Positions 1 through 64,000 of a stretch of DNA of 64,000 bases are shown here, piece after piece. Where the stretch lies: assembly GCF_013122565.1 (NCBI RefSeq), contig NZ_CP053258.1. The stretch is one strand, 5' to 3'. Every line of letters begins with the position of its first letter. Position 1 is the stretch's first letter. The notes under the pieces are model-generated. The model was not told where the DNA came from. It worked only from the letters and a program-made list of their open reading frames with translations, and made no database searches. The stretch comes from Escherichia coli (GTDB taxonomy: Bacteria; Pseudomonadota; Gammaproteobacteria; Enterobacterales; Enterobacteriaceae). A program made the translations under genes and the position numbers.

Positions 1-1202
1 CACATGGGCAAACCATCATACTCGGGATCCAGTCATACAATACCAGCGTGTTGGGTGGGATTGTGGCAGGGTTATTAGTCGCCAGCATGTATAAAAAGAT
101 CGTTAACTTACGTATTCCTGAATCATTAGGGTTTTATAGTGGCCCACGCCTGGTGCCTATCATTACACTGATTGTGATGAGTGGATTTGGTCTGATCATT
201 CCTTTTATCTGGCCGCCATTTTTCAATCTTTTCATGCTCATTGGTCACTGGATTTCAACTTCCGGTCCTGTTGGTTATTTCTTCTATGCTGTTGCCGAAC
301 GCGTGACGATACCTTTTGGCTTAAATCACTTGGTGACATCAGTTTTCCGCTTTACCCCAATCGGCGGATCGGCAGTGATTGGCGGTGAAGAGTATTACGG
401 CACCCTGAACATGTTTATGGCATACGTCAAAGAGAATGCGGTCATTCCGCTGGATTTGGCGGGGAAAATGGAGCAGGGCAAACTGATGATTCAGTATGGT
501 CTGGCTGGAGCCGCGCTGGCGATGTATCGCACTGCTCATGCTCAAAACAGAAGGGCTATCAAAGCATTGCTGATTTCCGGTGTGCTCACGGTAATTATTG
601 GCGGCGTCAGCGAGCCGATTGAATTTCTGTTCTTATTTGTCAGCCCGCTGTTGTTTGTCTTCCATGCCTTTATGAATGGATTGGCTAACATGGTTCTGCC
701 ATATATGGGCGTGAAGATGGGCTTTACTGGCGATCTGATTCAATTTATTAGCTTTGGTGTCTTACGTGGCACAAGAACGGGATGGCCATTAGCGGTATGT
801 GTTGAAGTGGCTTATTTCTTCATTTATTACTTTGTGTTCCGTTGGACCATTCTCAAATTTAACCTGATGACTGTAGGCCGTGAAGAGTCCAGTCCTGTCA
901 CGCTGAACGCTCACGAAGAAACTGCAATAGCTAACATCCCAGTTCATGATAAATCAGAGTTGCAGGCAGCGGAGCAAATGGTTAAGGCTCTGGGTGGTAA
1001 AGAAAATATTAAATCACTGGATAATTGTGTAACTCGTTTGCGTTTAACTATCGCGGATATGGGATTGATAGATGAGGCTGCAATAAAAAGGGCCGGAGGA
1101 ATTGCGGTTGTGAAACTTGATCAAAATACCTTACAAGTCATTATCGGTACAAAAGTCATCGCACTACGTCGGGATATGGATAACTACATGGGGATATGTT
1201 GA
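1..1202 (+). CDS. PTS glucose/maltose-family EIICB component (MalX/PtsG-like), N-terminally truncated by window edge
   Basis: Frame is open from position 3 with no stop before ORF 48..1202. EIIC-like motif GVSEPIEF and a C-terminal EIIB segment with the Cys motif NCVTRLR. Directly followed by a MalY-like gene, as in malXY. Confidence 0.85.
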   Translation, partial: HGQTIILGIQSYNTSVLGGIVAGLLVASMYKKIVNLRIPESLGFYSGPRLVPIITLIVMSGFGLIIPFIWPPFFNLFMLIGHWISTSGPVGYFFYAVAERVTIPFGLNHLVTSVFRFTPIGGSAVIGGEEYYGTLNMFMAYVKENAVIPLDLAGKMEQGKLMIQYGLAGAALAMYRTAHAQNRRAIKALLISGVLTVIIGGVSEPIEFLFLFVSPLLFVFHAFMNGLANMVLPYMGVKMGFTGDLIQFISFGVLRGTRTGWPLAVCVEVAYFFIYYFVFRWTILKFNLMTVGREESSPVTLNAHEETAIANIPVHDKSELQAAEQMVKALGGKENIKSLDNCVTRLRLTIADMGLIDEAAIKRAGGIAVVKLDQNTLQVIIGTKVIALRRDMDNYMGIC

Positions 1203-2410
1203 TGGATATTTTTAATACCTCAATTTCTCGTAAAGGAACATATTGCACACAATGGGACTTTTGTGAAGACAGATTTGGTGTAAAAGATGTATTACCATTC
1301 TCTATTTCAGATATGGATCTTCCGATACCGGAAGCTATCATCAGAACATTAAAAAAACGTCTGGAACACCCGATTTTAGGGTACAGTCGTTGGCAGCATG
1401 ATGACTATCTGAATTCGATAGTCAATTGGTATCATCAACAATATAAAACAGAGATTCAACCAGAATGGATCACCTATAGCCCAAGCGTGATGTATTCAAT
1501 ATCTAAGGCAATAGAAATATTGACATTGAATGGAGATAATATTCTCATTTTCACGCCTGTTTATAACGCATTTTATGATGTGATTAAGCATAATGGTCGA
1601 AACATGCTAACAACCTCTTTGATGAAAGAAAATGGGAGAGGCTACGTTATCAACTGGCAAGACTTTGAGCTTAAAATTAAAAGCGCGAAGATGGTGTTAT
1701 TATGTAATCCTCATAACCCGACAGGAACGGTCTGGTCGGAAGACGATCTTCACAGAATCGCAGCATGCTGTGCAAGGCATAATATTTGGTTATGTTCAGA
1801 TGAAATACATAGTGATTTTGTTTTTAATCATAGTTTCACGTCAGCGCTAACAATAAAAGATGACAAAGTGGTGGTGTTTAATTCGATTTCGAAAACATTT
1901 AATGTTCCTGCGCTAACCGGATCATATATGATTTCAACTGACGATAATTTTAATCATAAGTTCAGAACGATATCGAGGTATCGCGATTTTGTAAACTCCC
2001 CATCAGTACTGAATGTAATTGCGACCATTGTTGCCTATAATGAATGTGAAGAATGGTTAAAGTCATTAAAGGTACATATTGCCTCTAACATTCAATTTAC
2101 CTTGCAGTATTTAAATGAAAATATTCCGGAATTGATCGTATGGCCAGCTGAGGGCTGCTATTTTTCGTGGGTTGATTGCTCGGCCCTTGGTTATCCCTTT
2201 GATAAATTTTACCGTCGATTAATTAACGAAGGGAGAGTAGGTATTATGGCGGGGCATGTTTATGGTACTGAAGGAGAGGGCTATCTGCGTCTTAATCTGG
2301 CCTGCAGTCGAGAAAAATTATATATGGGGCTTGCGCGCCTTGCGAGTGTAATTAAAAATATTAATCAGGAAAAAGAAAATGAACAATACGGATCTTATCC
2401 ATCTTATTAA
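1196..2410 (+). CDS. PLP-dependent C-S lyase / aminotransferase, MalY/PatB family
   Basis: 404 aa. Collinear with K-12 MalY from memory: CTQWD, LPFSISDMD, LLCNPHNPTG, SDEIH, FNVPALTG. Start overlaps the PTS stop. Confidence 0.85.
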   Translation: MLMDIFNTSISRKGTYCTQWDFCEDRFGVKDVLPFSISDMDLPIPEAIIRTLKKRLEHPILGYSRWQHDDYLNSIVNWYHQQYKTEIQPEWITYSPSVMYSISKAIEILTLNGDNILIFTPVYNAFYDVIKHNGRNMLTTSLMKENGRGYVINWQDFELKIKSAKMVLLCNPHNPTGTVWSEDDLHRIAACCARHNIWLCSDEIHSDFVFNHSFTSALTIKDDKVVVFNSISKTFNVPALTGSYMISTDDNFNHKFRTISRYRDFVNSPSVLNVIATIVAYNECEEWLKSLKVHIASNIQFTLQYLNENIPELIVWPAEGCYFSWVDCSALGYPFDKFYRRLINEGRVGIMAGHVYGTEGEGYLRLNLACSREKLYMGLARLASVIKNINQEKENEQYGSYPSY

Positions 2411-2975
2411 ACATTTTATGCGTAACGAACATAAAGCAGTAGAAGAGGTTATTGATTCCCCCCTTTCGGAAGTCGCGAATTTAATTAAAATATTACAATC
2501 TTGCCAGGGAAAAGTTGTTTTTATTGGTGTTGGGAAATCTGGCATTATTGCCAGAAAACTTGCTGCAACATTTGCCAGCACCGGAACTCCCTCGTTTTTT
2601 GTTCACGGTACGGAAGCGGTACACGGCGACCTTGGGATGGTGGCGAAAGACGATGTTGTTATTCTTATTTCAAACAGTGGTGAGACGGCGGAAATCCTGG
2701 CGACACTGCCTAGTTTGAAAAAAATGGGTAATTATTTGATCTCTTTTACCCGCAGTCATCACTCATCGCTTGCGATAAGTTGTGATTTATCTGTTGAAAT
2801 CCCCGTCAAAAGTGAGGCGGATAATTTAGGTTTAGCACCGTCATGCTCGTCTACTGTTGTTCTGGTTGTTGGTGATGCGGTGGCGCTTGCACTCTCTGAA
2901 TTGAAAAAATTTACTCGTGCTGATTTCGGCTTATATCATCCAGGAGGTGCACTCGGCATTAAAGCAAATTCATAA
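2379..2975 (+). CDS. Single-SIS-domain sugar-phosphate isomerase (arabinose-5-phosphate isomerase-like, no CBS domains)
   Basis: 198 aa. Matches the KdsD/GutQ N-terminal SIS domain: GVGKSG, ATFASTGTPSFFVH, HGDLGMV, ISNSGET, HPGGALG. Lacks the C-terminal CBS pair. Confidence 0.8.
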   Translation: MNNTDLIHLIKHFMRNEHKAVEEVIDSPLSEVANLIKILQSCQGKVVFIGVGKSGIIARKLAATFASTGTPSFFVHGTEAVHGDLGMVAKDDVVILISNSGETAEILATLPSLKKMGNYLISFTRSHHSSLAISCDLSVEIPVKSEADNLGLAPSCSSTVVLVVGDAVALALSELKKFTRADFGLYHPGGALGIKANS

Positions 2976-3037
2976 TTTCAAAGTATAAATACAGTAACCG
3001 GTCACGCCATCTTTTGGGGTGGCGTTCATTGAAGTGA

Positions 3038-3994
3038 GTGTCAGCTATGAAAAATGTTCTGGTCACCGTCCCCAGCTTTTCAGCACGCTGTGTTTCCGCC
3101 AGCAAGTTGCTAAGAGAGAATAATTTTAACCTTATTATTAAGAATAATGTGGAGCATCTGCTTAAATCAGAATCCACTGCATTACGAGAATCTATTTGCG
3201 CGGTCATCGCCGGAAAAGATTGTTACCAGGCGGACACGCTATCATTGCTGCCTGGTGTGAGAATAATATCGAGATTCGGGACGGGGATAGATAATATTGA
3301 TCTTCGTGCAGCACAACAATCCGGTATTGTAGTCAATAATGCGGTTGGGATTAATTCAAATGCTGTCGCGGAATTTATCATTGGACTTATCTTCGCGAGC
3401 ATGAGAAATATTCCTGGCAGCTATCATGCGATGCAAAATGGCTACTGGGGTGAGTCGCATGGCTATGAATTACAAGGCAAACGGATTGGCCTGGTTGGCT
3501 ACGGCAATATAGGTAAAACCCTGGCAAAAAGGTTATCCGGTTTTGATGTTGAGCTTTTAGCTTATGACAAACAACCCGATTATCAGGTTGCTGACAAAGT
3601 TGGAGTTCAGTTTGTATCAATTGAAGATATCTTTATGCAGTCGCATGTCATCATTGTTCTTTTGCCTTTTTCTCCTGAGCTGGAGAACTTCATTAGTCAT
3701 AAATATTTGTCGATGATGCGCAATGGTGCTCTAATCATCAATGCCGCAAGGGGAAAGTTGCTGGATGAGGGCGCTTTACTACAGGTGATTGAAGAACGAA
3801 ATGTGTTTGCGGCGCTGGATGTGTTTAGCTCTGAACCGTTGGCGCAATTTAGCCCACTGCTACATGCCAAAAATATCATTACAACGCCGCATATTGCGGC
3901 CGCCACCGTTGAGTCATACCAGCAAACCGGTACACACGTTGCCCAGTCGATAATTGATTACTTCGCAGGAAGGGAGATAAAAAACGTGTTGTGA
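3038..3994 (+). CDS. D-isomer-specific 2-hydroxyacid dehydrogenase, NAD-binding
   Basis: 318 aa. Rossmann GxGxxG (GLVGYGNIGKTLAKRL) and the TPHIAAAT catalytic-region motif. Track start is GTG at 3038; an ATG at 3047 is an alternative. Confidence 0.8.
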   Translation: MSAMKNVLVTVPSFSARCVSASKLLRENNFNLIIKNNVEHLLKSESTALRESICAVIAGKDCYQADTLSLLPGVRIISRFGTGIDNIDLRAAQQSGIVVNNAVGINSNAVAEFIIGLIFASMRNIPGSYHAMQNGYWGESHGYELQGKRIGLVGYGNIGKTLAKRLSGFDVELLAYDKQPDYQVADKVGVQFVSIEDIFMQSHVIIVLLPFSPELENFISHKYLSMMRNGALIINAARGKLLDEGALLQVIEERNVFAALDVFSSEPLAQFSPLLHAKNIITTPHIAAATVESYQQTGTHVAQSIIDYFAGREIKNVL

Positions 3995-4020
3995 GTTCAG
4001 CGAACGAAGTTTTTAAATAC

Positions 4021-4055
4021 AAAAAAACCGCAATTTGTGGAACACATTGCGGTTT
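4021..4055 (-). terminator. Rho-independent terminator downstream of tRNA-fMet
   Basis: Inverted repeat aaaccgcaat / attgcggttt; on the minus strand it is followed by a 7-T run. Lies just past the tRNA 3' end. Confidence 0.6.
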
Positions 4056-4072
4056 ATCAGCATTCTAAGTAT

Positions 4073-4149
<77 letters not shown>

Positions 4150-4357
4150 TCCGTGGATGCGCACTATACTCCGCTCGCGTTTTCATGCAACCTTTTTTTT
4201 ACCCCGATCACGGTTCTGGCATGATTTTGAACAAAAACAAATCACTAAAGCCTATTTTTTGTGCAAAATTTGCGTCAGGGAGAGGCTGCTCATTTCATTA
4301 AACGCGGCGGTTTGTTATCTTCGTTGCGCCTTATTTTTTAACCTGAAGAAGAGAACA

Positions 4358-5455
4358 ATGAAAGGACGTTGGGTAAAGTACCTTCTTATGGGCACGGTTG
4401 TGGCAATGCTTGCCGCCTGCTCTTCCAAACCAACCGATCGCGGACAGCAATATAAAGACGGGAAATTTACCCAGCCTTTCTCTCTGGTGAACCAGCCAGA
4501 TGCCGTTGGCGCGCCGATTAACGCCGGTGATTTTGCTGAGCAAATTAACCATATCCGTAATTCGTCACCGCGTCTGTATGGCAACCAGAGTAATGTTTAT
4601 AACGCGGTGCAAGAGTGGCTGCGCGCAGGCGGTGATACCCGCAATATGCGCCAGTTCGGCATTGATGCCTGGCAGATGGAAGGTGCCGACAACTATGGTA
4701 ACGTGCAGTTTACAGGCTATTACACGCCGGTAATTCAGGCGCGCCATACCCGCCAGGGCGAGTTCCAGTATCCGATTTACCGTATGCCGCCAAAACGTGG
4801 TCGTCTGCCGTCTCGTGCGGAGATCTACGCGGGGGCATTGAGCGATAAATACATCCTCGCTTACAGCAACTCTCTGATGGATAATTTCATTATGGATGTG
4901 CAGGGTAGTGGGTATATCGACTTTGGTGATGGCAGCCCCCTTAACTTTTTCAGCTATGCAGGGAAAAACGGTCATGCCTATCGCAGCATTGGTAAGGTGC
5001 TGATCGACCGTGGCGAAGTGAAAAAAGAAGATATGTCGATGCAAGCGATTCGTCACTGGGGCGAAACACACAGTGAAGCCGAGGTTCGCGAGCTGCTGGA
5101 ACAGAACCCGTCTTTTGTCTTCTTTAAACCGCAATCTTTTGCACCGGTGAAAGGGGCAAGTGCGGTGCCGCTGGTTGGTCGTGCTTCTGTTGCCTCTGAT
5201 CGTTCCATTATTCCGCCAGGTACTACCTTGCTGGCAGAAGTGCCGTTACTGGATAATAACGGCAAATTTAATGGTCAGTACGAACTGCGTCTGATGGTGG
5301 CGCTGGATGTCGGTGGCGCAATCAAAGGCCAACACTTCGATATCTATCAAGGGATCGGGCCGGAAGCCGGACACCGTGCAGGTTGGTACAACCACTATGG
5401 ACGGGTTTGGGTACTGAAAACGGCTCCGGGCGCAGGTAACGTCTTTAGCGGCTGA
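4358..5455 (+). CDS. mltA: Membrane-bound lytic murein transglycosylase A
   Basis: Internal ATG of ORF 4037..5455 with SD aagaagaga. Lipoprotein signal MKGRWVKYLLMGTVVAMLAACSS. 365 aa as in K-12. The longer track ORF overlaps the tRNA and is rejected. Confidence 0.93.
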   Translation: MKGRWVKYLLMGTVVAMLAACSSKPTDRGQQYKDGKFTQPFSLVNQPDAVGAPINAGDFAEQINHIRNSSPRLYGNQSNVYNAVQEWLRAGGDTRNMRQFGIDAWQMEGADNYGNVQFTGYYTPVIQARHTRQGEFQYPIYRMPPKRGRLPSRAEIYAGALSDKYILAYSNSLMDNFIMDVQGSGYIDFGDGSPLNFFSYAGKNGHAYRSIGKVLIDRGEVKKEDMSMQAIRHWGETHSEAEVRELLEQNPSFVFFKPQSFAPVKGASAVPLVGRASVASDRSIIPPGTTLLAEVPLLDNNGKFNGQYELRLMVALDVGGAIKGQHFDIYQGIGPEAGHRAGWYNHYGRVWVLKTAPGAGNVFSG

Positions 5456-5542
5456 TGTGATATTCTGTATGCCGTTTTGACGGATATGACAGGGTGAGGG
5501 GTAACCTTACATCCTGATTATTGACTAAGTGCGTGTTGTTCA

Positions 5543-5641
5543 TGCCGGATGCGGCGTGAACGCCTTATCCGGCCTACAAATCATGCAAATCCAAAATATT
5601 GCAGGAGTTATGTAGGCCTGATAAGCGTAGCGCATCAGGCA
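5543..5641. repeat. REP/BIME palindromic elements (two REP units)
   Basis: gccggatgcggcgtgaacgccttatccggcctaca and tgtaggcctgataagcgtagcgcatcaggca, typical enterobacterial REP consensus. Confidence 0.8.
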
Positions 5642-5652
5642 ATTATGCGTTT

Positions 5653-5680
5653 AGGGTGAGGGATAACCTCACCCTTTTTA
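5653..5680 (+). terminator. Terminator-like hairpin plus T-run
   Basis: agggtgagg-gataa-cctcaccct followed by ttttt, ending 14 nt before the tcdA start. Confidence 0.5.
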
Positions 5681-5693
5681 ATTCAGAGGTGCT

Positions 5694-6500
5694 ATGTCTG
5701 TTGTAATTAGTGATGCCTGGCGTCAGCGTTTTGGCGGCACTGCGCGTCTGTATGGTGAAAAAGCGTTGCAACTGTTTGCTGACGCGCATATTTGTGTGGT
5801 CGGTATTGGCGGTGTCGGTTCCTGGGCGGCGGAAGCGCTGGCGCGCACGGGGATTGGCGCAATCACGCTTATCGATATGGATGATGTGTGCGTCACCAAT
5901 ACCAATCGGCAAATTCATGCCCTGCGCGATAACGTTGGGCTGGCAAAAGCGGAAGTTATGGCGGAGCGTATTCGCCAGATTAACCCGGAGTGCCGTGTAA
6001 CGGTGGTGGATGATTTCGTGACGCCGGATAACGTAGCGCAGTATATGAGCGTGGGTTATTCGTACGTGATTGATGCCATTGATAGTGTACGGCCCAAAGC
6101 GGCGCTGATTGCTTATTGTCGGCGCAATAAAATCCCACTGGTCACAACCGGTGGCGCGGGTGGGCAGATTGATCCGACGCAGATTCAGGTTACCGATCTG
6201 GCGAAAACGATTCAGGACCCGCTGGCGGCGAAGTTGCGTGAGCGCCTGAAAAGCGATTTTGGCATAGTGAAAAACAGTAAAGGTAAGCTCGGCGTGGATT
6301 GCGTGTTCTCTACCGAAGCATTGGTGTACCCGCAGTCAGACGGTACGGTGTGTGCTATGAAAGCCACGGCAGAAGGGCCGAAGCGGATGGATTGTGCATC
6401 TGGATTTGGCGCGGCGACGATGGTGACCGCCACCTTTGGTTTTGTTGCGGTTTCTCATGCGCTGAAGAAGATGATGGCGAAAGCGGCGCGTCAGGGGTAA
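5694..6500 (+). CDS. tcdA: tRNA threonylcarbamoyladenosine dehydratase (E1-like, CsdL)
   Basis: 268 aa. ThiF/MoeB-type fold with GIGGVGSW nucleotide-binding motif. Synteny with csdA/csdE. Confidence 0.93.
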   Translation: MSVVISDAWRQRFGGTARLYGEKALQLFADAHICVVGIGGVGSWAAEALARTGIGAITLIDMDDVCVTNTNRQIHALRDNVGLAKAEVMAERIRQINPECRVTVVDDFVTPDNVAQYMSVGYSYVIDAIDSVRPKAALIAYCRRNKIPLVTTGGAGGQIDPTQIQVTDLAKTIQDPLAAKLRERLKSDFGIVKNSKGKLGVDCVFSTEALVYPQSDGTVCAMKATAEGPKRMDCASGFGAATMVTATFGFVAVSHALKKMMAKAARQG

Positions 6501-6506
6501 ACAATC

Positions 6507-6542
6507 AGGTCGGATGCGACGCGAACGTCTTATCCGACCTGG
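6507..6542. repeat. REP-like palindrome between convergent tcdA and csdE
   Basis: aggtcggatgcgacgcgaacgtcttatccgacctgg; probable bidirectional terminator or REP. Confidence 0.6.
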
Positions 6543-6550
6543 TTCTGTGC

Positions 6551-6994
6551 TTAAACCTGCTTCGCCGCAGCGATAATCGCCTCGCTTAACGCATTCAACC
6601 CCTGGCTGCGTGAGGCGCTAAGGTGCGCACGCAATCCCAGCTCATCAAACAATGCCAGCGGCGACTGTGCCTGCAATTCGGCGGCGGTTTTCCCCTCAAC
6701 GGCAGTCAACAACACCGCCAGCAGGCCGCGCACAATGCGCCCTTCACTGTCGCCAAAGAAGTGCATTTTACCGTTTTCAGCCACGGTATATCCGAGCCAG
6801 ACGCGGTTTTCGCATCCGGCAATCTCTTTAGCCTGCGCTTTTAACTCGTCTGGCAAAGCCGGAAGCTGTTTCCCCAGCATGATCAACTGGCGATATTTAT
6901 CTTCCCATTGCGTCAACGGTGCGAAGGTATTGCGTAACGTTTCTGCGGTTACGGTTGTGCCGAACGGATGTCCGGCGAATTGCGGGTTCGTCAT
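6551..6994 (-). CDS. csdE: Sulfur acceptor protein CsdE (SufE-like)
   Basis: 147 aa, matches K-12 CsdE length and N-terminus [12 protein letters not shown]. Confidence 0.93.
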
Positions 6995-8199
6995 TAATCC
7001 ACCAATAATTCCAGCGCGCGGTCAACGGCATTCACCAGCGCATCCACATCACTCTTTGTATTATATGGCGCAAAAGAGGCGCGCAGAGTGCCGGTTACGC
7101 CTAATTCTGCCAGTAGCGGCTGAGCGCAATGCTGCCCGGCCCGCAGGGCAATACCGTACTCCGCCAGCAGCGTCACCATATCGCTGTGATGAACACCCGC
7201 GAAATCAAAGGCCAGCAGGCTGGAATCCTGGCAGCGGAATGAGCGGAAGCCAGGACGTTTTGCCAGCGCATCTTCCGCCAGCGTTGCTAAGCTACGGCTC
7301 CAGCTTTCGGCCTGGTTGATATCGTAATCTGCCAGCCATTCCAGCGCCGCGCTTAATCCTATGACACCAGCGACATTTGGCGTTCCGGCTTCCAGTTTCC
7401 ACGGCGCAGATTGAGTCGTGAAGCCGTCAAAACTCACTTCGTGAACCATTTTGCCACCGCCCAGCCAGGGCGACATCGCTTCCAGCAGTTCTGGTTTGCC
7501 ATACAGCACGCCGATACCTGTCGGGCCATACAGTTTGTGACCTGAAAAAGCATAGAAATCAATATCCAGTTGCTGAACATCCGCGGGGAAATGCACCGCC
7601 CCCTGAGCACCATCAACCATCACTACCATCCCGGCTGAATGAGCAAAGGTAATCGCTCGCGCCAGATCCGGGCAACCGCCAGTAACGTTCGACATCTGAC
7701 CCAACGCCAGAATCCGACTACGGGGAGTAATCAGTTCTGGCAACAAATCGACATCCGGCAGTCGCTGCGCATTAAGCGGCAATTTCACCACTTTGGCTCC
7801 AGTTTGTTGGGCGACCATCAGCCAGGGAACGAGGTTAGCGTGATGCTCTGCCACGCTGACAATAATCTCATCGCCCGGTTGCAGACGCGGACGCGCATAG
7901 CATTGTGCCACCATGTTGATGGATTCAGTGGTGCCGCGCGTCCAGACGATATTTTTGTCATACGATGCATTCAGTAATTGTGCCACTTTTTCCCGCGCAG
8001 CTTCATAACGCGCGGTCAGGCGTTGGGCTTCGGCAAACTGGCTGCGATGGACGTTTCCGGCGCTCAGGCTGTAAAACTGTCGGGTGGCTTCAACCACGGC
8101 TTCAGGTTTAAGCGCGGTCGCGGCGCTGTCGAGATAGACGCCCGCATCCTGTAGTGCGGGAAACTGGGCGCGAAACTGCGCGGGATTAAAAACGTTCAT
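6994..8199 (-). CDS. csdA: Cysteine sulfinate desulfinase / cysteine desulfurase CsdA
   Basis: Internal start [17 protein letters not shown] with SD gaggag. 401 aa, PLP class-V aminotransferase. The track ORF carries a 12-codon 5' extension. Confidence 0.93.
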
Positions 8200-8390
8200 G
8201 GTACTCCTCGGCTTGATGCACCGATCGTGACGCAAAATTCACTTTGATACAAGGATAGTGCTAACCATCAGAATTATCTGGATATCCTGGCGAAGCCGCG
8301 TAAGTAACATATGCTGAATAGTGTTAGGCATTAATTTTAGCCTGTTAATCAATACTATTAAGATTTATTAATCGCTTTAAGGAGAAGATG

Positions 8391-8618
8391 ATGAAAAAGA
8401 CTGCCGCAATTATTTCTGCCTGTATGCTGACTTTTGCCCTGAGCGCCTGTTCCGGTTCAAACTATGTGATGCACACCAATGACGGACGTACCATCGTCTC
8501 TGACGGCAAACCACAGACTGATAACGATACCGGTATGATTTCGTATAAAGACGCTAATGGCAACAAACAGCAGATCAACCGTACTGACGTGAAAGAGATG
8601 GTCGAACTGGATCAGTAA
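8391..8618 (+). CDS. ygdI: Small lipoprotein YgdI (DUF903)
   Basis: 75 aa from the second ATG. Lipobox LSAC. SD ggag 6 nt upstream. Confidence 0.9.
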
Positions 8619-8634
8619 TTCGCGATCGCAAGGT

Positions 8635-8840
8635 AAAAAAAAGCACCGCAATTAGGCGGTGCTACATTAATCACTATGGACAGACAGGGTAAATGTACAG
8701 GAAGTGAAAAAAGGTAGCTTTGCTACCATGGTCTGAATCGCAGACCAATTGCAAACACAACAACACAACATCACAACCGTAAGCCAAAAGTTCACCAGAA
8801 CACGCATTCCGATAAAACTTTTCGTTCCGGCTCAGGAAGT
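8635..8840 (-). ncRNA. gcvB: GcvB small regulatory RNA
   Basis: Reverse complement reads ACTTCCTGAGCCGGAACGAAAAGTTTTATCGGAATGCGTGTTCTGGTGAACTTTTGGCTTACGGTTGTGATGTTGTGTTGTTGTGTTTGC..., ending in the hairpin GCACCGCCTAATTGCGGTGC plus T8. Includes the GU-rich R1 region. Divergent from gcvA as in K-12. About 206 nt. Confidence 0.92.
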
Positions 8841-8968
8841 GCCGCCACTATAGGTATTTGCTGGTAGAAGCTCAACGGACAATTTATAATGGCTCAGATT
8901 AAAAAAACTAATAGGTTACACAGTGTGATCTAATTGTTAAATTCATTTAACATCAAAGTTTAAAAGCC

Positions 8969-9886
8969 ATGTCTAAACGATTACCACCGCTAAATGCCTT
9001 ACGAGTTTTTGATGCCGCAGCACGCCATTTAAGTTTCACTCGCGCAGCAGAAGAGCTTTTTGTGACCCAGGCCGCAGTAAGTCATCAAATCAAGTCTCTT
9101 GAGGATTTTCTGGGGCTAAAACTGTTCCGCCGCCGTAATCGTTCACTCCTGTTGACCGAGGAAGGTCAAAGCTATTTCCTCGATATCAAAGAGATATTTT
9201 CGCAATTAACCGAAGCGACGCGTAAACTCCAGGCCCGTAGCGCCAAGGGGGCGTTGACGGTCAGTTTACTCCCTAGTTTTGCCATTCATTGGTTGGTTCC
9301 GCGACTTTCCAGCTTTAATTCAGCTTATCCGGGAATTGACGTTCGAATCCAGGCGGTTGATCGTCAGGAAGATAAGCTGGCGGATGATGTTGATGTGGCG
9401 ATATTTTATGGTCGGGGCAACTGGCCGGGGCTACGGGTGGAAAAACTGTACGCCGAATATTTATTGCCGGTGTGTTCGCCTCTACTGCTGACTGGCGAAA
9501 AACCCTTGAAGACCCCGGAAGATCTGGCTAAACATACGCTATTACATGATGCGTCACGCCGTGACTGGCAGACATATACCCGACAATTGGGGTTAAATCA
9601 TATCAACGTTCAGCAAGGGCCAATTTTTAGCCATAGCGCCATGGTGCTGCAAGCGGCTATCCACGGGCAGGGAGTGGCGCTGGCAAATAACGTGATGGCG
9701 CAATCTGAAATTGAAGCCGGACGTCTTGTTTGCCCGTTTAATGATGTTCTGGTCAGTAAAAACGCTTTTTATCTGGTTTGTCATGACAGCCAGGCAGAAC
9801 TGGGTAAAATAGCCGCCTTTCGCCAATGGATCCTGGCGAAAGCCGCTGCTGAACAAGAAAAATTCCGCTTTCGTTATGAACAATAA
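8969..9886 (+). CDS. gcvA: LysR-family glycine cleavage system regulator GcvA
   Basis: 305 aa, LysR HTH N-terminus. Synteny with gcvB. Confidence 0.95.
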   Translation: MSKRLPPLNALRVFDAAARHLSFTRAAEELFVTQAAVSHQIKSLEDFLGLKLFRRRNRSLLLTEEGQSYFLDIKEIFSQLTEATRKLQARSAKGALTVSLLPSFAIHWLVPRLSSFNSAYPGIDVRIQAVDRQEDKLADDVDVAIFYGRGNWPGLRVEKLYAEYLLPVCSPLLLTGEKPLKTPEDLAKHTLLHDASRRDWQTYTRQLGLNHINVQQGPIFSHSAMVLQAAIHGQGVALANNVMAQSEIEAGRLVCPFNDVLVSKNAFYLVCHDSQAELGKIAAFRQWILAKAAAEQEKFRFRYEQ

Positions 9887-9904
9887 TTTACGTAGGGTAC
9901 GACC

Positions 9905-10300
9905 ATGACCAGCCGTTTTATGCTGATTTTCGCCGCCATTAGCGGCTTCATTTTTGTGGCTCTGGGCGCTTTTGGCGCGCATGTGTTAAGTAAAACCATG
10001 GGGGCCGTTGAGATGGGCTGGATCCAGACCGGCCTCGAATACCAGGCGTTTCATACGCTGGCGATCTTAGGTCTGGCGGTGGCAATGCAGCGTCGCATCA
10101 GTATCTGGTTTTACTGGAGTAGCGTTTTCCTCGCGTTAGGCACGGTGCTGTTCAGCGGCAGCCTTTATTGCCTGGCACTGTCCCATCTGCGTTTGTGGGC
10201 GTTTGTCACTCCGGTTGGCGGCGTGAGCTTCCTTGCGGGCTGGGCGTTAATGTTAGTTGGTGCTATCCGTTTAAAGCGCAAGGGCGTAAGTCATGAATAA
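9905..10300 (+). CDS. ygdD: DUF423 inner membrane protein YgdD
   Basis: 131 aa, hydrophobic. Synteny. Confidence 0.9.
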
Positions 10301-11393
10301 GGTTGTATTGCTGTGCCGTCCGGGCTTTGAAAAAGAGTGCGCCGCAGAAATTACCGATAAAGCCGGCCAGCGGGAAATTTTCGGTTTTGCCCGCGTGAAA
10401 GAGAATGCGGGTTATGTCATTTATGAATGTTATCAACCTGATGATGGCGATAAGTTAATCCGTGAGCTGCCGTTCAGTTCATTAATTTTTGCCCGCCAGT
10501 GGTTTGTGGTGGGGGAACTCCTGCAGCATTTGCCGCCAGAAGATCGTATTACCCCCATTGTCGGCATGTTGCAGGGCGTAGTAGAGAAGGGCGGTGAACT
10601 GCGTGTTGAAGTTGCCGATACCAACGAAAGCAAAGAGTTGCTGAAATTCTGCCGTAAATTCACTGTTCCGCTACGCGCTGCCTTGCGCGATGTCGGGGTG
10701 CTGGCGAACTATGAAACGCCGAAGCGTCCGGTTGTGCATGTATTCTTTATTGCACCAGGCTGCTGCTATACCGGTTACTCATACAGCAACAATAATTCGC
10801 CGTTCTATATGGGCATTCCGCGCCTGAAATTTCCGGCAGATGCGCCGAGTCGTTCCACGCTCAAACTGGAAGAGGCATTTCATGTGTTTATTCCTGCGGA
10901 TGAGTGGGATGAACGCCTGGCGAACGGGATGTGGGCGGTGGATTTAGGCGCTTGCCCTGGCGGCTGGACCTACCAACTGGTGAAGCGCAACATGTGGGTT
11001 TATTCCGTCGACAACGGCCCGATGGCGCAAAGTCTGATGGATACCGGGCAGGTGACGTGGCTGCGGGAAGATGGTTTCAAATTCCGTCCGACACGCAGCA
11101 ATATCTCCTGGATGGTATGCGATATGGTTGAAAAACCGGCGAAAGTTGCGGCATTGATGGCGCAGTGGCTGGTTAATGGCTGGTGCCGTGAAACCATTTT
11201 CAACCTCAAACTGCCGATGAAAAAACGCTACGAAGAAGTATCACACAATCTGGCGTATATTCAGGCACAGCTTGATGAACATGGCATAAATGCTCAGATT
11301 CAGGCGCGGCAGTTGTATCACGATCGCGAAGAAGTGACGGTGCACGTCCGCCGCATCTGGGCTGCGGTGGGTGGTCGTCGCGACGAGCGATAA
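10293..11393 (+). CDS. rlmM: 23S rRNA 2'-O-ribose C2498 methyltransferase RlmM
   Basis: 366 aa. Synteny. Confidence 0.92.
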
Positions 11394-11436
11394 CAGGCAA
11401 GGCCGGGGCGTCGTCTCCGGCCTGCTACCCTTTCCG

Positions 11437-12168
11437 TCAGGCTGTTACCAAAGAAGTTGCAACCTGGCGCTCATCAGAAATAATGTGCGTTACCTCATCC
11501 AGATGCCCGATGCGGGCTTCCCCTGAACGATTAAATTTACTTTTATCAATCAATAACAACGATTGCGCGGCACGTTTTAATAGCATCGATTTGTAATCAG
11601 CGTTGATGGCATTGGAGTCCCACAGTGCGCCGCTGCTATCGATCCCTTCACAAGAAAAAATAAACAGATCGATTTCCAGCGATTTAAGTTGGGAAATCAG
11701 CGAGGGATTGACGTAACAGCCATATTTGCGCTCAAGTGTGCCGCCGGAACTGATCAGTTGAATGCGTTCGCGTTTACCGAGTTCATGGCAAATCGGATGG
11801 CTATTGGTGAAGACCAGAATGTTGATGTCAGGCAACTGGCGTGCCAGATACCAGCAGGTTGAACTGGCGTCTAAGGCTATTACCATCCCTTCTTCAATCC
11901 ATGCGAGCGCCTCGCGCGCGATATCTGCTTTATGCGCATAATGGCTTTTCAGCCGGATGTGAAAGGGATCGCCACTGTCTTGATTTTGACGGTGGATATA
12001 TTTAGCGCGCCCATGATTGCGCAGAATTTTACCCTGCGTCTGTAATTCATTGAGATCGCGACGAATGGTTTCTTTACTGACCTTTAGCTGTTCAGAGAGA
12101 GCTTCCGTGGTCAGGCTGGTATGGTTCAGCAGCAGGTCGACTATCGCTTGCTGGCGTGCCGCTTTCAT
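11437..12168 (-). CDS. fucR: DeoR-family L-fucose operon activator FucR
   Basis: 243 aa from the internal ATG (MKAARQQAIVDLL). The track ORF is 3 codons longer. Confidence 0.93.
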   Translation of the reverse strand: MKAARQQAIVDLLLNHTSLTTEALSEQLKVSKETIRRDLNELQTQGKILRNHGRAKYIHRQNQDSGDPFHIRLKSHYAHKADIAREALAWIEEGMVIALDASSTCWYLARQLPDINILVFTNSHPICHELGKRERIQLISSGGTLERKYGCYVNPSLISQLKSLEIDLFIFSCEGIDSSGALWDSNAINADYKSMLLKRAAQSLLLIDKSKFNRSGEARIGHLDEVTHIISDERQVATSLVTA

Positions 12169-12225
12169 ATTTTTCACCCCATCATTCGATAACCGCCCGC
12201 GTCATGCGGGCGTACCGGTATGAGA

Positions 12226-12648
12226 TTACGGTGTTACCCCTTTTTTTAAAAGAATATTCCCGTACTTCGCTCGTTCGCCTGTGATAACGATCGCAAAGGC
12301 TTTTTGTGCCCGTTCATAAAACGCAAAACGATTGATGCGGATGATGTCAGGACACGGGGCTTGTAGTGAAAGCGCATTACGGTAACGTCGTTCTACTTCA
12401 GGATCGAGAGTGTCACCTTCTACCGCCGCCATCATCACCAGCGGCGGTGCATAACTGTCCAGTTCAAATAACGGGATAATCGCCTGGAGCAAGTCGCTCA
12501 CCAACAGGCCATCAGCGCGGATCACCTGCGGTCCCATCGAATGGGCGGGAAAGTGAGCATCGGAAAAAATAATTTCATCTCCATGCCCCATCTCTGCCAG
12601 CACTTTCAATAGTTCGGGAGAAATTAACGGCGAAATTGTTTTCAGCAT
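12226..12648 (-). CDS. fucU: L-fucose mutarotase FucU
   Basis: 140 aa, RbsD/FucU family. Confidence 0.93.
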
Positions 12649-12649
12649 T

Positions 12650-14068
12650 TCACACTTCCTCTATAAATTCAGGTTCAGTTTGCGGGTAGAAATAACGGTA
12701 CTGATAATGAATCTGTGCGCGGGCTTCTTCCGGGCTGTTAAATTCCCCTATGCCATACCAACCGAACAGCGCAGCTCCTGCGACGGTCGTTTCGGCGTCG
12801 TCGAGAACTTTTACCGGAATATCAAGCATATTGGCTTTAATCTGATTCCACAATGTGTTGCGACTTCCTCCGCCGACTAACAATAATTCAGAGGCTTTAA
12901 AGTGCCCGATTTTTTCCAGCATCTGTAGATTGCGCTGTAATTGCGCAGTTAACCCTTCCAGCGCCGCGCGATAGAAATGCCCCCGCGTGGTATTAAGCGT
13001 CACTCCTTGCCAGCCAGCGTTCTGACACGACAATAAATCACACTGCATTTTCACGCCATCCGCGCCAGGCGCGATCAGACGAGCCTCTTCAATCAACATT
13101 TGCCAAGGTGTTTCAGCCGTCCAGAACAGTTTTCTCACCCATTCCAGCACGCCTGATGCCAGCCATTGCATACCTGGGTTATACAACCCTGCCTGGCTAT
13201 CCAGTTCGCAGGTGGAACCGGCGTACTGACTTAACAGCGAAGTATCAACCTGGGCGCTGCGAACCATTAAAATTTCCCATGTACCTGAAGAGAGCACGGG
13301 TTCATTTTGTTCAGCACCAGCGCCAAAAAGGGCGAACTGGGTATCGTGACCTGCGGAAATCACCGGTATGCCAACGGGTAAGCCGAGCATTGCTGCGGCG
13401 CTGTTCTGTAGCGTACCAATCTGTTCACCCGCTTCCACCAGACGAGGGAAAAGTCGGCGTGGAATACCGGTGGCTTGTAAAATTTGCGGACTGAAATCGC
13501 GTTGCTGGATATCCAGCATCTGGCTGGTTCCGGCCATCGTGATATCAGTAGTGAATTCACCGGTTAAACGGTGGTTAATCAGCGACGAAATAAAGAGCCA
13601 GGCGTGCGCGCGTTCCAGCAGTTGTGGATGATTTTCTTTCAACCACACCAACTTATATAACGTATTGAAACTAAAGGCTCCGACGCCAGAAATAGCCTGC
13701 AACTGCTGTGCGGAGATCAACCGTTCAATATTGTCCATAACCGCTGCTGTTCGCGGACATTTCCAGCTAATGATCGGATAGAGCAGATTGCCTTGCTTAT
13801 CTACCAGAGCGCCATCCACACCAAAGGTGGTGACGGCGATACCGCGGATGTGGCATTCAGTCAGTTCACTATTGATTTGCCGACAGCAATCAGAAAAGCG
13901 TTGCAAAATGGCGTCTAAAGACCACTGGTGCCAGGTGTTGTTTTCCATCGCGATATCGCTGGCATTAGGCGTTGAGGCGCGGGCAACAATTTTTCCCTGC
14001 CGATTAACCGCGATGGCCCTGACATTGGTCGCACCACAGTCGAGTACCAGGATAACTTCTTGTTTCAT
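12650..14068 (-). CDS. fucK: L-fuculokinase FucK
   Basis: FGGY kinase. Start chosen at [15 protein letters not shown], which has the SD aggag. The track start at 14098 gives 482 aa and is an alternative. Confidence 0.9.
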
Positions 14069-14176
14069 AATCGCTCCTGCAATATAGCCGGATAACATTG
14101 CTTATCCGGCTAACCACTCTTGCTTGTTCAGGCCCGGTAGCCGGAGCGACCGGGCATCACATCAGGGAGTAATGTA

Positions 14177-15952
14177 TTAACGCTTGTACAACGGACCGTA
14201 GTTCTGGCAAGCGCGGTAATCCTGGCCTTCAATATCCATGCCGTGCGCAGCCCAGGCAGAAGGACGATACACTTTGGTCTCTTCAACGTTGTGCATACAT
14301 ACCGGGATACGCAGCATGGAGGCAAGAGTGATAAAGTCTGCGCCAACGTGGCCGATGGTTAGAACCCCGTGGTTAGCGCCCCAGTTCGCCATTACCGAGT
14401 ACACATCCGTAAACGGCCCTTTACCGGTGAGGCGCGGTGCAAACCAGGTGGTTGGCCAGGTTGAGTTGGTGCGTTTGTTGAGGATGTCATGCACATCCTT
14501 CGGCAATTCCACGCTCCAGCCTTCCGCGATTTGCAGTACCGGTCCCAGGCCTTTGATGATGTTGACACGAGTCATGGTGAACGGGACGCCGCCTTCGGTA
14601 AGGAAGCGGGAAGAGTAACCGCCGCCACGGAAGTATTCGTGGATCGCCGGGCACCATTCGGTAGCGGCGAGGCAAGCGTCAGCCTCTTGCTGAGAGATTT
14701 CCCAGTGCGGCTTCATCGTCGGGTTACCTTCGCTGTCGCGTTGTTTACAGGAACCGTCCAGCGCAGCAGAACCTGAGTTGATCAAATGGATGATGCCGTG
14801 TTCTGCCAGTCCATGGAGTTTATGCCCCGTTACACGCTCAATTGCTTCTGGTGACCAGTAGGTACGCACATCGGCAAATACCTGAGCGGTGCCGGTGAGT
14901 TGGTGACCCATTAGCATTGCCACGCCGTTAAGACTGTCGTTTTCGGTCGCCACGACAAAGGGTTCGCGCACGCCATTCCAGTCAAATGAACTGTTGAGGA
15001 TCGCTTCGGCGGTGTCACCATTGGGATATTGATCGGTCCAGTGACGTTGTCCCTGGAAGCCCGCAGCGATGGCGTTGTAGCCAAGTGATTCTTCCACGCG
15101 ACCAATATCGGCCAGTTTGCTGTTGCCTTGCATCATGTCGCGGATACACATCGCCATCAGTAAACTTTCGCGCAGAACTGCGCGGCTTTGCTCGGCATTG
15201 CGTTGATACTGTTTGTTATTTTCATCTTCGCCATAGCGGAAGTTTTTATCAGCCCAGGCCAGTGCCATTTCCAGTTCGGCTTCGTCGTAAATCTTCTGAT
15301 CGATACGGCGGCGCAGTTCGGTCATATCCACCGCCTGGACTTTCATTCCCAGCCAGGATTCAAAGAAGTTGTGATCAACGATGGAACCGGCGATACCCAT
15401 CGAAACGCCGCCCAGCGACAGGTAGCTTTTACCTTTCATGCTGGCGACGGCCAAACCGGCGCGGGCAAAGCGCAGCAGTTTTTCTTCAACATCGGCAGGA
15501 ATCGATGTGTCATCGGCATCCTGAACGTCATGACCGTAAATAGAGAATGCCGGGATGCCTTTCTGGCTGTGAGCTGCCAGAGCTGCTGCCAGGTAAACAG
15601 CGCCGGGGCGTTCAGTGCCGTTAAAGCCCCAAATGGCTTTCGGGCGGGTTGGATCCATGTCGATGGTTTCACTGCCATAGCACCAGCAAGGCGTTACCGT
15701 AATGGTGAGGCCTACATTCTGGCTGCTGAATTTTTCTTCGCAAGCAGCGGCTTCAGCCATACCCGCGATACAGGTATCGGAAATGACACACTCGACGGCA
15801 GCTCCGCAGGCATGGCGCAGTTTCTCGGTCAGCAGTGCAGCCGTGGCTTTCGCCATATTCATTGTTTGTTCTTCAAGCGACTCACGAACACCCATGCGAC
15901 GACCGTCAATAACCGGGCGGATACCAATTTTCGGTAAGCTGATTTTTTTCAT
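14177..15952 (-). CDS. fucI: L-fucose isomerase FucI
   Basis: 591 aa, N-terminus [19 protein letters not shown]. Confidence 0.95.
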
Positions 15953-15984
15953 TACAGATTCCTCACTTTATTCGGAAAATATGT

Positions 15985-17301
15985 TCAGTTAGTTGCCGTT
16001 TGAGAACGGAAACGGGCAAAGATAAAGATGACCGCGAAGCAGAGTGCGGGGATCAGTTCAGCAGTGGGGATGTTGCCCGCCGCGTCACTGACAAAACCCA
16101 TGACCGGAGTGACAATACCGCCGCCAATGATGGTCATAACGATGAAGGACGAACCGTATTTGGTGTCCTGGCCGAGATTCTTAATGCCCAGCGAGAAGAT
16201 TGTTGGGTACTGAATCGACATAAAGGCGCTGCATAAAGTCAGGGCTATTAAGCCCACATGACCGCCAGCGAAGGCTGAGATCAGGCACAGTGCCATAGCG
16301 ATTAATGCGTAGGCGGCCAGGACTTTGTGTGGTGCGAAGCGACTGATGAGCCAGGTACCGGTGAAACGACCAATAAAGAAGCACACCATGGTTCCGGTTA
16401 AATAGTTAGCGGCAAAGCCTGCAGTCATACCTGGAATTTCTTCTACAGCGTAGCGAATCAAATAGCTCCAGCAGGCCGTTTGTGCGCCGACGTAGCAGAA
16501 TTGCGCTAATACTGCCCAGCGCCAGTGGCGAATACGCGCCAGGCGAGAAAGCGATGCGGAGAACGATCCTTGTTTGGCGTCACTGTGATTATCACTCTGC
16601 AATGCCGGGAATTTCGTCAGCATGATCAGCAGGGCGACCAGTAACACGATAGCCACGATGATCATATAAGGTGTCTGTACCGATAATACCAGGCTGTGTT
16701 TATACGCACTCAATTGCTCTGGAGACATTTTATCGAGAACGTCTTGCGATTGATGTGGCACGTTAGACAAAATAAGACTTTGCCCAAAGACAACCGCGAT
16801 AATTGCGCCAAATGAGTTAAATGTTTGCGCAAGATTTAAGCGGAAGTGACCACTGCTTTCCGGCCCTAATACCGTAACAAAAGGGTTTGCGGCAGTTTCC
16901 AGACAACCTAATCCGGCTGCAATAATAAATAGGCCAACTAAAAATAAGGTGTAGTTCATTATTTCTGCAGCGGGCCAGAATAATGCAGCACCCAGGGCAT
17001 ATAAAAATAATCCGGTAATAATCCCTGCTTTATAACTGAGTTTTTTCATCAATATCCCAGCAGGGATTGGGATAATGAAATAACCAAAGTAAAAGGCCGA
17101 TTGGATCAGGCCAGCCTGGAAATTTGTCAGCGTAAAAGCCTGCTGGAATTGAGGTAATAATATGTCGTTAAGATTATTGGCTACCGCCCAAAGAAAAAAC
17201 AGTGAGCACAGCAGCGCGAATGGAATAATGTAACTTCTGCTTTGCCCTGCATCTTTATCTACCGCACGGTAACTCTGCGTTTGTATTGATGTGTTTCCCA
17301 T
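15985..17301 (-). CDS. fucP: L-fucose:H+ symporter FucP (MFS)
   Basis: 438 aa, polytopic MFS transporter. Confidence 0.95.
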   Translation of the reverse strand: MGNTSIQTQSYRAVDKDAGQSRSYIIPFALLCSLFFLWAVANNLNDILLPQFQQAFTLTNFQAGLIQSAFYFGYFIIPIPAGILMKKLSYKAGIITGLFLYALGAALFWPAAEIMNYTLFLVGLFIIAAGLGCLETAANPFVTVLGPESSGHFRLNLAQTFNSFGAIIAVVFGQSLILSNVPHQSQDVLDKMSPEQLSAYKHSLVLSVQTPYMIIVAIVLLVALLIMLTKFPALQSDNHSDAKQGSFSASLSRLARIRHWRWAVLAQFCYVGAQTACWSYLIRYAVEEIPGMTAGFAANYLTGTMVCFFIGRFTGTWLISRFAPHKVLAAYALIAMALCLISAFAGGHVGLIALTLCSAFMSIQYPTIFSLGIKNLGQDTKYGSSFIVMTIIGGGIVTPVMGFVSDAAGNIPTAELIPALCFAVIFIFARFRSQTATN

Positions 17302-17847
17302 AGCATCCTCTTAGGTTCAGAAGCTTAAGCACGTAATCGGTTATGTTTTCAAAAGTGCAAAACCAGCGAGTTCGGGCTTCATATCAGTGAATATTTGCCT
17401 GTCTGAAATGAACTCATGGATTCATTTTCAAATAAAAAACGCTCTGTAATATGACGGCGGTCACACTTATTAGCTGGAAGGTGACTTTATGTGACTACCA
17501 TCACTTTAATAATCGAAATTTCATGCCCGTTTCAGAAAATAAATCATAAAAAACACAAACCAGATGCCCGTATTAATTGTTTATGCCGAAAACGGGCATT
17601 CCTGGCTTGGGTGAATATAAAAATGACCGTTTTGATAAATATTTTTAAGAGCGGTCATTTTTAATGGGGTTATAAAAAGAGAACTTGCAGTTATTTACTG
17701 TGATTAGTTGAACCAGATCACAAAATATAAGCTTGTGAATTTCTTTCTTGTTAATCAGGAAGAAGATCGTGGGTAATTAAACGCCTAATTCAATAGTGTG
17801 AAAGGAACAACATTATTGCCCTGTTTTGAATCAGAGAGAGGTAGCTA
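17302..17847. promoter_or_regulatory. Divergent fucPIK / fucAO control region
   Basis: 546-bp AT-rich intergenic region between divergent operons. Individual FucR/CRP sites not resolved by eye. Confidence 0.5.
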
Positions 17848-18495
17848 ATGGAACGAAATAAACTTGCTCGTCAGATTATTGACACTTGCCTGGAAATGAC
17901 CCGCCTGGGACTGAACCAGGGGACAGCGGGGAACGTCAGTGTACGTTATCAGGATGGGATGCTGATTACGCCTACAGGCATTCCATATGAAAAACTGACG
18001 GAGTCGCATATTGTCTTTATTGATGGCAACGGTAAACATGAGGAAGGAAAGCTCCCCTCAAGCGAGTGGCGTTTCCATATGGCGGCCTATCAAAGCAGAC
18101 CGGATGCCAACGCGGTTGTTCACAATCATGCCGTTCATTGCACAGCAGTTTCCATTCTTAACCGACCGATCCCCGCTATTCACTACATGATTGCGGCGGC
18201 TGGCGGTAATTCTATTCCTTGCGCGCCTTATGCGACCTTTGGAACACGCGAACTTTCTGAACATGTTGCGCTGGCTCTCAAAAATCGTAAGGCAACTTTG
18301 TTACAACATCATGGGCTTATCGCTTGTGAGGTGAATCTGGAAAAAGCGTTATGGCTGGCGCATGAAGTTGAAGTGCTGGCGCAACTTTACCTGACGACCC
18401 TGGCGATTACGGACCCGGTGCCAGTGCTGAGCGATGAAGAGATTGCCGTAGTGCTGGAGAAATTCAAAACCTATGGGTTACGGATTGAAGAGTAA
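17848..18495 (+). CDS. fucA: L-fuculose-phosphate aldolase FucA
   Basis: 215 aa class II aldolase. Confidence 0.95.
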   Translation: MERNKLARQIIDTCLEMTRLGLNQGTAGNVSVRYQDGMLITPTGIPYEKLTESHIVFIDGNGKHEEGKLPSSEWRFHMAAYQSRPDANAVVHNHAVHCTAVSILNRPIPAIHYMIAAAGGNSIPCAPYATFGTRELSEHVALALKNRKATLLQHHGLIACEVNLEKALWLAHEVEVLAQLYLTTLAITDPVPVLSDEEIAVVLEKFKTYGLRIEE

Positions 18496-18522
18496 TTTCG
18501 TAAAGCAACAAGGAGAAGGATG

Positions 18523-19671
18523 ATGGCTAACAGAATGATTCTGAACGAAACGGCATGGTTTGGTCGGGGTGCTGTTGGGGCTTTAACCGATGAGGTGAAA
18601 CGCCGTGGTTATCAGAAGGCGCTGATCGTCACCGATAAAACGCTGGTGCAATGCGGCGTGGTGGCGAAAGTGACCGATAAGATGGATGCTGCAGGGCTGG
18701 CATGGGCGATTTACGACGGCGTAGTGCCCAACCCAACAATTACTGTCGTCAAAGAAGGGCTCGGTGTATTCCAGAATAGCGGCGCGGATTACCTGATCGC
18801 TATTGGTGGTGGTTCTCCACAGGATACTTGTAAAGCGATTGGCATTATCAGCAACAACCCGGAGTTTGCCGATGTGCGTAGCCTGGAAGGACTTTCCCCG
18901 ACCAATAAATCTAGTGTACCGATTCTGGCAATCCCCACCACAGCAGGCACTGCGGCAGAAGTGACCATTAACTACGTGATCACTGACGAAGAAAAACGGC
19001 GCAAGTTTGTTTGCGTTGATCCGCATGATATCCCGCAGGTGGCGTTTATTGACGCTGACATGATGGATGGTATGCCTCCAGCGCTGAAAGCTGCGACGGG
19101 TGTCGATGCGCTCACTCATGCTATTGAGGGGTATATTACCCGTGGCGCGTGGGCGCTAACCGATGCGCTGCACATTAAAGCCATTGAAATCATTGCTGGG
19201 GCGCTGCGAGGATCGGTTGCTGGTGATAAGGATGCCGGAGAAGAAATGGCGCTCGGGCAGTATGTTGCGGGTATGGGCTTCTCGAATGTTGGGTTAGGGT
19301 TGGTGCATGGTATGGCGCATCCACTGGGCGCGTTTTATAACACTCCACACGGTGTTGCGAACGCCATCCTGCTACCGCATGTTATGCGTTATAACGCTGA
19401 CTTTACCGGTGAGAAGTACCGCGATATCGCGCGCGTTATGGGCGTGAAAGTGGAAGGTATGAGCCTGGAAGAGGCGCGTAATGCCGCTGTTGAAGCGGTG
19501 TTTGCTCTCAACCGTGATGTCGGTATTCCGCCACATTTGCGTGATGTTGGTGTACGCAAGGAAGACATTCCGGCACTGGCGCAGGCGGCACTGGATGATG
19601 TTTGTACCGGTGGCAACCCGCGTGAAGCAACGCTTGAGGATATTGTAGAGCTTTACCATACCGCCTGGTAA
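18523..19671 (+). CDS. fucO: L-1,2-propanediol oxidoreductase (lactaldehyde reductase) FucO
   Basis: Fe-dependent alcohol dehydrogenase family. 382 aa from the second ATG; the track start is 18520. Confidence 0.93.
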   Translation: MANRMILNETAWFGRGAVGALTDEVKRRGYQKALIVTDKTLVQCGVVAKVTDKMDAAGLAWAIYDGVVPNPTITVVKEGLGVFQNSGADYLIAIGGGSPQDTCKAIGIISNNPEFADVRSLEGLSPTNKSSVPILAIPTTAGTAAEVTINYVITDEEKRRKFVCVDPHDIPQVAFIDADMMDGMPPALKAATGVDALTHAIEGYITRGAWALTDALHIKAIEIIAGALRGSVAGDKDAGEEMALGQYVAGMGFSNVGLGLVHGMAHPLGAFYNTPHGVANAILLPHVMRYNADFTGEKYRDIARVMGVKVEGMSLEEARNAAVEAVFALNRDVGIPPHLRDVGVRKEDIPALAQAALDDVCTGGNPREATLEDIVELYHTAW

Positions 19672-19688
19672 ATGCGCTGATTTGATAA

Positions 19689-19720
19689 TGCCGGATGCGA
19701 CGTTTGCGGCGTATCCGGCA
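19689..19720. repeat. REP element between convergent fucO and xni
   Basis: tgccggatgcgacgtttgcggcgtatccggca palindrome. Confidence 0.7.
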
Positions 19721-19725
19721 CGCCG

Positions 19726-20592
<867 letters not shown>

Positions 20593-21960
20593 TTAATCGC
20601 AGGCAACGATCTTCATTGCCAGGCCGCCGCGAGAGGTTTCGCGGTACTTGGCATTCATATCTTTACCTGTTTCGTACATGGTTTCGATAACTTTATCGAG
20701 GCAGACGCGCGGCTCGCTGGTACGGCGCAGCGCCATACGTGCGGCGTTCACCGCTTTTACTGCCGCAATGGCGTTACGCTCGATGCATGGCACCTGTACC
20801 TGTCCGGCAACCGGGTCACACGTCAGACCGAGGTTGTGCTCCATGGCGATTTCCGCCGCGATGCACACCTGCGCCGGGCTTGCACCTAACAGTTCTGCCA
20901 GACCAGCCGCCGCCATTGAACACGCCACGCCAACTTCACCCTGGCAACCCACTTCAGCACCAGAAATCGACGCGTTCATCTTATAAAGAGAACCAATGGC
21001 GCTGGCTACCAGCAGGTAACGAGCCAGTGAGTTAGCGTTCACTTCGCGGATAAACTTGTCGTAGTACGCCAGCACTGCCGGGATAATCCCGCACGCACCG
21101 TTAGTCGGCGCAGTCACCACGCGTCCGCCAGCAGCGTTCTCTTCGTTCACTGCCAGTGCAAACATGTTGATCCAGTCAACAACCGCCATCGGGTCAGTGG
21201 TGGTTTTATCCTGGCTGACCAGCATCCGGCGTAGTGCCGCAGCACGGCGTGGAACGCGCAGTTTGCCAGGCAACACGCCTTCGGTGGAAATACCGCGCTC
21301 AATACCGCCACGCATGACTTCCCATACGTTCGCCAGGTGCTGTTCCAGCTCTTCTTTGCTGTGCAGCGCCAGCTCGTTTTTCATCATCAAGCCAGAGAGT
21401 GACAGCCCGGTTTCCTGACAATGTTTTTGCAGATCGGCTGCTGAACTGTACGGATAAGGAACTTCAACCGGTGCGCTATTCTGCTGGCCAAAATGCTCTT
21501 CATCAACGATAAAGCCACCGCCAATAGAGTAGTAAGTCTGGCTGTAAACGACTTTATCGCCCGCCAGCGCGGTAATGCGCATACCGTTTTCATGCAGAGA
21601 AAGGTTGTCGGCATGGAAGTTCATGCACTGATCAACCGGGAACTCCACTTCATGCTGACCGTTTGCCAGCATCAGGCGACCATGAGTATTCACATCCTGA
21701 ATAAAACCAGGGATGGAATCGATATCCACGGTATCCGGCAGGTTACCCGCCAGGCCCATAATAATGGCGATATCAGTGTGGTGGCCTTTACCGGTCAGAG
21801 AGAGCGAGCCGTACACGTCAACCACCACGCGGGTCACGTCTTTAAGCAGGTTACGGGCAATCAGATCGTCGGTAAATTGTTTACCCGCTTTCATTGGTCC
21901 AACGGTATGAGAACTGGAAGGGCCAATGCCGATTTTGAAAATATCGAATACGCTAATCAT
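20593..21960 (-). CDS. sdaB: L-serine dehydratase 2 (Fe-S)
   Basis: 455 aa. Confidence 0.95.
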
Positions 21961-22017
21961 AGGAAATACATCGCGTTAAAACGGAGGAAGCGCCGCCCGA
22001 AAGCGGCGCGAAAGGAC

Positions 22018-23307
22018 TTAGCTGAACAGAGAGTAGAAGATTGCGGAGATTGCAATCAGACCCATCACGACAACGAATACGTTGCTGATGTGACCGCTGT
22101 ACTTACGCATTGCCGGTACTTTCTGAATTGCGTACATCGGCATCAGGAACAGGATCATCGCGATGATTGGGCCGCCCAGGGTTTCAATCATACCCAGGAT
22201 GCTCGGGTTCAGGGTGGCAACAATCCAGGTCGTTACCAGCATGAACAGCGCAGTGATACGGTTCAGCTTGTTGATTTCGATAGACTTACCTTTACCACGC
22301 AGAGATTTAATCACCATACCGTTGAAGCCTTCACGTGCGCCCAGGTAGTGGCCGAGGAAGGATTTGGTGATAGCGATAATCGCGATAATCGGAGCCATCC
22401 ACGCGATAACCGGTGCGTTAAAGTGGTTAGCCAGGTAAGACAGAATCGAGATGTTCTGCTCTTTAGCCGCAGCCAGGTCTGCCGGAGTCAGGCTCAGTAC
22501 ACAGCTGAAGACGAAGAACATTACGGTCAGCACCATCATGATGTGTGCGAATGCCAGGATCTTCGAGCATTTCTGTTCTGCCATATCGCCGTACTCTTCA
22601 CGCTTCGCAACGGCGAAAGAAGAGATGATCGGAGAGTGGTTGAACGAGAATACCATTACCGGAATTGCCAGCCACAGGGTCATCCACAGACCGTTTCCGG
22701 TTGCAGATGCAGTGTCCAGAGACAGCGTTTCCAGTGCTGCGCCGTTCCACTGCGGGATCAGGTACAGAGCCAGCAGCATCAGTACGCCAACAAACGGGAA
22801 CACCAGAATACTCATCGCTTTAACGATCATCTGCTCACCGAAGCGAACGATGGTCATCATACCCACGATCAGGATCAGCGACAGAATCGCACGCGGCGGT
22901 GGCGTCATACCCAGCTGGTGAGACATGAAGCTTTCAACTGTATTGGTGATTGCCACGCTATAAACCAGCAGGATCGGGTAGATAGCGAAGAAGTAGAGCA
23001 GGGTAATCAGTTTACCTGCGCCAATACCAAAGTGTTCTTCTACAACCTCGGTGATGTCTTCGCCCGGGTTTTTACCAGACAGTACGAAGCGAGTCAGGCC
23101 GCGGTGAGCAAAAAACGTCATCGGGAACGCAAGGATAGCCATGATGATCAGCGGGATCATACCGCCAACACCGGCGTTGATTGGCAGGAACAGCACGCCC
23201 GCGCCGATTGCCGTGCCGTAAAGGCCCAGCATCCACATGGTGTCTGTCTTGCGCCAGGCACTACGAGAGTCTTTCGACGCAATCGTGCTGGTTTGAGTCG
23301 TTTCCAT
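22018..23307 (-). CDS. sdaC: Serine:H+ symporter SdaC
   Basis: 429 aa, HAAAP family. Confidence 0.95.
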
Positions 23308-23863
23308 CTATTTCTCCTGGAGGAATGCAAATAATTCAGCTTTTAGCCAGTTCAGCCCGGGAAGGTGCCTGACCGTAAAAATGAAATCTGTCTATCGGCG
23401 ATGGCTTAATCATTTACCGCCGTAATAATTTGAGGGCGGAAAGATACACACAAGTTATGTATCTATCAGTGATCTTGATCCCAAATACAATAATCTACTT
23501 GGAAGATAGATTATCCCAACGCTTTACTCTGTAAATCAAAAGTAAAAGAGAATTTAAGGGCAATATTTGCCCATTAAACGACATCTGACTTCTTCCGGGG
23601 CGCGCAATATATGTAGGTTGAACTGAAAAAATCAATACTTTTAGTTAATCATGGCGATAATTTCTTTTTCATAGCGATAAAATACGGTTTATGAAAATAG
23701 GGAAACGTTTGCGTTGCAACATAAATTGTATGACATATTAACTGTGATGATATTTGTCGCGTGAGGGTGGTAAGAAACATTCATATAACAAATGAAATGA
23801 GTTGATGAGTAAGTGACCAAAAACGAGAAAACCCGGCAACAAACGTCACCGGGGGAGGGGAGA

Positions 23864-25228
23864 TTACGTGCAGATTTCGTAGCAAGGGATGTAGGCTGAG
23901 CCTGGCAACTTCATACGATGCTGGGCAACAAAACCCTGTAGCAGGTCGTCCATACGACGCATAATCTCTTTATCGCCGTTGATTTTGTAAGGACCAAACT
24001 CTTCAATGGCGCGAATACCGACTTCTTTTACGTTACCCGCCACAATACCGGAGAACGCACGGCGCAGATCGGCAGCCAGCACTTCAACAGGTTGATCCGG
24101 GTAAAGCTTCAGATTAGCCATATTCTCGTGAGACGGCTCAAACGGCATTTGCAAATCTGGTGCAATGCGCATTGACCAGTTAAAGCTGTAAGCGTCACCA
24201 GTGTCGCGGCGATTTTCTTTCACCAGCGGCATCGATTTTTTCATCTGACGAGCGACTTCAGCGGCGTCATCAATGATGATGCGGTAATGGCGGCGCGCGT
24301 TTTCGCCCAGCGTATGTACGACAAACTCGTCCAGTACGCGGAAGTAGTCGGCGCTCTCTTTCGGGCCGGTGAGGATCAATGGTAAAACCTGATCTTTGTT
24401 GGCCGGGTTCATTAAAATTCCCAGCAAATACAGCAACTCTTCTGCCGTACCCACACCGCCAGGGAAGATAATGATGCCGTGAGCGATACGGACAAACGCT
24501 TCCAGACGTTTTTCGATATCCGGCATGATGATCAATTCGTTGACCAGCGGGTTAGGCGGTTCAGCGGCGATAATCGACGGCTCTGTCATACCAATAAAAC
24601 GACTGTCTTTGTAACGCTGCTGCGCGTGTCCGACCGCAGCACCTTTCATCGGCGCTTCCATCGCTCCCGGACCACAGCCGGTGCAGATATTCAGCTCACG
24701 CAGGCCCAGCTGGTTTCCGACGCGACGGGCATACAAATACTCATTTTCGTTAATTGAGTGACCGCCCCAGCAGACCACCATATTTGGCGCTTCACCCACA
24801 TGCAGCGCGCGAGCGTTACGCAAGATGGAAAAGACCAGGTTAGTGATGTGGACGGAGTTGTCGAGATTCAGGTTGGGAAAACGAACGGTATTATGGATTT
24901 GCCCGTAAACGAAGAGAATGTCTCGCAGAACCGCGAACAAGTTGGCCTGCAAAGCGCGAATAATTCGCCCATCGACAAAAGCCTCTTCCGGGGGATTAAT
25001 CAGTTCCAGCTTTACGCCGCGTTCACGGCGCAGGACGTTAATATCGAAATTTTCAAAACGAGACAGCAATTCTTTGCTGTTATCGGTCAAACTACCGGAG
25101 TTCAGTACGGCAAGTGAACAGTTGCGAAACAGTTGATAGAGGTCGCTGCTGGCGGTGCGTTTAAGCATATCCACTTCCAGCTGCGACAACATATCCATGG
25201 AGCCAAGCGGGCTAATATGTGTAATCAA
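23864..25228 (-). CDS. ppnN: Pyrimidine/purine nucleotide 5'-monophosphate nucleosidase PpnN (YgdH, LOG family)
   Basis: 454 aa. Synteny. Confidence 0.93.
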
Positions 25229-25339
25229 GAAAAACTCCTTATGGGACGAATATCGTCATTCCCTTTGATTACAATAGCCCTGCCTGATGACCTTTCACAA
25301 CCTTCTGCGTGAATCCAGCACGCAAAATTGAGAAAAAAT

Positions 25340-26188
25340 TTATTGCCGAACCAGTCTTGTGGTCGATGGGACAAAATCGCTATTACTGCGCCACGGGTTA
25401 ATGTCCAGACCGCCACGACGGGTATAACGTGCGTAAACGCTCAATTTCTCTGGCTGGCAGAAGCGTAACAGGTCATTAAAGATGCGTTCCACGCACTGTT
25501 CGTGGAACTCGTTGTGATGACGGAATGAGACCAGGTAACGCAGCAGTTTTTCTCTGTCAATTTGGCGTCCACGATACTGAATTTGGATCGAACCCCAATC
25601 TGGTTGATGGGTGATCAGGCAGTTTGATTTCAGCAGGTGGCTGACAAGCGTCTCTTCCACTACTTTTTCACCACAGGTGGCATTCTCCAGATAGTCAGTA
25701 GTGAATTCATAGTTATCGATAGTGATATCCAGGTCATCAATGCAGGTGCCATTGAAATGACCTATCGGCTGGCCTTCCAGTTCATCAAGACGATATAACG
25801 CCACGCTAACCTTACCCTGAGCGCAAGTGCTTAAGTCGCGCTCCAGCGTCTGGCGCACCTCATCCCAGTTATTAAAACGCGTCTGGTTAAAACTGTTGAG
25901 ATAAAGCTTAAAACTCTTCGACTCAATCAGATTTACGCTGGTGTAATCAAGTTCAACGTGACCGACGGCGACCTGCGGCAAACCTTTCGCATTCAGCCAG
26001 GAAAGTTCATACAGCGTCCAGATATCCGTACCGTGAAAAGGCAGGTTATCCGCTTTCAGACCCAGCGGGTCGCGATTCAGGCTGCGTGGAACGCCTTGCA
26101 GTAGGCTGGCGTCATAGGTATCCCGGTAATCGGTTGATTTTCCAAGAGTCAGGCCCGCAAGTGCCTGATGGTTTGCATAAGAAGACAT
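25340..26188 (-). CDS. queF: NADPH-dependent 7-cyano-7-deazaguanine reductase QueF
   Basis: 282 aa. Confidence 0.95.
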
Positions 26189-26255
26189 GTTTCACCGTCA
26201 TAAACCAGATAAACTAAACGACAAGTGTATCTGGTTTAAGTGAAGAGAGAAATTA

Positions 26256-26801
26256 GTGGACGATTTGACCGCACAAGCCCTGAAAGATTTTACTGCACGC
26301 TACTGCGATGCGTGGCATGAAGAGCATAAAAGCTGGCCGTTAAGTGAGGAACTGTACGGCGTTCCTTCACCGTGCATTATTTCAACTACTGAAGATGCCG
26401 TATACTGGCAACCCCAGCCGTTTACCGGGGAACAAAATGTAAACGCGGTTGAACGCGCTTTTGATATTGTGATACAACCCACAATTCATACCTTTTATAC
26501 GACTCAGTTTGCCGGGGATATGCACGCGCAGTTTGGCGATATCAAACTGACATTGCTGCAAACCTGGAGTGAAGACGACTTCCGTCGGGTGCAGGAAAAT
26601 CTGATTGGTCATCTGGTGACTCAGAAAAGGCTAAAACTGCCGCCCACGCTATTTATCGCGACGCTGGAAGAAGAGTTAGAGGTCATCTCGGTGTGTAATC
26701 TCTCCGGTGAAGTGTGCAAAGAGACGCTGGGAACACGTAAACGGGCGCATTTAGCCTCAAATCTTGCGGAATTCCTTAATCAACTTAAGCCTCTTCTGTA
26801 A
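26256..26801 (+). CDS. syd: SecY-interacting protein Syd
   Basis: 181 aa. Confidence 0.93.
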
Positions 26802-26820
26802 TCCAAATACCCCATCTGGT

Positions 26821-26838
26821 TGTAAGAGATCTCTTACA
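26821..26838. promoter_or_regulatory. UvrY (BarA/UvrY) binding inverted repeat upstream of csrB
   Basis: Perfect 18-bp palindrome tgtaagagatctcttaca, about 190 bp upstream of the csrB 5' end. Confidence 0.75.
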
Positions 26839-27011
26839 GACTCTGTAGGAGATCGCCAGGAAATAAGCGAATACTTAAAAAGATAAGAATCGTTGTTTTC
26901 ATTTAAAAACAACATGTTGCTTGTTAATTCCTAACTTTCATATGAAATTTTCCTTAAGGCATTGTCTGTAAGCGCCTTGTAAGACTTCGCGAAAAAGACG
27001 ATTCTATCTTC

Positions 27012-27377
27012 GTCGACAGGGAGTCAGACAACGAAGTGAACATCAGGATGATGACACTTCTGAAGGACACACCAGGATGGTGTTTCAGGGAAAGGCTTCT
27101 GGATGAAGCGAAGAGGATGACGCAGGACGCGTTAAAGGACACCTCCAGGATGGAGAATGAGAACCGGTCAGGATGATCCGGTGGGTCAGGAAGGCCAGGG
27201 ACACTTCAGGATGAAGTATCACATCGGGGTGGTGTGAGCAGGAAGCAATAGTTCAGGATGAACGATTGGCCGCAAGGCCAGAGGAAAAGTTGTCAAGGAT
27301 GAGCAGGGAGCAACAAAAGTAGCTGGAATGCTGCGAAACGAACCGGGAGCACTGTGAATACAGTGCTCCCTTTTTTT
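27012..27377 (+). ncRNA. csrB: CsrB sRNA (CsrA-sequestering)
   Basis: About 366 nt with roughly 18 GGA-containing motifs (caggatg, aaggaca, caggaag). Ends in hairpin gggagcactgtgaatacagtgctccc plus T7. Sits between syd and yqcC as in K-12. The 5' end is approximate, +/-5 nt. Confidence 0.92.
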
Positions 27378-27422
27378 ATTCCTGCTATCCTTCGCGGCAG
27401 TTTTTCTTATTGAGGTTGCTTT

Positions 27423-27752
27423 ATGACCACTCATGACCGCGTTCGTCTCCAGTTGCAGGCGCTTGAAGCGTTACTGCGTGAACATCAGCACTGGCGAAAC
27501 GATGAACCCCAGCCGCATCAATTTAACAGTACCCAACCGTTCTTTATGGACACCATGGAACCACTGGAGTGGTTGCAGTGGGTGCTGATCCCGCGAATGC
27601 ACGATTTGTTAAATAACAACCAGCCGTTACCGGGCGCTTTTGCTGTTGCACCCTATTATGAAATGGCGCTGGCGACGGACCATCCGCAACGCGCGCTTAT
27701 TCTGGCTGAGTTGGAAAAACTGGATGCTCTTTTTGCGGATGATGCGAGCTAA
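27423..27752 (+). CDS. yqcC: DUF446 protein YqcC
   Basis: 109 aa. Synteny. Confidence 0.9.
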   Translation: MTTHDRVRLQLQALEALLREHQHWRNDEPQPHQFNSTQPFFMDTMEPLEWLQWVLIPRMHDLLNNNQPLPGAFAVAPYYEMALATDHPQRALILAELEKLDALFADDAS

Positions 27753-28534
27753 TGCTGGAAATACTCTATCAGGATGAATGGCTGGTTGCGGTAAATAAAC
27801 CCTCCGGCTGGCTGGTTCACCGCAGCTGGCTGGATCGCGACGAGAAAGTAGTGGTCATGCAAACCGTGCGTGACCAGATAGGCCAGCATGTTTTTACTGC
27901 TCATCGTCTGGACCGACCCACTTCTGGTGTGTTGTTGATGGGATTATCCAGCGAGGCCGGACGGCTGCTGGCACAACAGTTTGAACAGCACCAAATCCAG
28001 AAACGTTACCATGCGATTGTGCGCGGCTGGTTGATGGAAGAAGCGGTGCTGGATTATCCACTGGTGGAAGAACTGGACAAAATCGCTGATAAATTTGCCC
28101 GCGAAGATAAAGGCCCGCAGCCAGCAGTGACGCATTATCGCGGTCTGGCGACCGTAGAAATGCCGGTAGCGACCGGACGTTACCCGACCACGCGCTACGG
28201 CCTGGTGGAACTGGAGCCGAAAACCGGACGCAAACATCAGCTTCGCCGACATCTTGCCCATTTGCGTCATCCGATTATTGGCGATAGCAAACATGGCGAT
28301 TTACGCCAGAATCGCAGCGGTGCTGAGCATTTTGGTCTTCAGCGGTTAATGCTGCATGCCAGTCAGTTGTCATTGACGCATCCTTTTACTGGCGAGCCGC
28401 TGACTATTCACGCGGGCCTGGACGACACCTGGATGCAGGCGTTATCACAATTTGGCTGGCGCGGTCTGCTTCCTGAAAATGAAAGGGTTGAGTTCAGTGC
28501 GCCATCGGGTCAGGATGGAGAGATAAGTTCCTAA
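27752..28534 (+). CDS. truC: tRNA pseudouridine(65) synthase TruC
   Basis: 260 aa, RluA family with the catalytic Asp motif HRLD. Confidence 0.93.
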
Positions 28535-28551
28535 TCCAGGGAGAAAACGGT

Positions 28552-29001
28552 ATGGCGGAAATTGGTATTTTTGTCGGCACCATGTACGGAAATTCGCTGT
28601 TAGTGGCGGAAGAAGCAGAAGCAATTCTGACCGCACAGGGCCACAAAGCAACGGTATTTGAAGATCCTGAATTAAGCGACTGGCTGCCCTATCAGGATAA
28701 GTATGTTCTGGTGGTTACGTCCACGACCGGGCAGGGCGACCTTCCTGATAGCATTGTGCCGCTCTTTCAGGGAATCAAAGATAGTCTGGGCTTCCAGCCG
28801 AATCTGCGTTATGGCGTGATTGCGCTCGGCGACAGCAGTTATGTAAATTTCTGCAATGGCGGCAAACAGTTCGATGCCTTGTTGCAGGAACAGAGCGCTC
28901 AGCGGGTTGGCGAAATGCTGTTGATTGACGCCAGTGAGAACCCGGAACCGGAAACGGAATCAAATCCGTGGGTCGAACAGTGGGGCACGCTGTTGTCCTG
29001 A
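28552..29001 (+). CDS. yqcA: Flavodoxin-like protein YqcA
   Basis: 149 aa. Confidence 0.9.
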
Positions 29002-29435
29002 TATGTTCAGCGAGCGGTAAATGCCGTTTTAGCGGTGCTGAATCGAATCTTTTCAGGCAAATGCCAGTAAAAACTGCTTCATAGCGCGGATTTTTACTGG
29101 CGTTTGCCTGGAGTCAAGCGATCCATTTCATACTCTTCTTTATTTCTTCGTTTTAACCCTTCCTTTCTTGTTCTTGTTTTCATTTCCGTGAAGTGGATTC
29201 CACCGTCCAGGGCTAATGCCAAAATCGGGCCTCATTGAACGCATTAATGTTGTGTTGTTGCACGGTGAGCCGCTATGGCGCGCTTTTTATACTGCTATTG
29301 CCAGATATAAACACGCGCCGTATTCGGCGAACGACCTATAAAAACGGCAAAAAACACCCTACGTCACCTCTGATTTCCTGGCGATGTCGCAGTCCAGAGT
29401 GAGCGTGGCTAACGCGAATTTTCAGGAGTGCAACA

Positions 29436-30788
29436 ATGAGTTCTTTAAGTCAGGCTGCGAGCAGTGTGGAAAAACGCACGAATGCTCGTTACTGGATAGT
29501 GGTGATGTTGTTTATCGTCACATCCTTCAACTACGGCGACCGCGCTACGCTTTCTATTGCCGGTTCGGAAATGGCCAAAGATATCGGCCTTGATCCCGTG
29601 GGAATGGGCTATGTGTTCTCTGCCTTCTCATGGGCTTATGTTATAGGGCAGATCCCTGGTGGTTGGTTGCTGGATCGTTTTGGTTCAAAACGCGTCTACT
29701 TCTGGTCGATCTTTATCTGGTCGATGTTTACCTTGCTGCAAGGCTTCGTCGATATCTTTAGTGGATTCGGCATTATCGTTGCCCTGTTTACTCTGCGCTT
29801 CCTGGTCGGGCTTGCTGAAGCGCCATCTTTCCCCGGCAACAGTCGCATTGTTGCGGCCTGGTTTCCGGCGCAGGAAAGGGGAACGGCGGTGTCGATTTTT
29901 AACTCCGCTCAATACTTCGCAACGGTGATCTTCGCGCCGATTATGGGCTGGCTGACGCATGAAGTGGGCTGGTCACACGTCTTCTTCTTTATGGGCGGTC
30001 TGGGCATTGTCATCAGCTTTATCTGGTTGAAAGTCATCCACGAGCCAAATCAACATCCGGGGGTAAATCAGAAAGAGCTGGAGTATATCGCCGCGGGTGG
30101 CGCGCTGATCAATATGGATCAGCAAAACACCAAAGTTAAAGTGCCATTCAGCGTGAAGTGGGGACAGATCAAACAACTGCTCGGGTCACGGATGATGATC
30201 GGCGTTTATATTGGTCAGTACTGTATCAACGCCCTGACTTACTTTTTCATTACCTGGTTCCCGGTTTATCTGGTGCAGGCGCGTGGGATGTCGATTCTGA
30301 AAGCGGGCTTTGTGGCTTCCGTTCCGGCGGTTTGCGGTTTTATCGGCGGTGTGCTGGGTGGGATTATTTCCGACTGGCTGATGCGCCGCACGGGATCGCT
30401 GAACATTGCGCGTAAAACACCGATCGTAATGGGCATGTTGCTGTCGATGGTGATGGTGTTCTGCAACTACGTCAACGTTGAGTGGATGATCATCGGCTTT
30501 ATGGCGCTGGCCTTCTTCGGTAAGGGCATCGGGGCGCTGGGTTGGGCAGTAATGGCAGATACCGCGCCAAAAGAGATCAGCGGTCTTTCAGGTGGCCTGT
30601 TCAACATGTTCGGTAACATTTCTGGCATCGTCACGCCAATCGCAATTGGTTATATCGTTGGCACGACTGGCTCGTTTAATGGGGCGCTGATTTATGTTGG
30701 TGTTCATGCCTTAATCGCGGTACTGAGCTACCTGGTACTGGTGGGCGATATCAAGCGTATCGAGCTGAAACCTGTCGCGGGGCAATAA
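29436..30788 (+). CDS. gudP: Glucarate/galactarate MFS transporter GudP
   Basis: 450 aa. Confidence 0.93.
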
Positions 30789-30789
30789 G

Positions 30790-32130
30790 ATGACGACACA
30801 ATCCAGTCCTGTTATTACTGATATGAAAGTCATTCCGGTCGCCGGACATGACAGCATGTTGCTCAATATTGGTGGTGCGCATAACGCATACTTCACCCGC
30901 AATATCGTGGTACTCACCGATAATGCCGGGCATACCAGCATTGGTGAAGCGCCGGGCGGAGAGGTGATTTATCAAACACTGGTCGAAGCTATTCCGATGG
31001 TGCTGGGCCAGGAAGTTGCGCGCCTGAATAAAGTGGTTCAGCAGGTGCATAAAGGTAATCAGGCCGCCGATTTTGATACCTTCGGTAAAGGTGCCTGGAC
31101 CTTTGAATTGCGCGTTAATACCGTGGCGGCGCTGGAAGCCGCCTTGCTTGACCTGCTAGGTAAGGCGCTGAATGTTCCGGTCTGCGAACTGTTAGGGCCA
31201 GGCAAGCAACGCGATGCTATTACCGTCCTCGGTTATCTGTTTTATATCGGTGATCGGACCAAAACCGATCTTCCTTATCTGGAAAATACGCCGGGCAACC
31301 ATGAGTGGTATCAGTTGCGCCATCAGAAAGCGATGAACAGCGAAGCCGTTGTGCGTCTGGCGGAAGCCTCACAGGATCGCTACGGCTTTAAAGATTTCAA
31401 ACTTAAGGGCGGCGTGTTACCTGGCGAGCAAGAAATCGACACTGTTCGTGCATTGAAGAAACGCTTCCCGGATGCGCGGATTACCGTTGATCCCAACGGT
31501 GCATGGCTGCTTGATGAAGCCATTTCTCTGTGCAAAGGGCTGAATGATGTTCTTACCTATGCCGAAGATCCATGCGGCGCAGAACAGGGCTTCTCCGGAC
31601 GTGAAGTGATGGCGGAGTTTCGGCGGGCGACCGGCTTGCCCGTCGCGACTAATATGATCGCCACCAACTGGCGCGAAATGGGTCATGCGGTGATGCTCAA
31701 TGCGGTAGATATTCCACTTGCCGATCCGCACTTCTGGACGCTTTCCGGTGCAGTCCGAGTGGCGCAGCTTTGCGACGACTGGGGGCTGACCTGGGGCTGC
31801 CATTCCAACAACCATTTCGATATCTCTCTGGCGATGTTTACCCATGTGGGCGCGGCGGCACCGGGTAATCCTACCGCTATCGATACCCACTGGATTTGGC
31901 AGGAGGGCGATTGTCGCCTGACCCAAAATCCGCTGGAGATTAAAAACGGAAAAATTGCCGTTCCTGATGCGCCCGGTCTGGGCGTGGAACTGGACTGGGA
32001 ACAGGTACAAAAGGCACATGAGGCCTATAAACGTCTGCCTGGCGGTGCGCGTAACGACGCAGGCCCGATGCAGTACCTGATCCCCGGCTGGACCTTTGAC
32101 CGTAAACGTCCCGTTTTCGGCCGTCATTGA
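30790..32130 (+). CDS. gudX: Glucarate dehydratase-related protein GudX (enolase superfamily)
   Basis: 446 aa, paralogous to the following gene. Confidence 0.93.
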
Positions 32131-32150
32131 TTCTGAAAAAGGACATAAAT

Positions 32151-33491
32151 ATGAGTTCTCAATTTACGACGCCTGTTGTTACTGAAATGCAGGTCATCCC
32201 GGTGGCGGGCCATGACAGTATGCTGATGAATCTGAGTGGTGCACACGCACCGTTCTTCACGCGTAATATTGTGATTATCAAAGATAATTCTGGTCACACT
32301 GGCGTAGGGGAAATTCCCGGCGGCGAGAAAATCCGTAAAACGCTGGAAGATGCGATTCCGCTGGTAGTGGGTAAAACGCTGGGTGAATACAAAAACGTTC
32401 TGACGCTGGTGCGTAATACTTTTGCCGATCGTGATGCCGGCGGGCGCGGTTTGCAGACATTTGATTTGCGTACCACTATTCATGTAGTTACCGGGATAGA
32501 AGCGGCAATGCTGGATCTGCTGGGGCAGCATCTGGGGGTTAACGTGGCATCCCTGCTGGGCGATGGTCAACAGCGTAGCGAAGTCGAAATGCTCGGTTAT
32601 CTGTTCTTCGTCGGTAATCGCAAAGCCACACCACTGCCGTATCAAAGCCAGCCGGATGACTCATGCGACTGGTATCGCCTGCGTCATGAAGAAGCGATGA
32701 CGCCGGATGCGGTAGTGCGCCTGGCGGAAGCGGCATATGAAAAATATGGCTTCAACGATTTCAAACTGAAGGGCGGTGTACTGGCCGGGGAAGAAGAAGC
32801 CGAGTCTATTGTGGCACTGGCGAAACGCTTCCCACAGGCGCGTATTACGCTCGATCCTAACGGTGCCTGGTCGCTGAACGAAGCGATTAAAATCGGTAAA
32901 TACCTGAAAGGTTCGCTGGCTTATGCAGAAGATCCGTGTGGTGCGGAGCAAGGTTTCTCCGGGCGTGAAGTGATGGCAGAGTTCCGTCGCGCAACTGGCC
33001 TGCCAACCGCAACCAATATGATCGCCACCGACTGGCGGCAGATGGGCCATACGCTCTCGTTACAATCCGTTGATATCCCGCTGGCGGATCCGCATTTCTG
33101 GACGATGCAAGGTTCGGTACGTGTGGCGCAAATGTGCCATGAATTTGGCCTGACCTGGGGTTCACACTCTAACAACCACTTCGATATTTCCCTGGCGATG
33201 TTTACCCATGTTGCCGCAGCTGCACCGGGTAAAATTACCGCTATTGATACACACTGGATCTGGCAGGAAGGCAATCAGCGCCTGACTAAAGAACCGTTTG
33301 AGATCAAAGGCGGGCTGGTACAGGTGCCAGAAAAACCGGGGCTGGGTGTAGAAATCGATATGGATCAAGTGATGAAAGCCCATGAGCTGTATCAGAAACA
33401 CGGGCTTGGCGCGCGTGACGATGCGATGGGAATGCAGTACCTGATTCCTGGCTGGACGTTCGATAACAAGCGTCCGTGCATGGTGCGTTAA
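32151..33491 (+). CDS. gudD: D-glucarate dehydratase GudD
   Basis: 446 aa from the internal ATG ([17 protein letters not shown]) with SD aagga. The track ORF starts 8 codons upstream. Confidence 0.93.
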
Positions 33492-33612
33492 GACAGAATA
33501 CCAAAACCGGCTCTATCTGGAGCCGGTTTGAGACTGATGCTAAACGCAAAATAGCCTGTTGTGCTATGTATCAGGTCTACATCATTTTTTAATTCATTGA
33601 ATTTAATTGGTT

Positions 33613-33650
33613 TTGTAGGCCGGATAAGGCGTTAACGCCGCATCCGGCAT
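33613..33650. repeat. REP element between gudD and barA
   Basis: ttgtaggccggataaggcgttaacgccgcatccggcat. Confidence 0.7.
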
Positions 33651-33722
33651 AAACACAGGCACTTTGTCACCAATCTGAAACCAGCGTCATAAAAAGCCGA
33701 TTGCTACTCGACAAGACGTCCG

Positions 33723-36479
33723 TTACCCGAGAATTTTGCTGGCTTCGCGCGCGACATTATCCATCTCGTCCAACAGTTCCAGCAGCTCCGGCTCCAAATC
33801 TTCTTCTTTAGTACCGCTACGTAGCTGTTGTTCGATCAGTTGGCAGAGATTCTTCATACGCGGCACACCGCTATAGCCGCAACTGCCATGCAGTTTATGA
33901 ATCAAATCAACCAGGCCTTCCGGGTTTTCTCCAACCAGCTGTTCCTCAACTTTGTTGCGAACTTCAGGCAGGAAATCGAGTAACATTTGCAGCATATCGC
34001 GCGCTAAATCGGTTTTTCCTGCTGCCTGGCGTAGTGCCAGTTGCCAGTCGAGGGTCGCATTCGGGTTCACCACAATTTCGTTGACTTCGGGCGTCACGAC
34101 GCGAGAGGAAATACCGCTGCCAGGCTTGTAGCGCAACAACAAATTATGCAATCGCTCTTCTTCAATCGGTTTCGCCAGATAATCGCTCATCCCTGCGCCA
34201 AGCAGCTTCTCTTTTTGCCCGGCCATTGCATGCGCCGTTACCGCGATAACCGGCGTTTGTTGCTGATGGGGGAGCTGGTGGATGAGCTCGCAGGCCCGAA
34301 TGCCATCCATGTCCGGCATTTGAATATCCATTAAGATCAAATCGAACGGCATCTGTTTCGCCCGTTCAACCGCCTGATGCCCGCTATCGCAAAGTTCCAC
34401 ATGTTGCACCATATCTTCCAGCAATGCGCCGATAAGTTTCAGGTTAGCGGGGTTGTCATCAACCGCCATGACTGTCATTGCCAGCTTACTTTCATCGGTT
34501 ACAGGCAAAAGCGTGTTTTGTTTGTGATGACAAAATTCCGTCAGGGCAGGCAACAGGCGCGTAGGTGTTAATGGTTTCAGCAGACACGCGCCGATACCAT
34601 CTTGCTTAAGTTTTTCAGCATTGACTTGTGCATGGCAAGGAAGTGCCAGCATCAGGAAATCGGTCATCGATACCGCTTTCGCTAATCGCTCATGTTGCAT
34701 TGTTAGCGGCTCGCGGAAGGTCACCGCGATGCCTAACAACATCATGTCGTAATGCGCGGGAGGCAGCGCGGAGAACGTTGGGCTATAAACCACTTCCAGC
34801 GGCGTTTCACTTAAAATATCCAGCGTGCATTGCGCTGCTGCGGAGTTTGGTTCGACATAGGCCAGGCGCTTACCTGCGAGGCACTGGGTGGATGGCCCTT
34901 CGATAATAATGTTCGGGTTCAGATCGAGATTAATGTGGAACCAGAAAGTTGAACCGCGATTTGGCTGGCTATGGAACGAAATATCGCCGCCCATTTCATT
35001 AACCAGTTTTTGTGTAATCACCAGCCCCAGCCCGGTGCCACCATGACGGCGGGAAATACTGGCATCAGCCTGTCGGAAGGCCTGGAATAAGCGCGATTGA
35101 TCGCGTTCAGGAATACCAATGCCGGTATCCCGAATCTGCACTTCAATCTGCACTTTGGTATTACTCAGCGCACGTTTTTCTACCAGAATATCAATGTTGC
35201 CATTCTCGGTGAATTTAATTGCATTCCCCACCAGGTTAGTGATGATTTGCTGTAATCGCAGTGGGTCGCCGATCACGTTATCAGGCACGTCGCTTTTAAT
35301 ATTGAGCGTCAGTTCCAACCCTTTATCGTGAGAAGAATGTGCCAGCAGAGTAACGACTTCATCCAGCGTGCTGCGTAGTGGGAATGGAATACTTTCCAGA
35401 ATCAGCTTACCTGCTTCCAGTTTCGAGAAGTCGAGAACATCATTAATAATTGCCAGCAAATTATTTGCTGAACGTTCAATCGTATTCAGGTGATCGCGCT
35501 GCGTTGGTGTTAATTCTGTTTTCAGTGTCAGGCGGGTAAAGCCAATAACACCATTCAGTGGTGTACGCAGCTCGTGTGACATATTTGCCAGAAACTCGGA
35601 TTTAATACGCGCCGCTTCCTGGGCGCGCTTTTTCGCCAGATCCAACTCAACGTTCTGAATTTCCATCTGCTCCAGCGTTTCACGCAGATCGGACGTCGCC
35701 TGGTCGATATTGTGCTGCATCTCTTCGTGATAAGCAGCCAGCGACATTGCCATCGAGTTGATACCGTTTTTCAGCATATCCAGCTCGCCGAGCATAAATC
35801 CTTCCACCCGGCTGTCGAGTTGCCCGCGACGGATGCGGTCGACGGTATTCACCATGTTGCGAATCGGACCGGTTACATCGCGCATTAAGCGCCAGCCAAA
35901 AATAAGCGCAATACCGATACAAAACAGCATCATCACGCTGGAAATAAAGATCTCTTTATATTGCTGCAAGCGAACCGATTTAAGATCCAGCTCAAGCGCA
36001 ATATATCCCAACATATTTTGACTATTTTTGGCATCGCTACTGGGCGATTCGTCGGGGGAATAACTCTCAGAAATAATCGGCGTGCGGAGGATCATAATAT
36101 CGCCGTCACGAGTGACAGTGAGCTGGCGAGGAAACGGCACGTTGCTGCCGAGCTGCATTGATGAGGGATCAAGATGAAAATTGGAGGTGACAAAGAGTCG
36201 GTTATTTTCATCATAAACCGAAATCGCGCGAACAATATCAGAATGGCGACGATGCAGTACGCTTATTAACTGACCGATAGATTCGCGATTTTGCAGGCTC
36301 ATGCCATATTCAGTAGAAACTGCAAGCGGCTCAATAATGCTGGCACCGGCATCTTCCAGTTGACGCTGCAAGTCGTTATAGCGATGCACGACGAAAAAGA
36401 TACTCAGCAATAAACCAATAAGGACGGTCGGTGCCAGGATCAGAATCATCATGCGTGCGCGCAGGCTGTAGTTGGTCAT
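33723..36479 (-). CDS. barA: Hybrid sensor histidine kinase BarA
   Basis: 918 aa with HAMP, HisKA/HATPase, receiver and HPt domains. Confidence 0.95.
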
Positions 36480-36535
36480 GGAGTTCCGTTATGGGACAAT
36501 TAAGGTCACACTGTTAAATTGAGAAAGTCTCGCCA

Positions 36536-37837
36536 ATGGCGCAATTCTACTCTGCAAAACGACGCACGACGACGCGTCAGATCATAACCGTTTCAGTCAA
36601 CGACCTCGACTCTTTTGGTCAGGGCGTGGCGCGACATAACGGCAAAACGCTATTTATCCCCGGATTATTACCGCAGGAAAACGCGGAAGTTACTGTTACT
36701 GAAGATAAAAAACAGTATGCCCGCGCTAAAGTCGTACGCCGGTTAAGCGATAACCCGGAACGCGAAACGCCACGCTGTCCTCATTTTGGCGTATGCGGCG
36801 GCTGTCAGCAACAACACGCCAGCGTGGATTTACAGCAGCGAAGCAAAAGTGCGGCACTCGCCCGATTAATGAAACACGAAGTCTCTGAAGTGATCGCCGA
36901 TGTTCCCTGGGGCTATCGCCGTCGCGCGCGTTTAAGTCTGAATTACTTACCGAAAACACAGCAACTTCAGATGGGGTTTCGCAAAGCGGGCTCCAGTGAC
37001 ATTGTCGACGTTAAACAATGCCCCATTTTAGTGCCCCAACTTGAAGCATTGCTGCCCAAAGTCAGGGCATGCCTGGGCAGCTTACAAGCTATGCGCCATC
37101 TTGGTCATGTTGAACTGGTACAGGCAACCAGCGGCACGCTGATGATTTTGCGCCATACCGCACCGCTAAGTTCGGCAGATCGCGAAAAACTGGAACGCTT
37201 TTCGCATTCTGAAGGCCTGGATCTGTATCTCGCCCCCGATAGTGAGATACTCGAAACCGTCTCTGGTGAGATGCCCTGGTATGACTCAAACGGGTTGCGC
37301 TTAACTTTTAGCCCGCGCGATTTTATTCAGGTCAATGCGGGTGTGAACCAAAAAATGGTAGCGCGTGCGTTGGAATGGCTGGATGTGCAACCTGAAGATC
37401 GCGTACTGGATCTGTTCTGCGGTATGGGCAACTTTACACTGCCATTGGCGACACAAGCTGCCAGTGTGGTCGGTGTAGAAGGTGTTCCGGCGCTGGTGGA
37501 AAAAGGCCAGCAGAATGCGCGTCTTAATGGCTTACAGAATGTGACGTTTTATCACGAAAATCTTGAAGAAGATGTCACAAAGCAGCCGTGGGCGAAAAAC
37601 GGCTTCGATAAAGTGTTGCTGGACCCTGCGCGAGCAGGTGCCGCAGGTGTTATGCAGCAAATTATAAAACTGGAACCTATTCGTATAGTTTATGTATCCT
37701 GTAACCCTGCAACGCTGGCTCGGGATAGCGAAGCGTTATTAAAAGCAGGATATACCATTGCGCGACTGGCGATGCTGGATATGTTCCCACACACGGGACA
37801 TCTGGAATCGATGGTACTTTTCTCGCGCGTTAAATAG
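36536..37837 (+). CDS. rlmD: 23S rRNA m5U1939 methyltransferase RlmD (RumA)
   Basis: 433 aa, TRAM domain and Fe-S Cys cluster. Confidence 0.93.
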
Positions 37838-37884
37838 TTGCGATTTGCCGATTTCGGCAGGTCTGGTCCCTAAAGGAGAGGACG

Positions 37885-40119
37885 ATGGTTGCGGTAAGAA
37901 GTGCACATATCAATAAGGCTGGTGAATTTGATCCGGAAAAATGGATCGCAAGTCTGGGTATTACCAGCCAGAAGTCGTGTGAGTGCTTAGCCGAAACCTG
38001 GGCGTATTGTCTGCAACAGACGCAGGGGCATCCGGATGCCAGTCTGTTATTGTGGCGTGGTGTTGAGATGGTGGAGATCCTCTCGACATTAAGTATGGAC
38101 ATTGACACGCTGCGGGCGGCGCTGCTTTTCCCTCTGGCGGATGCCAACGTAGTCAGCGAAGATGTGCTGCGTGAGAGCGTCGGTAAGTCGGTCGTTAACC
38201 TTATTCACGGCGTGCGTGATATGGCGGCGATCCGCCAGCTGAAAGCGACGCACACTGATTCTGTTTCCTCCGAACAGGTCGATAACGTTCGCCGGATGTT
38301 ATTGGCGATGGTCGATGATTTTCGCTGCGTGGTCATCAAACTGGCGGAGCGTATTGCTCATCTGCGTGAAGTAAAAGATGCGCCGGAAGATGAACGCGTA
38401 CTGGCGGCAAAAGAGTGCACCAATATCTACGCGCCGTTGGCAAACCGTCTTGGGATTGGGCAACTGAAATGGGAGCTGGAAGATTACTGCTTCCGTTATC
38501 TCCACCCGACCGAATACAAACGCATCGCAAAACTGTTGCATGAACGCCGTCTCGACCGCGAACACTATATCGAAGAGTTTGTCGGTCATCTGCGCGCTGA
38601 GATGAAAGCTGAAGGCGTTAAAGCTGAAGTGTATGGTCGTCCGAAACACATCTACAGCATCTGGCGCAAAATGCAGAAAAAGAACCTCGCCTTCGATGAG
38701 CTGTTTGATGTGCGTGCGGTACGTATTGTCGCCGAGCGTTTACAGGATTGTTATGCCGCACTGGGGATAGTGCACACTCACTATCGCCACCTGCCGGATG
38801 AGTTTGACGATTATGTCGCTAACCCGAAACCAAACGGTTATCAGTCTATTCATACCGTGGTTCTGGGGCCGGGTGGAAAAACCGTTGAGATCCAAATCCG
38901 CACCAAACAGATGCATGAAGATGCAGAGTTGGGTGTTGCTGCGCACTGGAAATATAAAGAGGGCGCGGCAGCTGGCGGCGCACGTTCGGGACATGAAGAC
39001 CGGATTGCCTGGCTGCGTAAACTGATTGCGTGGCAGGAAGAGATGGCTGATTCCGGCGAAATGCTCGACGAAGTACGTAGTCAGGTCTTTGACGACCGGG
39101 TGTACGTCTTTACGCCGAAAGGTGATGTCGTTGATTTGCCTGCGGGATCAACGCCGCTGGACTTCGCTTACCACATCCACAGTGATGTCGGACACCGCTG
39201 CATCGGGGCAAAAATTGGCGGGCGCATTGTGCCGTTCACCTACCAGCTGCAGATGGGCGACCAGATTGAAATTATCACCCAGAAACAGCCGAACCCCAGC
39301 CGTGACTGGTTAAACCCAAACCTCGGTTACGTCACAACCAGCCGTGGGCGTTCGAAAATTCACGCCTGGTTCCGTAAACAGGACCGTGACAAAAACATTC
39401 TGGCTGGGCGGCAAATCCTTGACGACGAGCTGGAACATCTGGGGATCAGCCTGAAAGAAGCAGAAAAACATCTGCTGCCGCGTTACAACTTCAATGATGT
39501 CGACGAGTTGCTGGCGGCGATTGGTGGAGGGGATATCCGTCTCAATCAGATGGTAAACTTCCTGCAATCGCAATTTAATAAGCCGAGTGCCGAAGAGCAG
39601 GACGCCGCCGCGCTGAAGCAACTTCAGCAAAAAAGCTACACGCCGCAAAACCGCAGTAAAGATAACGGTCGTGTGGTGGTTGAAGGTGTCGGTAACCTGA
39701 TGCACCACATCGCGCGCTGCTGCCAGCCGATTCCTGGAGATGAGATTGTCGGCTTCATTACCCAGGGACGCGGTATTTCAGTACACCGCGCCGATTGCGA
39801 ACAACTGGCGGAACTGCGCTCCCATGCGCCAGAACGCATTGTTGACGCGGTATGGGGCGAGAGCTACTCCGCCGGATATTCGCTGGTGGTCCGCGTGGTG
39901 GCTAATGATCGTAGTGGGTTGTTACGTGATATCACGACCATTCTCGCCAATGAGAAAGTGAACGTGCTTGGCGTTGCCAGCCGTAGCGACACCAAACAGC
40001 AACTGGCGACCATCGACATGACCATTGAGATTTACAACCTGCAAGTGCTGGGTCGCGTGCTGGGTAAACTCAACCAGGTGCCGGATGTTATCGACGCGCG
40101 TCGGTTGCACGGGAGTTAG
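37885..40119 (+). CDS. relA: GTP pyrophosphokinase RelA ((p)ppGpp synthetase I)
   Basis: 744 aa. Confidence 0.95.
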   Translation: MVAVRSAHINKAGEFDPEKWIASLGITSQKSCECLAETWAYCLQQTQGHPDASLLLWRGVEMVEILSTLSMDIDTLRAALLFPLADANVVSEDVLRESVGKSVVNLIHGVRDMAAIRQLKATHTDSVSSEQVDNVRRMLLAMVDDFRCVVIKLAERIAHLREVKDAPEDERVLAAKECTNIYAPLANRLGIGQLKWELEDYCFRYLHPTEYKRIAKLLHERRLDREHYIEEFVGHLRAEMKAEGVKAEVYGRPKHIYSIWRKMQKKNLAFDELFDVRAVRIVAERLQDCYAALGIVHTHYRHLPDEFDDYVANPKPNGYQSIHTVVLGPGGKTVEIQIRTKQMHEDAELGVAAHWKYKEGAAAGGARSGHEDRIAWLRKLIAWQEEMADSGEMLDEVRSQVFDDRVYVFTPKGDVVDLPAGSTPLDFAYHIHSDVGHRCIGAKIGGRIVPFTYQLQMGDQIEIITQKQPNPSRDWLNPNLGYVTTSRGRSKIHAWFRKQDRDKNILAGRQILDDELEHLGISLKEAEKHLLPRYNFNDVDELLAAIGGGDIRLNQMVNFLQSQFNKPSAEEQDAAALKQLQQKSYTPQNRSKDNGRVVVEGVGNLMHHIARCCQPIPGDEIVGFITQGRGISVHRADCEQLAELRSHAPERIVDAVWGESYSAGYSLVVRVVANDRSGLLRDITTILANEKVNVLGVASRSDTKQQLATIDMTIEIYNLQVLGRVLGKLNQVPDVIDARRLHGS

Positions 40120-40128
40120 TCTTACATA

Positions 40129-40165
40129 GCTGGATATGGCGTCAGCCGTATCCAGCGATATCTTT
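40129..40165 (+). terminator. Hairpin downstream of relA
   Basis: gctggata-N12-tatccagc followed by a T-rich stretch. Weak terminator or processing structure. Confidence 0.4.
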
Positions 40166-40214
40166 TACTCGAAGGTATTACACCTGACAGATCCGCAATT
40201 TTCAGGACAATTCA

Positions 40215-41006
40215 ATGAATCAAATCGACCGTTTGCTCACCATCATGCAGCGTCTTCGCGACCCGGAAAACGGCTGCCCGTGGGATAAAGAGCAGACATT
40301 TGCAACCATTGCGCCTTACACCCTTGAAGAAACCTACGAAGTGCTGGACGCCATCGCCCGCGAAGACTTTGACGATCTGCGCGGTGAACTCGGCGATCTG
40401 CTGTTCCAGGTGGTGTTTTACGCACAAATGGCCCAGGAAGAAGGGCGCTTTGATTTTAATGATATTTGCGCCGCGATTAGCGATAAATTAGAGCGTCGCC
40501 ATCCGCATGTTTTTGCTGACAGTTCTGCCGGAAACAGCCGCGAAGTTCTCGCCCGTTGGGAGCAAATCAAAACCGAAGAGCGCGCGCAGAAAGCGCAGCA
40601 TTCGGCGCTGGACGATATTCCTCGTAGTTTACCAGCCTTAATGCGTGCGCAAAAAATCCAGAAACGTTGCGCCAACGTTGGCTTCGACTGGACGACGCTT
40701 GGCCCGGTGGTTGATAAAGTCTACGAAGAGATCGATGAGGTGATGTGCGAGGCACGGCAGGCTGTTATCGACCAGGCTAAACTGGAGGAGGAAATGGGGG
40801 ACCTGCTGTTTGCCACGGTCAATCTGGCTCGTCATTTAGGGACAAAAGCGGAAATCGCATTGCAAAAAGCGAACGAAAAATTCGAGCGTCGTTTTCGCGA
40901 AGTGGAGCGTATTGTTGCCGCGCGTGGACTGGAAATGACAGGTGTTGACCTCGAAACAATGGAAGAAGTCTGGCAACAGGTAAAACGGCAGGAAATTGAT
41001 CTCTAA
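40215..41006 (+). CDS. mazG: Nucleoside triphosphate pyrophosphohydrolase MazG
   Basis: 263 aa. Lies 95 bp after relA, with no mazEF between. Confidence 0.93.
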   Translation: MNQIDRLLTIMQRLRDPENGCPWDKEQTFATIAPYTLEETYEVLDAIAREDFDDLRGELGDLLFQVVFYAQMAQEEGRFDFNDICAAISDKLERRHPHVFADSSAGNSREVLARWEQIKTEERAQKAQHSALDDIPRSLPALMRAQKIQKRCANVGFDWTTLGPVVDKVYEEIDEVMCEARQAVIDQAKLEEEMGDLLFATVNLARHLGTKAEIALQKANEKFERRFREVERIVAARGLEMTGVDLETMEEVWQQVKRQEIDL

Positions 41007-41218
41007 GGGAATTACGTGGTCAAGCGCGATTTGTGTCATTTTTTAAATGACAAGCGCTTGATTTGCGTCAAAAACATTTACCCCAAAGGGGCTATTTTCT
41101 CACTCCTGATTTCAATAGTGCGCTGGCGAAGAGGAGGGATAATGAAAGTTTGTGGCACAGGTCATGTTCGGGTATACTGCTTTCCCGTCCTGGTTATTCC
41201 ATCGTCTTTTCAACCTAA

Positions 41219-42871
<1,653 letters not shown>

Positions 42872-42943
42872 GTAAAAAAGTTAGAACGGCAACGCGTACC
42901 CTGGGTACGCGTTGTTTGTCTGGAGTTTCAGTTTAACTAGTGA

Positions 42944-44257
<1,314 letters not shown>

Positions 44258-44281
44258 GTCTGACTTTATCTGATTTAAAAA

Positions 44282-44307
44282 TGCCAGCCTCCGGGCTGGC
44301 ATTTTTT
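44282..44307. terminator. Bidirectional rho-independent terminator between eno and ygcG
   Basis: Hairpin tgccagcc-tccg-ggctggca flanked by an A-run on one side and a T-run on the other. Confidence 0.7.
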
Positions 44308-44316
44308 ATGGTTGAG

Positions 44317-45189
44317 TTACCAGCGGCCAGATGCGCCGCCCCCGCCAGAAGAACCGCCCCCGCCGCTAAACCCGCCGCTATCTGAGCCTCCAGCGGAACC
44401 GCTGTTGTCTGAATGATAACTTCTACCAGATGCTCTTTTCTGAAGTACACATAAACAGGTAAAGACCATAAATATGGTGAAAGTAAAAAAGAAGGAAAAT
44501 ACAGCAATGGAAAAAGTTTTATCGGAGAACAGGAATAAATCTAAAAGATAGATTGCTGAAATACAGACTCCACTTTTACATGCGCGACAAAAATTACTGC
44601 CTTGATGAAAAAACCAGAAAGGGAAGAACATCACTGCAAATACCCAAAAAATAGCAAAGTAATAATGATCACTGGAAGACGCTGATTCACTTTCTGAAGG
44701 ATTAGCCGGATATTGGTGTTGTGAAGTGAGTTGGTTATTCAAAGCGTTTATAGCTAGCTCTAATCCCTGAGCTAATTTTTGTTGTTTAAATGCGGGTATC
44801 ATGTTGCTACGGATGATATCTCCAGCCAGAGCATCGGTTACCTTTTCTTCCAGCCCATAACCTACCTGGATGCGGACAGTACGATCCGACCAGGCAACAA
44901 TGATCAGTATCCCATCATTACGTTTGGCATCTCCTAAACGCCAATTGTCAAAAACTCTTGTAGCATATTGTTCAATTGTCTCGTCTTTGGTTGTGGGAAC
45001 AATTAATACAGCAATTTGCACTTGGGTATTATTGAAAATAGATTCTAACTTGTACGTCAGTTCTTTCTTTTCTTGTGAGTTTAAGCTACTGGTAAGATCC
45101 GTAACTTGTTGCTGTAATGATGGGACAATAGTTGGTTGGGCTGCAACAAAGGAACACACGAATGTGAACATTAGTATGAAATAGCGCAT
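44317..45189 (-). CDS. ygcG: TPM-domain (DUF477) membrane protein YgcG with Gly/Ser-rich C-terminal tail
   Basis: About 290 aa from the internal start [19 protein letters not shown] (signal peptide). Low-complexity C-terminus [19 protein letters not shown]. The 384-aa track ORF carries an implausible 5' extension. Confidence 0.85.
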
Positions 45190-45481
45190 TATAAATTTCT
45201 CATTAAATCTGGATAAATAAATTGACGGCGGCATCGGTAATTTGAGATTCGTTATCATTAAAAAAGAATACAGAAAAATAAATATAAATTTGGTGAATGT
45301 TTTTGACATGATTAAATCCATTTTCTTTATTTTCTTCTGACATAATACGTTACTCCCTTTAATTCTTAACGATATGTTTCGCATTTTTCTTGAAACCTGC
45401 CTGTAACAGAATGTTAATAAGACATGATTGTTGTGGCAGGATCTGCAATAATTAACAATTATCCACTTCACAGAGAATGCT

Positions 45482-46153
45482 ATGCAGTACCCGATTAACG
45501 AGATGTTCCAGACCCTGCAAGGTGAGGGTTACTTTACCGGCGTCCCCGCCATTTTTATTCGTTTACAGGGATGCCCGGTTGGCTGTGCCTGGTGCGACAC
45601 CAAACACACCTGGGAAAAGCTTGAGGATCGGGAAGTCTCCCTTTTCAGCATTCTGGCGAAGACCAAAGAGAGTGATAAGTGGGGGGCGGCGAGCAGTGAA
45701 GACTTGCTGGCTGTCATTGGTCGCCAGGGATATACCGCGCGGCATGTGGTGATTACGGGGGGTGAGCCTTGCATTCATGATTTGCTGCCACTGACTGACC
45801 TGCTCGAAAAGAACGGTTTTAGCTGCCAGATCGAAACCAGTGGTACTCATGAAGTACGCTGTACACCGAATACCTGGGTTACCGTATCGCCAAAGCTGAA
45901 CATGCGCGGCGGCTATGAAGTGTTGTCACAGGCACTGGAGCGAGCCAACGAAATCAAGCATCCAGTGGGACGCGTACGTGATATTGAAGCACTGGATGAA
46001 CTTTTGGCGACGCTGACCGATGATAAACCGCGAGTCATTGCACTGCAGCCGATTAGCCAAAAGGATGATGCCACACGTTTGTGCATTGAAACCTGCATTG
46101 CGCGTAATTGGCGTTTGTCGATGCAAACCCATAAATATTTAAATATTGCCTGA
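45482..46153 (+). CDS. queE: 7-carboxy-7-deazaguanine synthase QueE (radical SAM)
   Basis: 223 aa, radical-SAM Cys motif [10 protein letters not shown]. Confidence 0.95.
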
Positions 46154-46490
46154 TTAAACATTTATAAGTGTTATAAATGGGTGGAACCTGTAAAGAATTC
46201 CACTCATTTATATTGTTTGTCGCCTCTGAAAACCCCTCTTTTTTGCCCATCCTTGACTAATCATTATCATTCTCTACAAATTCTGTGGCGTTAATTTTTC
46301 GCTGGAGTGAAAATTATTGCGGTAAAGTTTGGTAGATTTTAGTTTGAATAGAGTTATTTTAAATATTTATCTTTTTAATCAATGGATTAAGTGCTCTTTA
46401 ACATAATGGATGTGTTGTTTGTGTGATCCTGTAAAGTTGTTAGATTGTGACTGGCTTAAAAAATCATTAATTAATAATAGGTTATGTTTA
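46154..46490 (+). promoter_or_regulatory. AT-rich CRISPR leader for the mini-array
   Basis: About 340 bp of AT-rich sequence immediately 5' of the first repeat. The distal repeat is degenerate, so this is the leader side. Confidence 0.55.
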
Positions 46491-46702
46491 GAGTTCCCCG
46501 CGCCAGCGGGGATAAACCGGCGATTATAGCGGACTTTCAAGAGAACAGTCTGAGTTCCCCGCGCCAGCGGGGATAAACCGTGGAAAATCACCGACAATAT
46601 TCGACATGGAGAGAGTTCCCCGCGCCAGCGAGGATAAACCGTTATCGGTCATCAACTATAGCGCGTATTTACTAAGTTCCCCGTTCCAACACGAATAATC
46701 CG
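46491..46702 (+). CRISPR. Type I-E CRISPR mini-array (CRISPR2-like): 3 intact repeats, 1 degenerate terminal repeat, 3 spacers of 32 bp
   Basis: Repeats gagttccccgcgccagcggggataaaccg at 46491, 46552 and 46613 (third has one mismatch). Degenerate repeat 46674..46702. Phase confirmed by the antisense artefact ORF 46379..46597. Confidence 0.95.
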
Positions 46703-46767
46703 ATAATATCGACGATACCAACCTAATATTATCAAATGTTAAAGGTTCTAATTTAAGAGGAAATTTA

Positions 46768-47031
46768 ATGTCTACGTTAATGGAAAAAGAATCTCTCCTG
46801 AATGGCGTGAGTCAAAATATTGCATTTTTATCAAATGTATCTGAAATGGTTTACAACTCTCAGAATGAAGAGTTGCAGTATGAAATATATGAGCTGGTGA
46901 GTTATAAAGATTATCTATACTCAACAGACCATGAACTTGTTGATTTTCAAGAGGGAGTATTACGATTTCAACAAATTAGAACAAAATACAGGCAAGAGCT
47001 AAAAGAACTCGGTTATCCTGTAGGTAATTAA
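46768..47031 (+). CDS. Hypothetical protein (87 aa, acidic, AT-rich codon usage)
   Basis: Intact ORF with SD aagagg 9 nt upstream. No homolog I recognise. Occupies the position where K-12 has ygcE..ygcN. Confidence 0.5.
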   Translation: MSTLMEKESLLNGVSQNIAFLSNVSEMVYNSQNEELQYEIYELVSYKDYLYSTDHELVDFQEGVLRFQQIRTKYRQELKELGYPVGN

Positions 47032-47393
47032 GAAATATTGTCTTGATGGTGGGGAAACGTAATTTTTTATATTTTAAATATTAGATTAAAACAATAAATT
47101 AATATCATACTTTTATTTTATTCTCGAAAATGCCTAATTTCATTAAATACGTTGTCCTGTAAATGTAAACCGGGCATTTTTCCGCCCGGTCTCCCTCGAT
47201 TACGCTTCTGAGCAGGTCTCGAGCGAATTCACACTCTCCCGTTCAACTTGCATCACCAGTTGGTTAAATTCAGTCAAACTCTCGCTCATAATAATAATGT
47301 CGCAGTCGTCTTCCATGTCATGCCCCAGATATCCAGAACACAACACCCTAACATAGCGTTACTTAAGGGAAATTGACCGCCGACACACTCTTA

Positions 47394-47759
47394 TCATTCG
47401 CCGCGATAGATACAACCTGCGGTGCAGGTTTCTTTCACCATCACTGCACTTAATAGCGGCACAACGGGTTTAACCTGATCCCAAATCCATTTTGCTAAAA
47501 CTTCGCTGGTTGGGTTTTCCAGACCTGGAATATCATTGAGATAATGGTGATCGAGGCGCTCATAAGTTGGCTTAAACGCCGCTTTCAGTTCAGCGAAATC
47601 GATAATCCAGCCCGTATGCGGATCGACTTCCCCGGTAATTTCCAGTCGCACCATAAAGGAATGCCCGTGCAGGCGACCACATTTATGTCCTTCCGGGACG
47701 TGTGGTAAGCGGTGAGCGGCTTCGAAGGTGAAATCTTTAAATAACGTGGTGGACATCAT
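47394..47759 (-). CDS. queD: 6-carboxy-5,6,7,8-tetrahydropterin synthase QueD
   Basis: 121 aa from [20 protein letters not shown]. The track ORF starts 28 codons upstream at a TTG. Confidence 0.93.
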
Positions 47760-48074
47760 AATTTCTCTACATGACGATAAAACCGCCGTAGAGTACCGGA
47801 AAGGCTGTTTTTTCGCATTATCTAAAACGACTTTGTTGCGCAAAATCGCTGATTTATCTTAATGATTGGCTAAATTCATTTGTTTTTCATTAGGTTGGTT
47901 AATCTATTTTGTTGTTAAAGACTATTGCTAAAACAGGTTAGTCGATTTGGTTATTAGTTATCGCTATCCCGTCTTTAATCCACACCGTTCACCCCGTTAA
48001 CCTTACCTTCTCTTCTGTTTTATGGGCGCTGACAGGGCGCAGAAACAGCTTTGCTTACTGGAACATAACGACGC

Positions 48075-49874
48075 ATGACGACACAGGTCCCACCTTCCGC
48101 GTTGCTTCCGTTGAACCCGGAGCAACTGGCACGCCTTCAGGCGGCCACGACCGATTTAACTCCCACCCAGCTTGCCTGGGTTTCTGGCTATTTCTGGGGC
48201 GTGCTCAATCAGCAGCCTGCTGCGCTTGCAGCGACGCCAGCGCCAGCCGCAGAAATGCCGGGTATAACTATTATCTCCGCCTCGCAAACTGGCAATGCGC
48301 GCCGGGTTGCTGAAGCATTACGCGATGATTTATTGACGGCAAAACTGAACGTTAAGCTGGTGAACGCGGGCGACTATAAATTCAAACAAATCGCCAGCGA
48401 AAAACTGCTCATCGTAGTGACGTCAACGCAAGGGGAAGGGGAACCGCCGGAAGAAGCCGTCGCGCTGCATAAGTTCCTGTTCTCCAAAAAAGCGCCAAAG
48501 CTGGAAAACACCGCGTTTGCCGTGTTTAGCCTCGGCGATAGCTCTTATGAATTTTTCTGCCAGTCCGGGAAAGATTTCGACAGCAAGCTGGCGGAACTGG
48601 GCGGTGAACGCCTGCTCGACCGTGTCGACGCCGACGTTGAATACCAGGCTGCTGCCAGCGAGTGGCGCGCCCGCGTGGTTGATGCGCTTAAATCGCGTGC
48701 GCCTGTCGCGGCACCTTCGCAATCCGTCTCTACTGGCGCGGTAAATGAAATCCACGCCAGCCCGTACAGCAAAGACGCGCCGCTGGTGGCGAGCCTCTCT
48801 GTTAACCAGAAAATTACCGGGCGTAACTCTGAAAAAGACGTTCGCCATATCGAAATTGACTTAGGTGACTCGGGCCTGCGTTACCAGCCGGGTGACGCGC
48901 TGGGCGTCTGGTATCAGAACGATCCGGCACTGGTGAAAGAACTTGTCGAACTGCTGTGGCTGAAAGGCGATGAACCTGTCACCGTCGAGGGCAAAACGTT
49001 GCCTCTGAACGAAGCGCTACAGTGGCACTTCGAACTGACCGTCAACACCGCCAACATTGTTGAGAATTACGCCACGCTTACCCGCAGTGAAACACTGCTG
49101 CCGCTGGTGGGCGATAAAGCGAAGTTACAGCATTACGCCGCGACCACGCCGATTGTCGACATGGTGCGTTTCTCTCCGGCGCAACTGGATGCCGAAGCGC
49201 TGATTAATCTGCTGCGTCCGCTGACCCCGCGCCTGTATTCCATCGCCTCCTCGCAGGCGGAAGTCGAGAACGAAGTACACGTCACCGTTGGTGTGGTGCG
49301 TTACGACGTGGAAGGCCGCGCCCGTGCCGGTGGTGCCTCCAGCTTCCTCGCGGATCGTGTGGAAGAAGAGGGCGAAGTCCGCGTATTTATCGAACATAAC
49401 GATAACTTCCGTTTGCCTGCTAACCCGGAAACCCCGGTGATTATGATTGGCCCCGGTACCGGCATCGCGCCGTTCCGTGCCTTTATGCAGCAACGCGCCG
49501 CCGACGAAGCGCCGGGTAAAAACTGGCTGTTCTTTGGCAACCCGCACTTTACGGAAGATTTCCTCTACCAGGTGGAGTGGCAGCGCTACGTCAAAGAGGG
49601 CGTGCTGACGCGTATCGATCTTGCCTGGTCGCGCGACCAAAAAGAAAAAGTTTATGTACAAGACAAACTGCGCGAACAGGGCGCGGAGCTGTGGCGCTGG
49701 ATCAATGACGGTGCCCACATTTATGTCTGCGGCGACGCTAATCGCATGGCGAAAGACGTTGAGCAGGCACTTCTGGAAGTGATTGCCGAATTTGGTGGCA
49801 TGGACACCGAAGCGGCGGATGAATTTTTAAGTGAGCTGCGCGTAGAGCGCCGTTATCAGCGAGATGTCTACTAA
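48075..49874 (+). CDS. cysJ: Sulfite reductase [NADPH] flavoprotein alpha subunit
   Basis: 599 aa. Confidence 0.97.
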
Positions 49875-51586
49875 TGAGCAAAAAACATCCAGGGCCTTTA
49901 GTGGTCGAAGGAAAACTGACAGACGCCGAGCGCATGAAGCTTGAAAGCAACTACCTGCGCGGCACCATTGCGGAAGATTTAAACGACGGTCTGACCGGCG
50001 GCTTTAAGGGCGACAACTTCCTGCTGATCCGCTTCCACGGCATGTATCAGCAGGATGACCGCGACATCCGCGCCGAACGTGCTGAACAGAAGCTGGAGCC
50101 GCGCCACGCGATGCTGCTTCGCTGTCGTCTGCCGGGTGGGGTGATTACCACTAAACAGTGGCAGGCGATCGACAAATTTGCCGGTGAAAACACCATCTAT
50201 GGCAGCATTCGCCTGACCAACCGCCAGACGTTTCAGTTCCACGGCATTCTGAAAAAGAACGTCAAACCGGTGCACCAGATGCTGCACTCGGTCGGTCTTG
50301 ATGCGCTGGCGACCGCTAACGACATGAACCGTAACGTACTCTGCACCTCGAACCCTTACGAGTCGCAGCTGCACGCGGAAGCATATGAATGGGCGAAGAA
50401 AATCTCTGAACATCTGCTGCCGCGTACTCGCGCGTATGCGGAGATCTGGCTCGATCAGGAAAAAGTCGCCACCACTGATGAAGAGCCGATCCTTGGTCAG
50501 ACCTACCTGCCGCGTAAGTTCAAAACCACGGTAGTGATCCCGCCGCAGAACGATATCGATCTGCACGCCAACGACATGAACTTCGTGGCGATCGCCGAAA
50601 ACGGCAAGCTGGTGGGCTTTAACCTGCTGGTGGGCGGTGGGCTTTCTATCGAACACGGCAACAAGAAAACCTACGCCCGCACGGCGAGTGAGTTTGGCTA
50701 TCTGCCGCTAGAACATACGCTGGCGGTGGCGGAAGCCGTCGTGACAACTCAGCGTGACTGGGGTAACCGAACCGATCGTAAAAATGCCAAAACCAAATAC
50801 ACGCTGGAGCGCGTGGGGGTTGAGACGTTTAAAGCGGAAGTGGAGCGTCGCGCGGGGATCAAATTTGAACCGATCCGTCCGTATGAGTTCACCGGACGCG
50901 GCGATCGTATTGGCTGGGTTAAGGGCATTGATGATAACTGGCACCTGACGCTGTTTATCGAAAATGGTCGCATCCTTGATTATCCGGGGCGTCCGCTGAA
51001 AACTGGCCTGCTGGAGATCGCGAAGATCCACAAAGGTGATTTCCGCATTACGGCGAACCAGAATTTGATCATCGCCGGTGTGCCGGAAAGTGAGAAAGCG
51101 AAGATCGAGAAGATCGCCAAAGAGAGCGGGTTAATGAATGCCGTCACGCCGCAGCGTGAAAACTCAATGGCCTGCGTGTCATTCCCGACTTGCCCGCTGG
51201 CGATGGCGGAAGCAGAGCGTTTCCTGCCGTCTTTTATCGACAACATCGACAATTTAATGGCGAAACATGGTGTCAGCGATGAGCATATCGTGATGCGTGT
51301 AACAGGCTGCCCGAACGGTTGTGGTCGCGCGATGCTGGCGGAAGTGGGCCTGGTGGGTAAAGCGCCGGGTCGCTACAACCTGCATCTTGGCGGCAACCGC
51401 ATTGGGACACGTATCCCACGGATGTATAAAGAAAACATCACCGAGCCGGAAATCCTGGCGTCGCTTGATGAACTGATAGGGCGCTGGGCGAAAGAGCGCG
51501 AAGCGGGTGAAGGCTTCGGCGACTTTACGGTGCGTGCGGGCATCATTCGCCCGGTGCTCGATCCGGCGCGCGATTTGTGGGATTAA
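49874..51586 (+). CDS. cysI: Sulfite reductase [NADPH] hemoprotein beta subunit
   Basis: 570 aa. Confidence 0.97.
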
Positions 51587-51601
51587 CCATCAGCCCGGTC
51601 T

Positions 51602-51639
51602 TGTAGGCCTGATAAGACGCGTGAGCGTCGCATCAGGCA
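51602..51639. repeat. REP element between cysI and cysH
   Basis: tgtaggcctgataagacgcgtgagcgtcgcatcaggca. Confidence 0.7.
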
Positions 51640-51659
51640 AGGCAAACAGTGAGGAATCT

Positions 51660-52394
51660 ATGTCCAAACTCGATCTAAACGCCCTGAACGAACTGCCGAA
51701 GGTAGATCGCATTCTGGCGCTGGCGGAAACTAACGCCCAACTGGAAAAACTGGATGCTGAAGGCCGCGTTGCCTGGGCGCTGGATAATCTGCCCGGTGAA
51801 TATGTACTTTCTTCCAGCTTTGGTATTCAGGCGGCGGTGAGCCTGCATCTGGTGAATCAGATTCGGCCGGATATTCCAGTGATCCTCACCGATACCGGTT
51901 ATCTGTTCCCGGAAACCTACCGCTTTATTGACGAGTTAACGGACAAACTCAAGCTCAACCTGAAAGTGTACCGTGCTACCGAAAGCGCCGCCTGGCAGGA
52001 AGCACGCTACGGCAAACTGTGGGAGCAGGGCGTTGAAGGCATTGAAAAGTACAATGACATCAACAAAGTCGAACCGATGAACCGGGCGCTGAAAGAACTG
52101 AATGCGCAAACGTGGTTTGCTGGCCTGCGCCGTGAACAATCCGGCAGCCGCGCCAATTTACCGGTGCTGGCAATTCAGCGTGGCGTATTTAAAGTACTGC
52201 CGATTATCGATTGGGATAACCGAACGATATATCAGTATCTGCAAAAGCATGGCCTGAAATATCACCCATTATGGGACGAAGGATATTTATCGGTCGGTGA
52301 TACCCATACAACCCGTAAATGGGAACCCGGCATGGCGGAAGAAGAAACACGTTTCTTTGGTTTAAAAAGGGAGTGTGGGTTACACGAAGGGTAA
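51660..52394 (+). CDS. cysH: Phosphoadenosine phosphosulfate (PAPS) reductase
   Basis: 244 aa from [17 protein letters not shown]. The track ORF begins 51 codons upstream, inside the REP. Confidence 0.95.
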
Positions 52395-52658
52395 ATATTG
52401 CCGGATAAATTAAACGCCTCTGTCAGAAATGATGGGGGCGTTTTTATTTTGCGAGCAGCATTCCTGATTTTAAACGTGAACGCCGCTGGAAGAATTATCA
52501 GGTATAGAATGGCGTCGGGTGCTTGAGGCTGTCTGGCGTTAAGCATTCGCGAGGTTCCAGATGGACAAAAGCCCCAGGCGATATTTCTATCAACCTGAGG
52601 CTTACGTTCGAACCCAAACAATTCGAATGTTAGTCTCTTCTTTGCAGGGAGGCAAGAC

Positions 52659-52811
52659 ATGCTGACAAAATATGCCCTTGTGGCAATCATCGTACTGTGT
52701 TGTACAGTACTGGGATTCACGCTGATGGTAGGCGACTCGTTGTGTGAGTTGAGTATCAGAGAACGTGGTATGGAGTTTAAGGCAGTTCTCGCTTACGAAT
52801 CGAAGAAGTAG
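52659..52811 (+). CDS. Hok/Gef-family type I toxin (50 aa; below ORF-track cutoff)
   Basis: Translates to [50 protein letters not shown]. One TM helix and a conserved C-terminal SLCE...AYES.K block as in plasmid R1 Hok (from memory). SD agggagg 7 nt upstream. An overlapping upstream 34-codon ORF (52561..52665) ends 7 nt into hok, like a mok reading frame. Confidence 0.8.
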
Positions 52812-52814
52812 CCA

Positions 52815-52876
52815 CCACGCGGGGGTAAAACCCCGCGTACTGAATTGTGATGGTTTGGTCTCCTGCACCCTTTTTT
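52815..52876 (+). terminator. Structured 3' region and terminator of the hok transcript
   Basis: Hairpin acgcgggg-gtaaaa-ccccgcgt, then a T6 run at 52871..52876. Confidence 0.45.
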
Positions 52877-52879
52877 AAT

Positions 52880-53048
52880 TTATATTATTTATGTGAGTAT
52901 TATGCCTATGTTTATTATTTATATATATTACGGATGAAAATCATTTAATTATTCACAATGTAAATATTTTATTGAAAGATATATGTCACAGATAATTTTT
53001 AATATGTGCGTAAATATCCTTTAAGTTTTACTGAAGGATAAAAATATT
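52880..53048 (+). promoter_or_regulatory. AT-rich cas3 promoter region
   Basis: About 170 bp of very AT-rich sequence directly upstream of the cas3 start, typical of a nucleoid-protein-silenced cas promoter. Promoter elements not individually assigned. Confidence 0.4.
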
Positions 53049-54392
53049 GTGACTTTCTTTGATTTCTGGGGAAAAACCCGACGTGGCGAGAAAGAAGGGG
53101 GCGACGGCTATCACCTTCTTTGCTGGCATTCGCTGGATGTGGCCGCGATGGGCTATTTAATGGTTAAAAGAAATTGCTTCGGGCTGGCTGACTATTTTCG
53201 TCAATTAGGGATTTCTGACAAGGAACAGGCAGCTCAATTTTTCGCCTGGTTGCTGTGCTGGCACGATATTGGAAAATTTGCCCGCTCTTTTCAACAACTT
53301 TACCTGCCCCCTGAATTCAAGATTCAGGAAGGTGCCAGAAAAAATTACGAAAAAATCTCTCATTCAACGCTGGGCTACTGGTTGTGGAATCATTATTTAA
53401 GTGAATGTCAGGAGTTACTTCCTTCATCTTCGCTCTCTCCGCGCAAACTTAGGCGAGTGATAGAAATGTGGATGCCCGTGACGACAGGGCATCATGGTCG
53501 GCCCCCTGATCGTATGGATGAATTGGATAATTTTCTGCCTGAAGACAAAGCTGCAGCACGAGATTTTCTCCTTGAAATCAAACCACTGTTTCCGCTCATA
53601 GAGATCCCCGCATTCTGGGATGATGATGAGGGCATTGAACTTATAAAACACCTTTCCTGGTATATCTCTGCAACCGTCGTGCTCGCAGACTGGACGGGTT
53701 CGTCAACGCGATTTTTTCCACGCGTCGCACACCCAATGGATATTAAAGGTTACTGGCAGAAAACTTTAGTTCAGGCTCAAAATGCCTTAACCGTCTTTCC
53801 TCTAAAAGCAAAAGTCGCGCCTTTCACCGGAATTAATACGCTGTTTCCTTTTATTGAGAATCCGACACCGTTACAGCAAAAGGTGCTGGATCTGGATATC
53901 AGCCAGCCAGGGCCACAGTTATTTATTCTGGAAGATGTGACTGGCGCAGGTAAAACGGAAGCGGCGCTTATCCTGGCGCACAGGTTGATGGCTGCGGGTA
54001 AAGCGCAGGGTTTGTTTTTTGGCCTGCCAACAATGGCAACGGCCAATGCCATGTATGATCGGCTCGTCAAAACCTGGCTTTCTTTCTATTCGCCAGAATC
54101 TCGCCCCAGCCTGGTGCTGGCACACAGTGCCCGCACATTAATGGACCGCTTTAATGAATCACTCTGGTCCGGTGATTTAATCGGGTCAGAAGAACCGGAT
54201 GAACAAGCTTTCAGCCAGGGTTGTGCGGCCTGGTTTGCCGACAGTAACAAGAAGGCGTTGCTGGCTGAAATTGGCGTCGGCACCCTGGATCAGGCGATGA
54301 TGGCAGTGATGCCGTTTAAACATAATAATCTGCGGCTTCTGGGGCTGAGTAACAAAATCGTGTTCCCCGCGCCAGCGGGGATAAACCGATGA
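53049..54392 (+). pseudogene. cas3: Truncated cas3 (type I-E; HD nuclease domain and start of helicase domain only), fused to the CRISPR array
   Basis: 447-aa ORF with a GTG start. HD motif WHDIGKF and Walker A TGAGKTEAA. Collinear with the N-terminal half of K-12 Cas3 (888 aa, from memory). The frame runs through CRISPR repeat 1 (...NKIV|FPAPAGINR) and stops in spacer 1. Confidence 0.88.
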
Positions 54393-56647
54393 ATATTTGC
54401 GAATATTCGGCAGAAAGCGGGTGTTCCCCGCGCCAGCGGGGATAAACCGAGGTTGCGGCACAAATTGAGGTTGTCGCAAATGTGTTCCCCGCGCCAGCGG
54501 GGATAAACCGCCGACGCAGCAGCGGCAGCAGCGGCAGCAGCGGTGTTCCCCGCGCCAGCGGGGATAAACCGTGGATCAGTGCCGCGTTCTCTCTCCGTGT
54601 AATGTGTTCCCCGCGCCAGCGGGGATAAACCGATCGAGACGGGTACGCGTAAAGCCGAGCTGGCGTGTTCCCCGCGCCAGCGGGGATAAACCGCGATCGG
54701 TTAATTCTTCTACCTGCCTTTGCAGGTGTTCCCCGCGCCAGCGGGGATAAACCGCCCGCAATGCATTCGGGCAGTTCCTTGCCGGGGTGTTCCCCGCGCC
54801 AGCGGGGATAAACCGGAGATTGAGCCAGACGCCCGCCAGGTGTTACTGTGTTCCCCGCGCCAGCGGGGATAAACCGGAAGTAACACACCCAACCCAGGTT
54901 GCGCCAGAGTGTTCCCCGCGCCAGCGGGGATAAACCGCCTGTTTGAGCAGGCGCGAATGAACCGGACCAGTGTTCCCCGCGCCAGCGGGGATAAACCGTC
55001 AGGTAAGCCAGTGTTAGGGGCAATATAGCAGTGTTCCCCGCGCCAGCGGGGATAAACCGTCATCGGCTCGTTATTTGTAGCCAGCACTACGGTGTTCCCC
55101 GCGCCAGCGGGGATAAACCGCTTTATCAGATGGTAAAGGTGAATCAATATGAGTGTTCCCCGCGCCAGCGGGGATAAACCGATACCCCAGCGTTTCGTTA
55201 TATGACGGAAGATGTGTTCCCCGCGCCAGCGGGGATAAACCGTGCAACCAGGACGGCAGGACGCATCGCCAGATGTGTTCCCCGCGCCAGCGGGGATAAA
55301 CCGCACGTTATTATCCGATATTCACCGATAAGCGTGTGTTCCCCGCGCCAGCGGGGATAAACCGTCTGGGCGTAAACAGTCGGATAAATCGCGGGTGTGT
55401 TCCCCGCGCCAGCGGGGATAAACCGGCGGCGTGTGGGGTAACAATCAGGGAGAGAAAGTGTTCCCCGCGCCAGCGGGGATAAACCGGATAAATACAGTAT
55501 ATTCCCGCGCTCTGCTGGCGTGTTCCCCGCGCCAGCGGGGATAAACCGTAGATTTTGTCCGGCTCAGGTGCGCCGATGGTGTGTTCCCCGCGCCAGCGGG
55601 GATAAACCGATCGAGTACAACAAAAAATATACTGAGTGAGTGTGTTCCCCGCGCCAGCGGGGATAAACCGCTGTTTGCTCCTGCTGCTCATTTAGTGATT
55701 TAGTGTTCCCCGCGCCAGCGGGGATAAACCGCCTGTTCTTTTTTAGTCAACTTAACCATGCTCGTGTTCCCCGCGCCAGCGGGGATAAACCGTCTTTTTC
55801 GAGACTTGCAGCAACGCTCTGAAAGTGTTCCCCGCGCCAGCGGGGATAAACCGATCGAGTAGTTTTGAGGGTTGGTGAATTCAGGGTGTTCCCCGCGCCA
55901 GCGGGGATAAACCGCTTAATAAATGGACTTAAGCGCCCAGTATTGGGTGTTCCCCGCGCCAGCGGGGATAAACCGGGGAGGGCGAGCCGCCGTAGGTGCG
56001 GTGAGGGGTGTTCCCCGCGCCAGCGGGGATAAACCGACGCAGAAACTGGTTGAAATAGTTTACGGTGAGTGTTCCCCGCGCCAGCGGGGATAAACCGGCA
56101 GTAAATTATTTGACCTCGTTGATAATCCCGTGTTCCCCGCGCCAGCGGGGATAAACCGGTGGCGGTGTGATTGTGGGACTTATTGCCATCGTGTTCCCCG
56201 CGCCAGCGGGGATAAACCGGGCCTTTTCAGCAGATTAACCGCCGCGATTGCGTGTTCCCCGCGCCAGCGGGGATAAACCGAGAGATTTATATTCTTTCAA
56301 ACCGGATTATATCGTGTTCCCCGCGCCAGCGGGGATAAACCGCTTCAAGAATTTTTAAACGCTGGCTTCAAAATGTGTTCCCCGCGCCAGCGGGGATAAA
56401 CCGTCCCACGCGTGCCAGATGGCGCGTTTGATGGCGTGTTCCCCGCGCCAGCGGGGATAAACCGATGATAACGGCAAAGGGTACGCTACGTACAACGTGT
56501 TCCCCGCGCCAGCGGGGTTAAACTGTGATCCAGTGAGTACCGATCCGGGAACAACCGGTGTTCCTCGCATCAGCGGGGATAAACCGGGTGCACTGGATGC
56601 GATGATGGATATCACTTGGCGTTCCCCCGCCCCTGCGGTAGAACTCC
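54360..56647 (+). CRISPR. Type I-E CRISPR array: 37 repeat-spacer units plus a highly degenerate terminal repeat; no leader, no adjacent cas operon
   Basis: 29-bp repeat gtgttccccgcgccagcggggataaaccg with period 61. Spacers are 32 bp except one of 33 bp (55487..55519). Repeat phase verified against the antisense artefact ORFs ([10 protein letters not shown] / VYPRWRGEH / GLSPLARGT). Degenerate repeats at 56497, 56558 and 56619 mark the leader-distal end, next to iap. Confidence 0.97.
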
Positions 56648-56668
56648 CAGCTCCCATTTTCAAACCCA

Positions 56669-57706
56669 TCAAGACGCCTTCGCCAACTCCTTCACCAGAG
56701 GTAGCATTATCCGCATAACGTCACGGCAGCGACGTTCTATTCTTCCAGGAAGTGCCTTATCAATATGCTGTTGATTATCCAGTCTTACGTCATGCCAGCT
56801 ATTTCCCGCAGGGAATGCGGCTGTTTTTGCGCGTTGCTGATAACCATCCTTATTCCCAAGATTCCAGTTAGTCGCTTCCACCGAAAGTACAGCAATGCCC
56901 GCTTTGTCGAATATTTCGGCGTCATTACAACATCCAGTGCCTTTCGGATAATTTTTATTCAAACCCGGATTGGTCGTTGCGGCAATTCCATGACTACGCG
57001 CAATTGCCAGCGCCCTGTCGCGCGTTAATTTCCTTACTGCTTCAGGGGTTTTTACACCGCTGTTGAAATACAATTTATCGCCAACAATTAAGTTATCGAG
57101 ATTAATCACCAGCAGCGTATTTTTCTTTTCGGTGTCACTCATCCGCTTGAGTAAATTCTCAGCGCCTAATTTTCCTTCCTCTTCGCCGCTGGTCGCCACA
57201 AATCGAATACCATACTCGGTAGGCGTATTTTTCAGGCGTTCTGCCAGTTCCAGCATGACACCTAAACCTGCGGCGTTATCATCTATTCCTTGTAACGTCA
57301 GTCCGCCGAGATTGGCATCGGCGTCAGCATCGCTCAGCGGGGCGTAAGTATCCAGATGCGCCATAATGATGATCTGCTGCGGCGCTTTGCCTTCATGAGC
57401 GGCAATCACCGTACTTCCCGTCACGTTATGCCAGCTCTTACGATTATCGCGGGCGGTATAAATATATCGACTATTAAATGTCCGAATATCACTGCGATAA
57501 CCCATTTGCTGAAACTGTTGGCGAATATAATCGGCAGATAACATTTCTGCAGGAGTTCCGGTCATGCGTCCCGGAAAGAAAGTAGCAATATGTCGTGCCT
57601 GGGTATTAGCAAAATCGCCAGGTTTAGGTGACGAGGCGTGTACGGGGAGAATAAAGCATACGCCGAGCGCCAGGGCAGCGGTACGGTGGCGCAATGCGGA
57701 AAACAT
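56669..57706 (-). CDS. iap: Alkaline phosphatase isozyme conversion aminopeptidase Iap
   Basis: 345 aa, signal peptide, M28-type peptidase. Confidence 0.93.
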   Translation of the reverse strand: MFSALRHRTAALALGVCFILPVHASSPKPGDFANTQARHIATFFPGRMTGTPAEMLSADYIRQQFQQMGYRSDIRTFNSRYIYTARDNRKSWHNVTGSTVIAAHEGKAPQQIIIMAHLDTYAPLSDADADANLGGLTLQGIDDNAAGLGVMLELAERLKNTPTEYGIRFVATSGEEEGKLGAENLLKRMSDTEKKNTLLVINLDNLIVGDKLYFNSGVKTPEAVRKLTRDRALAIARSHGIAATTNPGLNKNYPKGTGCCNDAEIFDKAGIAVLSVEATNWNLGNKDGYQQRAKTAAFPAGNSWHDVRLDNQQHIDKALPGRIERRCRDVMRIMLPLVKELAKAS

Positions 57707-57957
57707 AGTGAGTCCTTAAATACCATGCAAATTTTTTTACCGCCATAGTATGAAACTGCCGCTGCGCTAAAACAATTTCAAATCTTCCTAAACGCCCGAA
57801 ATCCGGTGCCTTAAGCACTTTTTGATATTAGCTTTGCCAAATCGTTATTCCGTTAAGGAACTACTCATTCTAATTGGTAATTTCATTCGTTCTCTTACGC
57901 TCCCTATAGTCGAAACATCTGATGGCAAGAAAATAGCGGTATTGCAAAGGAACGGTT

Positions 57958-58866
57958 ATGGATCAAAAACGACTTACTCACCTGCGGCAACTGGAGGCGG
58001 AAAGCATCCACATTATTCGCGAGGTGGCGGCAGAATTCTCAAATCCGGTGATGCTCTACTCTATCGGTAAAGATTCCAGCGTCATGCTGCATCTGGCGCG
58101 CAAGGCGTTTTATCCAGGTACGCTGCCTTTCCCGTTGCTGCATGTTGATACCGGCTGGAAATTCCGCGAGATGTATGAGTTCCGCGATCGTACGGCGAAA
58201 GCCTACGGCTGCGAGCTGCTGGTGCATAAAAACCCGGAAGGCGTGGCGATGGGGATTAATCCATTCGTGCACGGCAGCGCGAAACATACCGATATTATGA
58301 AGACCGAAGGCCTGAAGCAGGCGCTGAATAAATACGGTTTTGATGCCGCCTTCGGTGGTGCGCGCCGTGACGAAGAGAAATCCCGCGCTAAAGAGCGAAT
58401 CTACTCTTTCCGTGACCGCTTCCATCGCTGGGATCCGAAAAATCAGCGCCCGGAGCTGTGGCACAACTACAACGGGCAAATTAATAAAGGCGAAAGCATC
58501 CGCGTCTTCCCGCTCTCTAACTGGACCGAGCAGGATATCTGGCAATACATCTGGCTGGAAAATATCGACATTGTTCCGCTGTATCTCGCTGCGGAACGAC
58601 CGGTTCTGGAACGTGACGGTATGTTGATGATGATTGATGACAACCGTATCGACCTGCAACCGGGCGAAGTCATTAAAAAACGGATGGTGCGTTTCCGTAC
58701 GCTGGGCTGCTGGCCGCTGACCGGTGCGGTGGAGTCAAATGCACAAACACTGCCGGAGATCATCGAAGAGATGCTGGTCTCCACCACCAGTGAACGTCAG
58801 GGTCGCGTGATTGACCGCGACCAGGCGGGATCCATGGAGCTGAAAAAACGTCAGGGGTATTTTTAA
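57958..58866 (+). CDS. cysD: Sulfate adenylyltransferase subunit 2
   Basis: 302 aa. Confidence 0.97.
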
Positions 58867-58867
58867 G

Positions 58868-60295
58868 ATGAACACCGCACTTGCACAACAAATCGCCAAT
58901 GAAGGCGGCGTCGAAGCCTGGATGATTGCGCAACAACATAAAAGCCTGCTGCGTTTTCTGACCTGTGGTAGCGTCGATGACGGCAAAAGTACCCTGATTG
59001 GCCGCCTGCTGCACGATACCCGCCAAATCTACGAAGATCAGCTTTCATCGCTGCATAACGACAGTAAGCGTCACGGCACCCAGGGCGAAAAGCTGGATCT
59101 GGCACTGTTGGTGGACGGCCTGCAAGCTGAGCGCGAACAGGGCATCACCATTGACGTGGCTTACCGTTATTTCTCTACCGAGAAGCGTAAATTTATTATC
59201 GCCGACACCCCAGGACATGAGCAGTACACCCGCAATATGGCGACTGGCGCATCGACATGTGAACTGGCGATCTTACTGATCGATGCCCGTAAAGGCGTGC
59301 TCGATCAAACCCGTCGTCACAGTTTTATCTCCACACTGTTGGGGATCAAACATCTGGTCGTGGCGATCAACAAAATGGATCTGGTGGATTACAGTGAAGA
59401 GACGTTCACCCGTATTCGTGAAGATTATTTGACCTTTGCCGGGCAGCTGCCGGGTAATCTGGATATCCGCTTTGTGCCGCTCTCTGCACTGGAAGGCGAC
59501 AACGTGGCTTCGCAAAGTGAAAGTATGCCGTGGTACAGCGGTCCGACACTGCTCGAAGTGCTGGAAACCGTGGAGATCCAGCGAGTGGTGGATGCCCAGC
59601 CAATGCGCTTCCCGGTGCAGTACGTTAACCGCCCAAATCTCGATTTTCGTGGCTACGCCGGAACGCTGGCATCCGGTCGCGTGGAAGTCGGGCAACGTGT
59701 AAAAGTGCTGCCCTCTGGTGTGGAATCAAACGTCGCGCGGATCGTGACTTTTGATGGTGATCGCGAAGAAGCCTTTGCCGGAGAAGCGATCACCCTGGTG
59801 CTGACGGATGAGATCGACATCAGCCGTGGCGATCTGCTGCTGGCGGCAGACGAAGCGTTACCGGCGGTGCAGAGCGCGTCGGTGGATGTGGTATGGATGG
59901 CGGAACAGCCGCTTTCTCCAGGGCAGAGTTACGACATCAAAATTGCCGGTAAGAAGACGCGCGCGCGTGTTGATGGCATTCGCTATCAGGTTGATATTAA
60001 TAACCTTACCCAGCGTGAAGTTGAAAACCTGCCACTGAATGGGATCGGCCTCGTGGATCTCACTTTTGACGAGCCGCTGGTGTTAGATCGTTATCAACAA
60101 AATCCGGTGACGGGTGGGCTGATTTTTATCGATCGCCTGAGCAATGTGACCGTGGGTGCCGGTATGGTGCACGAGCCAGTTAGCCAGGCAACTGCTGCGC
60201 CATCTGAATTCAGTGCATTCGAACTGGAATTGAATGCTCTGGTTCGTCGCCACTTTCCGCACTGGGGCGCGCGCGATTTGCTGGGGGATAAATAA
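58868..60295 (+). CDS. cysN: Sulfate adenylyltransferase subunit 1 (GTPase)
   Basis: 475 aa, GTP-binding motifs GSVDDGKST and DTPGH. Confidence 0.97.
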
Positions 60296-60900
60296 TGGCG
60301 CTGCATGACGAAAACGTCGTCTGGCATAGCCATCCGGTCACTGTGCAACAACGCGAGCTACACCACGGTCATCGTGGTGTAGTGCTGTGGTTTACCGGCC
60401 TCTCTGGGTCCGGTAAATCAACGGTCGCCGGGGCGCTGGAGGAGGCGTTACATAAACTCGGCGTCAGTACGTATCTGCTGGATGGCGACAATGTTCGCCA
60501 CGGATTATGCAGCGATCTCGGTTTTAGCGATGCCGATCGTAAAGAGAATATCCGTCGCGTCGGTGAAGTGGCGAATTTGATGGTTGAAGCCGGACTGGTG
60601 GTGCTGACCGCATTTATCTCGCCACACCGCGCCGAACGCCAGATGGTTCGTGAACGCGTAGGAGAAGGGCGCTTTATCGAAGTGTTTGTCGATACGCCGC
60701 TTGCGATTTGCGAAGCCCGCGATCCAAAAGGCTTATATAAGAAAGCGCGTGCCGGTGAACTGCGCAACTTTACGGGAATAGATTCCGTTTACGAAGCGCC
60801 TGAATCGGCAGAAATTCATCTCAATGGTGAACAATTAGTAACAAATTTGGTACAGCAATTATTAGATCTGTTGAGACAGAACGATATTATCAGATCCTGA
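60295..60900 (+). CDS. cysC: Adenylyl-sulfate kinase
   Basis: 201 aa, P-loop GLSGSGKST. Confidence 0.97.
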
Positions 60901-60949
60901 GACACCACCGGGTTTCCATGCCCGGTTCGTCAAAGTAACAGGATCAAAT

Positions 60950-61273
60950 ATGCGTAATAGCCATAACATTACACTAACAAATAACGACAGCCTTACTGAG
61001 GATGAAGAAACCACATGGTCACTGCCTGGTGCCGTGGTCGGTTTTATCTCCTGGTTATTTGCGCTGGCGATGCCGATGTTGATTTATGGCTCTAACACGC
61101 TGTTCTTCTTTATCTACACCTGGCCTTTCTTTCTGGCGCTGATGCCCGTCGCGGTAGTGGTGGGGATTGCGCTGCATTCATTGATGGACGGAAAGCTACG
61201 ATACAGTATTGTTTTCACCCTGGTGACAGTAGGCATTATGTTTGGCGCACTGTTTATGTGGCTACTGGGCTAA
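60950..61273 (+). CDS. ygbE: DUF3561 inner membrane protein YgbE
   Basis: 107 aa. Synteny. Confidence 0.88.
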   Translation: MRNSHNITLTNNDSLTEDEETTWSLPGAVVGFISWLFALAMPMLIYGSNTLFFFIYTWPFFLALMPVAVVVGIALHSLMDGKLRYSIVFTLVTVGIMFGALFMWLLG

Positions 61274-61466
61274 TTTGTACTTTCCCGTCTCCTCTGTTCA
61301 TAATTCAAACCGTAACTAATAATGAGATTATGTTCTGCACGCCCTGGGTATACGTAACAATGGACAAATGTGGTACATTTGCCCGCGTTGTCGCGGTATC
61401 CCCAACAGAGGATGTAGAGTCGTCTTCGGATGCATGGGATGATGATGCCGTTTTTCAGGGGGCAGG

Positions 61467-61778
61467 ATGGGTAAACTAACGCTGCTGTTGCTGGCTATTC
61501 TGGTCTGGCTACAGTATTCGCTGTGGTTCGGTAAGAACGGTATACATGACTATACCCGCGTCAATGATGATGTGGCGGCACAGCAAGCTACAAACGCGAA
61601 ACTTAAAGCGCGAAACGATCAACTTTTTGCCGAAATTGACGATCTCAATGGCGGCCAGGAGGCGCTCGAAGAGCGTGCGCGTAATGAACTCAGCATGACC
61701 AGGCCGGGCGAAACTTTTTATCGTCTGGTGCCTGACGCGTCGAAGCGCGCACAGTCTGCGGGGCAAAACAATCGATAA
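61467..61778 (+). CDS. ftsB: Cell division protein FtsB
   Basis: 103 aa, TM helix then coiled coil. Confidence 0.95.
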
Positions 61779-61796
61779 ATCAGCCCGGGAATTAAC

Positions 61797-62507
61797 ATGG
61801 CAACCACTCATTTGGATGTTTGCGCCGTGGTTCCGGCGGCCGGATTTGGCCGTCGAATGCAAACGGAATGTCCTAAGCAATATCTCTCAATCGGTAATCA
61901 AACCATTCTTGAACACTCGGTACATGCGCTGCTGGCACATCCCCGGGTGACACGTGTCGTCATTGCCATAAGTCCTGGCGATAGCCGTTTTGCACAACTT
62001 CCTCTGGCGAATCATCCGCAAATCACCGTTGTAGATGGCGGTGATGAGCGTGCCGATTCCGTGCTGGCAGGTCTGAAAGCCGCTGGCGATGCGCAGTGGG
62101 TATTGGTGCATGACGCCGCTCGTCCTTGTCTGCATCAGGATGACCTCGCGCGATTGTTGGCGTTGAGCGAAACCAGCCGCACGGGGGGGATCCTCGCCGC
62201 ACCAGTGCGCGATACTATGAAACGTGCCGAACCGGGCAAAAATGCCATTGCTCATACCGTTGATCGCAACGGCTTATGGCACGCGCTGACGCCGCAATTT
62301 TTCCCTCGTGAGCTGTTACATGACTGTCTGACGCGCGCTCTAAATGAAGGCGCGACTATTACCGACGAAGCCTCGGCGCTGGAATATTGCGGATTCCATC
62401 CTCAGTTGGTCGAAGGCCGTGCGGATAACATTAAAGTCACGCGCCCGGAAGATTTGGCACTGGCCGAGTTTTACCTCACCCGAACCATCCATCAGGAGAA
62501 TACATAA
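61797..62507 (+). CDS. ispD: 2-C-methyl-D-erythritol 4-phosphate cytidylyltransferase
   Basis: 236 aa. Confidence 0.97.
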
Positions 62508-62986
62508 TGCGAATTGGACACGGTTTTGACGTACACGCCTTTGGCGGTGAAGGCCCAATTATCATTGGTGGCGTACGCATTCCTTACGAAAAAGGATTGC
62601 TGGCGCATTCTGATGGCGACGTGGCGCTCCATGCGTTGACCGATGCATTGCTTGGCGCGGCGGCGCTGGGGGATATCGGCAAACTGTTCCCGGATACCGA
62701 TCCGGCATTTAAAGGTGCCGATAGCCGCGAGCTGCTACGCGAAGCCTGGCGTCGTATTCAGGCGAAGGGTTATACCCTTGGCAACGTCGATGTCACTATC
62801 ATCGCTCAGGCACCGAAGATGTTGCCGCACATTCCACAAATGCGCGTGTTTATTGCCGAAGATCTCGGCTGCCATATGGATGATGTTAACGTGAAAGCCA
62901 CTACTACGGAAAAACTTGGATTTACCGGACGTGGGGAAGGGATTGCCTGTGAAGCGGTGGCGCTACTCATTAAGGCAACAAAATGA
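62507..62986 (+). CDS. ispF: 2-C-methyl-D-erythritol 2,4-cyclodiphosphate synthase
   Basis: 159 aa. Confidence 0.97.
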
Positions 62987-64000
62987 TTGAGTTTGATAAT
63001 CTCACTTACCTCCACGGTAAACCGCAAGGCACCGGGCTGCTGAAAGCCAATCCGGAAGACTTTGTGGTGGTGGAAGATTTGGGCTTTGAGCCTGATGGTG
63101 AAGGTGAGCATATTCTGGTTAGAATCCTCAAAAACGGCTGCAATACCCGTTTTGTGGCGGATGCACTGGCGAAATTCCTGAAAATTCATTCCCGTGAAGT
63201 CAGCTTCGCTGGGCAAAAAGACAAACATGCTGTTACGGAACAGTGGTTATGCGCTCGCGTGCCGGGCAAAGAGATGCCCGATCTGAGTGCCTTTCAACTG
63301 GAAGGCTGCCAGGTGCTGGAGTATGCGCGGCACAAGCGTAAGTTGCGTTTAGGTGCACTAAAAGGTAATGCCTTCACTCTGGTGCTGCGCGATGTAAGCA
63401 ACCGTGACGATGTTGAACAACGTCTCATCGATATTTGCGTAAAAGGTGTACCGAACTACTTCGGTGCCCAACGTTTTGGGATTGGCGGTAGCAACTTGCA
63501 GGGTGCGCTGCGCTGGGCGCAAACCAATACTCCGGTGCGCGATCGCAATAAACGGAGTTTTTGGTTGTCGGCAGCCCGCAGTGCGTTGTTTAATCAGATT
63601 GTTGCTGAGCGCCTCAAAAAAGCAGACGTTAATCAAGTTGTTGACGGCGATGCGCTACAATTAGCCGGACGTGGTAGCTGGTTTGTCGCAACCACCGAAG
63701 AACTGGCGGAATTACAGCGTCGCGTCAACGATAAAGAGTTGATGATAACCGCCGCATTGCCGGGCAGTGGCGAATGGGGAACTCAGCGTGAAGCGCTGGC
63801 ATTCGAACAAGCAGCTGTCGCCGCAGAAACTGAATTACAAGCCTTACTGGTGCGCGAAAAAGTTGAAGCCGCGCGCAGAGCGATGCTGCTGTATCCGCAA
63901 CAATTAAGCTGGAACTGGTGGGATGACGTCACCGTAGAAATCCGTTTCTGGCTTCCGGCGGGTAGTTTTGCAACCAGCGTTGTCAGGGAACTTATCAACA
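62983..64000 (+). CDS. truD: tRNA pseudouridine(13) synthase TruD, C-terminally truncated by window edge
   Basis: ATG overlaps the ispF stop (ATGA). Frame is open to the window end. N-terminus [43 protein letters not shown]. Not in the ORF track because it has no stop in the window. Confidence 0.9.

Follow-up and report, generated by a model that had tools for sequence, protein, structure and literature searches.

The locus described here raises the question of why three spacers of a single CRISPR array begin with the same six bases. The window that we analysed is a stretch of 64,000 nucleotides of the Escherichia coli contig NZ_CP053258.1, and window positions are counted from its first base. 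Among the 37 spacers of the array, spacer 5 (S5; 54633-54664, + strand) reads ATCGAGACGGGTACGCGTAAAGCCGAGCTGGC, spacer 21 (S21; 55610-55641, + strand) reads ATCGAGTACAACAAAAAATATACTGAGTGAGT and spacer 25 (S25; 55854-55885, + strand) reads ATCGAGTAGTTTTGAGGGTTGGTGAATTCAGG, and each of them is 32 nt long and lies between error-free repeats. S5 begins with ATCGAGAC and both S21 and S25 begin with ATCGAGTA, so that the six bases ATCGAG are common to all three. Extraction between the 29-nt repeats gave these spacers and prefixes at the positions reported in the initial annotation, which had considered repeated acquisition next to a conserved motif, a slipped repeat-spacer boundary, and chance with biased composition as possible explanations.

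The array (54360..56647, with the crRNA sense on the + strand) has about 38 repeats: GTGTTCCCCGCGCCAGCGGGGATAAACCG occurs in 35 exact copies and two degenerate ones, and the terminal repeat (56619-56647) is degenerate as well. The spacers are 32 nt long, except for two of 33 nt. The 29-nt repeat GWGTTCCCCGCGCCAGCGGGGATAAACCG, the period of about 61 nt and the spacer lengths of 32-33 nt are those of a type I-E system. The array adjoins iap (56669-57706, - strand), which encodes a protein that very many E. coli share in identical form, and sits between iap and cysJIH (48075-52394); accordingly, it represents the CRISPR-I / CRISPR2.1 locus of E. coli, lying between iap and cysH with cas-E adjacent in the form of a cas3 fragment. 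This truncated cas3 (53049..54359, + strand) retains the HD domain and the first part of the helicase and abuts base 1 of the first repeat. It belongs to the non-K12 (E1) variant, showing 97% identity to the E1-type cas3 of strain HSP425 and 18/20 matches to the published cas3E1-R primer site, and no alignment at the nucleotide level with the K-12-type cas3. No AT-rich leader precedes the main array, where the cas3 coding sequence lies directly 5' of the first repeat, and cse1 to cas2 are absent upstream. Because the leader and the genes from cse1 to cas2 have been lost and cas3 is truncated, the array can neither acquire spacers nor interfere, and it is a cas-less, now inactive fossil.

Two further observations were made around this array. 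Spacer 3 (54511-54542) contains a tandem 9-mer, CCGACG(CAGCAGCGG)x2 CAGCAGCG, and is of a low complexity that is unusual for a spacer. A second, small array of the CRISPR2.2-3 type (46491-46702), with GAGTTCCCC... repeats, 3 spacers and an intact AT-rich leader, is located only about 1.4 kb from cysJ. This closeness suggests the deletion of roughly 12 kb from queD to the CRISPR locus that has been reported in some lineages (PMC5359238).

In nominal terms, the shared prefix is improbable. The expected number of triples with a common 6-mer prefix was 4.6e-4 for uniform composition and 5.1e-4 for the actual spacer composition, and in 200,000 per-spacer shuffles the probability of at least three spacers having a common 6-mer prefix was 4.2e-4, in good agreement with the earlier estimate of about 0.0005. 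When the 8-mer common to S21 and S25 is counted in, the nominal P becomes roughly 1e-4. The four bases are almost equally frequent in the spacers (A.25, C.22, G.27, T.25), and composition therefore does not account for the match; accordingly, of the proposed chance with biased composition, the chance part stands as the best explanation and the biased composition is to be dropped. When any common offset is permitted and not just the 5' end, P rises to 1.3%, and an equivalent triple was present in 1 of the 61 harvested arrays that had 10 or more spacers (L041, at offset 7, in plainly unrelated spacers). After allowing for the post hoc choice of position, the prefix triple is thus a 1-in-100 type event.

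If the prefix reflected a general preference of acquisition or processing, it should be visible in other arrays, a check that the initial annotation had proposed for E. coli. An exact-repeat scan of 100,044 species-representative genomes gave 79 stretches from Escherichia, Salmonella, Citrobacter, Klebsiella, Pectobacterium, Serratia, Pantoea and other genera, to which we added E. coli arrays located via iap and eight more arrays from complete genomes. Two loci that had been retrieved through the motif itself, including the E. coli array L100, were left out. The final set comprised 1,589 unique unbiased spacers and 89 same-repeat arrays, 17 of which were from E. coli (counting L100, which was excluded). 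None of the 1,589 spacers started with ATCGAG or with ATCGA, and those starting with ATC made up about 1%, against 1.6% expected. Spacer positions 1-10 showed no strong nucleotide bias in the harvested arrays. Same-array pairs with a common 6-mer prefix numbered 6 against 5.7 expected, no harvested same-repeat array contained a prefix triple, and the sole pair with a common 8-mer prefix was a near-duplicate spacer. A random model fits the harvested arrays, and a general bias toward the prefix is excluded down to roughly 0.2%.

We then consider the sources of the three spacers. S5 matched the Citrobacter freundii plasmid NZ_CP032182.1 at 28/32 positions, with the PAM ATG, within a gene adjoining hicA. 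The four mismatches are all located at third codon positions, the peptide IETGTRKAELA is conserved, and the target protein has a HicB-like_2 domain (Pfam PF15970) and an HTH. S5 corresponds to the sense strand of this gene, in which ATG|ATC GAG ACG encodes Met|Ile-Glu-Thr and the Met codon serves as the PAM. A contig from E. coli (L123) matched S5 at 24/32 positions with the same amino acids and the same PAM, its site being ATG|ATAGAAACCGGCACACGCAAAGCAGAGTTGGC, and the genes RepL, DarA, LydB and ddrB mark this contig as a P1-like phage-plasmid. From these alignments, S5 derives from the hicB-like antitoxin gene of P1-like phage-plasmids. The hexamer varies among the homologues of this site, where ATCGAG, ATTGAA and ATAGAA occur as synonymous Ile-Glu codons.

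S25 leads to a different gene. It matched L106-L108, in DNA of two E. coli homologues, at 23/32 positions (22/24 over the first 24 nt) in antisense orientation with the PAM ATG, and the site falls in the linker part of a gene with a KilA-N domain that Rac-like lambdoid prophages carry. In this case, ATCGAGTA is the complement of TAC TCG AT, which encodes Tyr-Ser-Ile. The site reads ATCGAG or ATTGAA, and one homologue has ATTGAATA where S25 has ATCGAGTA. Judging from these homologues, S25 comes from the antisense strand of a KilA-N gene of a Rac-like lambdoid prophage. A metagenome scan for the repeat end followed by ATCGAG returned just two real arrays, one of which was L100 (OJJY01000007.1), a CRISPR2-type array of E. 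coli from a metagenome that is present also in five complete genomes (H144-H148). Spacer 6 of L100, ATCGAGTAGCTGTGTGGGCTGGTAGATGCAGA, is identical to S25 at 24/32 positions in register, compared with a random maximum of about 22 identities among 1.39 million spacer pairs. In a scan with its first 20 nt, this spacer matched the IMG/VR prophage contig L103 at 23/23 positions, again antisense in a KilA-N domain gene; a search of IMG/VR for related loci returned only this KilA-N contig. S25 and L100 spacer 6 thus map to one site in variants of the KilA-N gene, and this site has demonstrably been sampled independently by another E. coli lineage and is sampled repeatedly in nature. Homologous sites are known to be sampled independently, and homologous spacer pairs occur even within one array (L071, L076), with similar pairs in other Enterobacterales arrays. 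S25 and L100 spacer 6 resemble such recurrent ('hot') protospacer sampling in that they hold the same register of diverged homologues; this accounts for the likeness of S25 to a spacer of another genome, but not for the three-way prefix within the array. The neighbouring spacer 7 of L100 has a 32/32 match to traG of F-type plasmids, at more than 2,400 places in plasmids.

Other spacers of the array could also be traced. Spacer 4 (S4; 54572..54603, + strand) matched L105 at 10259-10290 with 31/32 identities and the PAM ATG. Like S25 it targets this KilA-N gene, here on the sense strand, at a distance from the S25 site of about 50 nt for its near end and of about 115 nt from start to start. Spacer 15 (S15; 55243) has a 32/32 match, with the PAM ATG, to a replication gene of the prophage carrying the S4 target, and spacer 9 (S9) matched the integrase of this prophage at 27/32 positions, in a diverged site flanked by AAA. 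Spacers 22 and 24 (S22 at 55671 and S24 at 55793, together 55671..55824, + strand) each have a 32/32 match with the PAM ATG to recE (exoVIII), on the same strand, in a lambdoid prophage at the ttcA site of E. coli STEC384 (L090, 20001-20032 and 20831-20862); they lie between S21 and S25, and the intervening S23 has no traced source. Spacer 28 (S28; 56037..56068, + strand) has a 32/32 match with the PAM ATG to a ParB/Srx-like gene, again in the STEC384 prophage. In total, the targets of at least 7 of the 37 spacers lie in Rac-like lambdoid prophages, and that of one lies in a P1-like phage-plasmid. A distance of 830 nt separates the two recE sites, which are on one strand, and this is a pattern that primed adaptation or repeated exposure would produce. 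In strain STEC384, perfect protospacers with an ATG PAM are present and the cas operon has been lost, as is the case in the window.

These matches define the PAM of the array. ATG lies directly 5' of the protospacers of S4, S15, S22, S24 and S28 (31-32/32 identities) and of the homologues of S5 and S25, so that all traced protospacers are flanked by ATG, except for the diverged S9 site (AAA), and the motif is not the AAG of K-12. The non-K12 cas-E1 / 'cas-EO' variant has the protospacer motif CWT, corresponding to ATG/AAG on the spacer strand (PMC3737337; Almendros et al. 2014, PMC3903273), and CAT was found for 34/55 protospacers of leader-A arrays (Diez-Villasenor et al. 2013, PMC3737337). 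The predominance of ATG on the spacer strand in our array agrees with the acquisition specificity (CWT) of cas-E1 / 'EO'. With its 29-nt repeat, 32-nt spacers, position between iap and cysH, E1-type cas3 and ATG PAM, the array resembles the CRISPR-I cas-E1 / 'cas-EO' array of E. coli, but differs from the standard cas-E1 CRISPR2.1 array in the loss of the leader and of cse1 to cas2, and in having a truncated cas3 fused to a repeat. Apart from this loss, it is a standard member of the CRISPR2.1 cas-E1 group, and no new feature is implied.

S21 is AT-rich (28% GC), and no credible source was found for it in phages, plasmids, the 5,426 E. coli genomes or IMG/VR exact 20-mers. A BLAST search of S21, S5 and S25 against 50,697 phage genomes gave no match, nor did a distant-mode search of the three (E<=10) in 5,426 complete E. 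coli genomes; in the plasmid collection, the S5 homologue was the only credible match among the three spacers. A metagenome scan for the protospacers of S21 and S25 was anchored on AAG, whereas the PAM of the array is ATG, and its outcome is uninformative. Several apparent matches of S21 were rejected. A plasmid match upstream of a phosphoethanolamine transferase gene (25/27, gapped, E=4) does not cover the prefix and is attributed to chance. Exact 20-mers of S21, S25 and S5 were scanned against IMG/VR and either found nothing or gave matches that fell in AT-rich phage contigs of the Gram-positive type, diverged beyond the 20-mer and had no PAM, and the first 20 nt of S21, which are exact in L092 at 5878-5897 and occur also in L091 and L093, had neither a PAM nor further identity; both are likewise ascribed to chance. 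In one temperate-phage contig, the 20-mer of S21 forms the C-terminal codons ...VIEYNKK* of an excisionase-like ORF. The idea of S21 as a truncated hicB variant, with the reading MIEYNKKYTE*, was unsupported.

Considering the two traced spacers together, S5 and S25 come from different genes on different mobile elements and from opposite coding strands, and the upstream flanks of their sites, caacgccATG and tgaggtaATG, have the ATG PAM alone in common. Since the sources are unrelated, the flanks have nothing but the PAM in common and the hexamer varies among the homologues of either site, we consider that the three-way ATCGAG match is probably a coincidence with no common mechanism behind it. 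Repeated acquisition at a conserved motif therefore fails for the triple as a whole, one site being hicB sense and the other KilA-N antisense, and the significance of the prefix as a signal of a shared invader does not survive for the two traced spacers, whose targets are unrelated. S5, S21 and S25 would be ordinary type I-E spacers, each acquired independently and each excised directly 3' of ATG, the PAM that the cas-E1 variant prefers. The six bases after the PAM would be whatever the invader encoded there, namely sense Ile-Glu codons of a phage-plasmid hicB in S5 and the complement of the Tyr-Ser-Ile codons of KilA-N in S25, and the ATCGAG start would have no mechanistic cause. We infer that S21 is unrelated in origin too, and hence that its agreement is pure chance. 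The low nominal P of 4-5e-4 for the triple speaks against pure chance, and the independence of S21 is assumed.

A narrower form of repeated acquisition, confined to S21 and S25, may hold. It is possible, if doubtful, that these two spacers share one ATG PAM of origin, carried by two variants of a modular phage gene whose antirepressor-like product combines a variable DNA-binding domain at the N-terminus with a conserved C-terminal module that starts at Tyr-Ser-Ile. ATG followed by ATCGAGTA would then be the edge of the conserved module, the remainders of the spacers would cover non-homologous N-terminal or upstream sequence, and S5 alone would be left to chance (about 35/4096 or 0.9%). Such an origin expects an S21 protospacer ATG|ATCGAGTACAAC..., with the complementary strand running into ...IITSFCDG.... 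The resampling of the S25 site in the same register from a diverged homologue, by L100 and the 5 complete genomes (24/32), favours it, as do the homologous same-array pairs of L071 and L076 and the position of S21 within a block of spacers (S22, S24, S25, S28) from Rac-like lambdoid prophages. Also, the C-terminal module is shuffled among phage proteins, where it follows KilA-N, Bro-N, ORF6N, Rha-like or other N-terminal regions, and the homology of these fusions to one another sets in at Y-[SEA]-[IVF], exactly where the agreement of S21 and S25 stops. However, past the first 8 nt the two spacers agree at only 6/24 positions, which is random, and the sequence of S21 was found beside the module in none of the protein and DNA collections searched. 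An exhaustive search of representatives with the C-terminal module gave 4 clusters, none of which contained the S21 peptide, and where the module was fused to a region other than KilA-N, the sequence was YYEI or NYSF and not YSI. In the frame of the module, S21 reads THSVYFLLYSI, unlike the Pro/Ser/Thr-rich linker of the known members. We regard it as a tentative proposal, therefore, that S21, S25 and the CRISPR2 spacer of other lineages mark one ATG PAM at an N-terminal-domain swap junction. If true, one array would record two recombinant versions of one phage gene, and the 8-mer would mark the recombination boundary.

Two other explanations are far less probable. All three units begin with G|ATC, formed by the last repeat base and the spacer, and the nominal P is 4e-4; this could point to a preference of the adaptation machinery or of a prespacer nuclease for ATCGAG starts, for example through G^ATC cleavage (PAM G + ATC = GATC). 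We hold this to be very unlikely, since the 1,589 unbiased spacers described above lack the prefix and are not enriched in ATC starts, a GATC rule would cover just 3 of the 6 common bases, and homologues of the sites have no GATC (ATG|ATTGAA, ATG|ATAGAA). A GATC or restriction-end origin of the prefix is thus unsupported. An AA dinucleotide at the PAM-distal end of the protospacer reportedly affects acquisition in the E. coli type I-E system, as described by Yosef et al. in 2013. Such a motif is comparable in that bases inside the protospacer influence the frequency of sampling, but it is a 2-nt motif located at the other end of the spacer, and none of S5, S21 and S25 ends in AA; a PAM-proximal hexamer preference was not visible in the 1,589 spacers. 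Least probable of all, to the point that we give it hardly any weight, is that the prefix arose from a slipped or mis-called boundary, or from an artefact of assembly or recombination. Nothing speaks for an artefact beyond the common bases themselves, whereas each flanking repeat is a perfect 29-mer, each of the three spacers has precisely 32 nt, and the protospacers of S5 and S25 align from spacer base 1 right after ATG, as do those of five other spacers. Coincidence is therefore the reading that we retain for the triple.

The junction between cas3 and the array was also compared with other genomes. In the window (53049-54360), the truncated cas3 is joined exactly to base 1 of the repeat, at about nt 1356 of cas3, and the leader and cse1 to cas2 are deleted. 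Five other complete E. coli genomes have the same architecture, with junctions at 3075|3076 (L110), 2002|2003 (L117), 2852|2853 (L118), 2974|2975 (L119) and 3266|3267 (L120) and cas3 breakpoints at nt 1196, 1569, 2047, 2169 and 2459, so that six of six independent cas3 truncations end at the first base of a repeat. As the cas3 breakpoints differ and the joint with the repeat is constant, the distal endpoint of the deletion is always the 5' edge of a repeat. One cas3-repeat fusion has been described in O156:H8 isolates (PMC5359238). Recombination between a self-spacer and its cas3 protospacer was considered for these junctions; the PAM positions before the last 32-33 nt of cas3 read ATA, CGT, TCT, ATA, ATG and GAG at the six junctions. 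Most of them are no PAM, which speaks against a simple recombination of this kind and leaves it only weakly supported. The junctions are compatible with integrase-type joining at the repeat boundary.

In summary, our results indicate that a shared prefix which looks striking in a CRISPR array may be coincidental and does not have to stem from the chemistry of adaptation. The set of 1,589 spacers, in which the sharing of prefixes occurs at the random expectation, provides a calibrated null for claims of this kind. Also, the cas3-repeat junctions of E. coli could be of more interest than the shared prefix.

Follow-up and report, generated by a model that had tools for sequence, protein, structure and literature searches.

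Spacer 3 of an orphaned type I-E CRISPR array in Escherichia coli is, with good probability, a genuine spacer that was taken up while the locus was complete, probably from a tract of a mobile element, and that is now inert and neutral, being neither self-targeting nor functionally promiscuous. It is located in a window of 64,000 nucleotides (64 kb), which is the whole stretch of DNA that was analyzed. As what is probably an ordinary fossil, i.e., a guide relic in a dead array, the spacer has little significance in itself. The context of the junction at which the array adjoins a truncated cas3 gene is of more consequence.

Spacer 3 and its array

Spacer 3 (positions 54511 to 54542, + strand) has a length of 32 nt and the sequence CCGACGCAGCAGCGGCAGCAGCGGCAGCAGCG. 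After its CCGAC start it consists of three exact 9-nt units, (GCAGCAGCG)x3, and its G + C content is 0.78. It is flanked by perfect 29-nt type I-E repeats of the sequence GTGTTCCCCGCGCCAGCGGGGATAAACCG, both on the + strand, at 54482 to 54510 on the 5′ side and at 54543 to 54571 on the 3′ side. Counted from the cas3 side, it is number 3 of the 36 spacers of a CRISPR-I (CRISPR2.1-type) array without leader (54360 to 56586, + strand), which comprises 37 repeats, of which 35 are perfect and the final two are degenerate. The 61-nt period is in register across all 37 repeats, and the length of spacer 3 is that of a type I-E spacer (32 nt, or 33 nt with the PAM-derived G); 34 of the 36 spacers measure 32 nt and two measure 33 nt.

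The initial annotation had described this segment as a low-complexity spacer made of GCA/GCG trinucleotide repeats, which was confirmed by the sequence and by a DUST-type score of 1.72. The remaining 35 spacers of the array score at most 0.59, and none of the 159 unique E. coli spacers gathered for comparison scores higher than spacer 3. Within the non-CRISPR part of the window, around 1e-4 of the 32-mers reach its score. Spacer 3 is therefore a real, yet modest complexity outlier, corresponding roughly to a 0.4–1.6% event if spacers are drawn from E. coli-like DNA.

The orientation of the array could be determined from two other spacers. For spacer 22 (55671 to 55702, + strand) and spacer 24 (55793 to 55824, + strand), perfect protospacers next to an ATG PAM were found in E. 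coli STEC384; both belong to one prophage gene for exodeoxyribonuclease VIII (recE-like) and are located on one strand with 830 bp between them. Since both carry the ATG PAM on their 5′ side, the + strand is the crRNA-sense strand. The last 8 nt of the repeat at 54482 to 54510, ATAAACCG, would become the crRNA 5′ handle, and this handle together with the ATG PAMs identifies the CCGAC end of spacer 3 as the PAM-proximal seed end. The former leader side of the array is the cas3 side. Only two of the 36 spacers were found in other arrays among 5,426 complete E. coli genomes, and a search with all 36 spacers, concatenated, against 50,697 phage records gave no match at E ≤ 0.05. A second, minimal type I-E array at the CRISPR-II position (46491 to 46641, + strand) contains three repeats of the GAGTTCCCCGCGCCAGCGGGGATAAACCG type and two spacers.

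The gene order around the array is cysJ-cysI-cysH-hok-cas3′-array-iap-cysD-cysN-cysC, with iap (56669 to 57706, - strand) as the conserved neighbor at the leader-distal end. The identity of the window to the best of the 5,426 complete E. coli genomes is 98.0% for cysJIH-cas3 and 99.0–99.2% for the 24 kb from 20000 to 44000. Upstream of the array, a 5′ fragment of cas3 (E1 variant; 53049 to 54359, + strand) encodes Cas3 residues 8–453 of 899, and its truncated ORF reads on into the array as far as a stop codon at 54390 to 54392 within spacer 1. At the deletion junction (54359 to 54360, + strand), cas3 nt ~1353 (of 2,700) directly precedes base 1, a G, of the first repeat. Relative to an intact locus (L001), ~7.3 kb are missing at this point, comprising the remainder of cas3, casA-cas2 and the leader. 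In L001, cas3-casA-casB-cas7e-cas5e-cas6e-cas1e-cas2e are followed by a leader of 96 bp, the array and iap.

A tblastn search of the window with the eight Cas proteins of this intact relative returned Cas3 residues 8–453 as its sole match, and neither CasA-E, Cas1 and Cas2 nor a leader could be found in the 64 kb. The initial annotation is therefore correct in that Cascade is not encoded in this stretch. The components of a functional type I-E locus (cas3, casABCDE, cas1, cas2 and an AT-rich leader) are not assembled at this array, and no second cas operon that serves I-E repeats is known from E. coli. The array is orphaned.

Matches of spacer 3 and its probable source

BLAST of spacer 3 with short flanks against the E. 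coli genomes gave an empty result with the low-complexity filter on, because DUST masks the 27-nt core of the spacer. As a workaround, the first 30 nt of spacer 3, the score of which is under the threshold by estimate, were used as query, and this query gave matches. Partial matches (E ≤ 10) were found in only 28 of the 5,426 complete E. coli genomes, all of them in prophage or plasmid genes, namely those for a prophage tail-fibre N-terminal domain, a tape-measure-like prophage protein, a P22-type DNA transfer (ejection) protein, a DUF2514 protein and plasmid TraD (traD). Neither core genes nor common accessory genes of E. coli were among the matches to the 30-nt query in these genomes, and no copy of spacer 3 was present in another array. 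The three top-ranked kinds among the matches in the 28 genomes were scored ungapped over the full 32 nt, which resulted in 26/32, 26/32 and no alignment within nine mismatches. The PAMs at the two 26/32 matches are CGA and CAG, neither of which is usable.

As a foreign protospacer, a match of at least about 29/32 was sought that lies in a phage or plasmid infecting the host group and has AAG, ATG, AGG or GAG as its PAM. No such source protospacer was detected in the phage, plasmid, IMG/VR, GTDB-representative or JGI metagenome collections, where the scans of the last three used exact or IUPAC patterns, which miss two to four scattered mismatches outside the degenerate positions. The 50,697 phage and 72,556 plasmid records contain thousands of short matches to the repeated unit, and the number of matching bases in a single aligned piece does not exceed 26 (26/27 and 26/28). 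The more plausible candidates among them, an Enterobacter kobei plasmid, an IncP Aeromonas plasmid and the Salmonella phage Arash, have five to nine mismatches and no PAM.

In IMG/VR, the pattern of spacer 3 with an N at every sixth position and the wobble-degenerate pattern of the Q/R frame both gave zero viral matches. The wobble-degenerate pattern of the S/G frame gave eight, the best of which is 30/32 with an AAT PAM on a contig of 60% G + C, and the GCR (Ala) pattern gave two. These viral matches, like those of the patterns made of the 21- and 24-nt prefixes, are high-GC chance matches. In the JGI metagenomes, the every-sixth-N pattern had no match, and the 24-nt prefix had four. One of these is 31/32 with a CTG PAM and is located on a 72% G + C contig within an ORF that reads ...LALLPLLPLLRRQ... 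and looks argC-like in its translation. In 100,044 species-representative genomes, the every-sixth-N pattern again gave no match, and a degenerate Asp-Ala9 (GCR) pattern detected 23 loci.

Among the matches that bear a PAM, the best is L118, another of the four metagenome matches of the 24-nt prefix: it reaches 28/32 next to an AAG PAM and stems from an environmental contig of 1.2 kb and 59% G + C. The combination of a PAM with at least 29 matching bases is absent from all matches found. The sequence of spacer 3 was also not found in a full-text search across 8 million papers.

The E. coli partial matches all fall in Ala/Gln-rich tracts of phage structural or conjugation proteins. By analogy, the source of spacer 3 was probably such an Ala/Gln-rich tract of a mobile element which is yet to be sequenced or has since diverged. 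For the history of the spacer we infer the following course. Cas1-Cas2 would have acquired it while the locus was still whole, probably from a mobile element in which a PAM adjoined a short coding tract of low complexity. The likeliest reading on the spacer strand would be an alanine run, ...A-D-A9, with Q-Q-R or S-S-G repeats as alternatives. At least two further spacers (1 and 2) would then have been gained, as acquisition is polarized to the leader end and these two are consequently younger than spacer 3. Subsequently, the 3′ half of cas3, casA-cas2 and the leader would have been deleted, which would have left the array with no leader promoter, no processing of transcripts by Cas6e, no Cascade and half of Cas3. 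These losses imply that spacer 3 is now without activity, and it would since have persisted as neutral, inert DNA.

A different donor, i.e., a broad-host-range plasmid or high-GC bacterial DNA instead of an enterobacterial phage or plasmid, is unlikely but has some points in its favor. Spacer 3 itself has 78% G + C, all matches of at least 29/32 lie in DNA of 60–72% G + C, and partial matches occur on the IncP Aeromonas plasmid and the Enterobacter plasmid. However, these matches have five to six mismatches or lack a PAM and lie in genes of unrelated housekeeping or unknown function, which is what chance predicts for a low-complexity query, and similar Ala-run tracts are present in the tail-fibre, tape-measure and ejection genes of enterobacterial phages.

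Self-targeting, promiscuity and expansion in place

Due to its composition, spacer 3 had initially been regarded as a candidate self-targeting spacer that hits host genes, and tolerance of a self-match after the loss of Cascade had been proposed as the reason for its retention. Self-targeting by spacer 3 is unsupported. In the 64-kb window, which was the part of the host genome examined for self-matches, there is no second match to the spacer with up to three mismatches, and the matches in the 28 genomes described above are confined to mobile-element genes. Of the two outcomes that the initial annotation had named as speaking against its reading, one was thus obtained, namely the absence of a near-perfect host match as far as tested; the other, a clear single foreign protospacer, was not. 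The retention of the spacer needs no special reason, because the array can neither acquire spacers nor express crRNAs in the normal way and because two spacers were gained after spacer 3 while the system still worked; there is no need to invoke tolerance.

It is still conceivable, albeit highly improbable, that a poly-Ala, poly-Ser or poly-Gln gene of the host is hit by spacer 3 and that the cell tolerates this hit in the absence of the cas genes, or that the hit even favored the loss of Cascade. The deletion of the cas genes at this locus is real, and degenerate CRISPR-Cas loci are reportedly associated with self-targeting spacers; like those, spacer 3 sits in a locus stripped of effector genes. 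Unlike them, it has no self-match in the window or in the sample of the E. coli pan-genome, where the three scored kinds of match do not exceed 26/32 and have no usable PAM. Even the degenerate D/A9 pattern detected no Enterobacterales among the 100,044 species representatives. Furthermore, spacers 1 and 2 were gained after spacer 3, so that the lineage persisted with its adaptation module still working, and this speaks against strong autoimmunity.

The designation as a promiscuous spacer has to be divided into two parts. Regarding bioinformatic collisions it is correct: exact copies of the 27-nt core are present in at least 50 unrelated IMG/VR viral contigs, and matches of 30/32 in unrelated high-GC DNA (L075, L096 and L111) and of 31/32 were found in unrelated genomes. 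Regarding function it is probably not, since the seed is non-repetitive and no match of at least 29/32 has an interference PAM. Type I-E interference reportedly depends on a PAM and on a perfect seed (positions 1–5 and 7–8). In spacer 3 these positions read CCGAC-CA and belong to the non-repetitive end. Most of the checked loci that match the core diverge at positions 1–5, and those with an intact seed fail at the PAM or at the 3′ end. Judged from the sequence, spacer 3 is probably not functionally promiscuous, because its PAM-proximal seed is formed by the non-repetitive CCGAC end.

That a single crRNA would, with Cascade present, interfere with or prime on many elements with GCA/GCG tracts has accordingly a very low probability. 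The exact occurrence of the core in so many viral contigs and in many genomes, as well as the tolerance of type I-E priming, which reportedly accepts many mismatches, would favor such a guide. Against it stand the unique CCGAC-CA end at the seed, the failure of the core matches at positions 1–5, the PAM or the 3′ end, the restriction of the AAG PAM to one environmental match of 28/32, and the lack of any near-match from an enterobacterial phage or plasmid.

Low-complexity spacers yield spurious protospacer matches, as was described in a published benchmark (PMC13326750). Spacer 3 resembles these spacers in its high DUST score, its empty result in the filtered BLAST and its near-perfect matches in unrelated organisms without the filter. 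It differs from them in being a bona fide spacer of a regular array and not a mistaken tandem repeat. Being both DUST-masked and matched near-perfectly in unrelated genomes, it is a case for caution: with the filter on, nothing is found, and with the filter off, a 31/32 "target" appears in an arginine-biosynthesis gene of an unrelated bacterium. Low-complexity spacers of this type should be left out of host-virus linking.

An expansion of a 3- or 9-nt unit in place within an ordinary spacer can be practically dismissed: 9-nt tandem units are prone to slippage, but spacer 3 has exactly 32 nt in an intact 61-nt register, where expansion would shift the length by 3 or 9, and no related array with spacer 3 at one or two units was present in the 5,426 genomes.

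Junctions between cas3 and base 1 of a repeat

The locus was compared with the degenerate and orphan type I-E CRISPR-I (CRISPR2.1) loci of E. coli and Shigella with the cas-E1 variant, on the basis of the consulted parts of Almendros et al. (2014; PMC3903273). As described there, the array is located at the same position (cysH-hok-cas3 ... iap) and has the same 29-nt repeat, hok/sok is present as in the E1 loci, and the leader is gone along with the cas genes. A partial cas3 remnant, as found here, is reported in the same parts for S. flexneri 301. The present array is unusually long compared to the loci covered there, with 36 spacers. Moreover, the deletions are mostly assigned to IS elements in these parts of the paper, whereas no IS is present here and cas3 directly adjoins base 1 of the repeat.

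A 5′ part of cas3 near iap is retained in 117 of the 5,426 E. coli genomes. Fifteen of these 117 loci were read, which together with the window resulted in nine distinct cas3 breakpoints. The breakpoints of these nine independent alleles are located at nt 1196, ~1353, 1470, 1486, 1555, 1569, 2046, 2168 and 2459 of cas3. In all nine, cas3 is directly joined to base 1 of a repeat, within a 1-nt ambiguity at three of them, i.e., at nt 1470 (depending on the cas3 variant) and, owing to a shared G, at nt 2046 and at nt 2168. It is vanishingly unlikely that nine right ends fall on one position of a 61-nt unit by chance.

Several routes to these junctions were considered and rejected. An IS-mediated deletion does not fit, since no IS is present in the annotation tables for the nine alleles, and neither does homology-driven recombination, since the intact cas3 sequence past each breakpoint is unlike the repeat. 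A cas3-derived spacer that recombined with its own protospacer would give such a junction, but is unlikely, as the trinucleotides on the 5′ side of the nine putative 32-mers (TCT, ATA, GAA, GCT, CCA, CGT, ATA, ATG and GAG) are not spacer-like: AAG occurs in none of the nine and interference PAMs in two.

At the leader-repeat junction, Cas1-Cas2 links the non-PAM end of a prespacer to the repeat, and this bond is the same as the one seen here between an arbitrary 3′ end and the 5′ G of a repeat. We tentatively suggest that the CRISPR integrase itself might have made the orphan array, in that a chromosomal 3′ end of cas3 was captured and integrated at a half-site, a single event that would remove the cas operon together with the leader. 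Such a half-site integration deletion would resemble the adjacent deletions made by transposases, and it would keep the older spacers 3′ of the joined repeat as fossils. A cas3-to-repeat-base-1 junction is not described in the consulted parts of PMC3903273 or in the results of literature text searches.

If this proposal is true, the loss of CRISPR immunity would be self-inflicted and recurrent, and integrase chemistry would provide a concrete, testable route for the repeated loss of type I-E systems in E. coli. Two additional alleles end within cas2 or cas1 and show 2–5 nt of microhomology at their junctions, like ordinary illegitimate recombination.

Spacer content and matches of the orphaned array

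The orphaned type I-E array (54360-56586, + strand) is long, with 36 spacers, and nearly private: across 5,426 complete E. coli genomes, spacers 14 and 29 are the only ones that recur in an array. No match of any of its spacers to 50,697 phage records was found at E<=0.05.

The low-complexity GCA/GCG spacer 3 (54511-54542) matches 31/32 positions in the metagenome contig L117 (ERZ869936 NODE-43, 1421-1444). This match is located within an argC-like housekeeping ORF of a bacterium with a G + C content of 72% and is a clear case of a spurious 'protospacer' resulting from a low-complexity spacer.

Spacer 22 (55671-55702) and spacer 24 (55793-55824) both have their match in a single exodeoxyribonuclease VIII (recE-like) gene, which lies in a prophage of E. 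coli STEC384. The two matches are located on the same strand with 830 bp between them, each with an ATG PAM, a layout that is expected for primed adaptation.

Three of the 36 spacers, namely 5, 21 and 25 (starting at 54633, 55610 and 55854), begin with ATCGAG, and two of these share the start ATCGAGTA. The ATCGAG start was absent from all other spacers compared (159 from other arrays), and the chance expectation of such triples is ~4e-4 by our own estimate.

Deletion junctions between cas3 and the array

In nine independent E. coli deletion alleles, including that of the window (54359/54360), cas3 runs directly into base 1 of a CRISPR repeat. The other loci with such junctions are L002-L004, L112, L114, L120-L122 and L124-L127 from complete E. 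coli genomes. The breakpoints in cas3 were located at nt 1196, ~1353, 1470, 1486, 1555, 1569, 2046, 2168 and 2459, and the placement at repeat base 1 has a 1-nt ambiguity in three of the alleles. At the junctions of the nine alleles, an IS, homology and a spacer-type PAM are all absent. This pattern hints at a Cas1-Cas2-type joining at the leader-repeat junction.

A second class of cas deletions has its right ends within cas2 or cas1, with cas3 nt 2037 joined to cas2 in L119 and L123 and cas3 nt 1585 joined to cas1 in L128. These deletions carry a microhomology of 2-5 nt and retain the leader.

Neighbouring features

A Hok/Gef-family toxin ORF of 50 aa (52659-52811) is located between cysH and cas3, in which the window resembles E1-type CRISPR-I loci. 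Furthermore, a second, minimal type I-E array with three repeats and two spacers (46491-46641) occupies the CRISPR-II position upstream of cysJ. Its repeats are of the GAGTTCCCC... variant, the third carrying a G-to-A change.

Follow-up and report, generated by a model that had tools for sequence, protein, structure and literature searches.

Repeats downstream of iap in Escherichia coli K-12 were reportedly first reported by Ishino et al. in 1987, and leader-distal repeat degeneracy is said to have been recognised by Jansen et al. in 2002 and to be used by CRISPRDirection for orienting arrays. The iap-proximal degenerate repeat and conserved spacer of E. coli CRISPR-I were reportedly noted by Diez-Villasenor et al. 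in 2010. In type I-E adaptation, new units join the array at the leader end only, and each new repeat copies the leader-proximal repeat. The same spacer and degenerated repeat occur at the iap end of E. coli CRISPR-I whatever the cas variant, and an anchor role has been proposed in which the degenerate repeat, by recombining less with canonical repeats, shields the end of the array (Almendros et al. 2014, PMC3903273). The anchor is also covered by Touchon & Rocha (2010, PMC2886076), who described 3'-end-specific degeneration as well as degraded type I-E loci keeping just a cas3 pseudogene in Shigella flexneri and some Salmonella. Leader-distal repeat degeneracy is used for array orientation by CRISPRDetect (PMC4869251).

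Organisation of the array and its iap-side end

The 64,000-nt stretch of E. coli DNA analysed here (the window) contains a type I-E CRISPR-I (CRISPR2.1) array that spans 54360-56647, terminal degenerate unit included. The array body (54360-56464, plus strand) is built of 35 perfect copies of the 29-nt consensus repeat GTGTTCCCCGCGCCAGCGGGGATAAACCG, found from 54360 to 56436 by direct reading and a pattern search, and of unique 32-33-nt spacers; the number of matches with up to three mismatches expected by chance is 0.00 (100 shuffles). The whole array holds 37 spacers, each of 32 or 33 nt with a 61-62-nt period and no duplicate inside the array. With 35 perfect and two near copies, the repeat is of the E. 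coli/Salmonella type, G[T/A]GTTCCCCGCGCCAGCGGGGATAAACCG, with a palindromic core, and the consensus folds into a 7-bp hairpin of -15.2 kcal/mol. The gene order is cysJ-cysI-cysH-cas3 stub-array-iap-cysD, the same order being found in K-12 and EC21Z-014, and the array lies between iap and cysH, convergent with iap, as is characteristic of type I-E CRISPR-I. The iap gene (alkaline phosphatase isozyme conversion aminopeptidase, an M28 peptidase) occupies 56669-57706 on the minus strand as a 345-aa ORF with a Peptidase_M28 match; the matching gene is annotated iap in E. coli records, and an exact-protein look-up found the identical Iap protein to be widespread across many locus types. A scan of 56200-56800 against Rfam at E<=1 returned no family and hence no separate indication of strand.

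Three variant repeats close the array at 56497, 56558 and 56619 in exact 61-nt phase and, as an earlier note on this DNA had claimed, they carry two mismatches, three mismatches and a barely recognisable sequence, respectively. Under random placement, the probability that three variants among 38 repeats would all come last is 1/C(38,3) = 1/8436. The antepenultimate repeat GTGTTCCCCGCGCCAGCGGGGtTAAACtG (56497-56525, plus strand) differs from the consensus by A22T and C28T in the pattern search, both of which fall in the part forming the crRNA 5' handle, and its hairpin is intact (-14.0 vs -15.2 kcal/mol for the consensus). No place covering >=80% of a query made of this unit and spacers 35 and 36 was found among 5,426 complete E. 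coli genomes, and spacer 36, TGATCCAGTGAGTACCGATCCGGGAACAACCG (56526-56557, plus strand), was seen in neither the other E. coli genomes nor phages. The penultimate repeat GTGTTCCtCGCatCAGCGGGGATAAACCG (56558-56586, plus strand) carries C8T, which creates a G-U pair in the stem, and G12A and C13T, which lie in the loop, and the hairpin is kept at -11.4 kcal/mol. Its orthologue in K-12 and O157:H7, likewise in penultimate position, carries just G12A and C13T, and C8T is absent from every other locus examined.

The last (oldest) spacer, GGTGCACTGGATGCGATGATGGATATCACTTG (56587-56618, plus strand), is followed by the terminal degenerate repeat GCGTTCCCCCGCCCCTGCGGTAGAACTCC (56619-56647, plus strand), which begins exactly 61 nt past the preceding repeat. 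This remnant has a 1-nt insertion, a 4-bp core stem and an unrecognisable 3' third, and can be aligned to the consensus solely with indels. A 21-nt trailer follows at 56648-56668, composed of CAGCTCCC and then ATTTTCAAACCCA, the latter being the 13 nt past the iap stop, an iap 3' flank that is conserved even in array-less strains. With 21 nt between, the iap stop codon (56669-56671) starts 22 nt beyond the end of the remnant at 56647, in agreement with the distance previously given.

The polarity proposed in the earlier note, with the oldest spacers on the iap side, is borne out by three observations. An AT-rich leader and cas2 lie opposite the iap end in the orthologous arrays of K-12 and EC21Z-014; the last spacer recurs across many E. 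coli lineages and in one further Escherichia species; and a second array within the window shows the same orientation. This CRISPR-II mini-array (46330-46702, plus strand) comprises an AT-rich leader, three GAGTTCCCC... repeats and a degenerate fourth unit. Its repeats lie at 46491-46702, the third with one extra substitution (G19A), and the fourth unit (46674-46702) retains 21/29 matches. With the leader still upstream and the 3' end decayed, the mini-array is an in-window control for leader-to-decay polarity.

Origin of the degenerate units

Considered in the window alone, the 56619 remnant is weak, as its score is equalled at 112/61,250 (0.18%) non-array positions, and this speaks for reading the degenerate units, especially 56619-56647, as unrelated sequence that resembles the repeat by chance. 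The remnant is nevertheless significant at the single in-phase position, and it is secured by the comparative alignment. When aligned to other strains, the units prove homologous, with the last spacer and terminal repeat common to K-12, O157:H7, W and many other E. coli, and the last two repeats, the last spacer and the 21-nt trailer are orthologous with K-12 and 15 other E. coli-group loci. The remnant itself has the K-12 terminal unit GAGTTCCCCCGCCTCTGCGGTAGAACTCC as its orthologue, from which it differs by 2 nt, and less decayed, recognisable terminal repeats are found at the equivalent place in A37 (GAGCTCCCCCGCGTCAGCGGGGAACTCC), SCPM-O-B-8794 (GTGTTCCCCGCGCCAGCGGGGATGTCCCA) and E. albertii. 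The other two units have only two or three mismatches against a chance expectation of 0.00. A chance origin is refuted by the alignment and can be regarded as extremely improbable.

Instead, the decayed units almost certainly constitute the leader-distal trailer of a chromosomal type I-E CRISPR-I/CRISPR2.1 array, in which the oldest units are worn and a terminal anchor is retained. Since new repeats are copied at the leader end, the young end would stay uniform and the oldest iap-side units would gather uncorrected point mutations and small indels. The terminal unit would have diverged before the split of the sampled E. coli lineages; the penultimate repeat appears to have changed stepwise across lineages, from GCGCCA through GCGTCA and GCATCA to CCTCGCATCA here; and the changes in the antepenultimate unit were encountered in no lineage but that of the present window. 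A diverged terminal unit would recombine poorly with other repeats (as proposed by Almendros et al. 2014, PMC3903273), so that it would survive array contractions together with the preceding spacer as a fixed anchor. The present array is a fossil: its leader has been deleted along with every cas gene but for a cas3 stub, so that it can gain no new units and can only decay further.

The distribution of the terminal tandem of spacer and degenerate repeat is broad. It is present in K-12 (the form with GAG repeat and 94-aa Cas2), EC21Z-014, O157:H7, W, Ch1 and seven further assemblies, and it persists in arrays cut down to 1-3 spacers. With 1-3 SNPs, the last spacer closes the array in Escherichia sp. 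MOD1-EC7003 as well as in K-12, O157:H7, W, EC21Z-014 and others. The segment 56557-56760 is matched by the large majority of E. coli genomes at about 92-97.5% identity, and in array-less strains of the Nissle type the match starts only at 56658. In 13 iap-downstream arrays of other species, a set that includes Salmonella, Citrobacter, Enterobacter, Raoultella, Klebsiella and E. albertii, variant repeats are likewise concentrated in the last 1-3 units.

That the repeats decay progressively towards iap, as the earlier note described, holds in so far as all three are true decayed repeats, but the series mixes events of very different ages: the remnant is ancient and E. coli-wide, G12A and C13T are common to K-12 and O157:H7, and the 56497 unit was met in none of the 5,426 complete E. 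coli genomes. Furthermore, a perfect repeat precedes the conserved last spacer in EC21Z-014, W and ST130, and array position is therefore not a strict clock; inter-repeat deletions can bring a young repeat beside an old spacer.

The further suggestion that the array ancestrally extended to an iap terminator did not stand. No terminator-like site, in the sense of a G+C-rich hairpin with a U-run after it, was detected by a scan of the minus strand in 56300-57000, the iap 3' flank accounts for 13 of the 21 nt in between, and there is no room for a further unit. The distance between the end of the terminal repeat and the iap stop is likewise 14-35 nt in Salmonella, Citrobacter, Raoultella and Klebsiella indica, which makes the remnant look like a long-standing array boundary and not the survivor of eroded units.

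On another reading, the terminal repeat was not worn by age but was never a perfect copy, being the original seed or boundary repeat whose 3' end already differed when the array arose. Its counterpart in Salmonella, Citrobacter, Raoultella, K. indica and E. coli SCPM-O-B-8794 is perfect or nearly so across the hairpin, with differences confined to the final 5-8 nt, and 3'-end-specific degeneration was described by Touchon & Rocha (PMC2886076). Given that the repeats of the other genera differ only in these last nucleotides, some of the terminal degeneracy may be as old as the array itself and not a product of gradual wear. As an account of the remnant in the window, however, a seed origin is rather unlikely: an indel and stem substitutions are further features of the remnant here and in most E. 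coli, the E. coli variants differ from one another (CCCCC vs CCCC; CCCCT vs CCTCT), indicating continuing change, and the penultimate and antepenultimate repeats show ordinary decay by point mutation.

The pervasiveness of the tandem could also reflect selection, with the terminal unit acting in the termination or insulation of convergent iap and CRISPR transcripts, as a recombination anchor preserving the locus, or as a crRNA-like regulatory RNA. Almendros et al. (PMC3903273) put forward the anchor role, and the remnant still folds as a small hairpin. A selected function nonetheless seems improbable, as there is no terminator-like site on the iap strand, the iap 3' region does not fold more stably than shuffled sequence (z = -0.34), the tandem accumulates SNPs and indels between strains, and it is deleted in Escherichia sp. 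MOD1-EC7003 and all array-less strains with no obvious consequence. Beyond chance 11-mers, complementarity between the last spacer and the cas operon or local chromosome is lacking, and a CreR-like regulatory reading of it was rejected, complementarity to the cas3/cse1 region being no better than chance. A search of 50,697 phage records for protospacers of the two oldest spacers yielded just repeat-derived matches in mislabelled CRISPR fragments.

The cas3 stub joined to the first repeat

At its other end, the array abuts a cas3 pseudogene (53007-54359, plus strand) that comprises the first 1353 nt of the gene, encodes the HD domain and the helicase start, and has a stop at codon 6; no record matched the truncated Cas3 ORF when it was looked up. 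Nucleotide 1353 of cas3 runs straight into the first repeat at 54360, and the leader and cse1-cas2 are absent. A leader and a cas2-cas1-...-cas3 operon opposite iap are therefore lacking in the window, where the leader, presumed present in the earlier note, has been deleted; in intact relatives, cas2 ends 87-99 nt before the first repeat. Owing to these absences, the locus is a degraded member of type I-E, homologous but incomplete.

An exact cas3/repeat fusion occurs in five independent E. coli-group lineages, namely the present window, A37, STEC384, JML285 and SCPM-O-B-8794, with cas3 breakpoints at nt 1353, 1671, 1569, 1196 and 1263, respectively, all within 475 nt. Microhomology is absent at three to five of the five junctions. 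We tentatively propose that the leaderless, cas-less fossil was made by a deletion ending exactly on repeat base 1, which would fit a site-specific self-deletion of the cas operon and leader. The 5' boundary of the repeat is the normal strand-transfer site of Cas1-Cas2. As a candidate route, the Cas1-Cas2 integrase could join a chromosomal 3'-OH end to this boundary; alternatively, a half-integrated cas3-derived fragment might have been repaired. An origin of the junctions by recombination of a cas3-derived spacer with cas3 is disfavoured, as an AAG PAM precedes the 32 nt left of the junction in 0/5 cases and no flipped CTT is present. Among the 37+ spacers of the fused arrays, none matches the cas operon or local chromosome. 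In a further test of such an origin, an 8.7-kb cas-operon query of 2,792 genomes found only 19 extra places, but the query was insensitive, as most alleles are only 90-95% identical.

Other deletions of the operon were also surveyed. Among 60 sampled rows of the operon-wide search, no deletion retained the left part of cse1-cas2 while extending into the array; the truncated classes in this sample are internal deletions keeping cas2 and the leader, together with one IS91-associated case. W13-16, considered as a sixth junction, was rejected: its deletion lies inside cas3, begins no more than 2 nt from the STEC384 breakpoint and is not an array fusion. Top-strand Chi sites (L013-rc 4988 and 9038) lie 860-1335 nt or more from the breakpoints and show no clear link to them. 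If confirmed, the exact fusions would point to a specific molecular mechanism behind the natural loss of type I-E immunity that is frequent in E. coli and Shigella.

Comparison with described arrays

A decayed leader-distal end with a conserved anchor has already been described for E. coli CRISPR-I, and the feature in the window is real but ordinary. As a polarity marker and anchor, it is useful for array orientation and strain typing and adds no new biology; the old end at iap, with the leader and cas genes missing, marks the array as an inactive relic. Compared with leader-distal degeneracy in general, the mutated repeats again lie at the 3' end, and with no material difference the locus is a textbook instance. 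In relation to the K-12 repeats of Ishino et al., the same array end is present in a different strain, with a GTG and not a GAG repeat and with different spacers except the last.

The closest match is the anchor of Almendros et al. 2014 (PMC3903273), with which the locus, the last spacer, the terminal degenerate repeat and the 21-nt trailer are the same. Unlike the known anchor unit, the present lineage adds C8T and a mutated antepenultimate unit flanked by spacers unseen elsewhere, and the array is long (37 spacers) yet has neither leader nor cas operon. In this respect it resembles the degraded loci of Shigella flexneri and Salmonella, in which the cas operon is deleted, a cas3 stub is left and the array persists. 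The exact joining of the stub to repeat base 1 is a fusion of which no description was found in the literature searched.

Anatomy and orthology of the array end

The main type I-E array (CRISPR-I/CRISPR2.1), which is convergent with iap, contains 35 perfect copies of the 29-nt consensus GTGTTCCCCGCGCCAGCGGGGATAAACCG between 54360 and 56436, found by pattern search at a period of 61-62 nt, and 37 spacers of 32-33 nt each, none of them duplicated. Spacer 3 (54516-54543) is of unusually low complexity, consisting of a GCAGCAGCG tandem repeat (CGACGCAGCAGCGGCAGCAGCGGCAGCAGCG). Two imperfect repeats follow the perfect copies, at 56497-56525 (two substitutions, A22T and C28T) and 56558-56586 (three substitutions, C8T, G12A and C13T), and the array closes with a remnant, GCGTTCCCCCGCCCCTGCGGTAGAACTCC, at 56619-56647, which is exactly in phase and requires indels to be aligned with the consensus. 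The number of consensus matches with three or fewer mismatches expected by chance, from shuffled sequence, is 0.00. The score of the remnant is equalled at 0.18% of non-array positions, a level that suffices for a single in-phase position chosen in advance but does not compel by itself. RNA folding indicates that the stem-loop is kept in the 56497 unit (-14.0 kcal/mol) and the 56558 unit (-11.4) relative to the consensus (-15.2), and that no more than a 4-bp core of the stem is left in the remnant. The iap gene lies on the minus strand (56669..57706) as a 345-aa ORF with a Peptidase_M28 match, annotated as iap in matching E. coli records, and its stop codon (56669-56671) starts 22 nt beyond the remnant. 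Direct reading and search thus agreed with the earlier note on the repeat positions, the mismatch counts, the in-phase remnant and the 22-nt distance to the stop codon.

Alignment of the terminal units to arrays from other strains recovered the same tandem in K-12, O157:H7, W and others. In the same orientation, the K-12 MG1655 array ends with GTGTTCCCCGCATCAGCGGGGATAAACCG, GGCGCACTGGATGCGATGATGGATATCACTTG, GAGTTCCCCCGCCTCTGCGGTAGAACTCC and CAGCTCCCATTTTCAAACCCA, followed by the iap stop codon. Relative to K-12, the window carries a single change in its penultimate repeat (C8T), a single change in the spacer and two changes in the terminal unit. The tandem of last spacer and degenerate repeat also closes the array in EC21Z-014 (a relative with an intact cas operon), O157:H7 F1273, Ch1, ESY001, ST130, W, 1504D004 and seven further assemblies with the identical Iap protein. 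The query was matched in 5,371 of 5,426 complete E. coli genomes, in most from window position 56557 on, at ~92-97.5% identity. Recognizable repeats occupy the aligned position of the remnant in strains with other terminal configurations, such as A37 (GAGCTCCCCCGCGTCAGCGGGGAACTCC), SCPM-O-B-8794 (GTGTTCCCCGCGCCAGCGGGGATGTCCCA) and E. albertii (GTGTTCCCCGCGCCCAACGGGGAATATCTGG). The alternative that the degenerate units are unrelated sequence was rejected, given the orthologous tandem in other strains and the clear repeats at the aligned position.

The repeat before the conserved spacer forms a series among strains, from GCGCCA through GCGTCA and GCATCA to CCTCGCATCA in the window, and the 56497 repeat and its two flanking spacers were not found in any of the 5,426 complete E. 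coli genomes searched. The series at 56558 and the absence of the 56497 unit elsewhere indicate that the three "decayed" units are of three different ages. The units are true decayed repeats, as the alignment demonstrates, and the progressive decay described in the earlier note combines events of different ages.

In Escherichia sp. MOD1-EC7003, the last E. coli spacer is kept without the terminal degenerate repeat and runs into GGGAGCTTCCATTATCAAACTCA. The motif AGCTCCC stands on both sides of the terminal repeat in A37, suggesting that the repeat may have been lost from MOD1-EC7003 by deletion between short direct repeats.

The array boundary at iap

The proposal that the array ancestrally extended to the iap terminator is not supported. 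A terminator scan found no minus-strand terminator-like site after iap, and the iap 3' region folds no better than shuffled sequence. Of the 21 nt between the remnant and the iap stop, 13 (ATTTTCAAACCCA) belong to the flank of iap itself and are also found in array-less strains and species, and alignment of array-less strains such as Nissle 1917 to the window begins only at 56658. In Salmonella diarizonae, Citrobacter, Raoultella terrigena and Klebsiella indica, the distance between the end of the terminal repeat and the iap stop is 14-35 nt, and in one Enterobacter a further degenerate unit reaches up to the stop. The simplest reading of these sequences is that the array boundary has long been seated against the iap stop, and that the remnant represents this boundary and is not what survives of a longer eroded series. 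The terminal repeats of these non-E. coli genera are unaltered as far as the hairpin extends and diverge only at the 3' end, so some terminal divergence may be original and not wear; the indel and stem substitutions of the E. coli remnant are additional decay.

Two terminator-like sites, each a hairpin with a T-run, are predicted on the plus (array) strand at 56717-56736 and 56806-56820, just inside the iap coding region and 70-160 nt beyond the last repeat, where CRISPR read-through could stop; their count is not above expectation (two versus a shuffled mean of 0.7).

A leaderless array fused to cas3

The array has neither a leader nor a cas operon, and is thus a fossil for which further growth is impossible. 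The ORF running into the first repeat matches only the Cas3 HD domain in Pfam, and its homology to cas3 of the intact EC21Z-014 operon (96% identity) ends at 54359, beyond which intact cas3 reads CTGCTGGCTGATGAG and the window reads GTGTTCCCCGCG. At its 5' end (53007-53025), this cas3 stub (53007..54359, plus strand) lacks the start codon region and has a stop at codon 6; it is therefore a decaying pseudogene, and maintenance as an HD-only protein does not apply. The window's junction (54359/54360; cas3 nt 1353), at which the leader and cse1-cas2 are deleted, is shared by none of the complete RefSeq E. coli genomes.

Different, independent cas3 breakpoints occur in four further E. coli strains, at nt 1196 (JML285), 1263 (SCPM-O-B-8794), 1569 (STEC384) and 1671 (A37), and in each the cas3 sequence passes directly into base 1 of a canonical repeat; listed by locus and independently of the strain order, the junctions lie at 1435/1436 (locus L004), 3069/3070 (L094), 2696/2697 (L095) and 3522/3523 (L017, reverse complement). 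Three of the five junctions lack microhomology, and the other two have no more than 1 nt of it. The base that follows in intact cas3 is not G in three cases and is G in A37, and the last cas3 base in SCPM-O-B-8794 is the same as the last leader base, so that each of these two junctions is ambiguous by 1 nt. With randomly placed array-side ends, the probability of five exact fusions would be ~(1/61)^5. AAG precedes the 32 nt left of the junction in 0/5 cases, the fusion-bearing arrays contain no cas-derived spacers, and no properly oriented Chi sites are adjacent to the junctions. Integrase-type joining at the 5' boundary of the repeat is one candidate mechanism, and recombination via a cas3-derived spacer or a half-integrated fragment is another. 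Elsewhere in the population, cas deletions are internal ones that leave the leader in place. An internal 615-nt deletion within cas3 of E. coli O139:H1 W13-16 (locus L107, 870-872; ...CCTGGCTGACG), starts at most 2 nt from the STEC384 breakpoint, a near-coincidence that hints at a possible recurrent break site in cas3. No description of an exact cas3-repeat fusion was found in the literature searched, coverage of which was incomplete, and novelty is not proven.

Polarity and persistence of the terminal units

The assignment of the iap side as leader-distal was upheld. In intact relatives, the AT-rich leader and cas2 are on the side opposite iap, and cas2 stops 87-99 nt short of the first repeat. 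Among 80 Enterobacteriaceae iap loci, variant repeats are clustered in the last 1-3 units of 13 arrays in the iap downstream region, counting arrays with six or more units. The type I-E CRISPR-II mini-array (46491-46702; 46330-46702 with its leader) is a control inside the window for leader-to-decay polarity: an intact AT-rich leader lies upstream of three GAGTTCCCC... repeats, the third with one extra substitution, and of a degenerate fourth unit (46674-46702) that matches at 21/29 positions. Its repeats carry the variant GAG, versus GTG in the main array. The mini-array is packed with queE and queD within ~2.4 kb (45482-48075), an arrangement covered in only 7 of the 5,426 complete E. coli genomes; the ~10-kb ygcE...ygcN block that separates queE and queD on the K-12 map is absent from the window.

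Adaptation in type I-E systems adds new units next to the leader, with the leader-proximal repeat as template for the new one, so uniformity is renewed at the leader end only. A diverged terminal repeat would recombine poorly with canonical repeats, and would thereby persist with its spacer through array contractions. In some strains a perfect repeat directly precedes the old spacer, which is consistent with such contractions. Array-end anatomy, orthology, polarity and the clustering of variants at the trailer end were all established here. The inference of polarity from decayed repeats is standard (PMC4869251), the decayed iap-proximal array end has already been described in the literature, including by Almendros et al., and the idea of a persistent terminal repeat and spacer as an "anchor" is likewise theirs (PMC3903273).
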